Below are positions 1 to 64,000 of a stretch of 64,000 nucleotides of DNA, in pieces. This DNA comes from a virus: positions 53,742-117,741 of the IMG/VR virus record IMGVR_UViG_3300037225_001468; one strand, 5' to 3'. The number at the start of each line of letters is the position of its first letter. Position 1 is the first letter of the stretch. A model generated the notes under the pieces. That model searched no databases, had not been told where the DNA came from, and was given only the letters and a program-made list of their open reading frames with translations. The position numbers and the translations under genes were made by a program.

Positions 1-1
1 T

Positions 2-280
2 CAAGAAATAGAGGGTCCAGCTTATAGTGAGAGTTTTGCTATTACCAAAGACGATGCCTGGAAGTTGGTATTAGATGTTTTAAGGGGGTTATGTGATATG
101 GGAGAGCCTTTGGCTGAAAAATTTATGAGTGATTATTTCAAAGAAAAACAAGAAGAAAGAAAAAAAAAGACTAACATTAAAAAGAAAAGAAAGAAAAAGA
201 AAGATTTTCCAAAAAACGATCAGGGATATCCAGAGAACAATGAAACTGAAGATGGAGGAGAGGACATAAGAACGGATTAA
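2..280 (+). CDS. hypothetical protein, 5'-partial (frame open from the window edge), Lys-rich/acidic C-terminus
   Basis: Frame of ORF 65..280 stays open back to position 2 (QEIEGPAYSESF...). Confidence 0.6.
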   Translation, partial: QEIEGPAYSESFAITKDDAWKLVLDVLRGLCDMGEPLAEKFMSDYFKEKQEERKKKTNIKKKRKKKKDFPKNDQGYPENNETEDGGEDIRTD

Positions 281-285
281 ATGTT

Positions 286-714
286 ATGAATACGATAGAA
301 TGTCTTCATGTTTGTATTCCTTCTCCTAAAGATTATATAACTATATCTGAAAATAGTAATAGAATAAATATAAATGAGATAGAAAAGATATCTATTGATA
401 TGGGAAGGAGAAATGTTGAACTTGTATTTTGGCTTTCTACAACTGTTGTGATGCTTATTCCGGTTTTTTATAAGGGAGCAATAGAGACAAGTCCAATAGA
501 GTGTAATGTTTCTGGAAAATTCTATAATACAAAAACTAATACAATTATATCTTTTCCTTGCGAAATAATTTTGGTAGCTTATAATTCACAGAGACATGCG
601 TATATGGTAAAATGTAAAATAGATATATCTCCTATCATTAAAGAAGTAAAACTTCAAGATTTTAAAAATCTTAAAAAAGAAGATAGTCAGTTCAAATTTA
701 TCGAGGTTGAATAA
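286..714 (+). CDS. hypothetical protein
   Basis: 142-aa ORF, TAATG-coupled to the next gene. Confidence 0.6.
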   Translation: MNTIECLHVCIPSPKDYITISENSNRININEIEKISIDMGRRNVELVFWLSTTVVMLIPVFYKGAIETSPIECNVSGKFYNTKTNTIISFPCEIILVAYNSQRHAYMVKCKIDISPIIKEVKLQDFKNLKKEDSQFKFIEVE

Positions 715-1463
715 TGAGAATAAAAGACTTACAAGATAAATATAAAGGGAAGATGGGATTTGTTGTAGGTTCTGGTCCATCTTTACACTTTCAGGATGTT
801 TCAAAAATGATGAATTATCCTGTTATTTGTGTAAATTCATCTATATTAAAATTTGCGCAAAAAAATAAAGATTTGTATTTTTTGGCAGATGATTGGTCTG
901 TGAAAACTTGGAGCTACTTTTATGAATTGTCAAACATAAATTGTATAAACTTATTGTATAAAGAAAAATTAGAAAAATATTCAAAACATTTAGATGAAAA
1001 CAAAATTATTTGGTTTAACCATAAAACTTGGTATAATGTAGAAAAGAGAGAATATCCTAAAGATGGGTTATTTCTAACTAAAGATGTTGAACTTCCAATA
1101 ATAGGAGCGAGAACTGCTGTGGGGTCAGCAATTCATTTTGCATATATTATGGGATATGATCCAATTGTTGTGACGGGAATAGACTGTTCGTATCGAGATG
1201 GTAAAAAATATTACTGGCAGTATAATAATGAACCACAAGTTTATTTAATGGAAAATAAAAATAGTAAAATTATTTGTAATAGTATAAATAATCAAGATGT
1301 TCATACTTTAGAGTTTATTAAATATTTTATTCAATTATCAGAACAAACTAAAAAGCAAAATATAAATATTATAGATGTTTCTGGTGGTGTTTTGAAGTGC
1401 TTTAATAAGATGAAATATGATGAAGTTTTTGAAAGATATGGAGAAAAAAATGAAAAGTGTTAA
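714..1463 (+). CDS. DUF115 / Maf-type (MptE-like) putative nonulosonate glycosyltransferase
   Basis: VVGSGPSL, ICVNS, FAYIMGYDPIVVTGIDC motifs typical of DUF115/MAF_flag10; lies next to neuA. Confidence 0.75.
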   Translation: MRIKDLQDKYKGKMGFVVGSGPSLHFQDVSKMMNYPVICVNSSILKFAQKNKDLYFLADDWSVKTWSYFYELSNINCINLLYKEKLEKYSKHLDENKIIWFNHKTWYNVEKREYPKDGLFLTKDVELPIIGARTAVGSAIHFAYIMGYDPIVVTGIDCSYRDGKKYYWQYNNEPQVYLMENKNSKIICNSINNQDVHTLEFIKYFIQLSEQTKKQNINIIDVSGGVLKCFNKMKYDEVFERYGEKNEKC

Positions 1464-1833
1464 ATGTATTATTTGCGAAAAAGAATTAGAAAAAGATGTT
1501 ACTCTTGGTGATGTAAAACCAACAGATATAATTGAACCTATTTATGATGGATTATCTTGTCGTTCTTATGGAAACTATGGAAGTCAAGTTTATGACCCTA
1601 TGGCTGATGGACAATTTTTGTTATTTTATATTTGTGATGATTGTATGGTTAAAAAGGGAGATTTGGTGACATATGTTAGATATATTAAAAAATCTATAAA
1701 TTTAGATGAAAAAACTTTTTCTCAAAAAATAAAAGAAGATCAAGAAAATGAGAAAAAATATAAAAAAAGTGATTTATCAAAAAAATTTGACGATATGAAC
1801 AGGTCTTTAAGAAAAAATATATCAAGGAGATAA
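1450..1833 (+). CDS. hypothetical Zn-finger protein
   Basis: CIIC ... GNYGSQVYD ... ICDDC; start reassigned to ATG 1450 after GGAG. Confidence 0.6.
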   Translation: MKSVKCIICEKELEKDVTLGDVKPTDIIEPIYDGLSCRSYGNYGSQVYDPMADGQFLLFYICDDCMVKKGDLVTYVRYIKKSINLDEKTFSQKIKEDQENEKKYKKSDLSKKFDDMNRSLRKNISRR

Positions 1834-1836
1834 GGG

Positions 1837-2571
1837 ATGCTCGATGGAAAAAAGATACTCGCAATCATTTTGGCTCGAAAAAATAGTGTCGGCCTTCCGG
1901 GTAAAAATTATAGAAAACTATGTGGTAAACCTCTTTTTATATGGTCGGTTATCGCTGCTATAAATAGTAAATATGTAGATGCTGTTGTAGTGTCGAGTTG
2001 TTGCACTGTAGTTAAAAAGGATTTTTTTAATTATGTAAATAATTTGTATGGAAATAATAAAGTAATTGAGTTTATAGATAGAGATGAGAAGCTAAATGGT
2101 CCTCAAGTTAAAAATGAACCTGTGATGATAGATGCTTATGATAAAATGGTAAAGATAAATAGTTTTTATGCTGATATTATTGTATCTTTACAGCCAACTT
2201 CTCCAGTTAGAACAAATAATTTAATAGATCAATGTTTGGAAAAATACAAGTTAGATAAAGCTGATAGTTTGGTGACGGTATCTAAAAATTATCCTTTTAT
2301 ATTTCATCAACACGATGAAAGGGCTACTTGTCCAAATATGTATTTCACAGACAGACCTATGAGACAAGAAATTAGAGATTGGCAATTTGCTCTAATAGAT
2401 AATGGTAATGTTTATATAACAAAGAAAGATATATTATTAAACCATAATAATAGGTTAGGAGGACGCATAACAACTTATGTGACAGATAAATATCAGAGTT
2501 TACAGATAGATGATCTTGAAGATTTTAATCTAATAGAAAAAATGGCTGAGATATATCAAGAAATTATTTAA
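1837..2571 (+). CDS. neuA: CMP-nonulosonate (acylneuraminate) cytidylyltransferase
   Basis: ILARKNSVGLPGKN, LQPTSPVR, NGNVY, QIDDLEDF motifs. Confidence 0.9.
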   Translation: MLDGKKILAIILARKNSVGLPGKNYRKLCGKPLFIWSVIAAINSKYVDAVVVSSCCTVVKKDFFNYVNNLYGNNKVIEFIDRDEKLNGPQVKNEPVMIDAYDKMVKINSFYADIIVSLQPTSPVRTNNLIDQCLEKYKLDKADSLVTVSKNYPFIFHQHDERATCPNMYFTDRPMRQEIRDWQFALIDNGNVYITKKDILLNHNNRLGGRITTYVTDKYQSLQIDDLEDFNLIEKMAEIYQEII

Positions 2572-2579
2572 TTATTTTT

Positions 2580-3068
2580 ATGCGCAATAAATATAAAACA
2601 GAAAGTGAAGAATTGTTTAACTACTTACAAGAAGTTTTGCCGGGGGACTGGAAGGTAATAGAAAATAGTTCTAATAAAATAAGTAGCGTCTTAACTGAAG
2701 CGGGAGTGAATATTCCGCATAGTAAAATGGGAGGTAGTTATGCTATTTATTTTTATGATTTTGCTTATTTTGTTTTAGGGAAATATGATAGATTTCAGGT
2801 TTTTATTGTAAGAGATAAAGAGAGAAGTGAAAACAAATATAAGTATAATCTTTTTATCTTATATTATGACGAATTAGATCCGATTTTTACTCATAAATCA
2901 AAAGACTATAAAGAATGTGTGGATTTTTTATTTGTATTTTCTATTAGGGCAAGAACATTTTTTGGTGAAATACTGAAAAATTCGCATAAAAAGGATATGA
3001 ATGAAATAATAAACTCGCCAAATGAAAAAGCAGAAAGAAACTTTTCGTTTTTAGAGATTAAGGAATAA
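2580..3068 (+). CDS. hypothetical protein
   Basis: 162-aa ORF; its 3' end overlaps neuB convergently. Confidence 0.6.
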   Translation: MRNKYKTESEELFNYLQEVLPGDWKVIENSSNKISSVLTEAGVNIPHSKMGGSYAIYFYDFAYFVLGKYDRFQVFIVRDKERSENKYKYNLFILYYDELDPIFTHKSKDYKECVDFLFVFSIRARTFFGEILKNSHKKDMNEIINSPNEKAERNFSFLEIKE

Positions 3069-3903
3069 CTCTTAGTTTCTTTCTATTTTTTATTTCTCCT
3101 TCAGTTAAATCTATGTTTTTATATTGAAGTGCTTTGTGTGTTGCTTTTAGATCTCTTACAAGTTTATACAAACCATCTCTTTCTAGAGAAGCACTGTGAT
3201 CATTTCCTTTAGCCGTTCGATCTAATGTAAAGTGTCGTTCAAACCAAGAGCAGCCTAAAGTGTAAGCAGCTATATCGACTGCTATACCAAGATTATGTCC
3301 GCTAAAGCCTTTAGTAAAAGAATTAGGTATTTGTGATATTTCTAAAAGAAACAAATCTTCAAATTTAACAGGATAGTCTGATGTTGTCCAATATAAAACT
3401 ATTCTTTTTCTAAAATCATAAAGAAAGCCATAAAGTTTATTTAACTCTTCTTTAGTTGACATTCCTAATGAAATATGTATATCTCCATTATATTTATTTA
3501 ATAGAGTTTTTATTAGATCGTAGTTGTTATTACAGGCAGAAGGAACTTTAATATAATCAGGATTTAATGAAATTATTTCTTCTGCTGAGGGTATATCCCA
3601 AACCGAACAAGAGTATTTTATTCCTATTTCATCACAATATTTTTTTAGTTCTTTATGAGTTTCTATATTAAACTCTAAAAACTTACGATGTTGAAGGTAG
3701 GTTTCGCCAAAAGAGTGCATTGGACAGGAGTGAGGCTGATTTTGAATTTCTTTTGGAACACAAATTTCAGGAACTCTTTTTTGAAACTTTACATAGTCGG
3801 CATTACATAATTTTGCCATTTTAATAAGTTCTTTTGCTGTTTCCGGATTGCCTTGATGATTTGCGCATAGTTCAGCGATGGTTTTTGGACTTTTATATTC
3901 CAT
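3058..3903 (-). CDS. neuB: NeuB-family nonulosonate(-9-phosphate) synthase, without C-terminal SAF domain
   Basis: IAELCANHQG, VKFQKR, KVPS, GFSGH, ERHFTLDR, GNDHSASL; likely start at MEYKSPK (3903). Confidence 0.9.
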   Translation of the reverse strand: MEYKSPKTIAELCANHQGNPETAKELIKMAKLCNADYVKFQKRVPEICVPKEIQNQPHSCPMHSFGETYLQHRKFLEFNIETHKELKKYCDEIGIKYSCSVWDIPSAEEIISLNPDYIKVPSACNNNYDLIKTLLNKYNGDIHISLGMSTKEELNKLYGFLYDFRKRIVLYWTTSDYPVKFEDLFLLEISQIPNSFTKGFSGHNLGIAVDIAAYTLGCSWFERHFTLDRTAKGNDHSASLERDGLYKLVRDLKATHKALQYKNIDLTEGEIKNRKKLRVIP

Positions 3904-4171
3904 TTTTTTGCTTTCTGAAAAATTGAGGATATAATATTTCATCGGCAGAAAAGTGGCGAAAAGGTAAATAGAATATGTGGAGCAGTAAGATTTTGTTCTA
4001 ATGGATTACCATCATTGGTAAAATGTATGTTTGAAAACCTTTTAGACGCACATAGAATGGCAGAAAAAGATTATGAAAAAAATATAAAGGTAGGTAATAT
4101 TAAAGTCGATAAAAACTTTTATAACTCGTTAATAGTAAAAGATAGCATATACATGTGAATAGGAGAAAAAT

Positions 4172-4909
4172 ATGGAAATAATATATGATAATGCTGATGA
4201 TGCTCACTATGTCTACTTTGATAATATATCGGTATATGTGATATATCATCCTAAAATAGATAATAAACAGATTGATAAATGGGTGGTATATAGGGAGCAA
4301 TACGATGCTGGTCATTTAGTCTATAATAAAAATAAACAAGTAAAGTTAATTGTTTCAATGTGGGGCGATGAGTTTTGGGAAACATTACCACTTAATATAC
4401 AATATTTCTTTAATACAATAAAAGAAGCAACAAATATAGCAAGTAGAGATTATTGTGAAAATATAGAAACTGGAATATACAAAAATAAACAAGATTATTA
4501 TGTTCCTTTTGCGCAAAAAATAAAAGATGAAAAAATTCATAAAATATTAGATATGATGAAGTATTTAGATATGACTAGTGTAGAGATGGGTGCTAAAAAA
4601 GAATGGTTTCCCAGAAATGCGGTAGCAGATGATGCGAACTTGTGTCTTGGTGTGTGTTTCAATACAACATGTCCAAAAAAAATACATTTAACGTGTTATT
4701 ATGTGACATGGGATAAGACGAGTAAATCTTATCATGACAAACTAGAAAGTATATCATTATTTAATATAACAGAAGACATTAAGGATGGCATAATAGATCA
4801 TCTAAAAGAAAAATGTATAAAATTCGCACAAAAGAAAGCATTAGAGAAAATAACGAAAGAAGAACTTAATAACAATAATCTCTCATATTGCCTTAAGGAA
4901 CAAAAATGA
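4172..4909 (+). CDS. hypothetical protein
   Basis: 245-aa ORF with AGGAG RBS. Confidence 0.65.
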   Translation: MEIIYDNADDAHYVYFDNISVYVIYHPKIDNKQIDKWVVYREQYDAGHLVYNKNKQVKLIVSMWGDEFWETLPLNIQYFFNTIKEATNIASRDYCENIETGIYKNKQDYYVPFAQKIKDEKIHKILDMMKYLDMTSVEMGAKKEWFPRNAVADDANLCLGVCFNTTCPKKIHLTCYYVTWDKTSKSYHDKLESISLFNITEDIKDGIIDHLKEKCIKFAQKKALEKITKEELNNNNLSYCLKEQK

Positions 4910-5421
4910 TAAAAGTTTTGATAGTTGATGTAGATGGCGTATTGAGCGATGGAAAGTATTATATCTCATCGTCCGGCGAAGTGATGAAGTCTTTTTACAC
5001 AAGAGATTTTGATGCTTTAAGAAGGATACAAGAACTTGGGGTTATTGTTGTTATTTTAAGCCAAGCTAAAGATGATTGTATGTGGCAAAAGTTTTGGCAA
5101 CTTAATTTAGAGAGTAAAAAGAAAATGTATGTTTTTAGTGAGGTAAAAAATAAATTAGAAAAAGTTGAAAATATTCTTGAAAATTGGGACCTAAAATGGG
5201 AGAATGTTGCGTATGTTGGTGATGCCGAAAACGATTTAGAATGTATGAAAAAAGCATTTTTGTCATTTTGTCCTAATGATGCTATAGAGAAAGTTAAAGA
5301 GGAAGCTAATTTAATATCTAATAAAGATGGTGGGTGTGGTGTAGTGTATGATATATTTTGTAGAACATGCGATGAGAATTATGGTGCCTTTTGTGATTAT
5401 GGAGATATGACAAATGATTAA
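4906..5421 (+). CDS. KdsC-family HAD phosphatase (KDO8P / KDN-9-P phosphatase-like)
   Basis: DVDGVLSDG, conserved K, YVGDAEND, CPNDA, GGCG motifs. Confidence 0.85.
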   Translation: MIKVLIVDVDGVLSDGKYYISSSGEVMKSFYTRDFDALRRIQELGVIVVILSQAKDDCMWQKFWQLNLESKKKMYVFSEVKNKLEKVENILENWDLKWENVAYVGDAENDLECMKKAFLSFCPNDAIEKVKEEANLISNKDGGCGVVYDIFCRTCDENYGAFCDYGDMTND

Positions 5422-5932
5422 ATTGAGAGATTGGCAGAAGGTTGTTCTTGATGAAATAGATAAACATGATGAAATAGTTGATTCTGAACTTTATTCTTCT
5501 ATGTCTGATTTAGAAATAAATAATAGAACAAGTATAAAGGTTAAGTTTCCTAAAGGTGCAGGTCATACTTTTTTAACAGCATATTTAGCAAGTCAAAAAT
5601 ATAATACTTTATTTATTTATTCTGATACAGATCATCTAAAAGAAATTCAACACTATAAAGAAGACATTCGTTCTAGCAGAAGTAAGGAAGAGATGAGTTC
5701 TGCTATTAAAGAGGTTGTAAATGATGGTTTATCTTTGTATGAAATATATTATGCTGTAAATCATGCTAATATGGTTAATCCCACAGAGAAACCAATAGTC
5801 ACATTAGCTTCTGTGAAGGCGAAAATATCAGGAAAAGATATCATTGTAATTGATAAGACTTCTTCGTTGCCTACTATTGTAGAAAGTTTTATTTTCAATG
5901 TAGCAACAGGAACTATTGTTCTTTTAGGTTAA
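5414..5932 (+). CDS. hypothetical protein with degenerate SF2 helicase-like N-terminus
   Basis: LRDWQ (Q-motif-like), PKGAGHT (Walker A-like, K replaced by H), IIVID. Confidence 0.45.
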   Translation: MIKLRDWQKVVLDEIDKHDEIVDSELYSSMSDLEINNRTSIKVKFPKGAGHTFLTAYLASQKYNTLFIYSDTDHLKEIQHYKEDIRSSRSKEEMSSAIKEVVNDGLSLYEIYYAVNHANMVNPTEKPIVTLASVKAKISGKDIIVIDKTSSLPTIVESFIFNVATGTIVLLG

Positions 5933-5946
5933 ATAGAGAAACAAAA

Positions 5947-6195
5947 ATGACTAATGATGAATTTGAAAAAGATTGGAGAAGTTATTCTATTGAATGTGAT
6001 GATGGAGTAATAATTTGTTTGAAGGATAAGATGATGATTTGTTGGGGAACTGTTGAGGACGGATTATTTTTTGATACTGGAGGAGAACAGGGGAGTCCCG
6101 CCTACCTCCTTAAAGTTGAAGGTAATGATCTTTTTCAAAAAGATAATGATGAAAAATGGGAAAAACTTGGCAAACTAGTGAAAACCAGCATATAA
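5947..6195 (+). CDS. hypothetical protein
   Basis: 82-aa ORF. Confidence 0.55.
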   Translation: MTNDEFEKDWRSYSIECDDGVIICLKDKMMICWGTVEDGLFFDTGGEQGSPAYLLKVEGNDLFQKDNDEKWEKLGKLVKTSI

Positions 6196-6196
6196 T
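6167..6196 (+). promoter_or_regulatory. putative sigma70-type promoter
   Basis: TTGGCA-N18-TATAAT upstream of the duplicated DUF1257 start. Confidence 0.4.
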
Positions 6197-6215
6197 ATAC
6201 AAAATGCTATTTAAG

Positions 6216-6250
6216 GAAAGAGAGGTGGCAAATTTCAGAATTCACCGTTG
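6216..6250 (+). repeat. 35-bp direct repeat copy 1 (RBS and first codons of the DUF1257 gene; dead-end copy)
   Basis: gaaagagaggtggCAAattTCAgaattcaccgttg, 30/35 identical to 7142-7176. Confidence 0.9.
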
Positions 6251-6321
6251 GTCGCGCGAAATATTTAATGATTTAGTAAATAAAAGAAGGACTTGTCATG
6301 TAGTTGAAGTATAAGTAGAAT

Positions 6322-7140
6322 ATGAATATGAAAAAGTTTAATAAAAGTAAAAAGTGGCTAGAAAAAGAATATTGTATTAAAAGAAATAAACTTGAGGATA
6401 TCGCTGAAAAAATAGGAGTAGATAGAACAACTATTTTTAATTGGACAAAAACATTTGGTCTTAAAAGACAAAAAATAGTTCCAGAAGTGGCAAATAGTAG
6501 AAAATATTCTGTAAATGAAGAATACTTTAATAAAATAGATACTGAAGAAAAAGCTTATTGGTTAGGATTTATTGCGGCAGATGGATGTGTTCAGTGTAGA
6601 AAAAGTAAAACTCTTCTTTCTGTAGAATTAGCAAAAAAGGATGAAGATCACTTGATAAAACTAAAAAACGCTATAGAATATACCGGTCCTCTTCATCAGA
6701 GAAAGGCAAAAAACGGCAAGGGATCAAGCTGTTGCTTACAGGTATCAAGTATGAAAATGGTTCCTGATTTAATGAGACACGGAATAGTTGAAAGAAAATC
6801 TAAAATCTTACAACCTCCCTTTATGATAAATAAAGAGTTTTATAGACATTGGATTAGGGGATTTTTTGATGGAGATGGGTCCATAAGTTTATGTAAAGAT
6901 GGTAGAATTAAAGGTGAATTCTTTTCAGGGTCAAAAAATATTATTGAGTTTATAGTTAAAGAATTTTTCCCGTTAAATATTTTTTTGACATTAGATATTT
7001 ATACGTCAAAAAATTGTCTTGGATTTCATAAAAGTTTTTCTGGAAAATATAGAATAAATCAACTACATAAGACAATGTATGATAATGCAACTGTTTATTT
7101 AGATAGAAAAAAGAAAATATTTGAACAAAATGTTATTTAA
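6322..7140 (+). CDS. free-standing LAGLIDADG homing endonuclease with N-terminal HTH
   Basis: HTH (LEDIAEKIGVDRTTIFNW), AYWLGFIAADG and WIRGFFDGDG motifs, YLDRK tail. Confidence 0.9.
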   Translation: MNMKKFNKSKKWLEKEYCIKRNKLEDIAEKIGVDRTTIFNWTKTFGLKRQKIVPEVANSRKYSVNEEYFNKIDTEEKAYWLGFIAADGCVQCRKSKTLLSVELAKKDEDHLIKLKNAIEYTGPLHQRKAKNGKGSSCCLQVSSMKMVPDLMRHGIVERKSKILQPPFMINKEFYRHWIRGFFDGDGSISLCKDGRIKGEFFSGSKNIIEFIVKEFFPLNIFLTLDIYTSKNCLGFHKSFSGKYRINQLHKTMYDNATVYLDRKKKIFEQNVI

Positions 7141-7559
7141 TGAAAGAGAGGTGGACAATTAGTGAATTCACCGTTGTAAATATAGAGTTAGACGACCAGG
7201 AGTGTCTTGTAAAATCTCTTGAAGAAATGGGATATAAGCCAGAAATTCATGAAGAGGCAAAAAACCTTTACGGATATCATGGAGATAAAAGAGTGCAAAA
7301 GGCTCATGTTATTGTTCCAAGATCACAAGTAGGTTCAGCCTCTAATGATGTTGGTTTTGAAAAAAATAATAATGGCAAGTTTACTATGCACCTTTCAGAA
7401 TATGATCGTCATGTTTTTAAGACAGATAAATTAAAGCAATTATATGCCAAGCATAGAGTAAATCAGTTTGTGAAAAAAAATGCCGGTAAGTATTCTCATA
7501 AAACTACCAAAGTAGATAAAGATGGAACTATTAGAATTCGTTTAACTAGATTTGGATAA
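7140..7559 (+). CDS. DUF1257 (Ycf35-like) protein
   Basis: SEFTVV..LDDQECLVKSLEEMG, LYGYHGDKR, SNDVGF, LKQLYA pattern. Confidence 0.75.
   Translation: MKERWTISEFTVVNIELDDQECLVKSLEEMGYKPEIHEEAKNLYGYHGDKRVQKAHVIVPRSQVGSASNDVGFEKNNNGKFTMHLSEYDRHVFKTDKLKQLYAKHRVNQFVKKNAGKYSHKTTKVDKDGTIRIRLTRFG
7142..7176 (+). repeat. 35-bp direct repeat copy 2 (functional 5' end of the DUF1257 gene)
   Basis: gaaagagaggtggACAattAGTgaattcaccgttg. Confidence 0.9.
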
Positions 7560-7567
7560 GGATAAAT

Positions 7568-8173
7568 ATGCCAAAAACAAAAGATCAAAAAAGAAATACA
7601 TTAAAAAGGGCAAAAGACTTTCAAAAAAGGCACTATTTTAATGAACTAAAAAATAGTATTTTAACTTTTAATAATCCTATTTTATCTCAGGTGTCACAAG
7701 ATGTGGCAAAAGAAGATAATTTAGATTTTATTGAAAAAATGAAAAAGGTATTATTTGTTAGTGAGAAAGGGGTGGGTTTAGCTGCTCCGCAGATAGGTGT
7801 ATTAAAGAAAGTTATTGTTTTAGACCCGAAAAAAGAAAATAAAATTAAAGTAATGATAAATCCAAGAATAACAGAAATATCTCAAGAGACCAATAATGTT
7901 TCTGAAGGATGTTTATCTTATCCTGATATTTATGTTCCAGTTGATAGAGCGAATAAAATTAAAGTAGAATATTTTACTACTTTATTTGAGAAGAAAGAAG
8001 AAGAGTTTATTGGGTTTGAAGCAAGAATAATTCAGCATGAAGTTGATCACTTGATAGGGGTTTGCTTGGTAGGGGAAGTGTGGAAAGAAAGTAAAGAAAA
8101 AGGTTTGCCAGTAGAAGAAATAATTAGAATAAGAAAAGAAGAAATAGAAAAAGCCGAATTAAGTATGAAATAA
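7568..8173 (+). CDS. def: peptide deformylase
   Basis: GVGLAAPQIG, EGCLS, QHEVDHL motifs. Confidence 0.95.
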   Translation: MPKTKDQKRNTLKRAKDFQKRHYFNELKNSILTFNNPILSQVSQDVAKEDNLDFIEKMKKVLFVSEKGVGLAAPQIGVLKKVIVLDPKKENKIKVMINPRITEISQETNNVSEGCLSYPDIYVPVDRANKIKVEYFTTLFEKKEEEFIGFEARIIQHEVDHLIGVCLVGEVWKESKEKGLPVEEIIRIRKEEIEKAELSMK

Positions 8174-8184
8174 GGAGAAAAAAG

Positions 8185-8376
8185 ATGAAGAAACAAGTGT
8201 TTATTAGTGTTCATGGATTATCTAAAAGCTTTGAGAGAGATGTTGCGTTTGATTTTGTTCGTGGTATTTTAGATTTAGAAGAAAAATATGAAGTATATTT
8301 TAATATAAGTTTTCCAGAGATGTCTAAACAAGAAATTTATGATATGGCAGATGAAATGCCTATTGATATCTATTAG
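8185..8376 (+). CDS. hypothetical protein
   Basis: 63-aa ORF, AAGGAG RBS. Confidence 0.6.
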   Translation: MKKQVFISVHGLSKSFERDVAFDFVRGILDLEEKYEVYFNISFPEMSKQEIYDMADEMPIDIY

Positions 8377-8391
8377 CAAAAGGAGAAGAAA

Positions 8392-8715
8392 ATGAAGAAA
8401 CAAATGTTATTAAAAGGAAATTATATACATCAAGATGAAGATTTTTTAACGCAAACAAATATTGTGACGCAAGTTCAGATAGAAGATGAAGAAGGTATGT
8501 GTTTAGTGAATACTAAAGCAATTGGCGAGATAGGTTTTAGTCCTAATTGGAGCTCTGAGAGTTTGCGCGGATATCATCAAAGTTCTGGTGTTCCAGATGG
8601 AATGACATTATCTATGGATAATGCTAAGAAAATGTGGAGTTGTCGGCTTCCTGAGAATGGAGCAATTTTCTTTTTTGAAACTAAACAAGAAAGAGATGAT
8701 TTTATCGGAGAATAA
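8392..8715 (+). CDS. hypothetical protein
   Basis: 107-aa ORF, AAGGAG RBS. Confidence 0.65.
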   Translation: MKKQMLLKGNYIHQDEDFLTQTNIVTQVQIEDEEGMCLVNTKAIGEIGFSPNWSSESLRGYHQSSGVPDGMTLSMDNAKKMWSCRLPENGAIFFFETKQERDDFIGE

Positions 8716-8720
8716 AAGGT

Positions 8721-9392
8721 ATGGTAGAACTTCCTAAAACACCATTAGATCTATATAATTTATTTCTTGCGCAAAAAAATAAATTATATGATTATTCTTG
8801 GCTCTATGAAACTATCCGGCCACACTGTAAGTTTAAGAAAATACCAGGTCTTCAGCATTGTGGACCAAGAAGAATAATTCAAGTTCCATCTGAATTTACT
8901 AAGTTTTTATTGTGGATGAATGATAAAAAAATAAAGAGTTATTTAGAAATAGGTATATCTACAGGTGGTTCTTTTTTTACGACAGACGCTTATTTAAGAA
9001 ATGTAAATGAAGAATATCAGTATTCTTATGGTCTTGATATAAGAGAAAAATGCGGAGGCTATATTGAATATAATTCAAAGTTTTCTACCTGTCAATTCGT
9101 AAAAGGAACAAGCCAAGAAGTAAAACATATAGATTTCTTTTTTGATTTATGTTTTATTGATGCTAATCATACGGAAAAATGTTCTTTAGAAGATTTTGAT
9201 ATCGTTAAAGAAAGATGTAAATATGTTGCTTTTCATGATATTGTTTTAGATATTGATGAAAAGTATTTTGGTAAAAGAAAAAGTTCGACTGTGTTTAAGA
9301 CTTGGAATAAATTAAAAGAAAAGTATAATTTTGTTGAGTTTATTGATAAAAGTTTGCCAGAAACTTGTGGTATCGGTATAATAGAGATGTGA
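8721..9392 (+). CDS. class I SAM-dependent methyltransferase (Methyltransf_24-like)
   Basis: YLEIGISTGGS, FIDANH, AFHDI. Confidence 0.75.
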   Translation: MVELPKTPLDLYNLFLAQKNKLYDYSWLYETIRPHCKFKKIPGLQHCGPRRIIQVPSEFTKFLLWMNDKKIKSYLEIGISTGGSFFTTDAYLRNVNEEYQYSYGLDIREKCGGYIEYNSKFSTCQFVKGTSQEVKHIDFFFDLCFIDANHTEKCSLEDFDIVKERCKYVAFHDIVLDIDEKYFGKRKSSTVFKTWNKLKEKYNFVEFIDKSLPETCGIGIIEM

Positions 9393-9403
9393 AAGGAATA
9401 AAA

Positions 9404-9727
9404 ATGACCATATTTACTGAAGGAAAAGAAGTGTCAGAACCTAAAGTGGGAGAGTATTTAATTGAAGCAGAGCATAGACATTGTAATAGTATATGTGTTC
9501 AGGTTACGGAAGTAAATGGAAAAAACTTTAAGGGCAAATTGCTTGATATTTATGATCCTCATTTTGAACAATACGTGACAATAGGAAAAACCTATAGCTT
9601 TAATAGGTGGAAAGATGGAGATAATATTTGGCATGTTCCAGATAAAGAACTAAATAGGGGTTGTGGTCCGTCTCAGCTTTTATTATATTCATGGCCAGAA
9701 GGCTATTCTTTTGATTTGGATTGTTGA
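9404..9727 (+). CDS. hypothetical protein
   Basis: Start reassigned to ATG 9404 after AAGGA. Confidence 0.55.
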   Translation: MTIFTEGKEVSEPKVGEYLIEAEHRHCNSICVQVTEVNGKNFKGKLLDIYDPHFEQYVTIGKTYSFNRWKDGDNIWHVPDKELNRGCGPSQLLLYSWPEGYSFDLDC

Positions 9728-10020
9728 GAATACATTTTATGGATAAGATCTCTGATTGCGTAATAGCGTGGTATGTTTCTTCTGAGAGGTTTCGTTTTTC
9801 TTATAGTAAAGATGAGTGGACAGAATTAGTATATAATATGTTAGTGGAGAATAAAACTATTCAAGAACTTTGGGATTGTCTTAAACTGGAGGCCAAGGCT
9901 ACGCAGAAAGATTTAGATGAGATAGATATAAATAATAATCCTAAAGATTTGTTTGTAAAAGCATATGGTTTATCACTTGATGTTTATCTTAAAGAAGGAA
10001 TATCTCTATGTCACAAATAA
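9721..10020 (+). CDS. hypothetical protein
   Basis: ORF overlapping both neighbours in operon style. Confidence 0.5.
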   Translation: MLRIHFMDKISDCVIAWYVSSERFRFSYSKDEWTELVYNMLVENKTIQELWDCLKLEAKATQKDLDEIDINNNPKDLFVKAYGLSLDVYLKEGISLCHK

Positions 10021-10259
10021 CTGGATTATATCGAGATATTGTTAGTGGTAAAAGTTATTTTGTTTTTGCTACGGCAAGACATACAGAAACAGGTGAAGAT
10101 TTGGTTGCATACAAGGACGAATATGAACAATATTATGTTCAACCTAAAAAAATATTTAATGAAGATATTTGCTATAATGGAAAGTGGAGTAAAAGATTTG
10201 AATTATTTAAGATAGTCAGAGAAGGACATATTTCTTTCAAAGATATGATGGCTGATTAA
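10008..10259 (+). CDS. DUF1653-like protein
   Basis: GLYRD..GKSY.V...ARHTETGEDLVAY...YVQP..IF...RFE pattern. Confidence 0.7.
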   Translation: MSQITGLYRDIVSGKSYFVFATARHTETGEDLVAYKDEYEQYYVQPKKIFNEDICYNGKWSKRFELFKIVREGHISFKDMMAD

Positions 10260-10277
10260 AGAGAAAAGGAGATAAAA

Positions 10278-10670
10278 ATGGAAACATTTAGGAAACTTAT
10301 TGAAGATGATGAACTGCCTAGAGGTTATTTGCACGGTTATTATTGTGATGTTATGGCAGAAGCAGTTGCTCGTGGCTATAAGCTGATAAGTGAAAAAGAG
10401 TATTGGGCTGAAGATACCAAGCGGTGCGAAAAAGAAAATAGAGAAAATCCCATAACGGCTAATGAAAACATAAAAATAAGTGAATATATTACTATAAATA
10501 TATTTAGAAGGAAAAATGATATAGAACCAAGAGTTTATTTAGAAGATAAGGATCCTCATGCTGGTGGTCCATCTGACAGTACTCTTGCTTCAGCAAAGGC
10601 ATATATTAGTCTTTTTGGATATAAGGATATGATATCTAAAGTAGATGATGCGTATAATAGAGCAAAATAA
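10278..10670 (+). CDS. hypothetical protein
   Basis: 130-aa ORF, AAGGAG RBS. Confidence 0.65.
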   Translation: METFRKLIEDDELPRGYLHGYYCDVMAEAVARGYKLISEKEYWAEDTKRCEKENRENPITANENIKISEYITINIFRRKNDIEPRVYLEDKDPHAGGPSDSTLASAKAYISLFGYKDMISKVDDAYNRAK

Positions 10671-10672
10671 AA

Positions 10673-11620
10673 ATGAATAATATATGTCAGCTTTGTCCTC
10701 ATAAATGTTCTTTATCTGTTGGAGAATATGGAAAGTGCAAAGTTAGAAAGTTTGATGGAAATAATTTTGTTTTAGATTATTATGGCAAAATAACTACAAT
10801 AGCAGTTGAGCCAATTGAAAAGAAACCAATTTATCATTTTAAGCCAAATTCTAAAGTTTTGTCTGTTGGAGGTTTCTCTTGTAATATGTCTTGTGATTTT
10901 TGTCAAAATTATTTAATTTCTCAAGCAAATAAAATAAATAAATATAAAACTTTAATGCCAGATGATGTTATTTCTTTAGCAAAAGAAAAAGAATGTTCTG
11001 GTATTTGCGTTACTTTTAACGAACCTACGATTTATTATGAGTATTTATTTGATTTAGCAAAAGAGGCACACAATAATGGTTTATTTTTCATTATTAAAAC
11101 TAATGGCTACTTGTGTGAAGACCCTTGGTTTAGCCTTCTTTCTGTTGTAGATGCTGTTAATATTGATTATAAGGGAAATGAATGGTATTATGAGAAGGTG
11201 GCAGGTATAAGTTCTAATACTTATCCAACTATATTAGATAATATAAAAAAAGCATTAACACAGACACATGTTGAGATAAGTATTCCTATTCATTATGATT
11301 ATAAACTGGAAGATTATAATGATGTTTTTAATATTTTAGAAGAAAAGAAAGAAACTCCTATTCATTTATTAAAGATTTTTTCTGTTAATAAGAATTTTGA
11401 TCCAATTGTTCAAGATGATGTTATTTTTGATATGAGAAATGAGTTATTAAAAACATTTCCTTTTGTTTATGTGCAAAATATTTTTTCGCAAAAAGGAAAA
11501 GATGCCAGAAAAACCTATGATCCTATTACTAAAGAGGTTTTAATAAATAGAGAAGCATTAAAATCGGAGATTTTGGTAGGAGAAGACGATAATAATATAG
11601 AGAAATACTTCACAATGTGA
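10673..11620 (+). CDS. AmmeMemoRadiSam-type radical SAM enzyme (PFL-activase-like)
   Basis: CQLCPHKC..G.CKVR, EPIEKKPIYHF, CNMSCDFCQN, TFNEP, TNGY. Confidence 0.85.
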   Translation: MNNICQLCPHKCSLSVGEYGKCKVRKFDGNNFVLDYYGKITTIAVEPIEKKPIYHFKPNSKVLSVGGFSCNMSCDFCQNYLISQANKINKYKTLMPDDVISLAKEKECSGICVTFNEPTIYYEYLFDLAKEAHNNGLFFIIKTNGYLCEDPWFSLLSVVDAVNIDYKGNEWYYEKVAGISSNTYPTILDNIKKALTQTHVEISIPIHYDYKLEDYNDVFNILEEKKETPIHLLKIFSVNKNFDPIVQDDVIFDMRNELLKTFPFVYVQNIFSQKGKDARKTYDPITKEVLINREALKSEILVGEDDNNIEKYFTM

Positions 11621-11628
11621 GTTTGAAT

Positions 11629-12285
11629 ATGATATCTTTAGAGTTTTGCACAACTGCTACTTTTCGTCCTGAAATAATAGATCGAACATATAAGTCTTTT
11701 ACTGATAATCTTTTAGGAATAGATTTTAAGATATCTACACTATATTTAAATGTAGATCCTATTCCAGTAGGAAACACTAAAGAAGTTATAGATGTTGCTA
11801 AAAAGTATTTTGGAAATGTTGTTTATAATATTCCAGAAGAACCTAATTTTACAAAGGCAATAAAATGGTGCTGGTCTCAAGTAAAAAATGAATATTTTTT
11901 TAATTTAGAAGATGATTGGGAACTTTTGACTAGAGTAAAAATAGATGATTTAATTTTTAAGTTAAACAGAGACAAACAGTGTATTGCTATAAACTTGAGA
12001 GCGTATTCTCATATAAGAGATGGAAGAGTTTGTTTATCTCCTGGTTTATTTCTTTCTTCTTGGGGAAAAAAGTTTGCTTCTGCTCTTGATCCAAGGTTTA
12101 ATCCTGAAAAACAAATTAGATATGGATCAGGAGTAGAAATACAATTTTTACTTAAAAGTATTTCTAAACAACATCCAACTAATACCGATGTATTTATTAG
12201 AGATATAGGTAGAGACTGGTTAAATAATAGACAAGACTATGGTAGAGGTGCGGGAAATTCTTTTACTACTTGGACTAAAAAATGA
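11629..12285 (+). CDS. putative GT-A glycosyltransferase
   Basis: TATFRP, LNVDP, FFNLEDDW, DIGRDW. Confidence 0.65.
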   Translation: MISLEFCTTATFRPEIIDRTYKSFTDNLLGIDFKISTLYLNVDPIPVGNTKEVIDVAKKYFGNVVYNIPEEPNFTKAIKWCWSQVKNEYFFNLEDDWELLTRVKIDDLIFKLNRDKQCIAINLRAYSHIRDGRVCLSPGLFLSSWGKKFASALDPRFNPEKQIRYGSGVEIQFLLKSISKQHPTNTDVFIRDIGRDWLNNRQDYGRGAGNSFTTWTKK

Positions 12286-12821
12286 TTTTTTCAATTTTAA
12301 TATGCTCTTTAGAAAAAAGAGCAAATTCATTAAAGAGATTGATGGATGTATTAATTCCTCAATTAAATGATGAAGTAGAAGTTTTGGTTGAGATAGATAA
12401 TGGACAAAAAACAATTGGAAAAAAAAGAAATAATTTACTAGAAAAATCAATTGGAACTTTTTTGGCATACATAGACGATGATGATGTTCCATCTGTTGAT
12501 TACGTCTCAAAAATATTAAATGCTCTAAAAGAAGAACCTGATTGTTGTGGAATAGAGGGGATAATAACTACTAACGGAATAAATCCTAAAAAATTTATCC
12601 ATTCTATAAAATATACAACGTGGTTTCAGAAAGATAATATATATTATCGTTGTCCTAATCATATCAATCCAATAAGAAGAGATTTGGCTATACAAATAAA
12701 ATTTCCCGAAATAAACAAAAGTGAAGATAGGGGGTTTTCTTTAGGAATATTACATTTATTAAAAAAAGAAGTTTATATTAGTGGACCAATATATAATTAT
12801 TTATATATAACAAGAAAGTGA
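12282..12821 (+). CDS. glycosyltransferase family 2
   Basis: SILICS, IGKKRN, YIDDDD, SED motifs. Confidence 0.8.
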   Translation: MIFSILICSLEKRANSLKRLMDVLIPQLNDEVEVLVEIDNGQKTIGKKRNNLLEKSIGTFLAYIDDDDVPSVDYVSKILNALKEEPDCCGIEGIITTNGINPKKFIHSIKYTTWFQKDNIYYRCPNHINPIRRDLAIQIKFPEINKSEDRGFSLGILHLLKKEVYISGPIYNYLYITRK

Positions 12822-12828
12822 TAAAGAT

Positions 12829-13731
12829 ATAGAAAATAAAAATGTTATATCTTGTGTTCTTTTTGGAAACGACGATAGATATTGGAGTTGTTTACCATTA
12901 GTTATTTTAACTAATTATTTTTTTCATAAAGAGTTTTATTTAAGATTTTTTATACATAAAGAATGTGAAAATAATATTGTTTTTCCTTTTTTAAAAGAAA
13001 TATCAGAAAAATATGATAAAATAGAAATAAAGATTATTGATAAAACTTATCAAAATACAGAACCAACAACTTGGAGAATGATGCCATTATGGGATAATGA
13101 TATAGAATATCTTTTCTGTCGAGATATTGACTCAATCCCTTGCTCGTTAGAAGCTAGGGCAGTTAGGACATTTATTAACCATAAAGAATTTTATATTAGT
13201 AGTATTAGAAGTCATCCATTACATACTATTTCTTTAATGGCTGGTCTTTGTGGATTTTATGTTCCTAAAATAAAAAATATTTTACCATCTAATTTTGATG
13301 ATTATATTAGTTTTGGTAAAAAAAATTGTCCATATTGTTCTGATTGGAGATGGGGATGTGATCAGGAACTTTTAGATAGATTTTTTGTTAAAACAAGAGA
13401 TAATAATTTTATAAAACACATTTTAGATATTCCTGTTCAAAACAGTATTGGAGAAGTAAAAAGTATGAGAAGCATTGGTTCTTCTATTTTGCCAAAAAAT
13501 ATTTATAACACTTGTGATTTATCTAATATAAATGAAAAAGTTTTATATTTATGTGATAGTAATTATGGAAAGTTTGTAGGAATGCCATTAGAAGAATCCT
13601 GGGGATATAAAAAGGAAAACAAGATATATTTGTTAAATGAAATATTATCTATTAATGCCGATATAACTAATATGATGAAAGAGTTTTTTGATAAATATAA
13701 AAATATTAAAGAATATTTTGGAGTGATATAA
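12829..13731 (+). CDS. putative glycosyltransferase-like protein (RDxDS family), probably starting at a non-canonical ATA
   Basis: Frame open from 12811 (ENKNVISCVLFG...TWRMMPL..CRDIDS..MAGLCG..DQELL); no ATG/GTG/TTG before 13078. Confidence 0.65.
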   Translation: MENKNVISCVLFGNDDRYWSCLPLVILTNYFFHKEFYLRFFIHKECENNIVFPFLKEISEKYDKIEIKIIDKTYQNTEPTTWRMMPLWDNDIEYLFCRDIDSIPCSLEARAVRTFINHKEFYISSIRSHPLHTISLMAGLCGFYVPKIKNILPSNFDDYISFGKKNCPYCSDWRWGCDQELLDRFFVKTRDNNFIKHILDIPVQNSIGEVKSMRSIGSSILPKNIYNTCDLSNINEKVLYLCDSNYGKFVGMPLEESWGYKKENKIYLLNEILSINADITNMMKEFFDKYKNIKEYFGVI

Positions 13732-13735
13732 TTAT

Positions 13736-14347
13736 ATGGAACTTGACTTTGACATAGTAGTGGTGGCTAATCATCATAGGAAGGCTTTGATTTTAGATCA
13801 TTTAAAAGATATTCCACATCAGGTAAGTTATACTCCTGATTATGAATTTAGTAAAAGTTTTAAACCTCAATATGATCAATGGGTAAAAAGTTTTACAGGA
13901 CATCAAGGGGCTTTTAGATGTTTACATGGGCACCAGGATGCCCTTAAACTTTCTAAAAAAAATAGAGTTTTAGTTATTGAAGATGATGCTATTCCTAATA
14001 GAAGTGATTGGATAAATGTGATTATAGACATTTTGCCATTTATGACACAATATGACATTATATCTTTACACGGAAGAAATATAGATATAAGAGAATGTAG
14101 TAGGCTTTTACATTTAGATAAATCTATTTTATATGGATATACTAATAAAAAATTTAATTATGTTTTAGGTTCTTTGTGCTATATGATAGATCGTAGAGTG
14201 ATATCTAGAATAATGGATTATTCTTATGTTGGTCTTCCTATGGATTTATTTATTGCTAATAATTTTAGTTTTGCACTTGTTGATCCGAGTCCGTTTTTAC
14301 ATGATCGTTCACAAGGAAGTTTAATAGATATTGGAGTGACATCATAA
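13736..14347 (+). CDS. GT25-like glycosyltransferase
   Basis: GAFRCLHGH, LVIEDDA, CYMI, PMD motifs. Confidence 0.7.
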   Translation: MELDFDIVVVANHHRKALILDHLKDIPHQVSYTPDYEFSKSFKPQYDQWVKSFTGHQGAFRCLHGHQDALKLSKKNRVLVIEDDAIPNRSDWINVIIDILPFMTQYDIISLHGRNIDIRECSRLLHLDKSILYGYTNKKFNYVLGSLCYMIDRRVISRIMDYSYVGLPMDLFIANNFSFALVDPSPFLHDRSQGSLIDIGVTS

Positions 14348-15105
14348 TGTCAATAGTGCAGTTTTCAATGTTGGGAAAGTTTGGTAGGTTTGGAAATTCA
14401 CTTTTTCAGTATGTATTTGCTAGAAGTTATGCTGAAAGCATTGGAGCAGAATTGGAGATCCCTCAAGATTGGGTTGGAAGAAGAATATTTAAGGATATTA
14501 ATGAAAGATCTATTAGTCGTTCTTTGCCTAAAACTGAATTAGACAAGATACCAGGCAGACGATGTGATATAGATTTGTTTGGATATTTTCAATATATAGA
14601 GGCATTTAAATTTTTATCTCTTAATAAAATAAAAGCCTGGTTAAAATTTCAAGATCGGTGGGAAAATCTTTTTTTATCATCAGAAAAATATATTGCTGCT
14701 CATCTTCGTAGAGGAGATTATGTATCAACTTTTTCTAATATATTCTGTATTGTTTCTGATATGTCTTATAAGAATGCTTGTCATAAGTTTTCATTAAACT
14801 ATAATGAAATAGTTTGGGTATCGGACGAACGTTCTCGATATAATGAAATGGCATCGGCAGAAGGAATTGATTTTTTGCCGGACTTTTTTATATTAAAGAA
14901 TTCTACTCATTTGCTTAGATCTAATTCTACTTTTAGCTGGTGGGCTGGAACTTTAGGTAATGCTAAAATATATAGTCCTCTTGTTGAAGACAAAGTGGGA
15001 CATTGTGATGTAGATTTTGTAGAAGGAAATTGGCCTCGTTTAATTGATAAAAAAAACAATCATCCTAAACACGGAGAACCTGGAGATTTTCATATACCAG
15101 AATGA
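14347..15105 (+). CDS. GT11 alpha-1,2-fucosyltransferase-like
   Basis: GRFGNSLFQY, GYFQ, HLRRGDY, SNSTFSWWA. Confidence 0.85.
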   Translation: MSIVQFSMLGKFGRFGNSLFQYVFARSYAESIGAELEIPQDWVGRRIFKDINERSISRSLPKTELDKIPGRRCDIDLFGYFQYIEAFKFLSLNKIKAWLKFQDRWENLFLSSEKYIAAHLRRGDYVSTFSNIFCIVSDMSYKNACHKFSLNYNEIVWVSDERSRYNEMASAEGIDFLPDFFILKNSTHLLRSNSTFSWWAGTLGNAKIYSPLVEDKVGHCDVDFVEGNWPRLIDKKNNHPKHGEPGDFHIPE

Positions 15106-16034
15106 TTTTTTTAGGTAAAAATAATTTTGCGCAAACAAAAAAAGTAGCTGTCATCTCTACGGATAGTAATGATATGTATTTCTTTTTTATGCCGATTACT
15201 TCATACCTGTGGACACAAATGGGTTATCAGCCATTTTGTTTTGTTGTAGGAGATAATAATTCGTTGTTACATAAAATGGTTATAGAAGAGACTGTGAAAA
15301 TGGGTGGACAGATAGGTATGTTAACTAATGACATGATGAACGCTCATGGTATTCTTAGGGGATATAATGCGTCATTAATATCTCAAATATCTAGGTTATG
15401 TATTTGTTCTTTGAGGGAATATGAAGATGATACAACTTTTATAGTTGGTGACATAGATATGTTTCCTCTTAATAAGACATATTTTAATACTTATAATCAA
15501 AATAGCGTATTTACTATTTTTCACGGAAATGCTTATGATCATACTAGATATCCAATGTGTTACTTGTGTGGTAAAAAAAATATTTGGCGAGATATCATGG
15601 GTATAGACCAGACATCTATATATGGTTGTTTGAAATTTAATATATTAAGTTATTTGAGAATGAGATCTGATACATCAACTCAAAGGAACTTTGATGAGAT
15701 TTTTTTCTTTAAAAGAATAAAACATTGGAATAAATATGGACTAGTAGAGTTTCTTAATAGGAATATAATAGTAAATCCTGGTTTTAATAATTTGCCATCA
15801 GAGATTGGTTTAGTGCCAAATTTTTCCCCCTCTGATAGATTGGAAAGGTCTTATTGGGTTATACCTGATAATATATCTACTTACGTTGATGCTCATTGCC
15901 CTAGACCTGGTTTTAGTGAAGAAAACTGGAATAAAATACTTGCATTGCTTAGTCTATTTGTTAGTAAAGAAATTTTAAATTGGGCAGTAGAATATAAAAA
16001 TAATTTTGTTAATTTGTTAAATAGAGGATTGTAG
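15102..16034 (+). CDS. putative glycosyltransferase
   Basis: YFFFMP, QISRL, GDIDMFP (DxD), YPMCY, DAH. Confidence 0.55.
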   Translation: MIFLGKNNFAQTKKVAVISTDSNDMYFFFMPITSYLWTQMGYQPFCFVVGDNNSLLHKMVIEETVKMGGQIGMLTNDMMNAHGILRGYNASLISQISRLCICSLREYEDDTTFIVGDIDMFPLNKTYFNTYNQNSVFTIFHGNAYDHTRYPMCYLCGKKNIWRDIMGIDQTSIYGCLKFNILSYLRMRSDTSTQRNFDEIFFFKRIKHWNKYGLVEFLNRNIIVNPGFNNLPSEIGLVPNFSPSDRLERSYWVIPDNISTYVDAHCPRPGFSEENWNKILALLSLFVSKEILNWAVEYKNNFVNLLNRGL

Positions 16035-16035
16035 T

Positions 16036-16866
16036 ATGTTTTATCCAGATTTATATTTTCACGATGGTTGTCCCTGGATGTATCCAGATCATTTATCTTT
16101 ATTAAAAAAAATAGAAATATATTCTAATATGTTGAATGTGAAAGAAAATGATTTACCTAAAGTTCTTTGTCTTGTAGCGGAATCTAGATATATGAGACCT
16201 CACGCAGAAAATCATAATGTTATTATTAATAAAGATAAGTTTAAGTTAATATTGACTCACGATGAAGAAATATTGAGCCAATGTAATAATGCTATTTTTA
16301 TGCCATTTGGAACAACTTGGATCAGTAAAGATGATTGGCATGGAAATATGCTAAAAGAATATGGAGTTTCTTTTTTGTGTGGAAATAAATTATTATTAGA
16401 AGGTCACTATTTAAGACATAGTATTTGGAAAAATCAAAAAGATATTAAAATGCCAAAGTATTTTTTTAATAGTTCTAGTATCCCCATGCCTAATAGTAAT
16501 AATCCTATGCTATCTAGCTGTCCTACTTCTAAAATTGAATTAATGAAATGTCAATTTCATATTGCTATTGAAAACTGTCAGATTAATAATTATTTTACGG
16601 AAAAGATTATTGATTGTTTTATTACAAAAACCATTCCTGTATATCGAGGATGTCCTAATATAAAAGATTTTTTTAATATAAAAGGTATGTTTTTATTTCA
16701 GGATGAAAATGATTTACTAGATATATTAAATAGACAGATTAAAGACACAACATATGAGAGCATGGCAGAGTGTGTAGAAGAAAATTATAATTTATGTAAG
16801 CAGTATTGTGTTTCTATACAAAAGAGGTTAGAAGAGATTATTAATAAAAATATAGATAGATTATGA
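16036..16866 (+). CDS. GT10 (alpha-1,3-fucosyltransferase-like) glycosyltransferase
   Basis: FHIAIEN, YFTEKIIDCF, PVYRGCPNI. Confidence 0.8.
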   Translation: MFYPDLYFHDGCPWMYPDHLSLLKKIEIYSNMLNVKENDLPKVLCLVAESRYMRPHAENHNVIINKDKFKLILTHDEEILSQCNNAIFMPFGTTWISKDDWHGNMLKEYGVSFLCGNKLLLEGHYLRHSIWKNQKDIKMPKYFFNSSSIPMPNSNNPMLSSCPTSKIELMKCQFHIAIENCQINNYFTEKIIDCFITKTIPVYRGCPNIKDFFNIKGMFLFQDENDLLDILNRQIKDTTYESMAECVEENYNLCKQYCVSIQKRLEEIINKNIDRL

Positions 16867-17537
16867 AAATAACTTTTATATGTTATTCTGATGAAAATTA
16901 TTTTACATATCAAAAAAGATTGGTAGACAATATCTCTACAATGGGATTTAGTGATATTGTAGCCTTTAATAGAAACGATTTAATAAAAACAGAATTTTAC
17001 AAAGAAAACCAAAATATATTAGACAAAAAAAGAGGTGGCGGTTACTGGTTATGGAAACCCTTTTTTATATTAGAAACATTAAAGAAACAAAATGATGGAG
17101 ATATTATTTTTTATATGGACTGTGGAGATCTATGTAGTAAAAATATATTAGATCTAATTCAAGTTAAGATACAAAGTAATGATGGATTTTTTGTTATTAG
17201 ATCTAATAACATAAATAAGCAATGGACTAAAAGAGATTGTTTTGTTTTAATGGATTGTGATAATGAGAGATATCATAATGGAACACAGTTAGAAGCAGGA
17301 TGTTGTGGATTTATGAAAAATAAATTTACTATTGAATTTTTACAAGAATGGTTAAAATTTGCTTTAAATGAAAATATTTTAACTGATGTAAAAAATATTT
17401 GTGGTAAAGAAAATTTTCCTGAATTTATAGATCATAGACACGATCAAAGTATATTATCATTATTAACTATAAAATATAATATAAAAAGCATTTATTCAGA
17501 TGATATTTCATCATATATAGGATATAATGTATTATAA
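16863..17537 (+). CDS. putative glycosyltransferase
   Basis: RGGGYWLWKP, YMDCG, HRHDQSILS. Confidence 0.65.
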   Translation: MKITFICYSDENYFTYQKRLVDNISTMGFSDIVAFNRNDLIKTEFYKENQNILDKKRGGGYWLWKPFFILETLKKQNDGDIIFYMDCGDLCSKNILDLIQVKIQSNDGFFVIRSNNINKQWTKRDCFVLMDCDNERYHNGTQLEAGCCGFMKNKFTIEFLQEWLKFALNENILTDVKNICGKENFPEFIDHRHDQSILSLLTIKYNIKSIYSDDISSYIGYNVL

Positions 17538-17539
17538 AA

Positions 17540-18313
17540 ATGTATTCAAAAAATTTATCATTTGTAGTCCAGGGACCAATTATTGATAAAGATAATTGCA
17601 CTATTAGGTGCCTGTCGTCGATAAGAAAGTATTTTCCTCAGTCAGAAATTATTTTATCTACATGGCCTAATTATGATGTAAAAAATATATCTTATGATAA
17701 ACTGGTTGTTTCATATAACGATCCTGGAGATCATTATATGAATTTAAATAGACAGATAATTACCACACAAAGAGGGTTAGAAAAAGCTTCTAATGATACA
17801 TCTATAAAGATACGAACAGATATCATATTTAGTAACGATAATATTTTACAATATTATGGAAAATGGAATATAAAGAATATAATGCCGGTTTTTGATGATA
17901 TTATTATGGTATCTAATATGCAAACTATAGATCCAGAAAATAATGTAGAAATGAAAAGTTGGCACAGATGTTTTAATCCAAGCGACTGGGCTATTATGGG
18001 AGCAACTTCTGATCTGGGATTTTTATTTGATATTCCTCTGATAGATAATAGTGTAGAGTTCACCATTAGTCCTGAACAATATATTTGGTTACACACTATA
18101 CAAAAAAAATATCCAGAAATAAAATTAAAAAACATGACAGAAGTTAATAGTGACTTGATAGAAAAAACTTTGATTTTTTATGCTTGTAATTTAACTATTT
18201 TGAATATATATAGTCAATTTGGAATATATTCAGAAAAATATAAGTATCAAAATGAGTTGGACAATCATTTTATGCAACATCAAAAATGGTTAGATTATAG
18301 AGAAAAACTATGA
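17540..18313 (+). CDS. WavE-family LPS synthesis protein
   Basis: SFVVQGP, EIILSTW, NLNRQI.TT..GL, KIRTD, SDW, PEQY. Confidence 0.8.
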   Translation: MYSKNLSFVVQGPIIDKDNCTIRCLSSIRKYFPQSEIILSTWPNYDVKNISYDKLVVSYNDPGDHYMNLNRQIITTQRGLEKASNDTSIKIRTDIIFSNDNILQYYGKWNIKNIMPVFDDIIMVSNMQTIDPENNVEMKSWHRCFNPSDWAIMGATSDLGFLFDIPLIDNSVEFTISPEQYIWLHTIQKKYPEIKLKNMTEVNSDLIEKTLIFYACNLTILNIYSQFGIYSEKYKYQNELDNHFMQHQKWLDYREKL

Positions 18314-19125
18314 ATATTATATATTTTATTACACATAAAACTTTAACTAAAGAAAACGCAAGAATGTCTTTGTTGTCTTTAAAAAATCAAAATTTTGATT
18401 TTCATTGGAATGCTTTATGTATATATAATTCTCATCAAGAAGATATTAATAATAGTGAGATTAAAAATATTATTGATCAATTTGGATTAAAATATGATCT
18501 CATAGATTTTCTTTCTGAAACAAATACTAAAACTCTCGCACAAGATATTCATCATATATCCTGTCACGCAAAAAAAAATGTTTCTGATAATGATAAAATT
18601 CTTTTATTAAAATCAGATTATTATTTATCTGTAAATTTTAACAAAAGTATCAATTCTATTTTAGATAATAATTTTATTTTTTCTTTACCTATCTATAATG
18701 CTAAAGAGTGGGTATTAAGTGATGATATAATAAAAAAATCTTTAGAAATAGACTTTAAGTATGTAGATAACGAAACATATTATAGAGGATCAGATATTTT
18801 TGAGCCTAAAGAAGAATTCGGATTACATTTAAACATTAAAGATACTGATGATAAAATTAAGTTTGTTTCTCATTGTGTAAAAGGAGATTTTAATTGTCAT
18901 GTTCTTGATGGTTGTGCTATAAAAAACTTAAATATTGAGAAAAATGATATGGAGGCAAGTTGGGGAGGAATGGGAAATTCTATTAATTCTCTTAGAGAAT
19001 TTAGAGTTAAATTTTTGAATAATTTAGATTGTTTTGCTATTCATATGTTTCATGATATTATTTCTAAAAATAGAAAAGAAGTTAGAAAAGATGATAGAAA
19101 AAACTTTTTAGGACAAAGGTATTAA
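18310..19125 (+). CDS. hypothetical (possible GT-A) protein
   Basis: 271-aa ORF in the glycan cluster; KSD and HMFH motifs. Confidence 0.5.
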   Translation: MNIIYFITHKTLTKENARMSLLSLKNQNFDFHWNALCIYNSHQEDINNSEIKNIIDQFGLKYDLIDFLSETNTKTLAQDIHHISCHAKKNVSDNDKILLLKSDYYLSVNFNKSINSILDNNFIFSLPIYNAKEWVLSDDIIKKSLEIDFKYVDNETYYRGSDIFEPKEEFGLHLNIKDTDDKIKFVSHCVKGDFNCHVLDGCAIKNLNIEKNDMEASWGGMGNSINSLREFRVKFLNNLDCFAIHMFHDIISKNRKEVRKDDRKNFLGQRY

Positions 19126-19127
19126 GG

Positions 19128-19820
19128 ATGAAAACAAAAGAAGATTATGCAAATATGCAAAAATTTTGGTATGATAAAAACGTAAAATGGATGGACGATA
19201 CCGGTAATCACAGAGAACATGATAAGAATAATGATTATTGGGAGATATTACTTAAGCCAATGTTTGAAAATCATTTTGATTATGTTCTAGATTTTGGATG
19301 TGGACATGGTAGGAATATATCTAATATTTTAAAGAATAGTAGTTGTTTAAGATGTGATGGAGTGGACATTTCAAGTGAAAATATAAAATATACTGAAAAA
19401 AATTTAAATAAAGAGATTGAAGATAAGAACAGATATAAACTTTATGTTAATAATGGAATAGATATTAAAATAATAGATAATGATAGTTATAATTTTATTG
19501 TTTCAACAATTGTTTTTCAACATATTTGTGTTTATGAAATAAGATATAATTTATTAAAAGATATTTATAGGATTTTAAAACAAGATGGTATATTTTCATT
19601 TCAGATGGGATTCGGTTTTGGACACAAGGCTGCTGCCGATTATTATGATAATATATATGATGCAGAAGGTACAAATTCTTTATATGATGTTAGAGTGGAA
19701 AAATCAGAATATATAGAAAATGATTTAAAAAATATTGGATATAAAAATATATCATATATTATATCAAAATCATATTTAGACAGTCATGAAAATTGGATTT
19801 ATTTTAAGGCTAAAAAATGA
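19128..19820 (+). CDS. class I SAM-dependent methyltransferase
   Basis: LDFGCGHGR, GVDIS, STIVFQHI, LKQDG. Confidence 0.9.
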   Translation: MKTKEDYANMQKFWYDKNVKWMDDTGNHREHDKNNDYWEILLKPMFENHFDYVLDFGCGHGRNISNILKNSSCLRCDGVDISSENIKYTEKNLNKEIEDKNRYKLYVNNGIDIKIIDNDSYNFIVSTIVFQHICVYEIRYNLLKDIYRILKQDGIFSFQMGFGFGHKAAADYYDNIYDAEGTNSLYDVRVEKSEYIENDLKNIGYKNISYIISKSYLDSHENWIYFKAKK

Positions 19821-20554
19821 AAATAGCATTATGTTTATCTGGTTTCTTGAGGAATTTTGATAAAACTTTTTCTTTTTGGAAAAAATATTTATTTGATATA
19901 TATAATGTGGATATTTTTATAGATACATGGAATACAATAGATTATAATAGTGACGTTGCCTCTCAAGATGTGTTATCTGCATTTCAAAAAAACATTAAGA
20001 ATATTAATATAGAAAAAAGGATTATAAATTTTAATAAAAATATAATGTTGTCACATTTTAGACAGGCTACAAATGGGAATATTAATAATCCTATTTCTAT
20101 GTTTTATAAAATAAAGTCTTGTTATCTTTTATGTAAACAGTCGAGTGTTAATTATGATATAATTATTAGAGCAAGACCTGATTTATTTATTATTTCTCCT
20201 TTTATATTTGAGGAAGATTATAATCAATATATTTATGTTCCTACTCATGATTTTCATAATGACTTTGATAAAATAGGAAGAGTAGAATATAAAGATTATT
20301 TATTAAAAAAGTATGTAGATTTTCAAAAAGATGAATTGCAGGGAAATGGGTTAATAAAAGAACAAGGATTATTAGATCATTTAGCGTATTCTTCTGTGAA
20401 TAATATGGAAGCATATTCTGGGGTTTATGATAATTATGAAAAGTATTATCAAGAAGGATGTAATGTAAGGCCGGAGATTATATTGGCTTATCATCTTTTA
20501 AATAACAATATTAAAACAAAAAGTTTTCTTTGTAATTTTAGGATAAATTTATGA
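19817..20554 (+). CDS. glycan-cluster protein (MKIALCLSG...RxRPD family), putative glycosyltransferase
   Basis: MKIALCLSGFLR, IDTW, SMFYKI, YDIIIRARPD, PE..L. Confidence 0.6.
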   Translation: MKIALCLSGFLRNFDKTFSFWKKYLFDIYNVDIFIDTWNTIDYNSDVASQDVLSAFQKNIKNINIEKRIINFNKNIMLSHFRQATNGNINNPISMFYKIKSCYLLCKQSSVNYDIIIRARPDLFIISPFIFEEDYNQYIYVPTHDFHNDFDKIGRVEYKDYLLKKYVDFQKDELQGNGLIKEQGLLDHLAYSSVNNMEAYSGVYDNYEKYYQEGCNVRPEIILAYHLLNNNIKTKSFLCNFRINL

Positions 20555-21168
20555 AATGGACATTTGGAATTGTTACTGCTGGAGGACAAGAAGATAGAAT
20601 CATGTTGATGATAGAATCTATAGAAAAACAAAATATTCCTATTAACGATTATGAAATAATTATAGTAGGAAATTGTAAAATACAAAGAAATAATTTAAAA
20701 AATTTAGATTTTAATGAAAACATAAAACCTGGATGGATTACTCGTAAAAAAAACATGATATCTCAAGTGTCTTTTTTTAATAATGTTTGTCTTATGCACG
20801 ATTATATTATATTATTAGATGATTGGTATAAAAATTTTGTTAATTTTGGAGAAGATTGGGATGTATGTATGAATAGAATAGAAAGAATGGATGGTAAGAG
20901 ATATAGAGATTGGACATTATGGATGCCAGATAATATACCATATGAAGATCATTCTAGAATTAAAGACATGTATGTTTCTGGGGCTTATTTTTGTGCAAAA
21001 AAACAATTTTTATTACAATATCCCTTTGACGAAAATAGAGTGTGGGGCAGAGGAGAAGACCTGGAGTGGTCTATGCGAGTTAGGGGACATTGGAATTATA
21101 AGTGTAATTCTAATTCAATAGTGAGATTGTTAAAAAAGCCAGTATGCACTACAGGTTGTCATGATTGA
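20551..21168 (+). CDS. GT2-like glycosyltransferase
   Basis: TFGIVT, YEIIIVG, WITRKKN, MHDY, WGRGEDLEWS. Confidence 0.7.
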   Translation: MKWTFGIVTAGGQEDRIMLMIESIEKQNIPINDYEIIIVGNCKIQRNNLKNLDFNENIKPGWITRKKNMISQVSFFNNVCLMHDYIILLDDWYKNFVNFGEDWDVCMNRIERMDGKRYRDWTLWMPDNIPYEDHSRIKDMYVSGAYFCAKKQFLLQYPFDENRVWGRGEDLEWSMRVRGHWNYKCNSNSIVRLLKKPVCTTGCHD

Positions 21169-21174
21169 AAAATA

Positions 21175-21909
21175 TTATAATTTTTTGCATATAATAAATA
21201 TCCAGTGTGAAGGCCAATATTGAGAATGTGAAAAACCATTAAAATTATTATATTTATCACTTACTTGAAAAAAAGATATTTTTACATCTGAAAACAATGA
21301 TGCAAAGTCTTCTTTCATTAAATTAATACAATTATCATTTACTATTACATCGCATCCTGCATTAGTTTTTTCGGCATCGAATTTATCTATATCCCAAGTG
21401 ACATGTGGTTTTTCATTAAAAGTTGAATGATATGCAAGTTGTATGGAAATAAATCCATTTGGTTTTAATGCTCTTGACATACTTTCAAGTATCATCTTTC
21501 TGATAGTTCTGGAGGCTATGTGTTGCATACAGATTGAACTATAAATAAGATCGTAGCTCTCTAGTGAGACTGGTCCAACATCGCCTCCATTAGTTAAATA
21601 GAATTGAGAGTTTGGATATTTTGTTTTGGCGATGTTAATTAGTCTTATAGATATATCTGCTCCATCTACTCTTTGAAATAGTGGAGACATTCGATTGATC
21701 ATTCTACCTGGTCCACAACCAAAGTCTAATGCTATTTTATCTTTAGTTGTTTGGAACAGAGGACGATTAATATCACCATCATAATGTAATAAATATTTTT
21801 CATATGGAAATTGTTCGTGCCACCCCCAATGACCGACAATATCTTCTGGACTGTCTAGTCCATCGTAGTATGTTCTTTGCATGTCTATATAATTTTGTTT
21901 TGTAGTCAT
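21175..21909 (-). CDS. class I SAM-dependent methyltransferase (paralogue of 19128..19820)
   Basis: ALDFGCGPGR, GADIS, SICMQHI, LKPNG. Confidence 0.9.
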   Translation of the reverse strand: MTTKQNYIDMQRTYYDGLDSPEDIVGHWGWHEQFPYEKYLLHYDGDINRPLFQTTKDKIALDFGCGPGRMINRMSPLFQRVDGADISIRLINIAKTKYPNSQFYLTNGGDVGPVSLESYDLIYSSICMQHIASRTIRKMILESMSRALKPNGFISIQLAYHSTFNEKPHVTWDIDKFDAEKTNAGCDVIVNDNCINLMKEDFASLFSDVKISFFQVSDKYNNFNGFSHSQYWPSHWIFIICKKL

Positions 21910-21914
21910 AGTGA

Positions 21915-21973
21915 TTATATCGGAATAAAAGGTAAAAAATTTTAAACAATTTTTAAAAAATATTCCGATATAA
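21915..21973. promoter_or_regulatory. divergent promoter pair; perfect 13-bp inverted repeat TATTCCGATATAA
   Basis: 21915-21927 and 21961-21973; each copy ends 5 nt before a start codon and no SD is present. Confidence 0.7.
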
Positions 21974-21978
21974 ACATT

Positions 21979-22599
21979 ATGATTAAGGCAATATTGTATG
22001 ATCTTGATGGTGTTTTAGTTGACGCCTGTGATTGGCATTATGAATCATTGAATTTAGCGCTTAAAAGGGTTGCTAATTATGAGATATCAAGACAAAAACA
22101 CTTAGATACTTTTAATGGTATTCCTACAAAAAGAAAACTAGAGATATTGAAAGAAATGAAAGTTCTTCGTGAAGACCAGTTTGATAAGGTTTGGAAATTA
22201 AAACAGGAATATACTATAGATGTTATAAAACAAAAAGCTCATTTTGATGGTTATAAAATAAAACTTCATAAATATACAAAAGGCATAGGTATTGTGTCGG
22301 CATGTGTGACTAATTCTATTGCAAAAACTGCCAGTTTAATGCTGGAATATACTGGACAGCTTTCATATATGGAATTTGTTGTTTCAAATGAAGATGTAAA
22401 AGAATCGAAACCTAGTCCAATGCCATACATATATGCTACACATAAACTGGGGTTAATGGCCAAAGATATTTTAGTAGTAGAAGATTCACCAAAAGGTATA
22501 GAGTCGGCTTATGCTTCTGGATGTCAAGTTTTAGAAGTAAAAGGTTGTTATGATGTTATTGAAGAAATAATAGAAAAAGTTATTAAGGAGAAAATCTAA
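21979..22599 (+). CDS. HAD-IA family phosphatase
   Basis: YDLDGVLVD, VTNS, KPSP, VEDSPKG. Confidence 0.9.
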   Translation: MIKAILYDLDGVLVDACDWHYESLNLALKRVANYEISRQKHLDTFNGIPTKRKLEILKEMKVLREDQFDKVWKLKQEYTIDVIKQKAHFDGYKIKLHKYTKGIGIVSACVTNSIAKTASLMLEYTGQLSYMEFVVSNEDVKESKPSPMPYIYATHKLGLMAKDILVVEDSPKGIESAYASGCQVLEVKGCYDVIEEIIEKVIKEKI

Positions 22600-23334
22600 A
22601 TGGTAAATATAGTTATTCCAATGGCGGGTCGTGGAAAAAGATTTACTGAAGCAGGATATGCTTGTCCTAAACCTTTTATTGATGTTAATGGTAAACCTAT
22701 GATTATTAGAGTTGTTGAAAACTTAAAGATTAGTGATACATGTTGTTTTATTTTTATTTGTCTTCAAGAGTTTATTGATAAATTTGGAAGCACATTTGAG
22801 AAAATGATACGTGATTGTATTGGTAATAATTTTAAGATAGTTATTGTAAACCAGGTTACAGAGGGAGCGGCTTGCACAGTCCTTTTAACAGAGAAATATA
22901 TTAACAATGATGATGAGTTAGTTATAGCTAATTGTGACCAGTTGGTTTTAGATAATGATTTTAATCAAAAATCTATTGATTATTATAGAAAACATAAAGT
23001 AGATGGAGGAATACTTTGTTTTTTAAATGATTCACCCAAGTGGAGTTATGTAAAATTATCTAACAGTAAAATAGTAGAAGTAGTTGAAAAACAGGTAGTA
23101 AGTAATTTAGCAACAGTCGGCATTTATTATTTTAGTAAAGGCAAAACCTTTGTTGATTGTGCTAAAAGTATGATATTAAACAATATGCGTGTAAATGGAG
23201 AGTTTTATGTAGCTCCAGTGTTTAATGGCATGATTATTCGTGGATTAAGTGTTTTACCATTTTTAGTTAATGAAATGGTTGGACTTGGTGTTCCAGAAGA
23301 TTTAGAAAGATATGAGAATGGAGATTATATTTGA
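22600..23334 (+). CDS. sugar/polyol-phosphate nucleotidyltransferase (dTDP-glucose pyrophosphorylase-like)
   Basis: IVIPMAGRGKRF, PKPFI, TEGAACT, ANCDQ, EK, NGEFYVAP, LGVPEDL. Confidence 0.85.
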   Translation: MVNIVIPMAGRGKRFTEAGYACPKPFIDVNGKPMIIRVVENLKISDTCCFIFICLQEFIDKFGSTFEKMIRDCIGNNFKIVIVNQVTEGAACTVLLTEKYINNDDELVIANCDQLVLDNDFNQKSIDYYRKHKVDGGILCFLNDSPKWSYVKLSNSKIVEVVEKQVVSNLATVGIYYFSKGKTFVDCAKSMILNNMRVNGEFYVAPVFNGMIIRGLSVLPFLVNEMVGLGVPEDLERYENGDYI

Positions 23335-23984
23335 TAGGCTTTTTTCATATAGCAACTATTGGTAATTATAAATCTGTTATAGAGGAAATTTTTAATTCTA
23401 TATGTGAAAGTGGTATTTTATTAGAAATAAACCAGTTAAATATATGTATTGTTGGTAATGGAGATGTAAATATAAAGAATAATGAAAAAATTATTATTCA
23501 TAGATTAGGGGACATAGGGCTTTATGAGTTTCCAACATTACAGATTTTAGAAAATACAGCACAGATCTCTGATGATAATTTATTTTATATACATACTAAA
23601 GGTGTTGGAACAGAAAATAATGAATGTATAGATGATTGGCGAAAATACATGATTTATTTTATTATTAAAAAATATAAAAAGTGTAATGAAGAACTTGATA
23701 AGGGATTCGATGTTGTAGGTGTGGACTGGAGAAATGAACCAGTAGGACATTTTTCAGGAAATTTTTGGTGGACTAAAAGTTCTTATATAAAAAGTTTGCC
23801 AAAAATAAAAGATATATCTCAAGAAAACTATCCAAGAGTTTTAACATTAAGACATAATGCTGAGTTTTGGATAGGAATGAATAAGGAAGCAAAAATAAAA
23901 TCCTTATGGGATTGTGGAATAAACCAATATCAAAGACACTTACATAGATATGAAAGTTTTAATTATATTAATAAGGACTTTTAG
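23331..23984 (+). CDS. glycan-cluster protein (YxHTKG / HFSGNFWW family)
   Basis: YEFPTL, YIHTKG, DWRKYM, HFSGNFWW, EFWI. Confidence 0.6.
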   Translation: MIGFFHIATIGNYKSVIEEIFNSICESGILLEINQLNICIVGNGDVNIKNNEKIIIHRLGDIGLYEFPTLQILENTAQISDDNLFYIHTKGVGTENNECIDDWRKYMIYFIIKKYKKCNEELDKGFDVVGVDWRNEPVGHFSGNFWWTKSSYIKSLPKIKDISQENYPRVLTLRHNAEFWIGMNKEAKIKSLWDCGINQYQRHLHRYESFNYINKDF

Positions 23985-24000
23985 AAAAGATAAAATTACT

Positions 24001-24633
24001 ATGAAAACATTAGATCAAATAAAAGAATATGTTGTGAATGTAGGTTCTAATAGTGTAGGAGTTTTTGGTGGAAATTTTGAAGGAGGATATGAACTTCAGC
24101 AAGATATAGTTGAAGTTAGTGAATTTATTATGGATCACCAAACTGCTAATATACAAAACTATATTGAAATAGGGTGTGCCGCTGGTGGATTTACAAGGTT
24201 ATTTTGTGATATTATTAACGTTGAAAATGTTTATACAATAGATCTGGGTAATCATCCTTCGATTGATAATATTAAAAATCCTAAAGCTCTTGATAGGAAT
24301 ATAAAAAACACTCGTCATACAGGAGGATTTGAAAGATTTATAGGAGATAGTCATTCTCAAGAATGTAAAGAATGGATACAAAAACAAAATGTTAAGTTTG
24401 ATTTTGTTTTTATAGATGGAGATCATAGTTATGGGGGAGTTAGACAGGACACAGAACTGGTTTTACCGTATATTAATTTAGGCTGTATTGTTATGTATCA
24501 TGATCATATAGTTGTTAATGATATTGTTGTTTTTGTAAAAGAATTAAAAAATAATCTTTTTCCAGATTTAAGTTTTGTAAAAGAATATAAAGGGTATCTT
24601 GTTAAAGGAATAGCCGTGTTTACTAAGAAATAA
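24001..24633 (+). CDS. class I SAM-dependent methyltransferase (Methyltransf_24-like)
   Basis: YIEIGCAAGG, GDSH, FIDGDHSY, YHD; start reassigned to ATG 24001. Confidence 0.8.
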   Translation: MKTLDQIKEYVVNVGSNSVGVFGGNFEGGYELQQDIVEVSEFIMDHQTANIQNYIEIGCAAGGFTRLFCDIINVENVYTIDLGNHPSIDNIKNPKALDRNIKNTRHTGGFERFIGDSHSQECKEWIQKQNVKFDFVFIDGDHSYGGVRQDTELVLPYINLGCIVMYHDHIVVNDIVVFVKELKNNLFPDLSFVKEYKGYLVKGIAVFTKK

Positions 24634-24671
24634 TATCGTGTGAGAAAAACTAATTTTTAGGAGATTGTAAT

Positions 24672-25142
24672 ATGTATGAGCATATTAAAGACTTAGATAT
24701 TAAAAAAACTTTAGAAACTTATAAACCTCTTTTAGATTCTTGTAAAAATAAACCACTTGATTTAAGTGGATATAGAGTTGAAAAACATTGGGGATATGAA
24801 ATTTGGCTTGAAGTTAATGAATTTTATGCATACAAGTTAATTCATATGAATCTTGGATGCCGTTGTAGTTTGCAATCTCATGCCATTAAGGTTGAAGCTA
24901 ATTATGTTATAGATGGAGAGGCAGAAGTTCTTTTAGAAAATGATAAAGGAGAAATGGAATCTACTATTTATACCGTGGGACAGGGATGGTGTGTGCCTGC
25001 TGGTAAAAAACATAGAGTTATTGCCAAAACTGCATATACGGCATTAGAGGTCTCAACTCCCCATCTTGATGATATTACAAGATTTGCTGATGACATGAAT
25101 AGGGGAAATGGAAAAATAGAATCAGAACATAAAAAACAATGA
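24672..25142 (+). CDS. cupin, mannose-6-phosphate isomerase type II C-terminal-like
   Basis: VEKHWGYE, SLQSH..K.E, HRV, LEVSTPHLDDITRFADD. Confidence 0.8.
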   Translation: MYEHIKDLDIKKTLETYKPLLDSCKNKPLDLSGYRVEKHWGYEIWLEVNEFYAYKLIHMNLGCRCSLQSHAIKVEANYVIDGEAEVLLENDKGEMESTIYTVGQGWCVPAGKKHRVIAKTAYTALEVSTPHLDDITRFADDMNRGNGKIESEHKKQ

Positions 25143-26686
25143 ATTATAAACTTTGTATCATGTGTGCTGGAGTAGGATCAAGAGTCCAAATATACTCTAA
25201 TCTTCATAAGGCATTATTACCAATAGGTAATAGGGCAGTTATTTCTAGAATATTAGATAGTTTTCCAAAAGAAGTAGAAATAGTTATAGCATTAGGATAT
25301 ATGGCAGATCAGGTAAGATCTTTTTTAGAATATGCACATTATGATAGAAAATTTACTTTTGTTTATGTAGATAATTATGACAAAGTTGGTTCTGGTCCGG
25401 GTTACAGTTTGCTACAATGTAAAAACTTTTTACAATGTCCTTTTGTTTTTACTTCTGCTGATACTATTGTAGATAAAGAAGAAAATAATCTTATACCTGA
25501 TAAAAATTGGATTGGTATAGGATATATTCCGGAAAATAAATCAGGAGGTTCTTTTTTGCTGTATGATGAGAGAAAAGGTTTATACTATGGTAAGGGGACA
25601 AATGTGTTCGTTGGTATGGCTGGTATATTTGATTTTGAAAAATTCTGGAATGGTCTAGAAAATTCCAAGTTACAATTGGGAGAATATCAGGTAGTTAACG
25701 GTCTTTCTGTTATCAATAATTTTGTTGTGAAAAGATTTAATTCTTGGCAGGACACTGGAAGTGTTGATAATTATAATAATACATTATCTAAATATGGAAA
25801 GATTGTAGAAAATAAAAAAAATGAAGTTATATATATAGAAAACAATAGAGTTATTAAGTTATATTCTAATTCACATAGTATTGATAATAGAATAAAAAGA
25901 TCTAAAATTTTACACGATTTTGTTCCAAGTGTAAAAAAAATAAATGAAAATATGTATGGATATGATTATATTAATGGAAAACTTTTGTCGGATGTTAAAG
26001 ATGAAAAAATTTTTGATGCTTTTTATGATTTTTTGGAAAAGTTTATTATTAAAGCAAATACATTTAATTTAGATGCCTTCAAAAAAGATTGTATTAAAAT
26101 ACATAAAGATAAAACATATGAAAGAGTGAAACAAAATAAATATTTACAAGAGCTTGATGGTATTAAAGAAATTAATGGTATATCTATTAGACCAATAGAT
26201 AAATTATTAGATGAAATTGACTGGATACAAATTATAGATAGTGCTATTCCGATTTATTTTCATGGTGATTTACAGCCAGAAAATATTATATGTAGTGAAA
26301 ATAATTTTATTTTAATAGATTGGAGAGAAGCGTTTGGTGATAGTCTTGAAATAGGTGACCTTTATTATGATTTAGGAAAATTATATCATGCTATTATAGT
26401 AAATGGAGAAGTTATTAGAAGAAAACAATTTTCTATTGACATCATAGATAATAGGGCTTTTATTAATATAAGTGTTAATAATAATTTACTTGTGCTTTTA
26501 AGTAAATTTGTAGATTTTTGTAAAAAGAAACAATATGACTGGAATAAAGTTTTATTGTTAGGAGCACTACAGTACATTAATATATCATCTGTGCATTTTG
26601 GAGATTATTCAAGATTCTTATTTCTATTTGGTAAGTTATGTTTAGAAAAATATTTTCAAAAAGAGATAAAAAATGAAATATTATGA
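25139..26686 (+). CDS. bifunctional nucleotidyltransferase + APH/choline-kinase-like phosphotransferase
   Basis: N-terminal AGVGSR..HKALL, WQDTG; C-terminal FHGDLQPENI, LIDWR, YYDLGK. Confidence 0.85.
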   Translation: MNYKLCIMCAGVGSRVQIYSNLHKALLPIGNRAVISRILDSFPKEVEIVIALGYMADQVRSFLEYAHYDRKFTFVYVDNYDKVGSGPGYSLLQCKNFLQCPFVFTSADTIVDKEENNLIPDKNWIGIGYIPENKSGGSFLLYDERKGLYYGKGTNVFVGMAGIFDFEKFWNGLENSKLQLGEYQVVNGLSVINNFVVKRFNSWQDTGSVDNYNNTLSKYGKIVENKKNEVIYIENNRVIKLYSNSHSIDNRIKRSKILHDFVPSVKKINENMYGYDYINGKLLSDVKDEKIFDAFYDFLEKFIIKANTFNLDAFKKDCIKIHKDKTYERVKQNKYLQELDGIKEINGISIRPIDKLLDEIDWIQIIDSAIPIYFHGDLQPENIICSENNFILIDWREAFGDSLEIGDLYYDLGKLYHAIIVNGEVIRRKQFSIDIIDNRAFINISVNNNLLVLLSKFVDFCKKKQYDWNKVLLLGALQYINISSVHFGDYSRFLFLFGKLCLEKYFQKEIKNEIL

Positions 26687-27311
26687 TTTAATTAACTTGT
26701 ATAAAAGTGAATCTTCAAGTGTTTTTAGTAACATTTCTAATGGTGTTATTGATAGTTTTGTCCAGATGGTTATTGATACTTATGATTTAGAAAAGAAAGT
26801 TTTTGTTTGTGGTAATGGTGGTAATGCTTCTTTTGTAGGAAATTTTGTTACAGATTTAAATTTACATCCGTTTATGTCTGAAGATAAATCGAAGCCTATG
26901 AATGTTACTAAAAGAATGTTTGCTATTAATTTAACTGATTCTGCCTCTACTATTACTGGCATATTAAATGACGTTGGAGCAGATTTTATTTTTAGTGAAC
27001 AAATGAAATATTCTGCTAAAACAGGTGATCTTTTTGTAGGACTTAGTGGATCTGGTAATTCTAAAAATATTTTGGAAGCTATGAAACTTGGAAAAACGAT
27101 TGGTATGAAGAATATTTTGATAACAAAATATTCTAAATCTAATTGTGCTCAATATGCCGATCTTATTATAGAAATAGTTGGTAATTCTTTATTTCCAGGT
27201 CAAACAGGTAAGAATAATAATAATTTTCATTTTGAAGACTGTATATCTAAACTTTCTCATATAGCTACTGGTATCTTAAAGGAAAAGGTGAAAAATGAAA
27301 ATCAATCCTAA
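26673..27311 (+). CDS. SIS-domain phosphosugar isomerase (GmhA-like)
   Basis: CGNGGN, ITGILND, FSEQ, GLSGSGNSKNI, FED. Confidence 0.85.
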   Translation: MKYYDLINLYKSESSSVFSNISNGVIDSFVQMVIDTYDLEKKVFVCGNGGNASFVGNFVTDLNLHPFMSEDKSKPMNVTKRMFAINLTDSASTITGILNDVGADFIFSEQMKYSAKTGDLFVGLSGSGNSKNILEAMKLGKTIGMKNILITKYSKSNCAQYADLIIEIVGNSLFPGQTGKNNNNFHFEDCISKLSHIATGILKEKVKNENQS

Positions 27312-28077
27312 TATTTTAAGAAAACACGTTTTAGATATGGTATATGATAAAAAATCAGGTCACATAGGTGGGAGTTTTTCTATAGCAGACGTAATAGCAT
27401 ATTTGTATTCTAATTTTAATTTAGCAACAATAGATATGCTTTCAGATAAACTTATTTTATCTAAAGGTCATGCAGTTCCTATTTTATATGCGGTATTTTA
27501 TGAACTTCAATTGCTAAACGATAATGATATGAAAAAGTTTAGAGAAATAGATTCTCCACTTCAAGGACATCCAGTGAGAGAAAAATTATCATTATTACAT
27601 GCTACGACTGGATCTTTAGGGCAAGGTCTTAGTATCGCTATTGGTCATGCTTTAGCAATGAAACTTTTGAAACAATCTTATAAGATATTTTGTATATTGG
27701 GTGACGGTGAAGTTCAAGAGGGACAAATATGGGAAGCTTTTATGCTTGCTCCAAAATATAAACTAAACAACCTTATAGTTATGGTTGATATTAATAAGGG
27801 ACAAAGTGAGGGATTTACAAAAGATATTTTAGATATTGAAGATATGGAACAAAAAGTAAAATCATTTAACTGGAATGTTATAAGAATAAACGGTAATGAT
27901 ATGGGACAAATTGATATTGCTGTTAAGTTATGTGTTAACAATAAGGTTTCTCCTAATTGTATATTGTTAGATACCATTAAGGGAAAAGGTGTTTCGTTTA
28001 TGGAGGGTCCAAATTGGCACTCTAGAAATCCTACAGAAGCAGAATATTTTCAAGCCATAAAGGAGTTAAATATATGA
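27295..28077 (+). CDS. transketolase, N-terminal (ThDP-binding) subunit
   Basis: GHIGGSFS, LSKGH, LQGHP, TGSLGQG, GDGEVQEG, KGKG. Confidence 0.93.
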   Translation: MKINPNILRKHVLDMVYDKKSGHIGGSFSIADVIAYLYSNFNLATIDMLSDKLILSKGHAVPILYAVFYELQLLNDNDMKKFREIDSPLQGHPVREKLSLLHATTGSLGQGLSIAIGHALAMKLLKQSYKIFCILGDGEVQEGQIWEAFMLAPKYKLNNLIVMVDINKGQSEGFTKDILDIEDMEQKVKSFNWNVIRINGNDMGQIDIAVKLCVNNKVSPNCILLDTIKGKGVSFMEGPNWHSRNPTEAEYFQAIKELNI

Positions 28078-28991
28078 TTGCTACTCGTGACGGCTTTGGA
28101 GAACAACTTGCTATTTGTGGAAAAGATAATGAAAAAATAATAGTTTTAGGAGCAGATCTGTCTCATGCTACAAAGTGTTCTGTTTTTCAAGATAAATTTC
28201 CTAATAGATTTTTTGAGATAGGAATAGCAGAAGCTAATTGTATAGGTATTGCTTCTGGATTATCTGAATATGGTTATAGAGTTTTTATTTCTTCTTTTGC
28301 TTCTTTTTTAACTGGTAGATATGATATTATAAGATGTTCTTTGGCATATTCTAATGCTAATGTAGTTGTTGTTGGAACTCATTCTGGTATGGCTATTGGA
28401 AGAGATGGTGTGACACAAATGGGACTAGAAGATGTTAATGTTATGAGAGGTCTTCCGGGAATACAAATATTACAACCAGCTACTCCGTTAGAGGCAAGAT
28501 TAATAACCAAATATTTATGTGAGACAGGGGGTTTGTCTTATTTGAGATTAGGAAGGCAGCCGGTAGAAGAAGTTTTTGATGGAAGTTATAAATTTGTTTT
28601 TGGAAAAGGATCAGTAATAAAGACCGGTAATGATATTGCTATTTTTTCAAGTGGTTGTGTATTAACTGAAGTATTAGATGTCGCAAAGAGACTTGATGCT
28701 AAAGGATTTTATACTTCTGTTATAAATATTTCTGTAATAAAGCCAATAGATAAAGACTTAATATTAGAAACTGCTCAGAATACAGGAATGCTTGTTTCTG
28801 TTGAAGATCATTCAATTATAGGAGGTTTAGGGACTGCCATATCAGAAGTATTAACAGATAATTATCCTAAAAAGCTTTTAAGAATAGGATTAAGTGATAT
28901 TTTTCCTGAATCTGGAAAACCAAATGATTTGTATGAAAAGTATGGACTTTCAGTTGAAAAGATATTTAATAGAATACTAAAAAGTAAATGA
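28074..28991 (+). CDS. transketolase, C-terminal subunit
   Basis: ATRDGFG, GIAEAN, DGVTQ, YLRLGR, VEDHSIIGGLG. Confidence 0.93.
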   Translation: MIATRDGFGEQLAICGKDNEKIIVLGADLSHATKCSVFQDKFPNRFFEIGIAEANCIGIASGLSEYGYRVFISSFASFLTGRYDIIRCSLAYSNANVVVVGTHSGMAIGRDGVTQMGLEDVNVMRGLPGIQILQPATPLEARLITKYLCETGGLSYLRLGRQPVEEVFDGSYKFVFGKGSVIKTGNDIAIFSSGCVLTEVLDVAKRLDAKGFYTSVINISVIKPIDKDLILETAQNTGMLVSVEDHSIIGGLGTAISEVLTDNYPKKLLRIGLSDIFPESGKPNDLYEKYGLSVEKIFNRILKSK

Positions 28992-29638
28992 TAGACAAGA
29001 ATACTAAAATATATTGTTCTTTTGCAAAGATGGCAGGTAATTTTGGTTGTAATATTTTTAATAAATCTTTTATCTATCTTAATTTAAATTGTATATATAA
29101 GTCTTTTTCAGTAGAAAATATAAAAAAAGCACTAGAATGTGTAAGGGTTTTAGATATTAAGGGATGTGCAGTTACTATGCCTTATAAGATTGAGTGCTTA
29201 AAATATGTTGATGAAATATCAGAAGAGGTTAAGGAGATAGGCTCTGCTAATACGATATTAAATAATGGGTTTTTAAACGCTTTTAATACTGACTGGTATG
29301 CTGCTTTTTGTGTGCTAAAAGAGTGTAACAATAAAAAAGTTTATATATTAGGTGATGGTGGGTATGCAAAAGCTGTATTATATGCAGCTTTAAAATTGAA
29401 TTTATATTGTGAAAAAATAACTAGACAAAATTGGAACGATATAGGTGACATAAAAGAATCTATAGTATATAATTGTACTCCTGTTGAAAATGTAATAATA
29501 GATAAAACAAATATTTTTATAGATTGTAATATAAAAACTTATACAGGAAAAAAATTAGCATTATTACAGGCAAGTAAACAATTCGAGATGTATACAGGAT
29601 TAAGTTTTCCAATAGATATTTTTAAGGATGTGCAGTAA
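28988..29638 (+). CDS. shikimate-dehydrogenase-like oxidoreductase (SdhL-type N-terminus)
   Basis: GCAVTMPYK, IGSANT, NTD, LGDGGYAKA, QASKQFEMYTG. Confidence 0.8.
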   Translation: MIDKNTKIYCSFAKMAGNFGCNIFNKSFIYLNLNCIYKSFSVENIKKALECVRVLDIKGCAVTMPYKIECLKYVDEISEEVKEIGSANTILNNGFLNAFNTDWYAAFCVLKECNNKKVYILGDGGYAKAVLYAALKLNLYCEKITRQNWNDIGDIKESIVYNCTPVENVIIDKTNIFIDCNIKTYTGKKLALLQASKQFEMYTGLSFPIDIFKDVQ

Positions 29639-29994
29639 TGGTAAGACCAAAAACGATATTTATAGATATAGATGGAACTATTTTACATCATTATGGAGAT
29701 TTAAGTCAACAGATTACAAAAATTCCTATTGTTTTAGATGGGGTTAAGGAAAAATTTATAGAATGGGATAAAAAAGGATATATTATTATTTTAACTACAG
29801 GGAGAAAAGAAGCATTAAGAAAGATTACAGAAAAACAGATTGTGGATGTTGGACTTTTTTTTGACCAGTTAATTATGGGTTGTGGTGGTGGTGAAAGAAT
29901 ACTTATTAATGATATGAAGGTTGATTCTGATGTTTTTACAGCTAGTGTTTATTGTCCTAAAAGGAATAATGGCATAAAAATGTTAGATATTTAA
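29638..29994 (+). CDS. small HAD phosphatase (capsule-biosynthesis type)
   Basis: FIDIDGT, LTTGR, LIND. Confidence 0.75.
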   Translation: MVRPKTIFIDIDGTILHHYGDLSQQITKIPIVLDGVKEKFIEWDKKGYIIILTTGRKEALRKITEKQIVDVGLFFDQLIMGCGGGERILINDMKVDSDVFTASVYCPKRNNGIKMLDI

Positions 29995-30007
29995 TGTTTA
30001 CATTATT

Positions 30008-31510
30008 ATGAAAAAAGTATTATTAATATTTCCTAATACAGCAAATCGACCTTTTATTACTGCTGCTATACCCATTCTTGCTGGGATAGCAAAAGAAAAA
30101 TGTTGGGAATGTAGTTATTTTGATACTTCTAATTATCAAAAAGAGAGTGACTCTATTGAAGACAAAGAGAAGTTTGGGTTCTTTATGAATCATTCTATTG
30201 ATTTTAGAACAGGGTTTAAGTCATTTTCTGATATTACTAAAGACTTACAATCGCTTATAGATAATTTTAAACCAAATTTAATTGCTATAACTGCGATGAC
30301 GTGTGATTATGAATTTCTTATGACATGGTGGAGAGAGATTGATACTAAGGGGGCCATATCTACTATTGGTGGTTTTCATGCAACTGTTGCTCATACTGAA
30401 ATAGAAAAAGAGAAACTTTTTGATATAATATGTATTGGACAAGGAGAATCTGTATTTTGTGATATATTGGACAACATAGATTCTGGAACGGAATGTTTTT
30501 CAAATATTGATGGTGTTTCTGTATATAATAAAAAAGATAAAATTTATAGTGTTGGTAAAAAAAAGAAGTTACTTTCTCCGGAACTTTTGTGGAAAATTAA
30601 AACCGATTATTCGCTCTTCGATCAGAGTTATTTTCGTTTTCCTTTTGACGGAAAAACTATGAATCTTTTTCAAATAGATGCCGGGAGGGGGTGTCCATAT
30701 AGTTGTTCTTATTGTGGTAATAATAGTTTAAGACAACACTATAAGGGATTAGGTAAATATGTTTGCACTCGTCCTATGGAATCAACCTTTTCTGTTATGA
30801 GACAGATGCTTGTTGACCGTCAGGTTGATATATTTTCTTTTACTGATGAATGTTTTTTAGCGCGATCTTCATCTTGGATTAGGGTTTTTTTTGAAAAATA
30901 TAAAAATGAGATTTGTAAACCATTTATAATGCAAACCCGAGCCGAGACAATCACAAATGAAACACTTGATATACTTTCTTCTGTTGGCGTTATTTTTTTT
31001 CAAATTGGGCTTGGAGTTGAGTCGGGATCAGTTCGTATACTTGAAAAAATATGTAATCGTATGATTAAACCTGATGAGATTATTAGGGCTTATGATCTTA
31101 TGCATACCTATCCTAATATACGCACTAATGCGTATTTTATGTTAGGATTTCCAACAGAAACTAGAGAAGAAATATGGATGACTATAAATTTATGTAAGAG
31201 GATAAAAAGTAAGGTTAATTCAGCTTCGATTTATCAGCCGTTTCCAGGCCAGACTTTGCGTGAAAAATGTATAGAACTTGGGTATATAAAAGGTAATGAA
31301 AGGATGGAAAGCTTTACTGGAAAATCTGTATTAAAGCAGCCTCATATTACTTCAGAAGAGATTAGTGGGTTATGGAGAACTTTTATATTATATGCAAAAT
31401 TACCAGAATCGTTTTATCCTGATATTGAAAAATGTGAGAAAACGTATAATAAAGAAATGTTTGATAAGTTAATTGCATTAAGGTGGAATATAGAAAAGAC
31501 TGGGAGTTAA
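30008..31510 (+). CDS. B12-binding-domain radical SAM enzyme
   Basis: IGGFHAT, GQGE, RGCPYSCSYC, FTDECF, GVESGS, MLGFPTET, PFPG. Confidence 0.9.
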   Translation: MKKVLLIFPNTANRPFITAAIPILAGIAKEKCWECSYFDTSNYQKESDSIEDKEKFGFFMNHSIDFRTGFKSFSDITKDLQSLIDNFKPNLIAITAMTCDYEFLMTWWREIDTKGAISTIGGFHATVAHTEIEKEKLFDIICIGQGESVFCDILDNIDSGTECFSNIDGVSVYNKKDKIYSVGKKKKLLSPELLWKIKTDYSLFDQSYFRFPFDGKTMNLFQIDAGRGCPYSCSYCGNNSLRQHYKGLGKYVCTRPMESTFSVMRQMLVDRQVDIFSFTDECFLARSSSWIRVFFEKYKNEICKPFIMQTRAETITNETLDILSSVGVIFFQIGLGVESGSVRILEKICNRMIKPDEIIRAYDLMHTYPNIRTNAYFMLGFPTETREEIWMTINLCKRIKSKVNSASIYQPFPGQTLREKCIELGYIKGNERMESFTGKSVLKQPHITSEEISGLWRTFILYAKLPESFYPDIEKCEKTYNKEMFDKLIALRWNIEKTGS

Positions 31511-31515
31511 TATTT

Positions 31516-32193
31516 ATGTTTGTGATATCTTGTAAATATTCTCAAAAAAATAATTTTATTTTTAATTTAGTTAAAGATATAAGAAGATTTCACGAAACAG
31601 AGGAGATAGTAGTTGTTGATAGTAGTTCTGAAGATAAAAGTTATTTTGATGAAATTAGAAAAATGAATGTTATTATTGAAGATATAGAAAATAAAAATTA
31701 TGATACTGGAGCTTATTGGTATGCCTTTAAAAAATATTCTGATAGATCATTTTTTTATTTTTTACATGATTCAATAAAAATTAAAGCTAATCTTGATTAT
31801 TTAAAAGAAAAGGATTTAACTATATTGTGTTATTTTGATAGAAATTTAGAAGCATTTAAAAGTTTAAAAAATAAAGTTAACACTTTAACAGAATATAAAT
31901 ATGTTGATGAAGGAAAAGGAGTATTTGGGCCGATATTTTTTTGTAAAAATTCAATTATGAAAAAGTTATATAGTAAAAAGCTGGATGTTATTTTACCTAC
32001 TAATAAACACGAAGCAGCATGTATGGAGGCAATTTTTGGAAATGCTTTTGAGCAAGAGGGATATAATCTTCCGGAATGTTCTTTGTGTGGAGATGTTTTA
32101 GAAAATGAAAGTGTTAGTGGAAAATCTGGAACATGGCCACATAGGACGGGTTGGCAGTTCCCGGTAGAAAAGTTTTATGCTCTTAGACAATAA
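31516..32193 (+). CDS. putative GT-A glycosyltransferase
   Basis: IVVVDSSSED, NYDTGA, FLHDS; start reassigned to ATG 31516. Confidence 0.6.
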   Translation: MFVISCKYSQKNNFIFNLVKDIRRFHETEEIVVVDSSSEDKSYFDEIRKMNVIIEDIENKNYDTGAYWYAFKKYSDRSFFYFLHDSIKIKANLDYLKEKDLTILCYFDRNLEAFKSLKNKVNTLTEYKYVDEGKGVFGPIFFCKNSIMKKLYSKKLDVILPTNKHEAACMEAIFGNAFEQEGYNLPECSLCGDVLENESVSGKSGTWPHRTGWQFPVEKFYALRQ

Positions 32194-32201
32194 AGGTTTT
32201 T

Positions 32202-33185
32202 ATGGAAAAAATACATCAAATAGAAATTAATTTATTATTTTATAGAAGGCCAGTAGCTCTGCCGATTCATGCTTATTTTTTAAGTAAAATTAAAGAAGAA
32301 AATAAGAAAAAAATACAATTGAATATATTGGGACAAAATGGAAACTGGCCTGACTGTGAACCTATTTGTGAATTTCTTAGAACTAATGGTATTGATGCAT
32401 ATTATAATTTTCAATTTGGAAACTATATAGATAAAATAAAATTTGCTGCGAATACTCCATCTCCTCACTGTGTAAAATTAGATGAAGATTGTTTTGTCAG
32501 TAATCATGTTTGGGATTTTATGTTAGATAATGTGAATTTACTAGATAATGAAGATAATCTACTTTTAGCTCCTTGTTTGACAACTGGAATTCCTACTCAT
32601 GATTATGTATGTGAAGATATGTTCTCGTTAGAACAAAATGCTATACTGGATGAGATGAAGCGACAATCGAAATTCAAAAATATTTGGGGTGTAGATTATA
32701 CCTTTTTAGATCAACAAACTATTAATTCTGATAGATGGAGACCAAATGACTTTTATAATTTAGTAAAGACATTACAACATGATTACAAGGGTATACATCC
32801 AATAAGATTACATTCTGAAATAGTAAAGAAAACTAATGAATATTTTTTAGAAAATTTTGAAAAATTTGTAAATAAAACAAATTTATATGTGCAATCCATT
32901 GACTATAATACTAGACCTTATTTTTGTAATTCATTTTTTATTATAAGAACAGATGTTTGGAGAAGTATTATTAATGACAGATCTCTATATGTTGATCCTT
33001 ATGATGAAGTTCCGTTAAATCGCTATAGAGTTAGATATAACAAGAAGTTTTTATTTATTAGGAATTCTAATGGAGTGCATACTCTTTATGGGTGCAACGA
33101 ACCTTATGAACCAGGAATAGAGATTGGTCTTATTAGAGATATAAAAAACAGATTAGGCATTAAATGGGCTCTTTGTAATTACTAA
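32202..33185 (+). CDS. putative GT-A glycosyltransferase
   Basis: NYIDKI, KLDEDCF (DxD), KGIHP, YFCNS, DEVPLN. Confidence 0.6.
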   Translation: MEKIHQIEINLLFYRRPVALPIHAYFLSKIKEENKKKIQLNILGQNGNWPDCEPICEFLRTNGIDAYYNFQFGNYIDKIKFAANTPSPHCVKLDEDCFVSNHVWDFMLDNVNLLDNEDNLLLAPCLTTGIPTHDYVCEDMFSLEQNAILDEMKRQSKFKNIWGVDYTFLDQQTINSDRWRPNDFYNLVKTLQHDYKGIHPIRLHSEIVKKTNEYFLENFEKFVNKTNLYVQSIDYNTRPYFCNSFFIIRTDVWRSIINDRSLYVDPYDEVPLNRYRVRYNKKFLFIRNSNGVHTLYGCNEPYEPGIEIGLIRDIKNRLGIKWALCNY

Positions 33186-33189
33186 AAAT

Positions 33190-33510
33190 ATGAAAATCAA
33201 TAATCTTAAAAACTTTATACGAGGTTGGTTTATAGGAGATTTTAATCCTACCTTATTAAATACAAAAAATTTTGAAATAGCAGTTAAAAGATATAAAGCA
33301 GGAGACTATGAACCTTATCATGTTCATAAAATAGGAACTGAATATACACTTATTATTTCCGGTGAAGTTGATATGAATAATATTCACTATCAAACTGATG
33401 ATATTATTGTTACAGAACCAGGTGAATATACTGATTTTAGAGCGATCACTGATGCGGTTAATGTTGTTATTAAAGTTCCCTGTATAAAAGGTGATAAATA
33501 TTTATTATGA
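33190..33510 (+). CDS. cupin-fold protein (glycan-cluster family)
   Basis: RGWFIGDFNP, HVHKIGTE, KVP...DKY. Confidence 0.75.
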   Translation: MKINNLKNFIRGWFIGDFNPTLLNTKNFEIAVKRYKAGDYEPYHVHKIGTEYTLIISGEVDMNNIHYQTDDIIVTEPGEYTDFRAITDAVNVVIKVPCIKGDKYLL

Positions 33511-33977
33511 TATTTATATCTCATAGAGGAAATTTATTAGGAAGAAATGAACAATGCGAAAATCGTCCAGATTATATTGAAGTGGCTATTCAAAAAGGAT
33601 TTTATGTAGAAATAGATTTAAGAGTAATAGATAGTAAACTACTATTAGGTCACGATGGCCCTCAGTATGAGATAAATAATGAGTTTTTACAAAATAAAAA
33701 ATTATATATTCACGCTAAAAACGATGAAGCATTACAGTGGCTAAATAAAACTAATTTACATTATTTTTGGCATCAAAATGATGATTATACTTTAACTTCT
33801 AAAAGAATAGTTTGGGTTTATCCTAATAAAAAACTTTTGATAAATTCTATAGTAGTTATGCCAGAAAACGGTCAGTATTCAGAAGAAGATATAAATAAAT
33901 GTTTTGGTATATGCTCTAATGATATAGAAAAGTATTTTTTTAGATTTGCTATAAAAAATGACGATGATATAATATAG
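33507..33977 (+). CDS. GDPD/PLC-like phosphodiesterase
   Basis: ISHRGN, EN, VEIDL, LGHD, HAKN, FWHQNDDYTLTS, GICS. Confidence 0.75.
   Translation: MIFISHRGNLLGRNEQCENRPDYIEVAIQKGFYVEIDLRVIDSKLLLGHDGPQYEINNEFLQNKKLYIHAKNDEALQWLNKTNLHYFWHQNDDYTLTSKRIVWVYPNKKLLINSIVVMPENGQYSEEDINKCFGICSNDIEKYFFRFAIKNDDDII
33946..33973 (+). promoter_or_regulatory. putative sigma70-type promoter with extended -10
   Basis: TTGCTA-N16-TATAAT with TGn directly before the -10. Confidence 0.45.
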
Positions 33978-33996
33978 TGATCTGGAGAGTTAAAGT

Positions 33997-34875
33997 ATGA
34001 CAAATAATAGTATCAAACTTAGTGTATACGGGTGTGGTTTCGTTGGACAGGCAATTATTCGTGGTTTTAATTTATATGCTGACGTAAAAGCATATGATAT
34101 TGATCCAAAAAGATGCGTAAACACATTTGAAGAAACTATTATGTGTGATTTTGTTTTTTTGTGTTTGCCTACTCCTATGGTATCAGTCGAGGGTGGAGAA
34201 TGTAATCTTTCTATTATTTATGATTGTTTTGAAAAGATAAATAGTTTTCATAAAGAACATCCAGAATTATCAAGAGAAATAAATCCTATTTATATTATAA
34301 AATCAACAGTTCCTATTGGAACTACTAGAAAACTTACTGAAAAATATATAAACTTAAATATTATTCATAGTCCTGAGTTTTTAACGGCACGATGTGCTAA
34401 TCTGGATTTTGTTGTTCCGGCAAGAAATATAGTTGGAGGAAACAATTTACAATCAGTAAATAAATTAGCCAATTTGTATAAAGAAAGATTTCCTGGTGTT
34501 TTATGTTTAACTATGTCTTCAGATGAGTCTGAAGCAGTTAAATATGCTGCTAATTGTTTTTTTGCTACAAAAGTAATGTTTTTTAATGAGATGAAACTTA
34601 TATCTGATAAGTTAAAATTAAACTGGAACAATATTATTGAAGGAGTAATGTCCGATGGAAGAATAGCAAAATCACATTATCAAGTTCCGGGACACGATGG
34701 AGATGCGGGTTTCGGTGGACTTTGTTTCAGTAAAGACATAAATGCTTTAATAGCAACATTTTGTGAGAATGGATTAGATCCAAAAGTATTAAAAGCGGTT
34801 TGGGAACAAAATAAAAAAGTGCGTAAAAATTGGGATTGGGCAACAAGCAAATCAGCAGTAATGGAGAAAAAATAA
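33997..34875 (+). CDS. UDP-glucose/GDP-mannose dehydrogenase family, short form
   Basis: GCGFVG, CLPTP, IKSTVPIG, SPEFL, KYAANCFFATKV, FGGLCFSKD. Confidence 0.9.
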   Translation: MTNNSIKLSVYGCGFVGQAIIRGFNLYADVKAYDIDPKRCVNTFEETIMCDFVFLCLPTPMVSVEGGECNLSIIYDCFEKINSFHKEHPELSREINPIYIIKSTVPIGTTRKLTEKYINLNIIHSPEFLTARCANLDFVVPARNIVGGNNLQSVNKLANLYKERFPGVLCLTMSSDESEAVKYAANCFFATKVMFFNEMKLISDKLKLNWNNIIEGVMSDGRIAKSHYQVPGHDGDAGFGGLCFSKDINALIATFCENGLDPKVLKAVWEQNKKVRKNWDWATSKSAVMEKK

Positions 34876-34922
34876 ATAATAGATAAACTGATGAATTGTG
34901 AAAAAATAGTAAGACCATCTAA

Positions 34923-35090
34923 TATGGGAAAGAATACACATTAGAAACAATAAATAAAATAAGATTATGGACAAAAATATAAAGGTATTGTTTTCCATAA
35001 ATTAAATTGTAAGTGGACTGCACATATAACTATAAATAAAAAAGATTGTATTTAGGGATTTTTCTCACAGAAAAAGAGGTTTATAAAAAA
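34923..35090 (+). pseudogene. eroded homing-endonuclease remnant (NUMOD3-like + AP2-like DNA-binding segments)
   Basis: Frame-broken YGKEYTLETINKIR, KYKGIVFHKLNCKWTAHITINKK and RLYLGIFLTEKE. Confidence 0.65.
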
Positions 35091-35151
35091 AAGATTAAAA
35101 TATATTATTGATAATAATTTAAACAAAAATATATATTTGTAAAGTGATATT

Positions 35152-35829
35152 ATGGTAGAATTTCTTTTTAAATTTCCAACAAAATCTCGTCCTGTTAAAT
35201 TTAAGAACACTTTAGAGAAATATTATTCTTTTTTGTCTAATAAATATAGTTATAAATTTGTTATTACTATGAATAATAATGATGGAACAATGGATAATAG
35301 AAGTATGATAAATTATTTAGAGTCTAAACCTAATTTAGATTTTTATTATGAAAGAATAATGTCAAAAGTGCAAGCTATAAATGCTAATATAGATAAATAT
35401 AATGATTTTAATATTATTTGCCTATTGAGCGATGATATGATTCCGGTCGTTCCTGGATTTGATGAAATAATATTTGAAAATATGTTAAAGTATTCTAAAG
35501 ATTTTGATATTGCTTTACATTTTAATGATGGAAGAGTTGGACAAAAATTAAATACATTGTCTATTATGGGAAAAAAATTATATGACTATTTTGGATACAT
35601 ATATCACCCAGATTATACATCTTTATGGTGTGATAATGAATTTCATGATGTTACATATGCTATGAATAAGGCTGTTTATATAGATCAAGTCATAATAAAA
35701 CATGAGTGGATAAAATATACAGGCAGAGATATGTTAAATGTAGAAAATGAAAAATTTTACAAAAGAGACAAAGAAATATATTTAAAGCGTAAAGAGATAA
35801 ATTTTAATAAAGATATTAGAATATCATGA
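35152..35829 (+). CDS. GT-A glycosyltransferase-like
   Basis: KFPTKSRP, SKVQAIN, LSDDM, FNDG, YTSLWCDNE, IKHEW. Confidence 0.7.
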   Translation: MVEFLFKFPTKSRPVKFKNTLEKYYSFLSNKYSYKFVITMNNNDGTMDNRSMINYLESKPNLDFYYERIMSKVQAINANIDKYNDFNIICLLSDDMIPVVPGFDEIIFENMLKYSKDFDIALHFNDGRVGQKLNTLSIMGKKLYDYFGYIYHPDYTSLWCDNEFHDVTYAMNKAVYIDQVIIKHEWIKYTGRDMLNVENEKFYKRDKEIYLKRKEINFNKDIRIS

Positions 35830-35852
35830 ATAGTGAGTATTTATAATATAAA

Positions 35853-36164
35853 ATGGCAAAATCAAAAAGTAAAATTCGTAAAAAGAGAAAAAATAATATG
35901 CCTATAGTTTTAGATATGGATGATTTATATAAAATATTAAATAAGGTTCAAATTGATAATGAAGAGCAAATTTTTGAGTTAAATGATTTTTCACTAATTC
36001 CTCAAGTAGAAAATATTATTAAGGACTCAACCTTGAGATTTAAGAAAAATATTAAAAAAAGTAAAGTAATATTTTCTATTTCTCCAGGAGAGCATGAGTT
36101 TTGTAAAGAAATAGAACTTGATATATTGGAAGATGAGATTCCAGATGAGAGTTTTCTTTTATAA
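35853..36164 (+). CDS. hypothetical protein
   Basis: 103-aa ORF, basic N-terminus and acidic C-terminus. Confidence 0.6.
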   Translation: MAKSKSKIRKKRKNNMPIVLDMDDLYKILNKVQIDNEEQIFELNDFSLIPQVENIIKDSTLRFKKNIKKSKVIFSISPGEHEFCKEIELDILEDEIPDESFLL

Positions 36165-36166
36165 AA

Positions 36167-36195
36167 TTGACATTTTTAATAACTTTTGATATAAT
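36167..36195 (+). promoter_or_regulatory. consensus sigma70/sigmaA promoter
   Basis: TTGACA-N17-TATAAT with TGn extension, followed by an AAGGAG RBS. Confidence 0.85.
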
Positions 36196-36219
36196 AGAGT
36201 AATCCTCAAGGAGAGAATA

Positions 36220-36612
36220 ATGAAATTTGAAGATATTGTAAAAGATATTTGTGGAAATGAGTGGCAAGAAGATATAGACAGTAAAAATGGAGGATATGCT
36301 ATTGCTATGATATTGTCTTTTATGACAGGACAATCTCCTACTTTAAGTGATTTATCAAAAGACATTGGAATTGACAGAGAAGAATTGGATGAAGTTTATC
36401 AGAGGCTTTTGACGACGGGTATGTTTTCTAAAAATTTTGATGCTAAAAGTGATTTAGAATTACTTGGAAAAGATTTTAGTAAAACTTCTAAAATAAATAA
36501 AAATAATAAATTATGGACAAAAAATAGCGCATATCGTAATGCTTGGTGTCATATAGCAGGAATAGGTTCAGGTTATATTGATCGTAATATAGATAAGAAG
36601 AAAATGAAATGA
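36220..36612 (+). CDS. hypothetical protein, possible winged HTH
   Basis: PTLSDLSKDIGIDREELDEVYQRLLTTG. Confidence 0.6.
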   Translation: MKFEDIVKDICGNEWQEDIDSKNGGYAIAMILSFMTGQSPTLSDLSKDIGIDREELDEVYQRLLTTGMFSKNFDAKSDLELLGKDFSKTSKINKNNKLWTKNSAYRNAWCHIAGIGSGYIDRNIDKKKMK

Positions 36613-36711
36613 ATAAAATAATTATATTCCTAATGAATAATCAAATGTTTTTATGTGAATTTTTAATAAATTTTATTATTATAAATAGTATAAATTGAAA
36701 AGGAGAAAACT

Positions 36712-37023
36712 GTGTTACAAACAGATAAGTCTCATAAATTAGTTCTCGCTACTGAATTTCAATTATACTGGAATGATATTGGACAATTTTTGAATAAATA
36801 CGGAAAATATATTGAAAGTTTTTCAATGAATACTAAAGATTATTTGTGTCATGTAGCTATGTTGGTATATCCAGCCACAAAGAGAAAAACATTTCGAGAA
36901 GAAGTTTTAAGATTAATGGATGAAGTAAATAATGATAAAGATTTGAAACTTGGTATTTTGGGAATGAAGAAAAGAAAAGAAAGAAACAGATATTTTTGGG
37001 ATTTTATTTTGTATATTAAATAA
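36712..37023 (+). CDS. hypothetical protein
   Basis: GTG start after AAGGAG. Confidence 0.6.
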   Translation: MLQTDKSHKLVLATEFQLYWNDIGQFLNKYGKYIESFSMNTKDYLCHVAMLVYPATKRKTFREEVLRLMDEVNNDKDLKLGILGMKKRKERNRYFWDFILYIK

Positions 37024-37031
37024 GGAAACTT

Positions 37032-39020
37032 ATGGCTAAATATTTAGTAATAATAGAAGCACCTGGTAAAATAAAGAAAATACAATCATTTTTAGGATCC
37101 GAGTTTGAAGTGGTGGCGACGAAGGGCCATATAAAAGATTTGCCAGAAAAAGAACTTGGCATAGATATAAAAAATGATTTTACTCCTACATATGAAGTGT
37201 ATAGCGATAAAAAATCATTAGCAGAAAGTATTACATCTAAAGCAAAGAAAAGTGATATTGTTTATTTATTTACCGACTTAGATCGAGAAGGCGAGCAAAT
37301 TGCTAATTTGGTATCTACACTTTTACCAAAAGGGACTGTCTATAAACGTATAAAATCAAACTCTATTACTAAAGAAGCTGTTCTTAAAGCAATGGATAAT
37401 GCTGGTGATATAGATGAAGATTTAGTAAATGCGGCAGAAACACGTAGATTGATTGATCGTTTAGTTGGCTATAAGTCTTCTTATGTAGTAAAACAATCAA
37501 CTGGAGGTATATCGGCCGGAAGAACACAGAGTGCTGGGTTAAGGATTTTAGCAGAGTTAGAAAAACTAATAAAAGATTTCGTTCCAGTTATTTATTGGCC
37601 TATTGAAGCTGAACTTTTGACAGAGAAAAAAGAAAAGATTATCGCAATAATAAAATCTCCTAAACCTTTAGATATATCAACTAAAGAAGAGGCAGATAAA
37701 ATTATTGCTATATTCAAAAAGGGTCCAATAAAAGTTTCTTCTTATGATGTTAAAAATGTTTCTGTGAAACCATATGGACCTTTTACTACGTCATCTTTAC
37801 AGCAGGCGGCTTCGAGTATATTAGGATTTAGTCCTGATAAAACAATGAGTGTTGCTCAGTCTTTATATCAGGCTGGAACAATAACTTATCACAGAACTGA
37901 CTCAACTAATATAATACCAGAAATGATATCCAATATACGTTCTTATATTAGTGATAACTTTGACAAGAAGTATTTGCCAAATAAGGCAAACATTTATGCT
38001 TCTAAAGTAAAGAATGCTCAAGAAGCTCATGAGGCAATAAGACCAACTGACATTTCGATTAAAGAATGTTCTGGATCGGGATATGATGAAGCAAAACTTT
38101 ACAAATTGATATGGCAAAGAACTATTGCTTATCAAATGAGCAATGCTGAATACGAAAGAAGAAGTGTAGAGTTTTCTTGTGATAAATATGTTTTATCAGC
38201 AAATGGTAGTAAAGAATTGTTTGATGGTTTTAGGAAGGTTTGGGATTACAGTAGCTCAGAAGACAAGTTTTTGCCTGATTTGAAGGTCGGAGATATTGTT
38301 TACGGGTTAGAGTTTAAGACAGAAGAAAGACAAACAAGTCCTCCTTCGAGATATTCTGAAGCTTCTTTTATTAAAGAATTGGAGAATAGAGGAATAGGAA
38401 GACCTGCTACCTTTGCGTCTATTCCAAAAACTCTTAAAGATAGGACTTATATTGATATTAAAAATAAATCTATTTTAGTGACCGATTTAGGAATGAAAGT
38501 GAATGAATTTTTAGTGACTTCTAAGTTTTGTTTTGTAGATTTAGATTTTACACAGCAAATGGAAGAGAAATTAGATGAAATATCTAATGGAAAACTGGCA
38601 AAACTTAGTGTATTGACTGAATTTTGGACAAGATTAAAATCAGATTTAGATAATGCTAAGATAGTGAAGAACCAAGCGAGTATAACTAACTTTGATTGTC
38701 CAAAATGTAAAGCCAAGTTGGTGAAAAAACATTCTAAATTTGGTCCGTTTTTAGGATGTTCGAATTACGGAAACAAAGAGCATCCATGTGATTATGTTGC
38801 CAAAATAGATAAAGAAGGTAATCCGGTAGAAAAAACAGAAGAAAAGAAAGAAGTTGAATATAGTAATTTTAAGTGTGAAAATTGTGATGAAAAATTGATT
38901 GTAAGACAGGGTAAGAAAGGAAAATACTTAGGATGTAAAAACTTTTATAAAGAAAAAAAATGTTGTGGTTTTTATGATGCTACAACTGGTGAAAAATTTG
39001 TTTTCAAAAAGAAAAAATAA
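37032..39020 (+). CDS. topA: DNA topoisomerase I (type IA) with two C-terminal Zn ribbons
   Basis: IIEAPGK, DLDREGE, SAGRTQS, ITYHRTDS, QEAHEAIRPT, GIGRPAT, CPKC/CENC. Confidence 0.97.
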   Translation: MAKYLVIIEAPGKIKKIQSFLGSEFEVVATKGHIKDLPEKELGIDIKNDFTPTYEVYSDKKSLAESITSKAKKSDIVYLFTDLDREGEQIANLVSTLLPKGTVYKRIKSNSITKEAVLKAMDNAGDIDEDLVNAAETRRLIDRLVGYKSSYVVKQSTGGISAGRTQSAGLRILAELEKLIKDFVPVIYWPIEAELLTEKKEKIIAIIKSPKPLDISTKEEADKIIAIFKKGPIKVSSYDVKNVSVKPYGPFTTSSLQQAASSILGFSPDKTMSVAQSLYQAGTITYHRTDSTNIIPEMISNIRSYISDNFDKKYLPNKANIYASKVKNAQEAHEAIRPTDISIKECSGSGYDEAKLYKLIWQRTIAYQMSNAEYERRSVEFSCDKYVLSANGSKELFDGFRKVWDYSSSEDKFLPDLKVGDIVYGLEFKTEERQTSPPSRYSEASFIKELENRGIGRPATFASIPKTLKDRTYIDIKNKSILVTDLGMKVNEFLVTSKFCFVDLDFTQQMEEKLDEISNGKLAKLSVLTEFWTRLKSDLDNAKIVKNQASITNFDCPKCKAKLVKKHSKFGPFLGCSNYGNKEHPCDYVAKIDKEGNPVEKTEEKKEVEYSNFKCENCDEKLIVRQGKKGKYLGCKNFYKEKKCCGFYDATTGEKFVFKKKK

Positions 39021-40312
39021 TGGCAGATATAAAATACATAAAAAATGATGAGGAAAAAAGTATTGGATGGACTGCCTATGAACTTTATGATAAAAATATA
39101 ATATCAAATAATACTTTATTGAATGGCTTGGGTATAGATTTTGATAAAGAAATGTCAAAAATGAAAGAAGAACAAAATAACTTAAAAGAGATATCACCTG
39201 TTGATTTAGACTGGGACGATCCAGCTATAAAACAGGTATTGAGCACAAATCCAAGTTTTCAATATGCGAAAAAAGTAGAAGAATGTATGAATGAATTAGT
39301 GAAAATGGGTAAAAATGATATTGAAGAAGAACTTAAAAATGAACTTTTAATAAATGGACCAAATTATAATGGCGATTTATACACTTCTAATCCATATAAT
39401 GTAAAGGTTGTAAATATAGGATCTGTTGGCAATAATAATGGGGGTGATTCTTTTGAGGAAAACCAACAGTCTAAATATTTTACATCAACACACTCTCCTG
39501 TCTCTTCTTGGAACATTGTAAGTCCAGCATTAAAGGATAAGGCTCAAAAGGCTCAGGGAATAAAAGAAAAAAGTAAAGATATTTATATTTACAAAGACGC
39601 TTTAAGTATAATAAAAAATATAAATGATGAATTTTCTTCGGTATCTAAGTGGGCATCTTTATTTATTTTGTCTAAAAATAAAGGCAAACAATATGTATTA
39701 AACTGTCTAAAAAGTTTACCCACTTTTTATATAAGTTTAATGAATAATACTTATGGTAATAATATTGTAGAAATAATGGCAAATTGGAAAAACAATGCTC
39801 CTCTTGTTGATGAAATAAGTCCTGATTTATTAGGAGACGAAAAGAATGCCTCGGAATGCTGGGAAAAAATAAATCAGAAAATTACTAATAATTCTATTTC
39901 TAATTCTTTAGGAAATATTAAATATGAAACTATAAGAGGAGATTATCCTACTAAAATAAGTTTTATACTTATAGATCCTGTTCAAATAAATATGTATGAT
40001 TGGGGTTTTTACATAATTACAGAAACTTTTAATGATGTTATATTTATTAAAGATAAATTTTTAAGAAATCCTTTACCTAATGGACAGTTATATGATAATT
40101 CTCATCTTGATGAAGCTATAAGGAGTTGTTTGGGAAAAGAATTTGAAATACCAGAAGAAATTTCAAGTGTTGAATTTCTAAAATCTATGTGGAGAAAAAA
40201 ACCAGAAAACTTTGAAGAAACAGAAAAAGAAGTAGATAAAATATTGTTTGGAGATTTTGAAGAGAAAGAAGTAGATATAGGACAGAATAAATATAATCAT
40301 TTAGACATATAA
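39020..40312 (+). CDS. hypothetical protein
   Basis: 430-aa ORF, TAATG-coupled to topA. Confidence 0.7.
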   Translation: MADIKYIKNDEEKSIGWTAYELYDKNIISNNTLLNGLGIDFDKEMSKMKEEQNNLKEISPVDLDWDDPAIKQVLSTNPSFQYAKKVEECMNELVKMGKNDIEEELKNELLINGPNYNGDLYTSNPYNVKVVNIGSVGNNNGGDSFEENQQSKYFTSTHSPVSSWNIVSPALKDKAQKAQGIKEKSKDIYIYKDALSIIKNINDEFSSVSKWASLFILSKNKGKQYVLNCLKSLPTFYISLMNNTYGNNIVEIMANWKNNAPLVDEISPDLLGDEKNASECWEKINQKITNNSISNSLGNIKYETIRGDYPTKISFILIDPVQINMYDWGFYIITETFNDVIFIKDKFLRNPLPNGQLYDNSHLDEAIRSCLGKEFEIPEEISSVEFLKSMWRKKPENFEETEKEVDKILFGDFEEKEVDIGQNKYNHLDI

Positions 40313-40326
40313 AAGAAGTTAAAATT

Positions 40327-40899
40327 ATGAAAAATGTATTGAAGCATTCAATTTGTTATTTAATTGGTCCTATAGATAATGCTAAAGATCAGGGGAAAGA
40401 GTGGAGAAAAGATGTTAAAGAAAATCTTAAAGATTTAGGTATAATTTTTTTAGATCCAACAAATAAATTACAAGGATTGGCTAAAGAGGTAGATAACGAA
40501 CAAAATAAAATAAAAACATATAAAAAATATAAAAAATGGAATATTTTGTCAAAAATGATGAAAAAAGTTGTAAGGGGGGATCTTCGGTCGATAGACTATG
40601 CTGATTTCGTAATAATGTATGTAAATACAGATATACATATGTGTGGTTCTTATCACGAAATGACCGTTGCTATAAATCAAAAAAAACCAGTATTACTTGT
40701 GATAAAAGGAGGGAAAAAGATGGCGTCAAGTTGGCTATTTGGCGTGTGTGACCACAAATATATGTATGATAATTTCGATGAACTGTTTTTATATTTAAAA
40801 AAAATAAATAATGGTAAAGAAAAACTAAATGATAGATGGGTTCTTATTAGAAAACAAATACAAGAAAAAACAGAAGACTTGAAAAGTGGTAGATTTTAG
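40327..40899 (+). CDS. nucleoside 2-deoxyribosyltransferase-like protein
   Basis: YLIGPID, WR, LDPT, DLRSIDYAD, GSYHE, KKPV. Confidence 0.8.
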   Translation: MKNVLKHSICYLIGPIDNAKDQGKEWRKDVKENLKDLGIIFLDPTNKLQGLAKEVDNEQNKIKTYKKYKKWNILSKMMKKVVRGDLRSIDYADFVIMYVNTDIHMCGSYHEMTVAINQKKPVLLVIKGGKKMASSWLFGVCDHKYMYDNFDELFLYLKKINNGKEKLNDRWVLIRKQIQEKTEDLKSGRF

Positions 40900-40907
40900 C
40901 ATATAAT
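40879..40907 (+). promoter_or_regulatory. putative sigma70-type promoter
   Basis: TTGAAA-N17-TATAAT. Confidence 0.55.
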
Positions 40908-40939
40908 ATGATAATCTTAAATGAAAGGATGAAATTAAA

Positions 40940-41383
40940 ATGGCTCAGACAAAACCAGAATACGCAGAATGCACTGAATTCGGTAATTATGCTTCTCAGT
41001 TAGTTAGTAAGTTTCCAGAAGTTTTTGGAGCTTTAGATGTTTCTAAGGTAAAATGTGTTGCTATTACAAATAAAGATCGTTCTGAAAAGAAAAATCTTTG
41101 GGAAGTAAAGGCAGTTCCATATCCTATTAGAATGGATTGTCCGTATGCTTATTATGTGGTAATCTTTATGAAAGATTGGACGGAAATGGATGAGTCTCAT
41201 AAGGCAGCATTAGTTGCTGAAACTCTTCATGCCATTCCTTCGTCTGAAGATGAAGAGGGCAAGACAAATCCGTTTGATCTTAAGGATTATGGTAATATGA
41301 TTAGAACACTTGGTGTTGATTATATGGAAAAAGATGGTATTCCTAATCTTATTAAAGATGATGTTAAGTGGGTGTTGAGATAA
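40940..41383 (+). CDS. putative phage metallopeptidase-like protein (degenerate HELxH)
   Basis: DW..MD...K.ALVAETLHAI...PFDLKDY..M...G. Confidence 0.5.
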   Translation: MAQTKPEYAECTEFGNYASQLVSKFPEVFGALDVSKVKCVAITNKDRSEKKNLWEVKAVPYPIRMDCPYAYYVVIFMKDWTEMDESHKAALVAETLHAIPSSEDEEGKTNPFDLKDYGNMIRTLGVDYMEKDGIPNLIKDDVKWVLR

Positions 41384-41466
41384 TACTTCTTTTTCGCTCA
41401 AAAATAATAAAATATATTAAAAAATGTCGATAATAGTCTTATATTAGACTATAAGGAGAAATAATT

Positions 41467-41928
41467 ATGTTTCAATTAGTATCAGAAGATGAGTATGGCA
41501 CAAGAAATATAGTAGCATCAGGTAAGGATGTTGGTAAATTAGTTCAACAAGCAAAAAAGTTTGTTTGTGAAGCAAATCTTAATAACGCTTTAACGGCAGA
41601 AGAACAAAAGAAAAACTTTGAAGAGTATTTTCCCGTTTTTATTGATGAAGATGGAAAAGAAACAGATCAAGTAGTTTATGCTGGAAAGAAAGGAACAAGC
41701 ACAAGATTAGTTTATGTATTTACAGAAAATACTGAAGGTCAAGAAGTTGAGATTGATAGTGTTGAAGGTGTTGAAATAAGATTTTTTATTGGTGAATTCC
41801 TGAAAGATAAGAAGAAGAACGTTGTAGATACTTATTATGCTGAAGATTATAAGAGTAAAGTTATAGATACTTTTAAGAGTGATTTCATTAAAGATAAAAC
41901 ATCTTATTTTATAAGAAAAAATAAATAA
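41467..41928 (+). CDS. hypothetical protein
   Basis: 153-aa ORF, AAGGAG RBS, GTCGATAA motif upstream. Confidence 0.7.
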   Translation: MFQLVSEDEYGTRNIVASGKDVGKLVQQAKKFVCEANLNNALTAEEQKKNFEEYFPVFIDEDGKETDQVVYAGKKGTSTRLVYVFTENTEGQEVEIDSVEGVEIRFFIGEFLKDKKKNVVDTYYAEDYKSKVIDTFKSDFIKDKTSYFIRKNK

Positions 41929-41949
41929 ACTTATTTTAGGAGTTTAGTT

Positions 41950-42345
41950 GTGAAAAGTAAAACATTTACTGAAGTAAAAAGAAGTAATAATCCAGAACAA
42001 AAGTTTTCAACTGGAGCAAAACGGGATTCTCAAGAAGGAAAGGGAAGATTTGATTTATTACCAGTTCATGCTATAACTCGACTTGCTAAGCATTTTGAGA
42101 ATGGAGCAAAAAGATATGGTGATGATAATTGGCGTAAGGGTATTCCTTTAAGAAGATATCTTGACTCGATGTTGAGACATGCTTTTAAGTTTACTGGTGG
42201 AGCAGACGGGGAAGATCATTTAGCCGCCTGTGCGTGGAACGCTTTATGTCTTTTGGAAACACAGGAGATGATAAAAAGGGGACTACTTCCCAAAGAGTTA
42301 GATAACTTACCAAAGAAAATATACACAGAAAAAGATGATGTATAA
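41950..42345 (+). CDS. dATP/dGTP diphosphohydrolase domain protein (DUF5664)
   Basis: TGAKRD..GKGRFDLLP, GAKRYGDDNWRKG, DSMLRH, EDHLAACAWN. Confidence 0.85.
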   Translation: MKSKTFTEVKRSNNPEQKFSTGAKRDSQEGKGRFDLLPVHAITRLAKHFENGAKRYGDDNWRKGIPLRRYLDSMLRHAFKFTGGADGEDHLAACAWNALCLLETQEMIKRGLLPKELDNLPKKIYTEKDDV

Positions 42346-42347
42346 AA

Positions 42348-42614
42348 ATGTTAATATTACCATACATAGTTTTATTCGGAAATAAAAATAGATCAGAATA
42401 TATTTCCGGCTTAAAAATTGAAACCAAAAAAGAACTATCATATAAAGATGGCATTATTGAGCAGTCACTAAACACACATGAAGGAAGAGAAGCGATTGCT
42501 AAGGCGATGATTGAGCCTTTTCGTAGGAAACAAGAAACTATTTTAGAAGAAACTATTTTAGAAGAAGAATATAAGGTAGAAAAAATAAAATGTCAACCAT
42601 ACCATTATCTATAA
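42348..42614 (+). CDS. hypothetical protein
   Basis: 88-aa ORF. Confidence 0.55.
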   Translation: MLILPYIVLFGNKNRSEYISGLKIETKKELSYKDGIIEQSLNTHEGREAIAKAMIEPFRRKQETILEETILEEEYKVEKIKCQPYHYL

Positions 42615-44797
42615 AATATAGACCTCATAAATTATCTGATGTTATAGGTCAAGAAGTGGCAGTCCAGACTTTAACAAATTCATTTAAGGATAAAAGTTGG
42701 CATCACGCTTATATTTTAAGTGGTAATTTAGGTTGCGGAAAAACGAGTGTGTCCAGGATTATGGCAGCAATGGAAAATTGTGAGAATGGTCCCACGTTAG
42801 ATCCCTGTGGTAAATGTAGAAATTGTCAAGATATATTTGATGGAAAATCTTTTGACGTAAAAGAACTAGATGCTGCTAATAGCAGAAGTATTGATGACGT
42901 AAGAGAAATGAGAAAAGACTCTCAATTTTCTCCAATGAATAGTAGAATTAAATACTTCATAATAGATGAGTGTCTAAGTCATGATACTATGATAGATACA
43001 GATACTGGAAAAATAAATATATCAAAAATAGTACATAAAAAATTAAATGTTAAAGTAAAAAGCTTAAATGAAAAAACAGGAGATATAGAGTTTAAGCCCA
43101 TTATTAATTGGTTCAAAAATTCTGGAAAATATGTATATAAAATGATTTTTAGTTCTAAGGGACATATATATCCATCAGAAGGACATTTAATATCTACCAC
43201 TGATGGATATAAAAGTGTTAAAGATCTGAATATTGGTGATAAGGTTTTAAGATGTGGTAAAAAACTATCAAATTATCAAAAACAATTTTTATATGGGTCT
43301 TTATTAGGTGACTCTTCGATACATAAAAATATTTCTGGCGGTAAAATAATAAAAAATGAATGTAAGCCAAGAATATCATGTGTTCATGGGCAAAAACAAA
43401 AAGACTATTTATTATTTAAGAAAAATATATTAAAAAATTTCGTAAAAACTAATGAAAAAGAAGAGTTTCATTGTTATAGCAAAAAATATAATAACAATAT
43501 ATCAACTTGGAGATTTAATACTATAACTAGTAACTCTTTTATAGATATTTACAATAATGTTTGTAAAAATGGCAAAAAGAATGTTACATTAAAATGGCTA
43601 AATAACATAGATTGGTGTGGAATGGCTTTTTGGTTCATGGATGATGGATCTTGTGTTTTAATAAAGACAAAAAAAGAAAGCTCATATAAAAGATTTATAA
43701 ACATAGCAACACATGGCTTTTCTAAAAAAGAATGTTTACTATTAAGGAAATGGTTAAAAACGAAAGGTATTGAATGCATTTTGATATTAGACAAAAGGTG
43801 TAATAGATATGGGATATCTATAGGAGGAGAAGGATCTAATATATTTTTGAAGAATATATCTAAATATATTCCTGATTGTATGAAATATAAATTAAAAGGA
43901 TTTGAAGGAGATATTTTTGATACTTCTTTGATAGAATATGAGAGTGAAAGTGTAATAGAAGAAAAAATTATATATAAAAAAGTTATGAAATACGAAAGTA
44001 GCACTTATGATTTAGAAATTCAAGATAATCATAATTATTTTGCTAATGGAACTTTAGTTCATAATTGCCACGGCCTTACAGGTGCCGCAGCAGAAGCTAC
44101 ATTAAAGTTTATAGAAGAGCCTCCTCCTAATGTAAGAATTATTTTATGCACTACTGATCCTCAGCTATTAAAGCCAACTATTCATTCAAGATGTATTTCT
44201 TTGAATTTTAGTAAAGTAAACTGGATTGATATTTTTAATCATCTCATAAATATAGCAAAACTAGAGAATATCTCTTATGATGAAGACGCTTTGAAGTTGA
44301 TGGCAAAAACTTCTAAAGGAAGTGTAAGAAATGCCTTACAAAACTTACAAAGTGTAGCAAGTTTTGTCGGAAAAGATAAAATAGATTTAGAAAAAACTCA
44401 AAAAGCATTAGGGATTATTGACGATAATGCTTATTTTGATTTAATTGATAGCATTATTAAAGTAGACGTTCCTTCTGCTATGATTATTATAGATAAATTG
44501 ATAGTAAAAGGTAAAAATGTTGATGTTTTAATAAAAGGATTAAATGGACATTTAAGAAATTTATTATTAGCAAGACTTTGTGAGAAGAAAATGGCAGATT
44601 TTGGCTTTATTGATGATGAGAGTAAGAGGTATGTTCATCAGTCAAAAGACATTTCACCAACACTGGTAGCAAAAATGATGGATGGTTTAATAAATGTTCA
44701 AAAAGCTATAATAGTCAATTTAGAACCACAGTATTTTTTAGAAAAATTTGCGATTGATTCGATAATAGATATGGTAAAGAGTAAAAAAGCAAATTAA
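42590..44797 (+). CDS. dnaX: DNA polymerase III subunit gamma/tau (clamp loader) containing an intein
   Basis: KYRP, GNLGCGKT, PCGKCRNC, ELDAA, IIDE|CH, LKFIEEPP, TIHSRC, GSVRNA. Confidence 0.95.
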   Translation: MSTIPLSIKYRPHKLSDVIGQEVAVQTLTNSFKDKSWHHAYILSGNLGCGKTSVSRIMAAMENCENGPTLDPCGKCRNCQDIFDGKSFDVKELDAANSRSIDDVREMRKDSQFSPMNSRIKYFIIDECLSHDTMIDTDTGKINISKIVHKKLNVKVKSLNEKTGDIEFKPIINWFKNSGKYVYKMIFSSKGHIYPSEGHLISTTDGYKSVKDLNIGDKVLRCGKKLSNYQKQFLYGSLLGDSSIHKNISGGKIIKNECKPRISCVHGQKQKDYLLFKKNILKNFVKTNEKEEFHCYSKKYNNNISTWRFNTITSNSFIDIYNNVCKNGKKNVTLKWLNNIDWCGMAFWFMDDGSCVLIKTKKESSYKRFINIATHGFSKKECLLLRKWLKTKGIECILILDKRCNRYGISIGGEGSNIFLKNISKYIPDCMKYKLKGFEGDIFDTSLIEYESESVIEEKIIYKKVMKYESSTYDLEIQDNHNYFANGTLVHNCHGLTGAAAEATLKFIEEPPPNVRIILCTTDPQLLKPTIHSRCISLNFSKVNWIDIFNHLINIAKLENISYDEDALKLMAKTSKGSVRNALQNLQSVASFVGKDKIDLEKTQKALGIIDDNAYFDLIDSIIKVDVPSAMIIIDKLIVKGKNVDVLIKGLNGHLRNLLLARLCEKKMADFGFIDDESKRYVHQSKDISPTLVAKMMDGLINVQKAIIVNLEPQYFLEKFAIDSIIDMVKSKKAN
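42971..44065 (+). mobile_element. 365-aa intein with LAGLIDADG endonuclease in the DnaX Walker B motif
   Basis: Starts CLSHDT, ends YDLEIQDNHNYFANGTLVHN followed by C+1; LYGSLLGDS and AFWFMDDGS motifs. Confidence 0.95.
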
Positions 44798-44813
44798 GGA
44801 GTTAAAATAATAT

Positions 44814-45566
44814 ATGACCAGGCAACAAAAAAGCCCGGTCGAGTCTAATGAAAAGAAGAAGAGTCAAACAGAAAAAGAAATATTAGAAAAAGAGCAAAGA
44901 ATGTTAACATTCATTAAGCTCGTTTCTATTGTTAAAGATTCAAAAGACAAAGAAAAAGTAGATGAAGCTTTTAGTGAAATAGTTGAAATGATGAAACAGA
45001 AAATAAAACAATTATCTTATAAAATTAAAATACCAGGATGCGGAATAGATGATTTATATGATGAAGCTTTGTTTGCCTTAAGATATAAGGCAATACAAGA
45101 TTATGACCAAAAAAGGAGCACAAGACAAGAAATATCTCCATTTGATAATTTTGCTGTATTATGTATAAGAAGACATTTATCAACTAAACTTAAGGCTTCT
45201 TTTCAAAGCAAACAAAGAGTATTAAATCACTCAATTAGCCTCGATCAAGATAGATCAAGTTCTGATACTTCTAATGATTCTGTCGTTTTATCTGACATAA
45301 TAACTAAGAATAATGGAACAATTCTTAGTGATTTGAATAAAAAAGAAGATTTTAGGATTTTAGAAAATAGTTTATGGCAGAGGATGTCCTCTTTAGAGAG
45401 AAATGTTTATTTACTTTATAGAGATAACTTGTCTTATGAAGAAATAGCTAAAAGGATATATAATAAAAAAGGTATCACTAAAAGTGATACAAAATCTATA
45501 GATAATTCATTAAGTAGGATTAAGATAAAAGCAAAGTGGATATACCAGCAGTATTTTAAGGAATAA
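44814..45566 (+). CDS. SigH (Spo0H)-like RNA polymerase sigma factor
   Basis: DDLYDEA..AL..AIQDYD, FAVLCIRRHL, LNHSISLD, LSYEEIA, KSIDNSLSRIKIK. Confidence 0.8.
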   Translation: MTRQQKSPVESNEKKKSQTEKEILEKEQRMLTFIKLVSIVKDSKDKEKVDEAFSEIVEMMKQKIKQLSYKIKIPGCGIDDLYDEALFALRYKAIQDYDQKRSTRQEISPFDNFAVLCIRRHLSTKLKASFQSKQRVLNHSISLDQDRSSSDTSNDSVVLSDIITKNNGTILSDLNKKEDFRILENSLWQRMSSLERNVYLLYRDNLSYEEIAKRIYNKKGITKSDTKSIDNSLSRIKIKAKWIYQQYFKE

Positions 45567-45579
45567 GAAGGAGAAATTT

Positions 45580-46860
45580 ATGAAATTTTCAGTAAAAGCT
45601 TCAAGTTTATTTAAGGCTATTAGTCCTATTATAGATATCTCTCAAAAAGGAAAATTAAAAGATTTTCAGGGATATAATAAGATAAATATGTCAATAAGAG
45701 AGAAAGAAGATGGATTGGATATATCTTCTTATAATGGAAAAATATCAGTTGTAGGACAATTGACATCGGTATCAGTTGATGATTTGAATTTCGAATTAAA
45801 TGACAAGGGAAGTGTGACTGTTGATGCTAAGTGTTTAGGAGAAGCATTAGAGTCGTTTCCTGTTGAAGAAATTGTGGTTTTTGAACTTAAAGAAAAAGAT
45901 GGAGCAAAAGAGTTATATATTAAAGAAAAAAATGACGAAGATCAATATCAAACTTTAACTTGTTTTGATGAGGCTGTAAAAATGCCAGAAACTCCTAAGA
46001 AATTCGTAAAAGAAGTTTCCGTGCAGAGAGATTGTTTTATATCTTCATTAAATAAAATAAGTTTTGCTTTTGGATATGAATCTGAAAGACATGTTTTTTT
46101 ACATTGGGTATTAAGGGTTAGTCCTAATAAATTACGTTTTGTTTCTGGGACAGGTAAAGTTTTTGCTATTTTAGACATAGAAGACACAAAAGCGGTTAAT
46201 ACTAAAGATACTTTTAATATTTTATTTTTTAATGAATTTAGTCCATCAATAAATAAGATATTGAGTAGTGTTAGTGATAATATGATAAAAATTAAAGAGT
46301 CTGATGTTTCGGATAATTATCAGATTTTGCTTTCTACAAGTAAATTTGAGATTGCTCTTACAGGAATGAATCCTGACATAAAGTGGGTTGATGAAAATTC
46401 TTTATTGAATAAAGATTATGGAATTAAAGTTATTACAAAGAATTCTGATTGGAATTACGCTACTAAGGGGATAGAGGCAACCCATACAGATGAGATGAAA
46501 AAAGAGGGTATTCCTCATAAAGTTGCTTTAGATTTAGATATTAACAAGAAAACTATGTTAATTAAAGCAGAGAATACGTTAAAGTCTTTGAGAAAGATTA
46601 ATATTATTGACTGTGTTTATCCTAAAGATAAGCCTCAATATTCTTGTATGACATATTCTACGATTTTATCTCAGGTTACATCATGTGGAGACAAAGAAGG
46701 ATATATGCAGATGGAGTTCCAGGGAGATGTAGGGAAGCAACCGATTATCATATATTATAATGCTTTAGATAAGATATCTGATGGGAAATCTTTGAATAAA
46801 ACTAATGGAGCAACTGGTTTTGCTGAGAAGTTTGCTGTAATCTTTATTCAGACGGCTTAA
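45580..46860 (+). CDS. dnaN: DNA polymerase III beta sliding clamp-like protein (divergent)
   Basis: MKFSVK start, GSVTVDAK, ISFA...ERHVF..V, RFVSGTG; lies between dnaX and holA. Confidence 0.65.
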   Translation: MKFSVKASSLFKAISPIIDISQKGKLKDFQGYNKINMSIREKEDGLDISSYNGKISVVGQLTSVSVDDLNFELNDKGSVTVDAKCLGEALESFPVEEIVVFELKEKDGAKELYIKEKNDEDQYQTLTCFDEAVKMPETPKKFVKEVSVQRDCFISSLNKISFAFGYESERHVFLHWVLRVSPNKLRFVSGTGKVFAILDIEDTKAVNTKDTFNILFFNEFSPSINKILSSVSDNMIKIKESDVSDNYQILLSTSKFEIALTGMNPDIKWVDENSLLNKDYGIKVITKNSDWNYATKGIEATHTDEMKKEGIPHKVALDLDINKKTMLIKAENTLKSLRKINIIDCVYPKDKPQYSCMTYSTILSQVTSCGDKEGYMQMEFQGDVGKQPIIIYYNALDKISDGKSLNKTNGATGFAEKFAVIFIQTA

Positions 46861-46865
46861 AGAAG

Positions 46866-48011
46866 ATGTCACAAGAAGAAAAAATTAGAATATGCTGGTT
46901 AACTGGCAGCTTTTATCATACCAGGATAATATTAGATAAAATTAAAAAATCTATTGGAGATTATGAATTATATTTATATGATGAAAATAATACTCCAGAG
47001 CATATTGAGATGCAGATATTAGGGAGTGGTTTATTTGCCTCAAATCGGCTTATAATTTTAAGAGGTATTCCTCATTTTGTTGGAACTTCTACAAAATCAA
47101 ATAGTAGATGGACAGAAATATTTTCTAATGTTCCAGAAGATTGTGTGGTTGTTATTGATAATGTAGATGTTAGTAGTAGACAGGTAATATTTAAGCATAT
47201 AAAAAAGATAGGAAAAGTATTTGATCCTCCAAAGGTAATAAAAAAAGATGAAGCTATAAGTTATATTTCTGATCTTTTTTCTGAAAAAAACAAGAATATA
47301 CTTAGAGAAGATATTGATTTAATTGTCAGTAATTCTTTAACTGAAGACGGCAAAGGAATAGACGTAGACAGAGTGACAATGATAGTTAAACAGATTTGTT
47401 ATTTTGTTGGAAATAAAAAGAAGAATATAGAAAAATTAGATTTAATTAGATCTTTAACTGGAAATAATAATTATATTATTTGGGATATGTTTGATGCGAT
47501 AGATAATAGAGATTTTATTAAATGTGAAGAATTATTATATAGTGCTTCAGAAGTATCATCTATAAAAGGGGCAATTGAGGAATTGTTTAGAATGTTGTTG
47601 TGGAGATTTAGATTGATGTTTTTTTTAAAAGAAGGATTATCTTTAGGAAGATCTCAAAAAGAAATATTTGATGGTCTTAAAAATATTCATAAATTTTCAA
47701 GAGAAGGATCAGGATTTTATTCTAAATTTTCAATTGATCTTGATAAGGAAAATAATGAAAAAGTTGTATATTCTGAAAGTGTTGCTAATAATATGATAAA
47801 TGGAATGTTTGGTAAAACACCAGTATTAGATAAGTATAGTAGAACAGAAGTTTTTAAGATAATGCGCATAATTGAAGAATGTTTATTCAAAATAAGGAAT
47901 ATTTCAAACGAAATAGAATACTTAATAGTAGCAGATAGTTTTTTTATGTTTATTTGTGGAACTGTAGATGAAAATCTTTTGAGCAAACTTAGGAGAATAG
48001 CCAATGAGTGA
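46866..48011 (+). CDS. holA: DNA polymerase III delta subunit-like protein
   Basis: WLTGS, SGLFASNRLIIL, IWDMFDAI, LLWRFRL pattern. Confidence 0.65.
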   Translation: MSQEEKIRICWLTGSFYHTRIILDKIKKSIGDYELYLYDENNTPEHIEMQILGSGLFASNRLIILRGIPHFVGTSTKSNSRWTEIFSNVPEDCVVVIDNVDVSSRQVIFKHIKKIGKVFDPPKVIKKDEAISYISDLFSEKNKNILREDIDLIVSNSLTEDGKGIDVDRVTMIVKQICYFVGNKKKNIEKLDLIRSLTGNNNYIIWDMFDAIDNRDFIKCEELLYSASEVSSIKGAIEELFRMLLWRFRLMFFLKEGLSLGRSQKEIFDGLKNIHKFSREGSGFYSKFSIDLDKENNEKVVYSESVANNMINGMFGKTPVLDKYSRTEVFKIMRIIEECLFKIRNISNEIEYLIVADSFFMFICGTVDENLLSKLRRIANE

Positions 48012-48267
48012 GCCTAATTATATGAAATTGTATAAAAGATTTTTAGAAACCAATGTAGCTCTTTCTGAGTTATATCTTAGTTTGAATGATTTTTTAGAAG
48101 AAAAGAATGAAGAAAACATAAAAGATGTTTCTTCAAAAATAGAATTTCTTAATAGGACTATGGACGCATTAAATAACGGGTTAAAGGTAGCGTTAGAAAG
48201 TTCTGTAGAAATAGAAAGTGATGAAGTTGATGCCGTTCCGACAGAAAATGGTTTTAAGTTAAATTGA
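48004..48267 (+). CDS. hypothetical protein
   Basis: 87-aa ORF. Confidence 0.6.
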   Translation: MSEPNYMKLYKRFLETNVALSELYLSLNDFLEEKNEENIKDVSSKIEFLNRTMDALNNGLKVALESSVEIESDEVDAVPTENGFKLN

Positions 48268-48279
48268 CAGGAGGGTTTT

Positions 48280-48594
48280 ATGAAAAATGAATTAAACGGA
48301 AACTCTTTTGAAGATAGTGGATCTAATTTTCCGAAGGATGATGTTGGAATAAGAGAAGAACAAGTTTTAGATATTTGTGATCATATTATAAGTCGTTGTT
48401 GGAGAGAGATTTTTGAAAGTGAAAATAATAAAAAAATATCTTTAGAAGATTTAGAAAAAATATTAAACTTAGCAAATAATTCTTGGGTTTTAGCAACTGA
48501 CATTTTAAGAGACGATAATGAAGAAGAGTTTGTTTTCGATGAAAATGAAGATATTGATAATGAAGACGAAGAAGAGGATGGCGAAGAGGCTTAA
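48280..48594 (+). CDS. hypothetical acidic protein
   Basis: 104-aa ORF, AGGAGG RBS, poly-acidic tail. Confidence 0.65.
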   Translation: MKNELNGNSFEDSGSNFPKDDVGIREEQVLDICDHIISRCWREIFESENNKKISLEDLEKILNLANNSWVLATDILRDDNEEEFVFDENEDIDNEDEEEDGEEA

Positions 48595-48631
48595 GAAGTG
48601 ATATAATGTAGTAGAATAAGAAGGAGAAAAA

Positions 48632-48979
48632 ATGATAGAAAAATTTTACTTTGTTGCTGTGGCTTATTCTGGTGATTTTGATATTAAATATGATGATATC
48701 ATATTGAAAATAGCAGATAAAAATTGTGACGGTTCATTGTGGGGACAGGAAAAAATATTTGGCTATAAAGATAATATAAGATATATTGCTTTTGACTATA
48801 ATAAATTGAAATACGCTAAATCAGTTGCAGAAAAATTAAAGACAAAAAAAAGATTGTTTTCTGTATCTGTTTTTAGAAAAGTATATCTTTGTGAGCCAGA
48901 AATAGTTAAAAACTATAAGGGAGAAATAAGTAATACATTTTTATTGTTTATTAAAAAACATAATCCGATTGATATGTAA
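48632..48979 (+). CDS. hypothetical protein
   Basis: AAGGAG RBS; TGn-TATAAT at 48599-48607 upstream. Confidence 0.6.
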   Translation: MIEKFYFVAVAYSGDFDIKYDDIILKIADKNCDGSLWGQEKIFGYKDNIRYIAFDYNKLKYAKSVAEKLKTKKRLFSVSVFRKVYLCEPEIVKNYKGEISNTFLLFIKKHNPIDM

Positions 48980-48988
48980 TGGAGAAAA

Positions 48989-49183
48989 ATGATGAAAAAA
49001 GTATCAGAAGAAATACTAAAGAGATTTAAGCCGATTTGTCTTGTTGATAGTGGTGATGCTGCTGGTATAGTATGTGCAAAATGTGGTGGTATTCTTCTGG
49101 ATCGTTTTTGTCCTGATACAATATATTATGAAATAAATGAATTTGTTTTAACGGCCATAGATAAGCATAAATGTGAGGAATAA
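48989..49183 (+). CDS. hypothetical small Zn-binding protein
   Basis: CAKC ... HKC. Confidence 0.5.
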   Translation: MMKKVSEEILKRFKPICLVDSGDAAGIVCAKCGGILLDRFCPDTIYYEINEFVLTAIDKHKCEE

Positions 49184-49185
49184 AT

Positions 49186-49392
49186 ATGATTAAAAAAGAA
49201 GAAAATAAAATAGTTAAAGAGATAAAAGAATATTCTGCTAAAACGAAAAAACAAGGTAAATGTATTCAGTGTCAACATCCTTGGTATGATGGTTTGTGTG
49301 AGTGTGGTTTAAGCACTGTTAGAGATCAAGGTATAGAGATAGAAATTGTTAAGAAATATTTTTCAATTGGAAAAGATGTTTTTGTAGATTGA
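49186..49392 (+). CDS. hypothetical small Zn-binding protein
   Basis: CIQCQHPWYDGLCEC. Confidence 0.55.
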   Translation: MIKKEENKIVKEIKEYSAKTKKQGKCIQCQHPWYDGLCECGLSTVRDQGIEIEIVKKYFSIGKDVFVD

Positions 49393-49419
49393 AATAATTT
49401 AATTTTTTGGAGAAAAATA

Positions 49420-49617
49420 ATGGCAACAAAAGAAATAGAAATAGCGATTAGTCCAGAAGGTCATCTCTCTATTGACCAGATCGGTTTTGAAGGTAAAGAG
49501 TGTGCTGGTGCTATAGACGCTCTTATTAAAGCGTTAGGCAAAGAAGTATCAAAAACTCATAATAAAGATTGGTATAAAAAACAGAAGGTTCAATTAAATC
49601 AGCAACTAAGAAATTAA
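49420..49617 (+). CDS. DUF2997 family protein
   Basis: IEIAISPEG.LSIDQIGFEGKEC....LIKALG pattern. Confidence 0.7.
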   Translation: MATKEIEIAISPEGHLSIDQIGFEGKECAGAIDALIKALGKEVSKTHNKDWYKKQKVQLNQQLRN

Positions 49618-49639
49618 ATTCTTTTAGATGTAATATTTT

Positions 49640-50782
49640 ATGAAAAAAGATCTTTACAAAACTTTAGAAGTTGATAAAAATGTTTCTCCTGATGATATTA
49701 AAAAAGCATATCGGAGATTAGCCAAAAAATATCATCCTGATGTTAATAAGGAAGAAAATGCTGCTGAAAACTTCAAGGAAGTTCAAGAAGCATATGAAGT
49801 TCTTTCTGATACTCAAAAAAGAGAACAATATGATCAATTTGGAACTGTAGATAATAGTTCGTCTCAACATGATCTTTTTGCTAATATTTATCAGCACTTT
49901 AATAATTTTGGTAATTTTAATAACGCTCGACCTCATCCAGAAGAAGGAGATGATGTTCCTTTTCAGGTTAATTTAACTTTAGAAGAAATATGTAGTGGAG
50001 ATAATGAAAAAGAAATAACATATAATAGAATGTTAAGATGTGAAAAATGTAAAGGAAGTGGATTAAAAGAGGCGGCTAAAAAGAATAAATGTAAGAAATG
50101 TAACGGTCAAGGAATTGTGGTTGTCTCGCATCACGTGGGTGGTGGTATGACAATGAGGCATACTATACCTTGTCCTTTCTGTAATGGTGTAGGTTTCACT
50201 ATTAAAAATGAAGATAAATGTGAGAGTTGTAAGGGAGTAGGATTAGTTGAAAAAGAGGCAAATGTTAAAGTAAAAATACCGGCAGGAATGAAATCTGGTC
50301 AAGGGATGCGTATCACTTCAATGGGTAATGAGGGAGAAAATGGTGGACCAAGTGGTAATTTAATAATAAGAATAAATGTTTTAGAGCATGAGGTTTTCAA
50401 AAGAGAAAATGATGATTTAATTATTAAATGTCCTCTAATTTATAGTAAGGCTGTTTTAGGAGGACAGATAGAAATACCAACCATTTATCATACTATAGAA
50501 AAGATTACAATAAAGCCGGGGACACAATGGGGAGAGTATGTGACACTAAATGGTTTTGGAACACCTATATTAAACGATAATGGAAATAAGGGTAATTTAA
50601 TTGTTGCTTTTTATGTTTTATTACCTCAAAAAATTACTAATGAATATAAAAATAAATTAGAAGAGAGCTCGTTATTAGAAGAAAAACAAATATTTGGTGA
50701 CGATAATAATAACAAGAGTAATATAAACAAATATATGGAGAAAATACAAAATGGCCTTCAAAAAGAAAATATCAGCGAATAA
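49640..50782 (+). CDS. dnaJ: molecular chaperone DnaJ
   Basis: J domain with HPD, four CxxCxGxG repeats, C-terminal domains. Confidence 0.95.
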
Positions 50783-50984
50783 CGTAGAAGTTATTAAAAC
50801 TGGAAATAATGATTTTCCGGTTGGAATGAGATTTGTATATGATGGTAAAATATGGCATGTGACAGCATGTATTACTGCTGATAATTCAGAACTAAGAAGA
50901 ATTGTTTCTGACAGTGGAGAAGATACAGTTCTTTCTCTTACTAGTTTAAGAAAAGATGCTAAAAATATAAAGTTTGTTGAATAA
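50751..50984 (+). CDS. hypothetical protein
   Basis: 77-aa ORF. Confidence 0.6.
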
Positions 50985-51181
50985 TGAAAAAAACTGAATT
51001 AAATCTTGATATTCTTCCTTCTGGAGAAATAAGATTTTGTCGATGTTCACCAGAAAAGAACAAAAAACTCTTAGAAATGTTAAAAGATTTTGGTATTAAA
51101 AACATTAGTGATTTAGAAGAGTTTTTTAATGCCGGAAACTCTATAGAACAGATTTTTGGTGATGAGCAACTCTGCGGATAA
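50984..51181 (+). CDS. hypothetical protein
   Basis: 65-aa ORF, TAATG coupling. Confidence 0.55.
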   Translation: MKKTELNLDILPSGEIRFCRCSPEKNKKLLEMLKDFGIKNISDLEEFFNAGNSIEQIFGDEQLCG

Positions 51182-51290
51182 GAAGAATTATATTAAAATA
51201 AAAAAGACAACTCTTGATATAACAAGATTTGTTCTTAAATGAAACTAATATCGTATGTTTCTCCGATATATTAAATATAAGGAGAAGCAT

Positions 51291-51968
51291 ATGAAAAACA
51301 TAATAATTGGTATTGATTGTGGTTTATCTGGGGCTATTGCTACAATAGAAGATGATATCATGTCTGTGGTTTCTATGCCTGTTAAAAAACAAATAATAAA
51401 TAAAAAGAATAAAAACGTATATGATATTCCTATTATTATATCTTTATTTGAAGGGGTTAGAGGACAATTTGACGGTCATTCAGGAAATAATGTTATTTGT
51501 TTAATAGAAAAACAGGGAGTAAGACCAGGAGAAGGGTCTGTTTCAGCTATGACTATTGGAGATAATTATGGAGTGCTTAAAGGCTTAGCTCTTGGCTTTG
51601 GTTTCGCATTACATATTATTAGACCGATTACTTGGAAAAAAGAGTATCCAGAGTTGACTAATTCTATAGAGGTTATTAAACTTAGGGAAGAAATAAAGAA
51701 ATTAAATACTAAAATTAAGAATATAAAGGATAAAGTAGAAAAAAAGATAATTAAAAAAGAAATAGATAAACAGAAAAGGCAGGTAAAAATTATAGAAAAA
51801 GATGCCGCTAGGGTATTGGCAACAAAACTTTATCCTAATATGGTTTTAGAATTTGAAAGAAAAAAAGATGACGGTAAGGCTGAAGCTGTTCTTATGGCCT
51901 TATATGCTAAAAATAAGCTGTCATATGAAGAGGTAGCTAAAAATACTTTAATGGGAAAATTCTCATAG
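51291..51968 (+). CDS. RuvC-like Holliday junction resolvase with coiled-coil insertion
   Basis: IIGIDCGLSGA, LIEK, P.TWKK, DGKAEAVLMA; start reassigned to ATG 51291 after AAGGAG. Confidence 0.85.
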   Translation: MKNIIIGIDCGLSGAIATIEDDIMSVVSMPVKKQIINKKNKNVYDIPIIISLFEGVRGQFDGHSGNNVICLIEKQGVRPGEGSVSAMTIGDNYGVLKGLALGFGFALHIIRPITWKKEYPELTNSIEVIKLREEIKKLNTKIKNIKDKVEKKIIKKEIDKQKRQVKIIEKDAARVLATKLYPNMVLEFERKKDDGKAEAVLMALYAKNKLSYEEVAKNTLMGKFS

Positions 51969-51977
51969 GAAAACTAA

Positions 51978-52352
51978 ATGGATTGGTATAAAAAAGCACA
52001 GAATACTTTAGAAACATTTGAAGATCGTAATCGTCTAAATGAGCGTATTAGATTTTTTAAGAAGATGATAGGAACTTTGTTATATATGAAAAAATATGTA
52101 TATCAAAATGCTCCTCATGCTCGAAAGATATTATTAGATTTTTATGAAAATAAAGTAATGTCGTCTTTCCCGGGTATCAGAGACATATTAAAAGAAGCAA
52201 TAGATAGGTCTTTAGATAATTATGGCAATTTTGCTGAAATATGTCAGAAAGCAGTAGATAAATTATACGAGAAAATAAAAGAAATGGAACAAGAAAGAAC
52301 AGATTTTGTTAATAAAAAATTGCCACAAAAATTAAATAAAGGTAAAAAATGA
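51978..52352 (+). CDS. hypothetical protein with MDWYKKA N-terminal tag
   Basis: 124-aa ORF. Confidence 0.7.
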   Translation: MDWYKKAQNTLETFEDRNRLNERIRFFKKMIGTLLYMKKYVYQNAPHARKILLDFYENKVMSSFPGIRDILKEAIDRSLDNYGNFAEICQKAVDKLYEKIKEMEQERTDFVNKKLPQKLNKGKK

Positions 52353-52984
52353 CTGAAATTACTGAAATTAAAAAAGCAGAAAAATTAACACCAATGATAC
52401 AGCACGCAGAAAGTCTGTCGGAAAACGTTATTACTAAATGTAATTGTAAGTTATGTAATTCTCCTTTTAGGATAGAAGCGGAAGAGATATATGAACAGAT
52501 GAATAGCGCTAAATATGTTTGGAAATGGTTGTTGGGTAAGGGAGAAAAAATATGTTATCTTCCTGTTCGAAACCATATTATTCAACACTACTTAAAACAA
52601 GAGCAAAATGTTAAGATTAAAAGTTATTCAGAGCATTTGAAGGTGTGGGTAAATCAAAAAATAGATAAAAAAAGTTCTATAGAAGAAAGAATAGCGATGT
52701 TAAATAATGAACTTATTATTATAGCATCAGAGACAGAAGGACTTTCTTTAGAAGAAAGAAGAAGAAGTTCTGAAGCGATTAGAAAAATAACAGATAGTAT
52801 ATTGATGCACGAAGAGAAACTTGATGCGATGGATAAAAGTATTGAGCCTATTTATGTTGTTATTAATAAGTTAAGAGATATTATTGCTGAAAAAATAAAG
52901 AAATCTTCAAATGAAGAAGTTAAAAAAGAATTAATGTCTTTATTGGAAGAATTATCTGCTAGTTTAGGGGATCTTATGATATGA
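52349..52984 (+). CDS. hypothetical Zn-binding coiled-coil protein
   Basis: CKLC ... RNHIIQH, then a long helical region. Confidence 0.65.
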   Translation: MTEITEIKKAEKLTPMIQHAESLSENVITKCNCKLCNSPFRIEAEEIYEQMNSAKYVWKWLLGKGEKICYLPVRNHIIQHYLKQEQNVKIKSYSEHLKVWVNQKIDKKSSIEERIAMLNNELIIIASETEGLSLEERRRSSEAIRKITDSILMHEEKLDAMDKSIEPIYVVINKLRDIIAEKIKKSSNEEVKKELMSLLEELSASLGDLMI

Positions 52985-52989
52985 GACTG

Positions 52990-53173
52990 AACGTAAAACC
53001 TCAATGTTTTAACTTGAGGAGTATGTCAGGCTTCAGAACAGAAATAAAAACTCTGTTATTTCTACTCGAAAGAGTAAAAATGAGATTGAACCTCTTTGTA
53101 AGAGAAAACCAATTTTACGAAAGTTTGATCGTGGAATGAAGAATCCGCTAAACTTTAGTTTGCGGAGTGTCAA
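52990..53173 (+). mobile_element. non-autonomous IS200/IS605-family end / TnpB omegaRNA-like structured element
   Basis: Hairpin CCTCAA..TTGAGG+AGTATGTCA and AAGAATCCGC(T)AAAC-TTTA-GTTTGCGGAGTGTCAA, with internal hairpins. Confidence 0.65.
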
Positions 53174-53192
53174 GATAGAGAGATAATGTTTA

Positions 53193-53360
53193 GTGTCTAA
53201 AAAAATTACATCAATGTATATGAGATACAAACAGAGAAAAGAGGAGGCTGTTGCTAAAATTGAACAGTCTCAAAAAGAAATGAAAAATATTTTTCCATTA
53301 ATAAAAAATAATAAAGAAGAAAAAAAACATAGTGGATGTAATTGTTCAAGAAACAAATAA
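53193..53360 (+). CDS. small basic protein ending in GCNCSR (not in the ORF track)
   Basis: GTG...TAA, 55 aa MSKKITSMYMRYKQRKEE...HSGCNCSRNK; fills the gap before the CCA enzyme. Confidence 0.55.
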   Translation: MSKKITSMYMRYKQRKEEAVAKIEQSQKEMKNIFPLIKNNKEEKKHSGCNCSRNK

Positions 53361-53364
53361 AGTT

Positions 53365-55836
53365 ATGAATAAAAAAGAATATATCAACATAATAAAAGAT
53401 TGTTATAAAGAGTATCAGAGTAAAGAAATGTGTCTTGGTTATGCTCAAATTATCTATGATCATTTAATGTCGTTAAGATATGTTAAAGATGAATTCATGA
53501 GTTATCCTAAAAGTGTTTTAGAAGATCTTTTTAAGGAAGATAATTTATCTAAATTATCATATTATCCTTGTGATGTTATAGAACTAAGATATGTTATTAG
53601 AAGTGAAAAGATTTTAACTATTAATCCTACAATTTATTTTTCTTTTGAATTTTCAAATAAACATTTTCAAGATTATCCTTTACTTTTAGGATTTGAGTGT
53701 GAAAAAAAAGATGATGGTTTTTCTTTGTCTCGAATGAATAAAAATCCTGAATTAAAAAGAGTTTATTTGAGAGAAGAATATATAGAAACAGAAATATGTG
53801 AAACCATTCAAAACATTATTAAAGACGAGAAGGTTTGTGTTGATTTTAATGTTATTTCTGATGTTCCGGGATTAAAAAATAAGAAGTTTGATTTGTCTGT
53901 ATTTAATTTATTGAAATTTTCAGGTGTAGAAGAAATTCAGTTTACAGAAAAGGAAAAAGCTATTTTTGATTTCTTGAGATATGTAAAACAGGTAAATCCT
54001 CAATTTGCCAATGTAGTGTTAAGAGTGGCCGGCGGGTTCGTTCGTGACAAATTACTTGGAATACCAAGTGATGATATAGATATAGCTTTATCTGGTATAA
54101 CTGGAAAACCATTTGTTGAAGCAATAATGAAAGTTGGACAAACAATGAAAGATAGTCCAGTTGGAAAATCTTATTTAGTTGAACAAGATGTAGAAAAGAG
54201 TAAGCATTTAGAAACTGCTGGGGTTGATATTTTCGGGCAAAAAATAGAATTTGTAAATCTTAGAACTGAGATTTATGATCCTGCTTCTCGCATTCCAGTA
54301 ATGGCTATTACAGATGATCCTGCCGCAGATGCCATAAGAAGAGATTTAACCATAAATGCTTTATTTTACAATATAGATACTGGAAAGGTTGAAGATCACG
54401 TAAATGGAAGAGAAGATTTGAAAAATATGAACCTTCGCACTCCATTAGATCCAGTAAAAACATTTACTGATGATCCTTTAAGAATGTTGAGAGTATTAAG
54501 GTTTTATAGTAAATATCCTAATTCTCATATTGATCCTAAAATAGTAGAAGCAATGAAAAATCCAGAAGTTCAACAAAAATATTCTAAATTATCTACCGAA
54601 AGAGCTTCTAAAGAAATTCGCAAAATGATGGAAGGTGACAAAGCTGTTCCTGCCGTTAGAATATTATTAGAAACTGGTTTGTATAAAAAGGTATTTCAAA
54701 TTCCAGAAGACTGGCATGATATTACTATGGATCAAGCTAATGCTCATCATAAATTAAACTTGATGGAACATACTCTTGCTGTTATGGAAAATTATGATAA
54801 AATAGCAAAAGAACAAAATCTTCCTAAAGAAGAAAGAGGTTTAATGAGGATTTCGACACTGATGCACGATTTTGCTAAAATGAGCCCTCAAATAAGAAAA
54901 GAACATCCTAAAAAGCCGGGGCAATATAGATATATTGGACACGATCAGGAATCAGCAAGGTTTGCTGAAAACATTATGACAAGAATGGGATTTGAGCCAA
55001 CAGAGAAAAAGTTTGTTACCACAATAATTTCAAATCACATGAGTCCTCACACTATAAGACCTAATATGGATCCAAAAGCCATTGGTAGGTTTTTGAATAA
55101 AACAACTCAATATTATAAGAGAGTTATGGAACATGCACATGCTGATGAATTAAGTAAGGGTTGGTTTGAAAATGGAGAAGAGGAGACCTTAAAAAAACAA
55201 CACCAAGATGCTATAGCAAAAATAGAAGCATATCGTCAACAGATGGGGGAAAGAGTTTTTAAGCCTGTTATTGATGGCAATAAAATTAAAGCAATAGTTC
55301 AAGAAGTTGCTCCTGAAATGGTAGCTAAAAATGCTATGATAAAAACTAAAGAAGGTATGAAACCGGTTCATTATATGACTTATTTGATTGGGCAACTTAT
55401 GGAACAGCAATGGTCTCAGAGAGTAAATAACGAAGTAGAGGCGGATAAGTTTGTTCGTGGAGCAGTAAAGAACATTTTTAATCTATGGAAAAGCCAACAA
55501 TTAAATAATCCGGTAGATAAAAAAGCAGACGCCTCTTCAAGTGAAGGCCCGGATGGTGGAGACGGATATGAAGGAAATACTTTTAGGGGTAGTAAAGATG
55601 ATATGGTTTTTATGTGGCATTCTTCTCCTACTCGTTTTAGAAAAGGTTCAAAAGTAAGAATGAATACTTCTTTTGGCGGAAAAGGATTGGGTTCTGAACA
55701 AATTGAGGGAAGAGTTGTTTCTCTAAATGAAATTAAAATGATAGTAGAGTGGGAGTCTCCTGAAAAATATAAAGGGAAGAGAACGGGTTATGATTTGACT
55801 GACACCGTTCGATTAGGAAAGTTAAACGTAATATGA
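53365..55836 (+). CDS. cca: class II tRNA nucleotidyltransferase (CCA-adding) with HD domain and N-/C-terminal extensions
   Basis: VAGGFVRD, DDIDI, EFVNLR.E, RRDLTINALF, DDPLRMLR, EHT..MHDFAK..GHD; start reassigned to ATG 53365. Confidence 0.88.
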   Translation: MNKKEYINIIKDCYKEYQSKEMCLGYAQIIYDHLMSLRYVKDEFMSYPKSVLEDLFKEDNLSKLSYYPCDVIELRYVIRSEKILTINPTIYFSFEFSNKHFQDYPLLLGFECEKKDDGFSLSRMNKNPELKRVYLREEYIETEICETIQNIIKDEKVCVDFNVISDVPGLKNKKFDLSVFNLLKFSGVEEIQFTEKEKAIFDFLRYVKQVNPQFANVVLRVAGGFVRDKLLGIPSDDIDIALSGITGKPFVEAIMKVGQTMKDSPVGKSYLVEQDVEKSKHLETAGVDIFGQKIEFVNLRTEIYDPASRIPVMAITDDPAADAIRRDLTINALFYNIDTGKVEDHVNGREDLKNMNLRTPLDPVKTFTDDPLRMLRVLRFYSKYPNSHIDPKIVEAMKNPEVQQKYSKLSTERASKEIRKMMEGDKAVPAVRILLETGLYKKVFQIPEDWHDITMDQANAHHKLNLMEHTLAVMENYDKIAKEQNLPKEERGLMRISTLMHDFAKMSPQIRKEHPKKPGQYRYIGHDQESARFAENIMTRMGFEPTEKKFVTTIISNHMSPHTIRPNMDPKAIGRFLNKTTQYYKRVMEHAHADELSKGWFENGEEETLKKQHQDAIAKIEAYRQQMGERVFKPVIDGNKIKAIVQEVAPEMVAKNAMIKTKEGMKPVHYMTYLIGQLMEQQWSQRVNNEVEADKFVRGAVKNIFNLWKSQQLNNPVDKKADASSSEGPDGGDGYEGNTFRGSKDDMVFMWHSSPTRFRKGSKVRMNTSFGGKGLGSEQIEGRVVSLNEIKMIVEWESPEKYKGKRTGYDLTDTVRLGKLNVI

Positions 55837-57689
55837 ACTGGTATCGTTTCATAAAGTTTGCTGTAAGTCAGAATATAGCAGATAAATTACAGAAATGGCT
55901 TGAAGCAAATAAATTAGAACAATTTCCTCAACTATTTGGTGAAAATGATAGGATAGTTTTACCATTTGTCAATAAGCCAATGACATTGATAATGAATATG
56001 TTAGAACAAAGGGGTTATTCTATTGATATAAGTAGACAGATGGCCTATAAAAAAGTAAAAACTAACTTTGGAGAAAAGCTTCAACCAATAAAAATATCCA
56101 AAGCAATACAAAAAGAGTTAGGAGAAGACACTCTTAGACTTTGGAATGAAGAAGGTGGATTTTGGTCAATAGTTATATCACGAAAGCCTATAGATGTAGT
56201 TAGAATGAGTGATTTTAAGGGAATACAATCTTGTCATTCTGAAGGTGGAAGTTATTTTAAGTGTGCTGTAGCGGAAGCGCTGGGCTATGGAGCAGTTGCG
56301 TTTTTGGTTCCTACTAAAGATGTAAAATCTGTTCCTGATTTACAGTCAGAAGAGATCTTTGAAGACAGAAAAAGAAAAGTTCCCGGAATAGTTCCTACTT
56401 CAAGAATAAGATTAAGAAGATTTATCAATGAGGATAAGGGATATGATTTAGCTATTCCAGAAAGACATACTTATGGAAATTCCATTGACGATTTTAGGGA
56501 TGAACTGATGAAATTCGTTTGGGAAAAGCAAAAAGAAATGACTGATAATGGAAAAGACCTTTCTGACCTAAATAATTTTCATAGAGCAGGAGGTTCATAT
56601 CAGGATACTGAAAGTAAAAAATTATTTTTTGATTACCTGACATATGGCGGAATAAAAGGTAGTGATATGAAGTTTAAGGGAAATATAGAATATCGCGGAG
56701 AAGACGACTATGAAAGTGTAGTGCAACAATATGAACAAGAAATAGAAGAGTTTAAGGAAGCAATACCATTAAAGTATTCTTATATTGAAGCGAATGTTGA
56801 AATAGAGGGTGATGAAAATAACTTTGTTATGATGTACGTTTTTGGAGGAATAAACTTTGAATATGATTTAGGAAAAGAATTTTCTGATGTTAGCAAAGAT
56901 GACTCTTCTCTTATTCTATTAGAACGTAAATTAGAAGCAAACTATAGAGAAATAAAAAAAGTTATTCATGAAATTCCATCTTCGGGATTATATTCAGACA
57001 TAGATGATATAGGATGGGATTTTAGAAATGGAAAATTAGTTTTTCGTGTTAAATTGTCTTTTGAAATGGAACAAGATACTCCTGACGCATATAAAGCAGA
57101 AAGAATGGATTTGAAAGATTTTGAAGAAAAAAAATATATTTATTTGTATGCTAAAATAGGAGATATATTAGCTTCTTATATTAAACTTCCAATTAAAGAA
57201 CATCCTTATTATCAAGCCCTTAACAAGCAGCTAATATTTAAGTATTTAAGTGTTGAAAATAGTGATTATCACTTACGGATTGAGACTGCTAAAATTTCTT
57301 TAGGAACATCAGAAACTTCTTTTAATGATTATGAGATCGAACTTGCTATTAAACAATTTTTATCATCTGAAATTACAAGAATATATCAGTCAGTTCAGCA
57401 ATCTCAATCTCAACAGATGTATTTTGAATTATTTAGAAAACCAGAAATAAAAAATGTTTCAAATATAGTTCCAGAAATATGGTTTTATAATGTTGACAAA
57501 ACAATACCACAGATTAAAATAGGATTTGAACTAAGCGTAGTAAATAGCATTGAAGATTTTAATAATAAAATGGAGTTTTTGAAAGTTCTTGATGAATATT
57601 TGCCTAAATTGGTTGTAGGAATACAAAATGTTTTTGCGCAAAAAATGAAAGAGACAATAGAAATGAAAAAGAAAATGGGAGTGCAATAA
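55833..57689 (+). CDS. hypothetical protein with MNWY tag
   Basis: 618 aa; internal ISRKPIDVVRMSD..QSCH block. Confidence 0.75.
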   Translation: MNWYRFIKFAVSQNIADKLQKWLEANKLEQFPQLFGENDRIVLPFVNKPMTLIMNMLEQRGYSIDISRQMAYKKVKTNFGEKLQPIKISKAIQKELGEDTLRLWNEEGGFWSIVISRKPIDVVRMSDFKGIQSCHSEGGSYFKCAVAEALGYGAVAFLVPTKDVKSVPDLQSEEIFEDRKRKVPGIVPTSRIRLRRFINEDKGYDLAIPERHTYGNSIDDFRDELMKFVWEKQKEMTDNGKDLSDLNNFHRAGGSYQDTESKKLFFDYLTYGGIKGSDMKFKGNIEYRGEDDYESVVQQYEQEIEEFKEAIPLKYSYIEANVEIEGDENNFVMMYVFGGINFEYDLGKEFSDVSKDDSSLILLERKLEANYREIKKVIHEIPSSGLYSDIDDIGWDFRNGKLVFRVKLSFEMEQDTPDAYKAERMDLKDFEEKKYIYLYAKIGDILASYIKLPIKEHPYYQALNKQLIFKYLSVENSDYHLRIETAKISLGTSETSFNDYEIELAIKQFLSSEITRIYQSVQQSQSQQMYFELFRKPEIKNVSNIVPEIWFYNVDKTIPQIKIGFELSVVNSIEDFNNKMEFLKVLDEYLPKLVVGIQNVFAQKMKETIEMKKKMGVQ

Positions 57690-58406
57690 GTGAACTGGTA
57701 TAGTTTAATAAAACTTTCTAAAAACATAGAACTTCCACAGTCTATCTATAAAGATATAGAAGATTTGGCGAATGTCATTATAAATGATATTCTTGTTGGT
57801 AAAAAGCAAACTTACACAATAGATTACATTGATAAATATACAAATAAAAATAGTATTATTTATTTTAAGACAAAAGATAATGATAATAGTAAAAAAAATA
57901 CTATTGCTATATTTTTAATGGTAAATAAAGATCCTGTAATATGTATATTTCCAGGTCACATGATAACAAATGGTCTTATAAAAAACTTTCGAGATAAAAA
58001 TATTAAAAATATATTGATGTCATATTTAATTCACGAAGTCGTTCATGCTGTCGATATTAAAAGTCAAATGGATAGTTTTAGGGAAAAAAGAGAAAAGTTA
58101 AATAAAAATTTTGATAAGAAAAAATATTATAATTTTCCACCAGAGTTTGACGCATTTAGTAAACAAATGAGTTATGATATAGTTGAGTATATTAAACAAA
58201 AAAATAATGATAGTAATGTAATAAAGTATATTTTTGATTGGCTTCGCAGTAATGCTGTAATCTTGCCATCTATTCTGAAAGATAAATATAGTGGCTTTTT
58301 TAGTAACATAGAAAAAAATAATCTAAAAATATTAAAAATGAGAATATATCATGATATATCTCAAAGTTTAGACAAATTTAAGGACAACAAAAATGGCACT
58401 ACATAA
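57690..58406 (+). CDS. hypothetical HExxH protein with MNWY tag
   Basis: GTG start; LIHEVVHAVD, YYNFPPEFDA. Confidence 0.7.
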   Translation: MNWYSLIKLSKNIELPQSIYKDIEDLANVIINDILVGKKQTYTIDYIDKYTNKNSIIYFKTKDNDNSKKNTIAIFLMVNKDPVICIFPGHMITNGLIKNFRDKNIKNILMSYLIHEVVHAVDIKSQMDSFREKREKLNKNFDKKKYYNFPPEFDAFSKQMSYDIVEYIKQKNNDSNVIKYIFDWLRSNAVILPSILKDKYSGFFSNIEKNNLKILKMRIYHDISQSLDKFKDNKNGTT

Positions 58407-59028
58407 AGTTTATCTTACTGAACAGCAAGAGTATGTGATGGATAGATATTTCTATAGCAAGGAAGGAAGCTTACGACTTTCTATTTATATAACAGCAGGT
58501 GATGTAGATACAAATGATAGAGAGGATGAAGAAAAAAGAAAAGAGATAACTGAAAAGTTTGAGAAATACCTAAATAAGCAACTGAAAGATATCATTAAAA
58601 TTCAACCATTTTTCTTGAAAATGTTTGAAAAATTTAACATACCGATTGATATGTTAGATAATTTAACTTTTCAGATTAAAGAATTGAAAAATAGAAATGC
58701 TCAATCTGATAGTAAAACTATTATTTTTGATGAAAAACTATTTGACAAAAAAGATTTTATTAAAGAAAAACTTCATTTTTTAGTTCACGAACTATGTCAT
58801 TGGCTTACTCGTCAAAGAGAAAGAAACTTTTATTTTGCTGATCCTGAAGAAACAGATGCTTTTTCAATAGGAATGGCATATGAGTTATTGAGAGGTAGGA
58901 ATAAAGAAGAAGTATTAAAAATATATTATCCGATTATAGAAAAACATTTTAATGACGGAAGAGATGCTAATAAAATGTTTGTTATATTATTCAATAAAGC
59001 ATTAGATAAAGTGAAAGAATATAAATAA
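58393..59028 (+). CDS. hypothetical HExxH protein
   Basis: LVHELCHWL, YFADPEETDAF. Confidence 0.7.
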   Translation: MALHKVYLTEQQEYVMDRYFYSKEGSLRLSIYITAGDVDTNDREDEEKRKEITEKFEKYLNKQLKDIIKIQPFFLKMFEKFNIPIDMLDNLTFQIKELKNRNAQSDSKTIIFDEKLFDKKDFIKEKLHFLVHELCHWLTRQRERNFYFADPEETDAFSIGMAYELLRGRNKEEVLKIYYPIIEKHFNDGRDANKMFVILFNKALDKVKEYK

Positions 59029-59372
59029 TGTTGATAAAAAATAAATCACTTAAAGTTGATAAAAAGTTTTTTGAAGATATCCTAAGTAGTGCTGATAAGA
59101 AAGATGATAAATGTATATTAAAATCAATAGAGTATTGTTCTTCATTATTTACAGAAACTTCTTTTGTGGAATATAAAATGCTAACAAAAATAAGTAAAGA
59201 AAGAGAAAAAGTAATACGTTTATTATTTAATGAAGGAAAAGTAGAAGAAGGTAGTTTGCCTAACTTTATAGATCCTAACTTTATAGATAAAAATGTTATT
59301 TACTCGATTATTTCCGATATCGCTCAACTTTTAGTTGAAGCAAAAAGAGCAAAACAAAATGAACTGGTATAA
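59028..59372 (+). CDS. hypothetical protein
   Basis: 114-aa ORF, TAATG coupling. Confidence 0.6.
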   Translation: MLIKNKSLKVDKKFFEDILSSADKKDDKCILKSIEYCSSLFTETSFVEYKMLTKISKEREKVIRLLFNEGKVEEGSLPNFIDPNFIDKNVIYSIISDIAQLLVEAKRAKQNELV

Positions 59373-59883
59373 AATAATAAAAAATAAAATGTTTATAAGA
59401 ATGTCAAAAACAATAAGTAATAAAGAGGCAAAAGATATATTAAATGGATCAATAACTCATCCTAATGCTAAAATAGCAAGATTGATGGCTAAACAATCTG
59501 CTAATGCTTTGGACTCTATTGCTTTACAGATTGCTCAACTTTTAATTGAGGCATATAGCGGAATAAATCAGGCTAGCTTAAGTAAAGTGAGAAACATTGT
59601 TTCTTTTATATCTGATGGACTGTCAGTGGAACAAGCAATTGAGATGGGAACTGCTTTAGCACTAAAATCAACAGGAGCAGAAACATTAAATGAAGGCCAA
59701 CAACAACTTATTCAATTGTTATATGGTGCTTTTTTTGAAAGAAATGGACAAAAGAAAATACAAGAACAATCAAAAGTTCAAAATGAAGATCCACTTTCTC
59801 CGATTGGTGAAGAAAATGTTCCTCAAAACAATACCGCTCAACAATCTCAAGAAAACATTTCAACAGAATTGCCAAAAACTTAA
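59359..59883 (+). CDS. hypothetical protein with MNWY tag
   Basis: Start reassigned to ATG 59359 (MNWYKIIK); Q/E/N-rich tail. Confidence 0.65.
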   Translation: MNWYKIIKNKMFIRMSKTISNKEAKDILNGSITHPNAKIARLMAKQSANALDSIALQIAQLLIEAYSGINQASLSKVRNIVSFISDGLSVEQAIEMGTALALKSTGAETLNEGQQQLIQLLYGAFFERNGQKKIQEQSKVQNEDPLSPIGEENVPQNNTAQQSQENISTELPKT

Positions 59884-59891
59884 ATAAAAAG

Positions 59892-59920
59892 TTGCTTTAT
59901 TTTTTTGCGCGAAATATAAT
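59892..59920 (+). promoter_or_regulatory. putative sigma70-type promoter
   Basis: TTGCTT-N17-TATAAT. Confidence 0.6.
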
Positions 59921-59945
59921 ATGATGTAAAAATGGAGATTGTGTC

Positions 59946-60689
59946 GTGGAAATTGAAATAATAAAATACAAATATAATAGAACGCCTCATCTTCCCTGGA
60001 GTGAGAACGCTGATCTTGATGACATTTTTATTGAAGATATACATCAGTTTGATGGTAAAGAAGTTATAGTTGGAGAAATGGTAGACGGAGAAGGTACCAC
60101 AATTGCTAAAGATTATATTCATGCTCGTTCTTTAGATGGAAGATATCATATTTCTCGGCATTGGGTTAAAAATCTTTGGAATAACATAAGACACGATATC
60201 CCTGATGGTTGGAGAATATGCGGAGAAAATATGTATGCGTGTCATACGGTTATGTATAGAAAATTACCTTCATATTTTTTAGTATTTGGGATTTATAATG
60301 AAAAAAATGAATGTATTTCTTGGGATGATACTTTAGATATATGTGATATGCTTGGTTTAGATATAGTTCCTGAATTATATCGTGGTATTTATGATGAAGA
60401 AAAAGTAAAAGCTTGTTTTACGGGAATATCTAAATTTGATGGAGTTGTAGAAAATCCTGCTTACAATTCTGATCTTTTAGAACAAAAAGAAATAGATGAA
60501 CAAATGCTTGGACATTATTTTTTGCCAGCACAAGAAGGATACGTAGTAAGAAGTGTTGGTTCTTTCCACTATAATGATTTTGCTAAAAATGTTGGAAAGT
60601 TTGTTTCTAAAATGTTTGGCATAAAAATGAGAAAAAATGATAATGTTCACTGGATGACAAAACCCGTAATAAAAAATCTCTTAGGATAA
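59946..60689 (+). CDS. RNA ligase family nucleotidyltransferase (motif I Lys replaced by Met)
   Basis: KYNRTPHLPWS, GEMVDGE, HARS, RICGEN, FLVFGI, QEGYVVR, GKFV. Confidence 0.85.
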   Translation: MEIEIIKYKYNRTPHLPWSENADLDDIFIEDIHQFDGKEVIVGEMVDGEGTTIAKDYIHARSLDGRYHISRHWVKNLWNNIRHDIPDGWRICGENMYACHTVMYRKLPSYFLVFGIYNEKNECISWDDTLDICDMLGLDIVPELYRGIYDEEKVKACFTGISKFDGVVENPAYNSDLLEQKEIDEQMLGHYFLPAQEGYVVRSVGSFHYNDFAKNVGKFVSKMFGIKMRKNDNVHWMTKPVIKNLLG

Positions 60690-60693
60690 TAAG

Positions 60694-61404
60694 ATGAAAA
60701 TCATTAAAATGACAGCGACAGGAGCAGATAATTCTGTTTCTCCTAAATCTTTATTGGAACTGTCAGAAAGATATCCGTTTGTTGAATGGGGAATACTTTT
60801 TTCTAAAAATAAAGAAAACTCTTTAAGATATTCTTCTCTGTCTTGGATTAAAGACTTTTGTGAAATCATAAAAGATAAAAAAGTAAATACTTCTGGTCAT
60901 ATTTGTGGAAGTTATTGTAGAGAATTATTGCTTGGAAAAGAAAATATATTTCTTGAAAGATCTTTTATATTAAATGCTTTTCAGAGATTCCAGTTAAACT
61001 TTAATGCTGCTTTTTCAAAAATAGATTATTTGAATTTCCCTTTGTTATTGAAAAAGTATAATTTAAGGGATATAATATTTATACTACAAATGAATAGCGA
61101 TAAGAGTTACGGGGTATTGGATGTTGTCAGAAAACAGGTAAAAGTAAATGTTTTTTTTGACAAATCTGGAGGAAAAGGCTTTGTTCCGTTTGCCTGGCCG
61201 ACACTAATAGATGGTGTTTTATGTGGATATGCTGGTGGATTGGGTCCCAACAATATAGAAGAAGAATTAAAGAAAATAGAAAATGTAGTTGGAAATAATG
61301 AGATTTGGATAGATATGGAAAGTGGAGTTAGGTCAGAAGATAATTTAACTTTTGACTTAAATAAAGTCGAATTTTGTTTGAACGCTGTAAAAAAATACAT
61401 TTAA
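60694..61404 (+). CDS. PRAI-like TIM-barrel protein
   Basis: TGAD, EWGIL, HICG, RFQLN, FDKSGGKG, GYAGGLGP, WIDMESGVR. Confidence 0.7.
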   Translation: MKIIKMTATGADNSVSPKSLLELSERYPFVEWGILFSKNKENSLRYSSLSWIKDFCEIIKDKKVNTSGHICGSYCRELLLGKENIFLERSFILNAFQRFQLNFNAAFSKIDYLNFPLLLKKYNLRDIIFILQMNSDKSYGVLDVVRKQVKVNVFFDKSGGKGFVPFAWPTLIDGVLCGYAGGLGPNNIEEELKKIENVVGNNEIWIDMESGVRSEDNLTFDLNKVEFCLNAVKKYI

Positions 61405-61418
61405 AAAGGAGAAAAAAG

Positions 61419-62027
61419 ATGCCTACAGGATTTACCGATCATTTGTTAGACAAAGATTTAAGTTTTCCTGATTTTGCTAAGATTTGTGCAAGAGCATTTG
61501 GAGCATTAGTAGAGTTTAGAGATGATGCTTTGACTGCCAATATTCCTGAGAATATTCCAATAGATAATTATCATTTACTGCGACTTAAAGACGCAGAAAA
61601 GAAGTTAAAAGAGTTTAAGTTAAAAAATGATAAAGTTTTACGTGATCAATTTGTGAAAGAACAAAAAGAAAGCTTAGAAAGTAATAAAAAATATTTAGAC
61701 AGAGAAAGAGAAGAGAATAAAAAATATGATGATATGAAAAACAAAGTTTTAAGCTGGGAACCTCCTACTTCAGAACATTTTGGTCTTAAAAAGTTTATGT
61801 TAGAACAAATAGATTTATCATATAATAAAACAACATATGCCGAAGAAGAAGAGGCAATAATAAAAGAAAAAACATTTGCACAATGGAAAAAAGACAAATT
61901 AGAAAGTCTTGTGCATGATGTAGATTATCATAAAAAAGAATGGGAAGAAGAAGAACAAAGAAATGCTGAAAAGAATAAGTGGATTAAAGATTTGTTGAAT
62001 AATCTAAAAACTTGTGGCATAAAATAA
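61419..62027 (+). CDS. conserved phage hypothetical protein (MPTGY/FT family)
   Basis: MPTGFT, CARAFGA, WEPPTSEH.GLKKFM.EQ; start at 61419 after AAGGAG. Confidence 0.65.
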   Translation: MPTGFTDHLLDKDLSFPDFAKICARAFGALVEFRDDALTANIPENIPIDNYHLLRLKDAEKKLKEFKLKNDKVLRDQFVKEQKESLESNKKYLDREREENKKYDDMKNKVLSWEPPTSEHFGLKKFMLEQIDLSYNKTTYAEEEEAIIKEKTFAQWKKDKLESLVHDVDYHKKEWEEEEQRNAEKNKWIKDLLNNLKTCGIK

Positions 62028-62036
62028 GGAGAAAAA

Positions 62037-62348
62037 ATGGAATATCCTACAGACAAAATGATGACAACAGAAGAGATTAAGCCTATTAAAAGAATAACCG
62101 GACAGATTTGTATGGGATCAGGTAATTTTTCTTTAGCAGAAATGGGATATCTTTATTCTCGTCTTTCTGATGCTTTTGATATATTAAGTGGCATTCAACA
62201 ATCTCCTATGGCTACTGATGCGAAAGAGGTTTGGGAAAAATATAAGAAAGAGACATCTGATGGAGAATATGATATAGAAAAAATAGCAAAAGAAATTTAT
62301 CTCGCTTTAACTGGTGAAAAAGTTATTAAAACAGAAAAGGTAAAATAA
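62037..62348 (+). CDS. hypothetical protein
   Basis: 103-aa ORF, AAGGAG RBS. Confidence 0.65.
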   Translation: MEYPTDKMMTTEEIKPIKRITGQICMGSGNFSLAEMGYLYSRLSDAFDILSGIQQSPMATDAKEVWEKYKKETSDGEYDIEKIAKEIYLALTGEKVIKTEKVK

Positions 62349-62349
62349 T

Positions 62350-62637
62350 ATGCCTTATATTAAATCAGAAAAAAGAAAAGATTTTGAAACAGAAATTCAG
62401 TCAATAGTAGATAAATTAGATAAATCTGAAGAAGGTGATAATTCGGCAAAAGGTGAACTAAATTACATTATTTATTCTATTATTAAAAGATATTTGGATA
62501 AGAAGGGTATGAGATATTTTAGAGCACAAGATTTTATTGGTGGAGTTTTAACCTGTTGCCAAATGGAATTGTATAGACGACTGTTGGCTCCTTATGAGGA
62601 CAATGTGGCTATAAAGAAAAATGGGGATGTATTATGA
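62350..62637 (+). CDS. DUF6899-like phage protein
   Basis: MPYIK, GELNY, G.L.C...ELYRR..APYED....NGDV. Confidence 0.65.
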   Translation: MPYIKSEKRKDFETEIQSIVDKLDKSEEGDNSAKGELNYIIYSIIKRYLDKKGMRYFRAQDFIGGVLTCCQMELYRRLLAPYEDNVAIKKNGDVL

Positions 62638-63754
62638 GCGAGAGCGTTGTTTATTTTTTAAGAGGATTACCGGCAAGCGGAAAAAGCACTTATGCTAAAC
62701 AGCTTCTTCAAAAAGATGGCAATGCTATTCGTTTGAATAAAGACGACATTAGAGAAATGTTGGCACAGAAGAAATATACTTTTGAAGGACTATTTGATAT
62801 AAATATTCTTGCTAAGATGTTTTATTGTGACACTATTTGTTCGAAGTTGGATGAAAAGATTAAATGTAGTACGGCACAATATTATTATACTTTTGGTCCA
62901 GGACATAAATGGACTTTTGTTGATAAATGTAAAGAACATCTTGTTAGTGTTTTTAAGAAAGAAAAAGATTTTTTCGCAAAAATAAAAAATGGCAGTTTAA
63001 GTAATATAGAAACTTTAACACTAAAAATAGAAGACGAGTGTATGAAGTTGGTTGTTTTAAGTAATAAAGACATTGTGTTAGATGATACAAATTACAATCC
63101 GAAGCACTTAGGTCGTGTTAAAAAGTATTGTAGTTCTTATACTATAAAAATAATAGATATACATAAAGAGTTAGGGGTGACTTTAGAACAATGTCTTGAA
63201 AGAAACAAAAAGAGAGATAGAGTTGTTCCTGAGTTTGTTATTAGAAAGATGGCAAAACAATATAATGTGTTTTCTGAAAATAGATCAAAAAATCAGAGAT
63301 ATGAGACAAAAAATCTAATAGCCTTATTCGATGTTGACGGAACTTTGGCCAACATAGATCATAGATTACATTTTCTAAAGAGAGGAACTAACGAAAAACC
63401 AGATTGGACTGGATTTTTTGAAGCAATGGATAAAGATATAGTTAGACCTGAAATAAAAAGTATGATTGACGATGTTTATCCTTATCACGATATAGTGTTA
63501 GTCACTGGTCGTCCAGAAAAATATAGAGCAAAAACAGAAACTTGGTTAAAAAACAATAATATAAGATATAATGCTTTACTTATGAGAGAAGATGGGGATC
63601 GAAGATCAGACGATATCACAAAACAAGAGATTTTAGATCTTTATATTGACAAGAAATTGGTGGACATTGTTGTGGATGATAGAAAAAAGTTGTGGAAATG
63701 TGGAGGAAGAATGGATTAAAAGTTTGTGATGTAGGAAATGGTGAAGATTTTTAA
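62634..63754 (+). CDS. pseT: T4 PseT-like polynucleotide 5'-kinase/3'-phosphatase; last ~21 aa in the -1 frame
   Basis: GLPASGKST, DDIR, DDTN, R; DVDGT, TGR, DDR; the -1 frame gives VVEMWRKNGLKVCDVGNGEDF*. Confidence 0.88.
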
Positions 63755-63763
63755 GGAGATAAA

Positions 63764-64000
63764 ATGATTGAAATTTTTACTCAACTTGAGGGTATGATTA
63801 TTACTTCTATTGACACAGGATGTGGTAGAAAAGTTCTTTTAAGTTGTTTTAATGATGCTCATCCTTCTTTTTCTAAATCAAAACTGATATATTCGCAAAA
63901 AGAAGTAGAAGAAGCATTAGATAAACTGATTAAACTTGATTTTGTAAGAGAAATAGATGGTCATTTAACTCTTAGTAATAAAGACATTTTTAAGGTATAA
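63764..64000 (+). CDS. hypothetical protein
   Basis: 78-aa ORF, AAGGAG RBS, stop at 64000. Confidence 0.55.
   Translation: MIEIFTQLEGMIITSIDTGCGRKVLLSCFNDAHPSFSKSKLIYSQKEVEEALDKLIKLDFVREIDGHLTLSNKDIFKV

Follow-up and report, generated by a model that had tools for sequence, protein, structure and literature searches.

The locus considered here lies in a window of 64,000 nt, the whole stretch of DNA that was analysed, which constitutes the right-hand part of a viral record of 117,741 nt from IMG/VR. With a CheckV completeness of 23%, this record probably represents part of a very large phage. The genes around the locus are all read from the plus strand. A HAD-type hydrolase gene (4906-5421) is followed by an ORF of 172 aa (5414-5932) and by an ORF of 82 aa (5947-6195), the latter having no match in Pfam or PHROG and its stop lying 3 nt ahead of a repeat copy designated U. 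Then come a LAGLIDADG ORF of 272 aa (6322-7140), recognised by Pfam and PHROG, the DUF1257 gene (7140-7559; PF06868) and a peptide deformylase gene (7568-8173). The same DNA is present in peat-metagenome runs, and both junctions of the insert described below were bridged with zero differences by Logan contigs from four further runs of this kind; the structure is therefore real and no artefact of assembly.

Comparison of the window locus with 50,697 phage records by blastn and tblastn gave short nuclease matches or nothing. In scans of IMG/VR with single proteins no relative was found for the window DUF1257 protein or for the 82-aa upstream ORF, and the core of the repeat, scanned for as an exact pattern, had 0 matches in IMG/VR. 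An earlier inspection of the DNA (the sequence-only reading) had raised the prospect of other homing endonuclease genes (HEGs) with recoded gene starts in the same genome. A search of the 117,741-nt record for the LAGLIDADG families revealed no second LAGLIDADG gene.

The LAGLIDADG ORF is bracketed by an imperfect direct repeat of 52 nt, the upstream copy (U, 6199-6250, plus strand) and the downstream copy (D, 7125-7176, plus strand) being identical at 45 of the 52 positions (87%). When the two flanks were aligned locally with each other, the score was 69, whereas none of 100 shuffles scored above 31. Copy U consists of a spacer, the Shine-Dalgarno sequence GAGAGGTGG (6220-6228) and an ATT codon (6232) followed by TCA GAA TTC ACC GTT G; copy D is composed of the end of the endonuclease ORF, a TAATG overlap, the Shine-Dalgarno sequence GAGAGGTGG (7146-7154) and an ATT codon (7158) followed by AGT GAA TTC ACC GTT G. 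The repeat of 35 nt with a ribosome-binding site and the first DUF1257 codons, to which the sequence-only reading had drawn attention, is present exactly as described (6216-6250 and 7142-7176; 30 of 35 positions identical) and forms the core of the longer one. The clustering of differences within this core was likewise found as described: they fall in the spacer, with CAA in U and ACA in D, and in the codon of Ser2, with TCA and AGT, which differ at all three positions. Outside the core there are two further differences, namely C6207/T7133 and G6215/T7141, and the latter gives rise to the ATG at 7140 and, with it, to the TAATG overlap; U has AGG in place of this ATG, and no in-frame ATG, GTG or TTG occurs from the upstream stop to the ATT of U.

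Copy U opens a short ORF, ISEFTVGRAKYLMI followed by a stop codon (6232-6276, plus strand), the first 6 codons of which correspond to the DUF1257 N-terminus by comparison with homologues. Copy D leads into a DUF1257 protein of 133 aa when read from the ATT at 7158 or of 139 aa when read from the ATG at 7140, so that the contrast drawn earlier between an upstream copy that comes to a dead end and a downstream copy that runs into the full gene holds. Copy D also covers the final 16 nt of the endonuclease ORF (its end being EQNVI and the stop codon) and in doing so duplicates the spacer behind the upstream gene. The unique DNA between the two copies, an insert of 874 nt (6251-7124, plus strand), encodes the free-standing LAGLIDADG endonuclease, and the observation of a nuclease gene bracketed by repeats is confirmed. 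The first 8 nt of the insert form a GC-rich octamer, which is unusual in the AT-rich DNA of this region.

The product of the DUF1257 gene matched PF06868 at 5.3e-9 (36.7 bits, the cut-off being 22.2) over profile positions 2-102 of 103, and 52 homologues at E<=0.001 were obtained among 55 candidates. The homologues begin with MSE[FY]H at the position of Ile7 of the window protein, which identifies the ATT at 7158, behind GAGAGGTGG, as the canonical start; the ATT start that had been assumed for the gene is thereby supported. The proposed TAATG coupling with the nuclease gene stands as regards the overlap itself, but the ATG of this overlap, at 7140, lies 18 nt upstream of the canonical start.

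The ORF at 6322-7140 matched LAGLIDADG_3 (PF14528) at 7.7e-10 with 39.3 bits (Pfam cut-off 22.5) and LAGLIDADG_1 (PF00961) at 5.6e-6 with 27.6 bits (Pfam cut-off 23.1). It also matched phrog_4645, annotated as 'endonuclease', at 1.2e-49 and, weakly, the putative homing endonuclease of PDB entry 2dch at 2.5e-4. The protein combines a DNA-binding module at the N-terminus with two LAGLIDADG motifs, as in the single-chain form, and the motif residues G82, F83, A85, A86, D87 and G88 as well as G180, F182, D183, G184, D185 and G186 are invariant in all six aligned homologues. LAGLIDADG homing endonucleases make site-specific double-strand cuts in targets of 18-22 bp, and the conserved Asp at the ends of the motifs are presumably the catalytic residues. 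The C-terminal end that the nuclease family conserves (..RKxxxF) extends as far as 7121, which leaves three bases to the repeat boundary at 7124, and past this conserved end each homologue has a short tail of its own; in the window the final 5 codons of the ORF sit inside copy D. The nuclease gene is preceded by a leader (6280-6321, plus strand) which an alignment of 11 elements showed to be conserved and which contains a GGA-TTGTC-ATG-TAG motif and an AAGTATA-like box. A promoter-like arrangement, TTGTCA-17-TAGAAT, occurs at 6293-6321 with 10 of 12 consensus matches. Promoter-like sites are not in excess in the region (10 compared with 9.3 in shuffles), and a promoter function of the conserved leader is put forward as a suggestion.

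The absence of an intron or intein, which the sequence-only reading had asserted, was supported by the searches made here. Rfam, which covers described families only, gave no group I or group II intron match at E<=10, merely chance matches to snoRNA and sRNA families. The insert holds 71 nt ahead of the nuclease ORF and none behind it, which is too little for a ribozyme core, and the in-frame stops between the stub and the nuclease ATG, at 6274, 6277, 6301 and 6316, exclude an intein. With neither intron nor intein, the gene is not restored by splicing.

For a comparison with other phages, 133 DUF1257 loci were collected, 53 from IMG/VR and 80 from metagenomes. Homologues of the window nuclease, 39-47% identical to it, were found in 13 further distinct phage loci among them (L004, L015, L020, L023, L024, L139, L170, L178, L186, L187, L192, L206 and L213); another nuclease-bearing locus, L180, is broken off by the end of its contig. 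Every complete homologue ends 30-80 nt ahead of a DUF1257 start. DUF1257 is present as two tandem paralogues in many of these phages, and the nuclease gene is located ahead of the first (for example in L170, L187 and L192) or of the second (L178, L186, L206). The nuclease family has at least 539 relatives in IMG/VR, and of the best 80 only the two closest adjoin DUF1257. The copy in L139 has an apparent frameshift. On a FastTree tree of the 130-aa DUF1257 protein (137 rows, 14 carriers) the presence of the nuclease changed 11 times, the shuffled mean being 13.4, and such a sporadic distribution, as read from the tree, is the pattern expected of a homing element.

Displaced gene starts recur upstream of the nuclease gene in this family. 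In the window and in L178 two diverged copies of the gene start lie on either side of the nuclease ORF, one joined to the gene and the other displaced, and short stubs are seen in L023, L024, L170 and L192. The repeat in L178 is 72-75 nt long and scored 105 compared with a shuffle maximum of 30; by local alignment the flanking repeats exceed the shuffled scores in these 2 of 13 loci, the other 11 lying within the shuffle range, and the short stubs outside the window and L178 are recognised by their position and reading. Locus L023 has the stub ATG AGC GAA TTT and the working start ATT TCT, L024 the stub ATG TCT GAA TTT and also the working start ATT TCT, L170 the stub ATG AGC GAG T and the working start GTG AGT, and L192 the stub ATG AGC GAA TAT and the working start ATC TCA. 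In 5 loci the stub and the working start are distinguished by the start codon, the spacer or Ser2, which bears indirectly on the proposed immunity of the carrier allele. The inserts of L139 and L187 are placed upstream of the leader, and there is no coding stub in these two.

One pair of loci offers a direct view of an empty site. L167, which has no nuclease gene, is about 90% identical in DNA to the nuclease-bearing L170, and its gene begins uninterrupted with ATG AGC GAG TAT. In L170 the first ten of these bases are kept as a stub, the coding sequence is interrupted after its nt 10 by an insert of 827 nt, and the gene restarts with GTG AGT GAG TAT behind a new Shine-Dalgarno sequence, which the nuclease ORF contributes at its 3' end. 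The first 30 nt of the gene contain 6 mismatches between the two loci, compared with about 1 per 30 nt past 300 nt, and on the left side the number declines from 2-3 to 0-1 per 30 nt; this peak of divergence at the site looks like a co-conversion tract. A different picture is given by L184, L185 and L190, the nuclease-free relatives of L192, which carry the allele of its working copy and not that of its stub. The expectation that nuclease-free relatives should have the stub allele continuous with the rest of the gene agrees with L167/L170 and is contradicted by L192. In the same manner, the proposed insertion a few codons into the gene with a replacement start is favoured by the recurring arrangement of stub, nuclease gene and new start and by L167/L170, while L192 speaks against it.

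Start codons were compared in 138 distinct DUF1257 copies, which have 81 ATG, 40 ATT, ATC or ATA, 7 ACG, 7 GTG and 3 TTG starts; the non-ATG starts are often preceded by a conserved AGAGAGGTGTATT leader. Stubs and ATT starts are easily miscalled in annotation. By raw counts, ATT, ATC or ATA starts occur in 12 of 14 nuclease carriers and in 28 of 124 non-carriers. The 10 independent pairs, scored for nuclease presence against non-ATG start, pointed the same way in 3.5, the opposite way in 0.1 and showed no difference in 6.4, and the non-ATG start was rejected as a mark of the nuclease gene, the raw counts being strong but the effect not significant in independent pairs.

The codon of Ser2 was studied in 92 gene copies with serine at three conserved columns, changes between the TCN and AGY codon families being counted on the tree. 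At Ser2 there were 27 changes of codon family (shuffled mean 30.8, range 23-37), compared with 9 at the control Ser68 (shuffled mean 29.8) and 6 at the control Ser86 (shuffled mean 11.5). The codon family of Ser2 has no phylogenetic signal, unlike that of both control serines. Among 26 independent close pairs Ser2 was the most mismatched codon within the first 150 nt and differed at all three positions in 38%, and the third base of the start codon differed in 33%. In some pairs of close relatives, such as L146/L154 and L005/L159, entire leaders were found to be exchanged. Switching between TCN and AGY at Ser2 is common throughout the family, also among nuclease-free relatives; the TCA/AGT difference, noted earlier as a synonymous change at all three positions, is a property of this site across the DUF1257 family and not peculiar to the window element. 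Either selection changes the DNA of the Ser2 site while the protein stays the same, or 5' cassettes are often swapped, and both fit endonuclease activity at this place. Selection on translation initiation, or general recombination, could produce the switching instead.

The structure of the window locus is symmetrical and reads equally well as U and the unique part inserted before a resident D. Both copies carry ATT, so the start codon provides no difference between U and D. Phage, IMG/VR and metagenome searches brought up no nuclease-free relative of the window lineage, and no relative at all above 73% protein identity; over 5400-8200, the contigs of four further runs (at 85% likeness) gave the nuclease-bearing form only, and contigs drop rare variants. 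The nearest nuclease-free relative of the window gene, the second DUF1257 copy of L176 at 73% protein identity, starts with ATC TCA. Its TCA belongs to the serine family of U and weakly favours U as the resident. Whether U (TCA) or D (AGT) was the resident allele of the window is a matter that we infer from such comparisons.

Taken together, these observations are probably best explained by a free-standing LAGLIDADG element which is specialised on the 5' ends of phage DUF1257 genes and carries a replacement gene start. The element would sit a few codons inside DUF1257, and the DNA behind its nuclease ORF would supply a second ribosome-binding site, an ATT start and the first codons, the original gene start being left upstream as a short dead-end stub. 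The enzyme would cut nuclease-free alleles near codons 4-7 of DUF1257, the position suggested for the cut site, and repair templated by the donor would bring in the nuclease gene together with the replacement start. The changed start codon, spacer and Ser2 bases would protect the regenerated site from being cut again, copy D being the presumed immune one, and the same changed bases would lower recombination between U and D. As for the window, its history may have been that a resident ATT-TCA allele was cut near codon 7 and repaired from a close donor which contained the nuclease gene and an ATT-AGT start, with the left end joined illegitimately at 6250/6251, beside the GC-rich octamer.

It is tempting to carry this further, although the wider proposal is held only tentatively. 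A phage LAGLIDADG lineage with a portable gene start (ribosome-binding site, non-AUG start and recoded codons) may, through repeated invasion, loss and re-invasion, have turned codons 1-2 of DUF1257 into the site of an arms race. The TCN/AGY switching at Ser2 and the AUU, AUC, AUA and ACG starts (47 of 138 copies, about a third) may then be footprints of past visits of the endonuclease, and the window with its two ATT copies may represent a second invasion of an allele left by the first.

The events at the window can also be read in the opposite direction, with D (AGT) as the resident and the U stub as the left homology arm of the element, a relic of its target in an earlier host. The insert would then comprise 6199-7124 and occupy the spacer that follows the upstream gene, with the nuclease ORF reading out into resident DNA. 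The end of ..RKxxxF near the boundary at 7124 suits such an arrangement, locus-specific tails being expected from reading out into local DNA, and so do the inserts of L139 and L187, which are upstream of the leader, and the nuclease-free relatives of L192, whose allele is D-like and unlike the stub. We consider this direction unlikely nonetheless, since in the only clean pair with an empty site, L167/L170, the stub is the resident and the working start comes from the element. Moreover, U directly adjoins the upstream gene native to the window, and TCA in the nearest nuclease-free relative, weak evidence at 73% protein identity, agrees with U.

A further alternative is an ordinary intergenic free-standing endonuclease: illegitimate recombination would have happened to duplicate 52 nt, the stub would be decaying junk, its differences drift, and the enzyme would cut elsewhere in the manner of the T4 seg and mob enzymes. 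The accessible part of PMC2988022 describes known free-standing phage endonucleases as cutting hundreds to thousands of bp away, and the flanking repeats in 11 of 13 loci are not significant, both of which are in keeping with such an origin. It is improbable in our estimation, because a triple change that keeps the serine is unexpected in an untranslated relic, at least 6 loci have stubs or repeats at this one gene start, the nuclease gene is in every case followed immediately by a DUF1257 copy, be it paralogue A or B, and the divergence of L167/L170 is maximal at the insertion site itself. Hardly any credence can be given to a cryptic intron or intein that escaped the search, with the upstream stub as the true first exon. 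Nothing positive was found for it, apart from the restriction of Rfam to described families, and it would have to be reconciled with the lack of an Rfam match at E<=10, the 71 nt before and none behind the nuclease ORF, the four in-frame stops that exclude an intein, and a downstream copy that is a whole gene with its own ribosome-binding site.

To our knowledge, HEGs are thought to persist inside genes only by means of an intron or intein, and otherwise to be intergenic. If the DUF1257-specific element with its replacement gene start has been interpreted correctly, the window locus and its 13 relatives would represent a third route in phages, namely to bring a spare gene start. The stub alleles, the working alleles and the one empty site form a natural test set for LAGLIDADG recognition and for escape through synonymous recoding, and such an element may explain why non-AUG starts are clustered and 5' ends scrambled in one phage gene family. 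In the literature no phage endonuclease with a duplicated 5' gene end was found, in a search that reached few subscription journals. The gene-end duplications in the accessible parts of PMC5626475 and PMC4162613 are of other kinds, the accessible parts of PMC2248197 and PMC10448857 contain nothing comparable, and the only match for DUF1257 together with phage concerned algal organellar genomes.

The closest known analogue, as the sequence-only reading had suggested in calling the locus a splicing-free 5' version in a phage, is provided by the mitochondrial mORFs of fungi. According to the accessible part of PMC3630166, these carry a duplicated C-terminus of a gene, as in atp6 of Allomyces macrogynus and in atp6, atp9, cox2 and nad3 of Glomus. 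There, as here, a LAGLIDADG (or GIY-YIG) gene lies within a coding region and no intron is present, and most of what distinguishes the copies is synonymous (PMC3630166, same part). The diverged gene end of the fungal element is the one expressed, and the native end is an unexpressed relic which matches nuclease-free relatives (PMC3630166, same part). As judged from that part, the system described here differs in that the 5' end is affected and not the 3' end, so that the replacement must supply its own start codon and ribosome-binding site; in that the nuclease ORF is separate, whereas in-frame fusion to the host gene is frequent for the fungal insertion; and in that the element resides in a bacteriophage and not in a mitochondrion, with a far shorter duplicated piece (10-75 nt).

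SegF and SegG, which we take to be T4 seg enzymes with intronless homing, lead to the second comparison. The T4 seg and mob enzymes are free-standing phage endonucleases which, in the accessible part of PMC2988022, are described as showing intronless homing and cutting at sites that lie hundreds to thousands of bp away from the genes encoding them. To the extent covered there, they resemble the present family in that the endonuclease gene lies between phage genes, is sporadic among relatives and is accompanied by co-conversion of flanking markers. They are GIY-YIG or HNH enzymes, intergenic and distant in cutting, whereas the present enzyme is of the LAGLIDADG type, is inserted in the first codons of its target and is associated with an altered, duplicated gene start. 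In the Aeromonas phage Aeh1, nrdA is reportedly split by insertion of the endonuclease gene mobE, both pieces being translated and assembling into one enzyme. That case is similar in having an endonuclease gene inside a phage coding region with no intron or intein; here the upstream piece is a relic of 6 codons and the downstream piece encodes the whole protein. The family described here would combine the gene-end duplication of the fungal type with the intronless homing of phages, as a 5'-end version of the former in a phage.

Between a HAD-type hydrolase (4906-5421 in the window) and a peptide deformylase (7568-8173), an order kept across related phage contigs, some of them longer than 400 kb, a tandem pair of DUF1257 paralogues is present in most relatives and a single copy in the window. 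The tandem arrangement was found at loci L005, L013, L017, L150-L153, L159, L167, L170, L171, L176, L181, L183-L189, L192-L194, L197, L198, L200, L205, L208 and others. At L176, from the nearest relative of the window, the window-like DUF1257 gene is the second copy. At L004 (the same as L142-L144) a second DUF1257 copy (3462-3781), downstream of the intact gene, is matched in three short pieces only and is probably a decayed paralogue.

The conserved start position of DUF1257 lacks ATG, GTG or TTG in many genes. An ATT, ATC or ATA codon is found there in 40 of the 138 distinct copies and ACG in a further 7 of the 138, and these starts are preceded by a strongly conserved leader, AGAGAGGTGTATT. 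Such starts lie in the window at 7146-7160 and 6220-6234, and in relatives at L005, L013, L137, L138, L146, L149, L168, L171, L177, L181, L184-L187, L190-L192, L195, L197, L203, L206 and L213. They are overrun or overlooked by gene callers, as in the predicted proteins P0017 and P0025, given as MRCI-ISEYH.

The strongest sigma-70-like match of the region, TTGGCA-18-TATAAT (11/12, window 6167-6196), falls at the 3' end of the 82-aa ORF, just 5' of the upstream repeat copy. It is possibly the promoter that originally served DUF1257. A GC-rich octamer (6251-6258) is located exactly at the junction of this repeat copy and the unique insert, in DNA that is otherwise AT-rich.

Ahead of the endonuclease gene, its non-coding leader (window 6280-6321) is conserved among elements that share only 40-47% protein identity, as deduced from an alignment of 11 loci (A3) with the consensus AAATAAAGGATTTGTCATGT.GT.TAAGTA.AATA. 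The window's version of this leader includes a two-codon ATG-TAG ORF (6298-6303) and a promoter-like TTGTCA-17-TAGAAT. Since the latter ends at the nuclease ATG, an mRNA transcribed from it would be leaderless or nearly so. Alternatively, the conserved leader could be the relic of an older DUF1257 start.

At L178 the endonuclease gene is flanked by a near-perfect direct repeat of 72-75 nt (2921-2992 and 3854-3928), covering the C-terminal codons of the first of the two DUF1257 paralogues (..LKVKD*) and the inter-paralogue spacer; therefore the nuclease shares its final five residues with its upstream neighbour. Because the same LLKVKD tail is also present on the L187 and L192 nucleases, which precede the first paralogue, the comparison suggests that the nuclease moved between the two paralogous DUF1257 sites. 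The endonuclease homologue of L020 (2101-2994) is a protein of 297 aa with the N-terminal DNA-binding module present twice. That of L139 (1688-2459) is matched by residues 2-69 of the query in one frame and by residues 68-270 in another, and thus appears frameshifted. The L139 gene would then be undergoing decay, a state expected at a late stage of a homing cycle.
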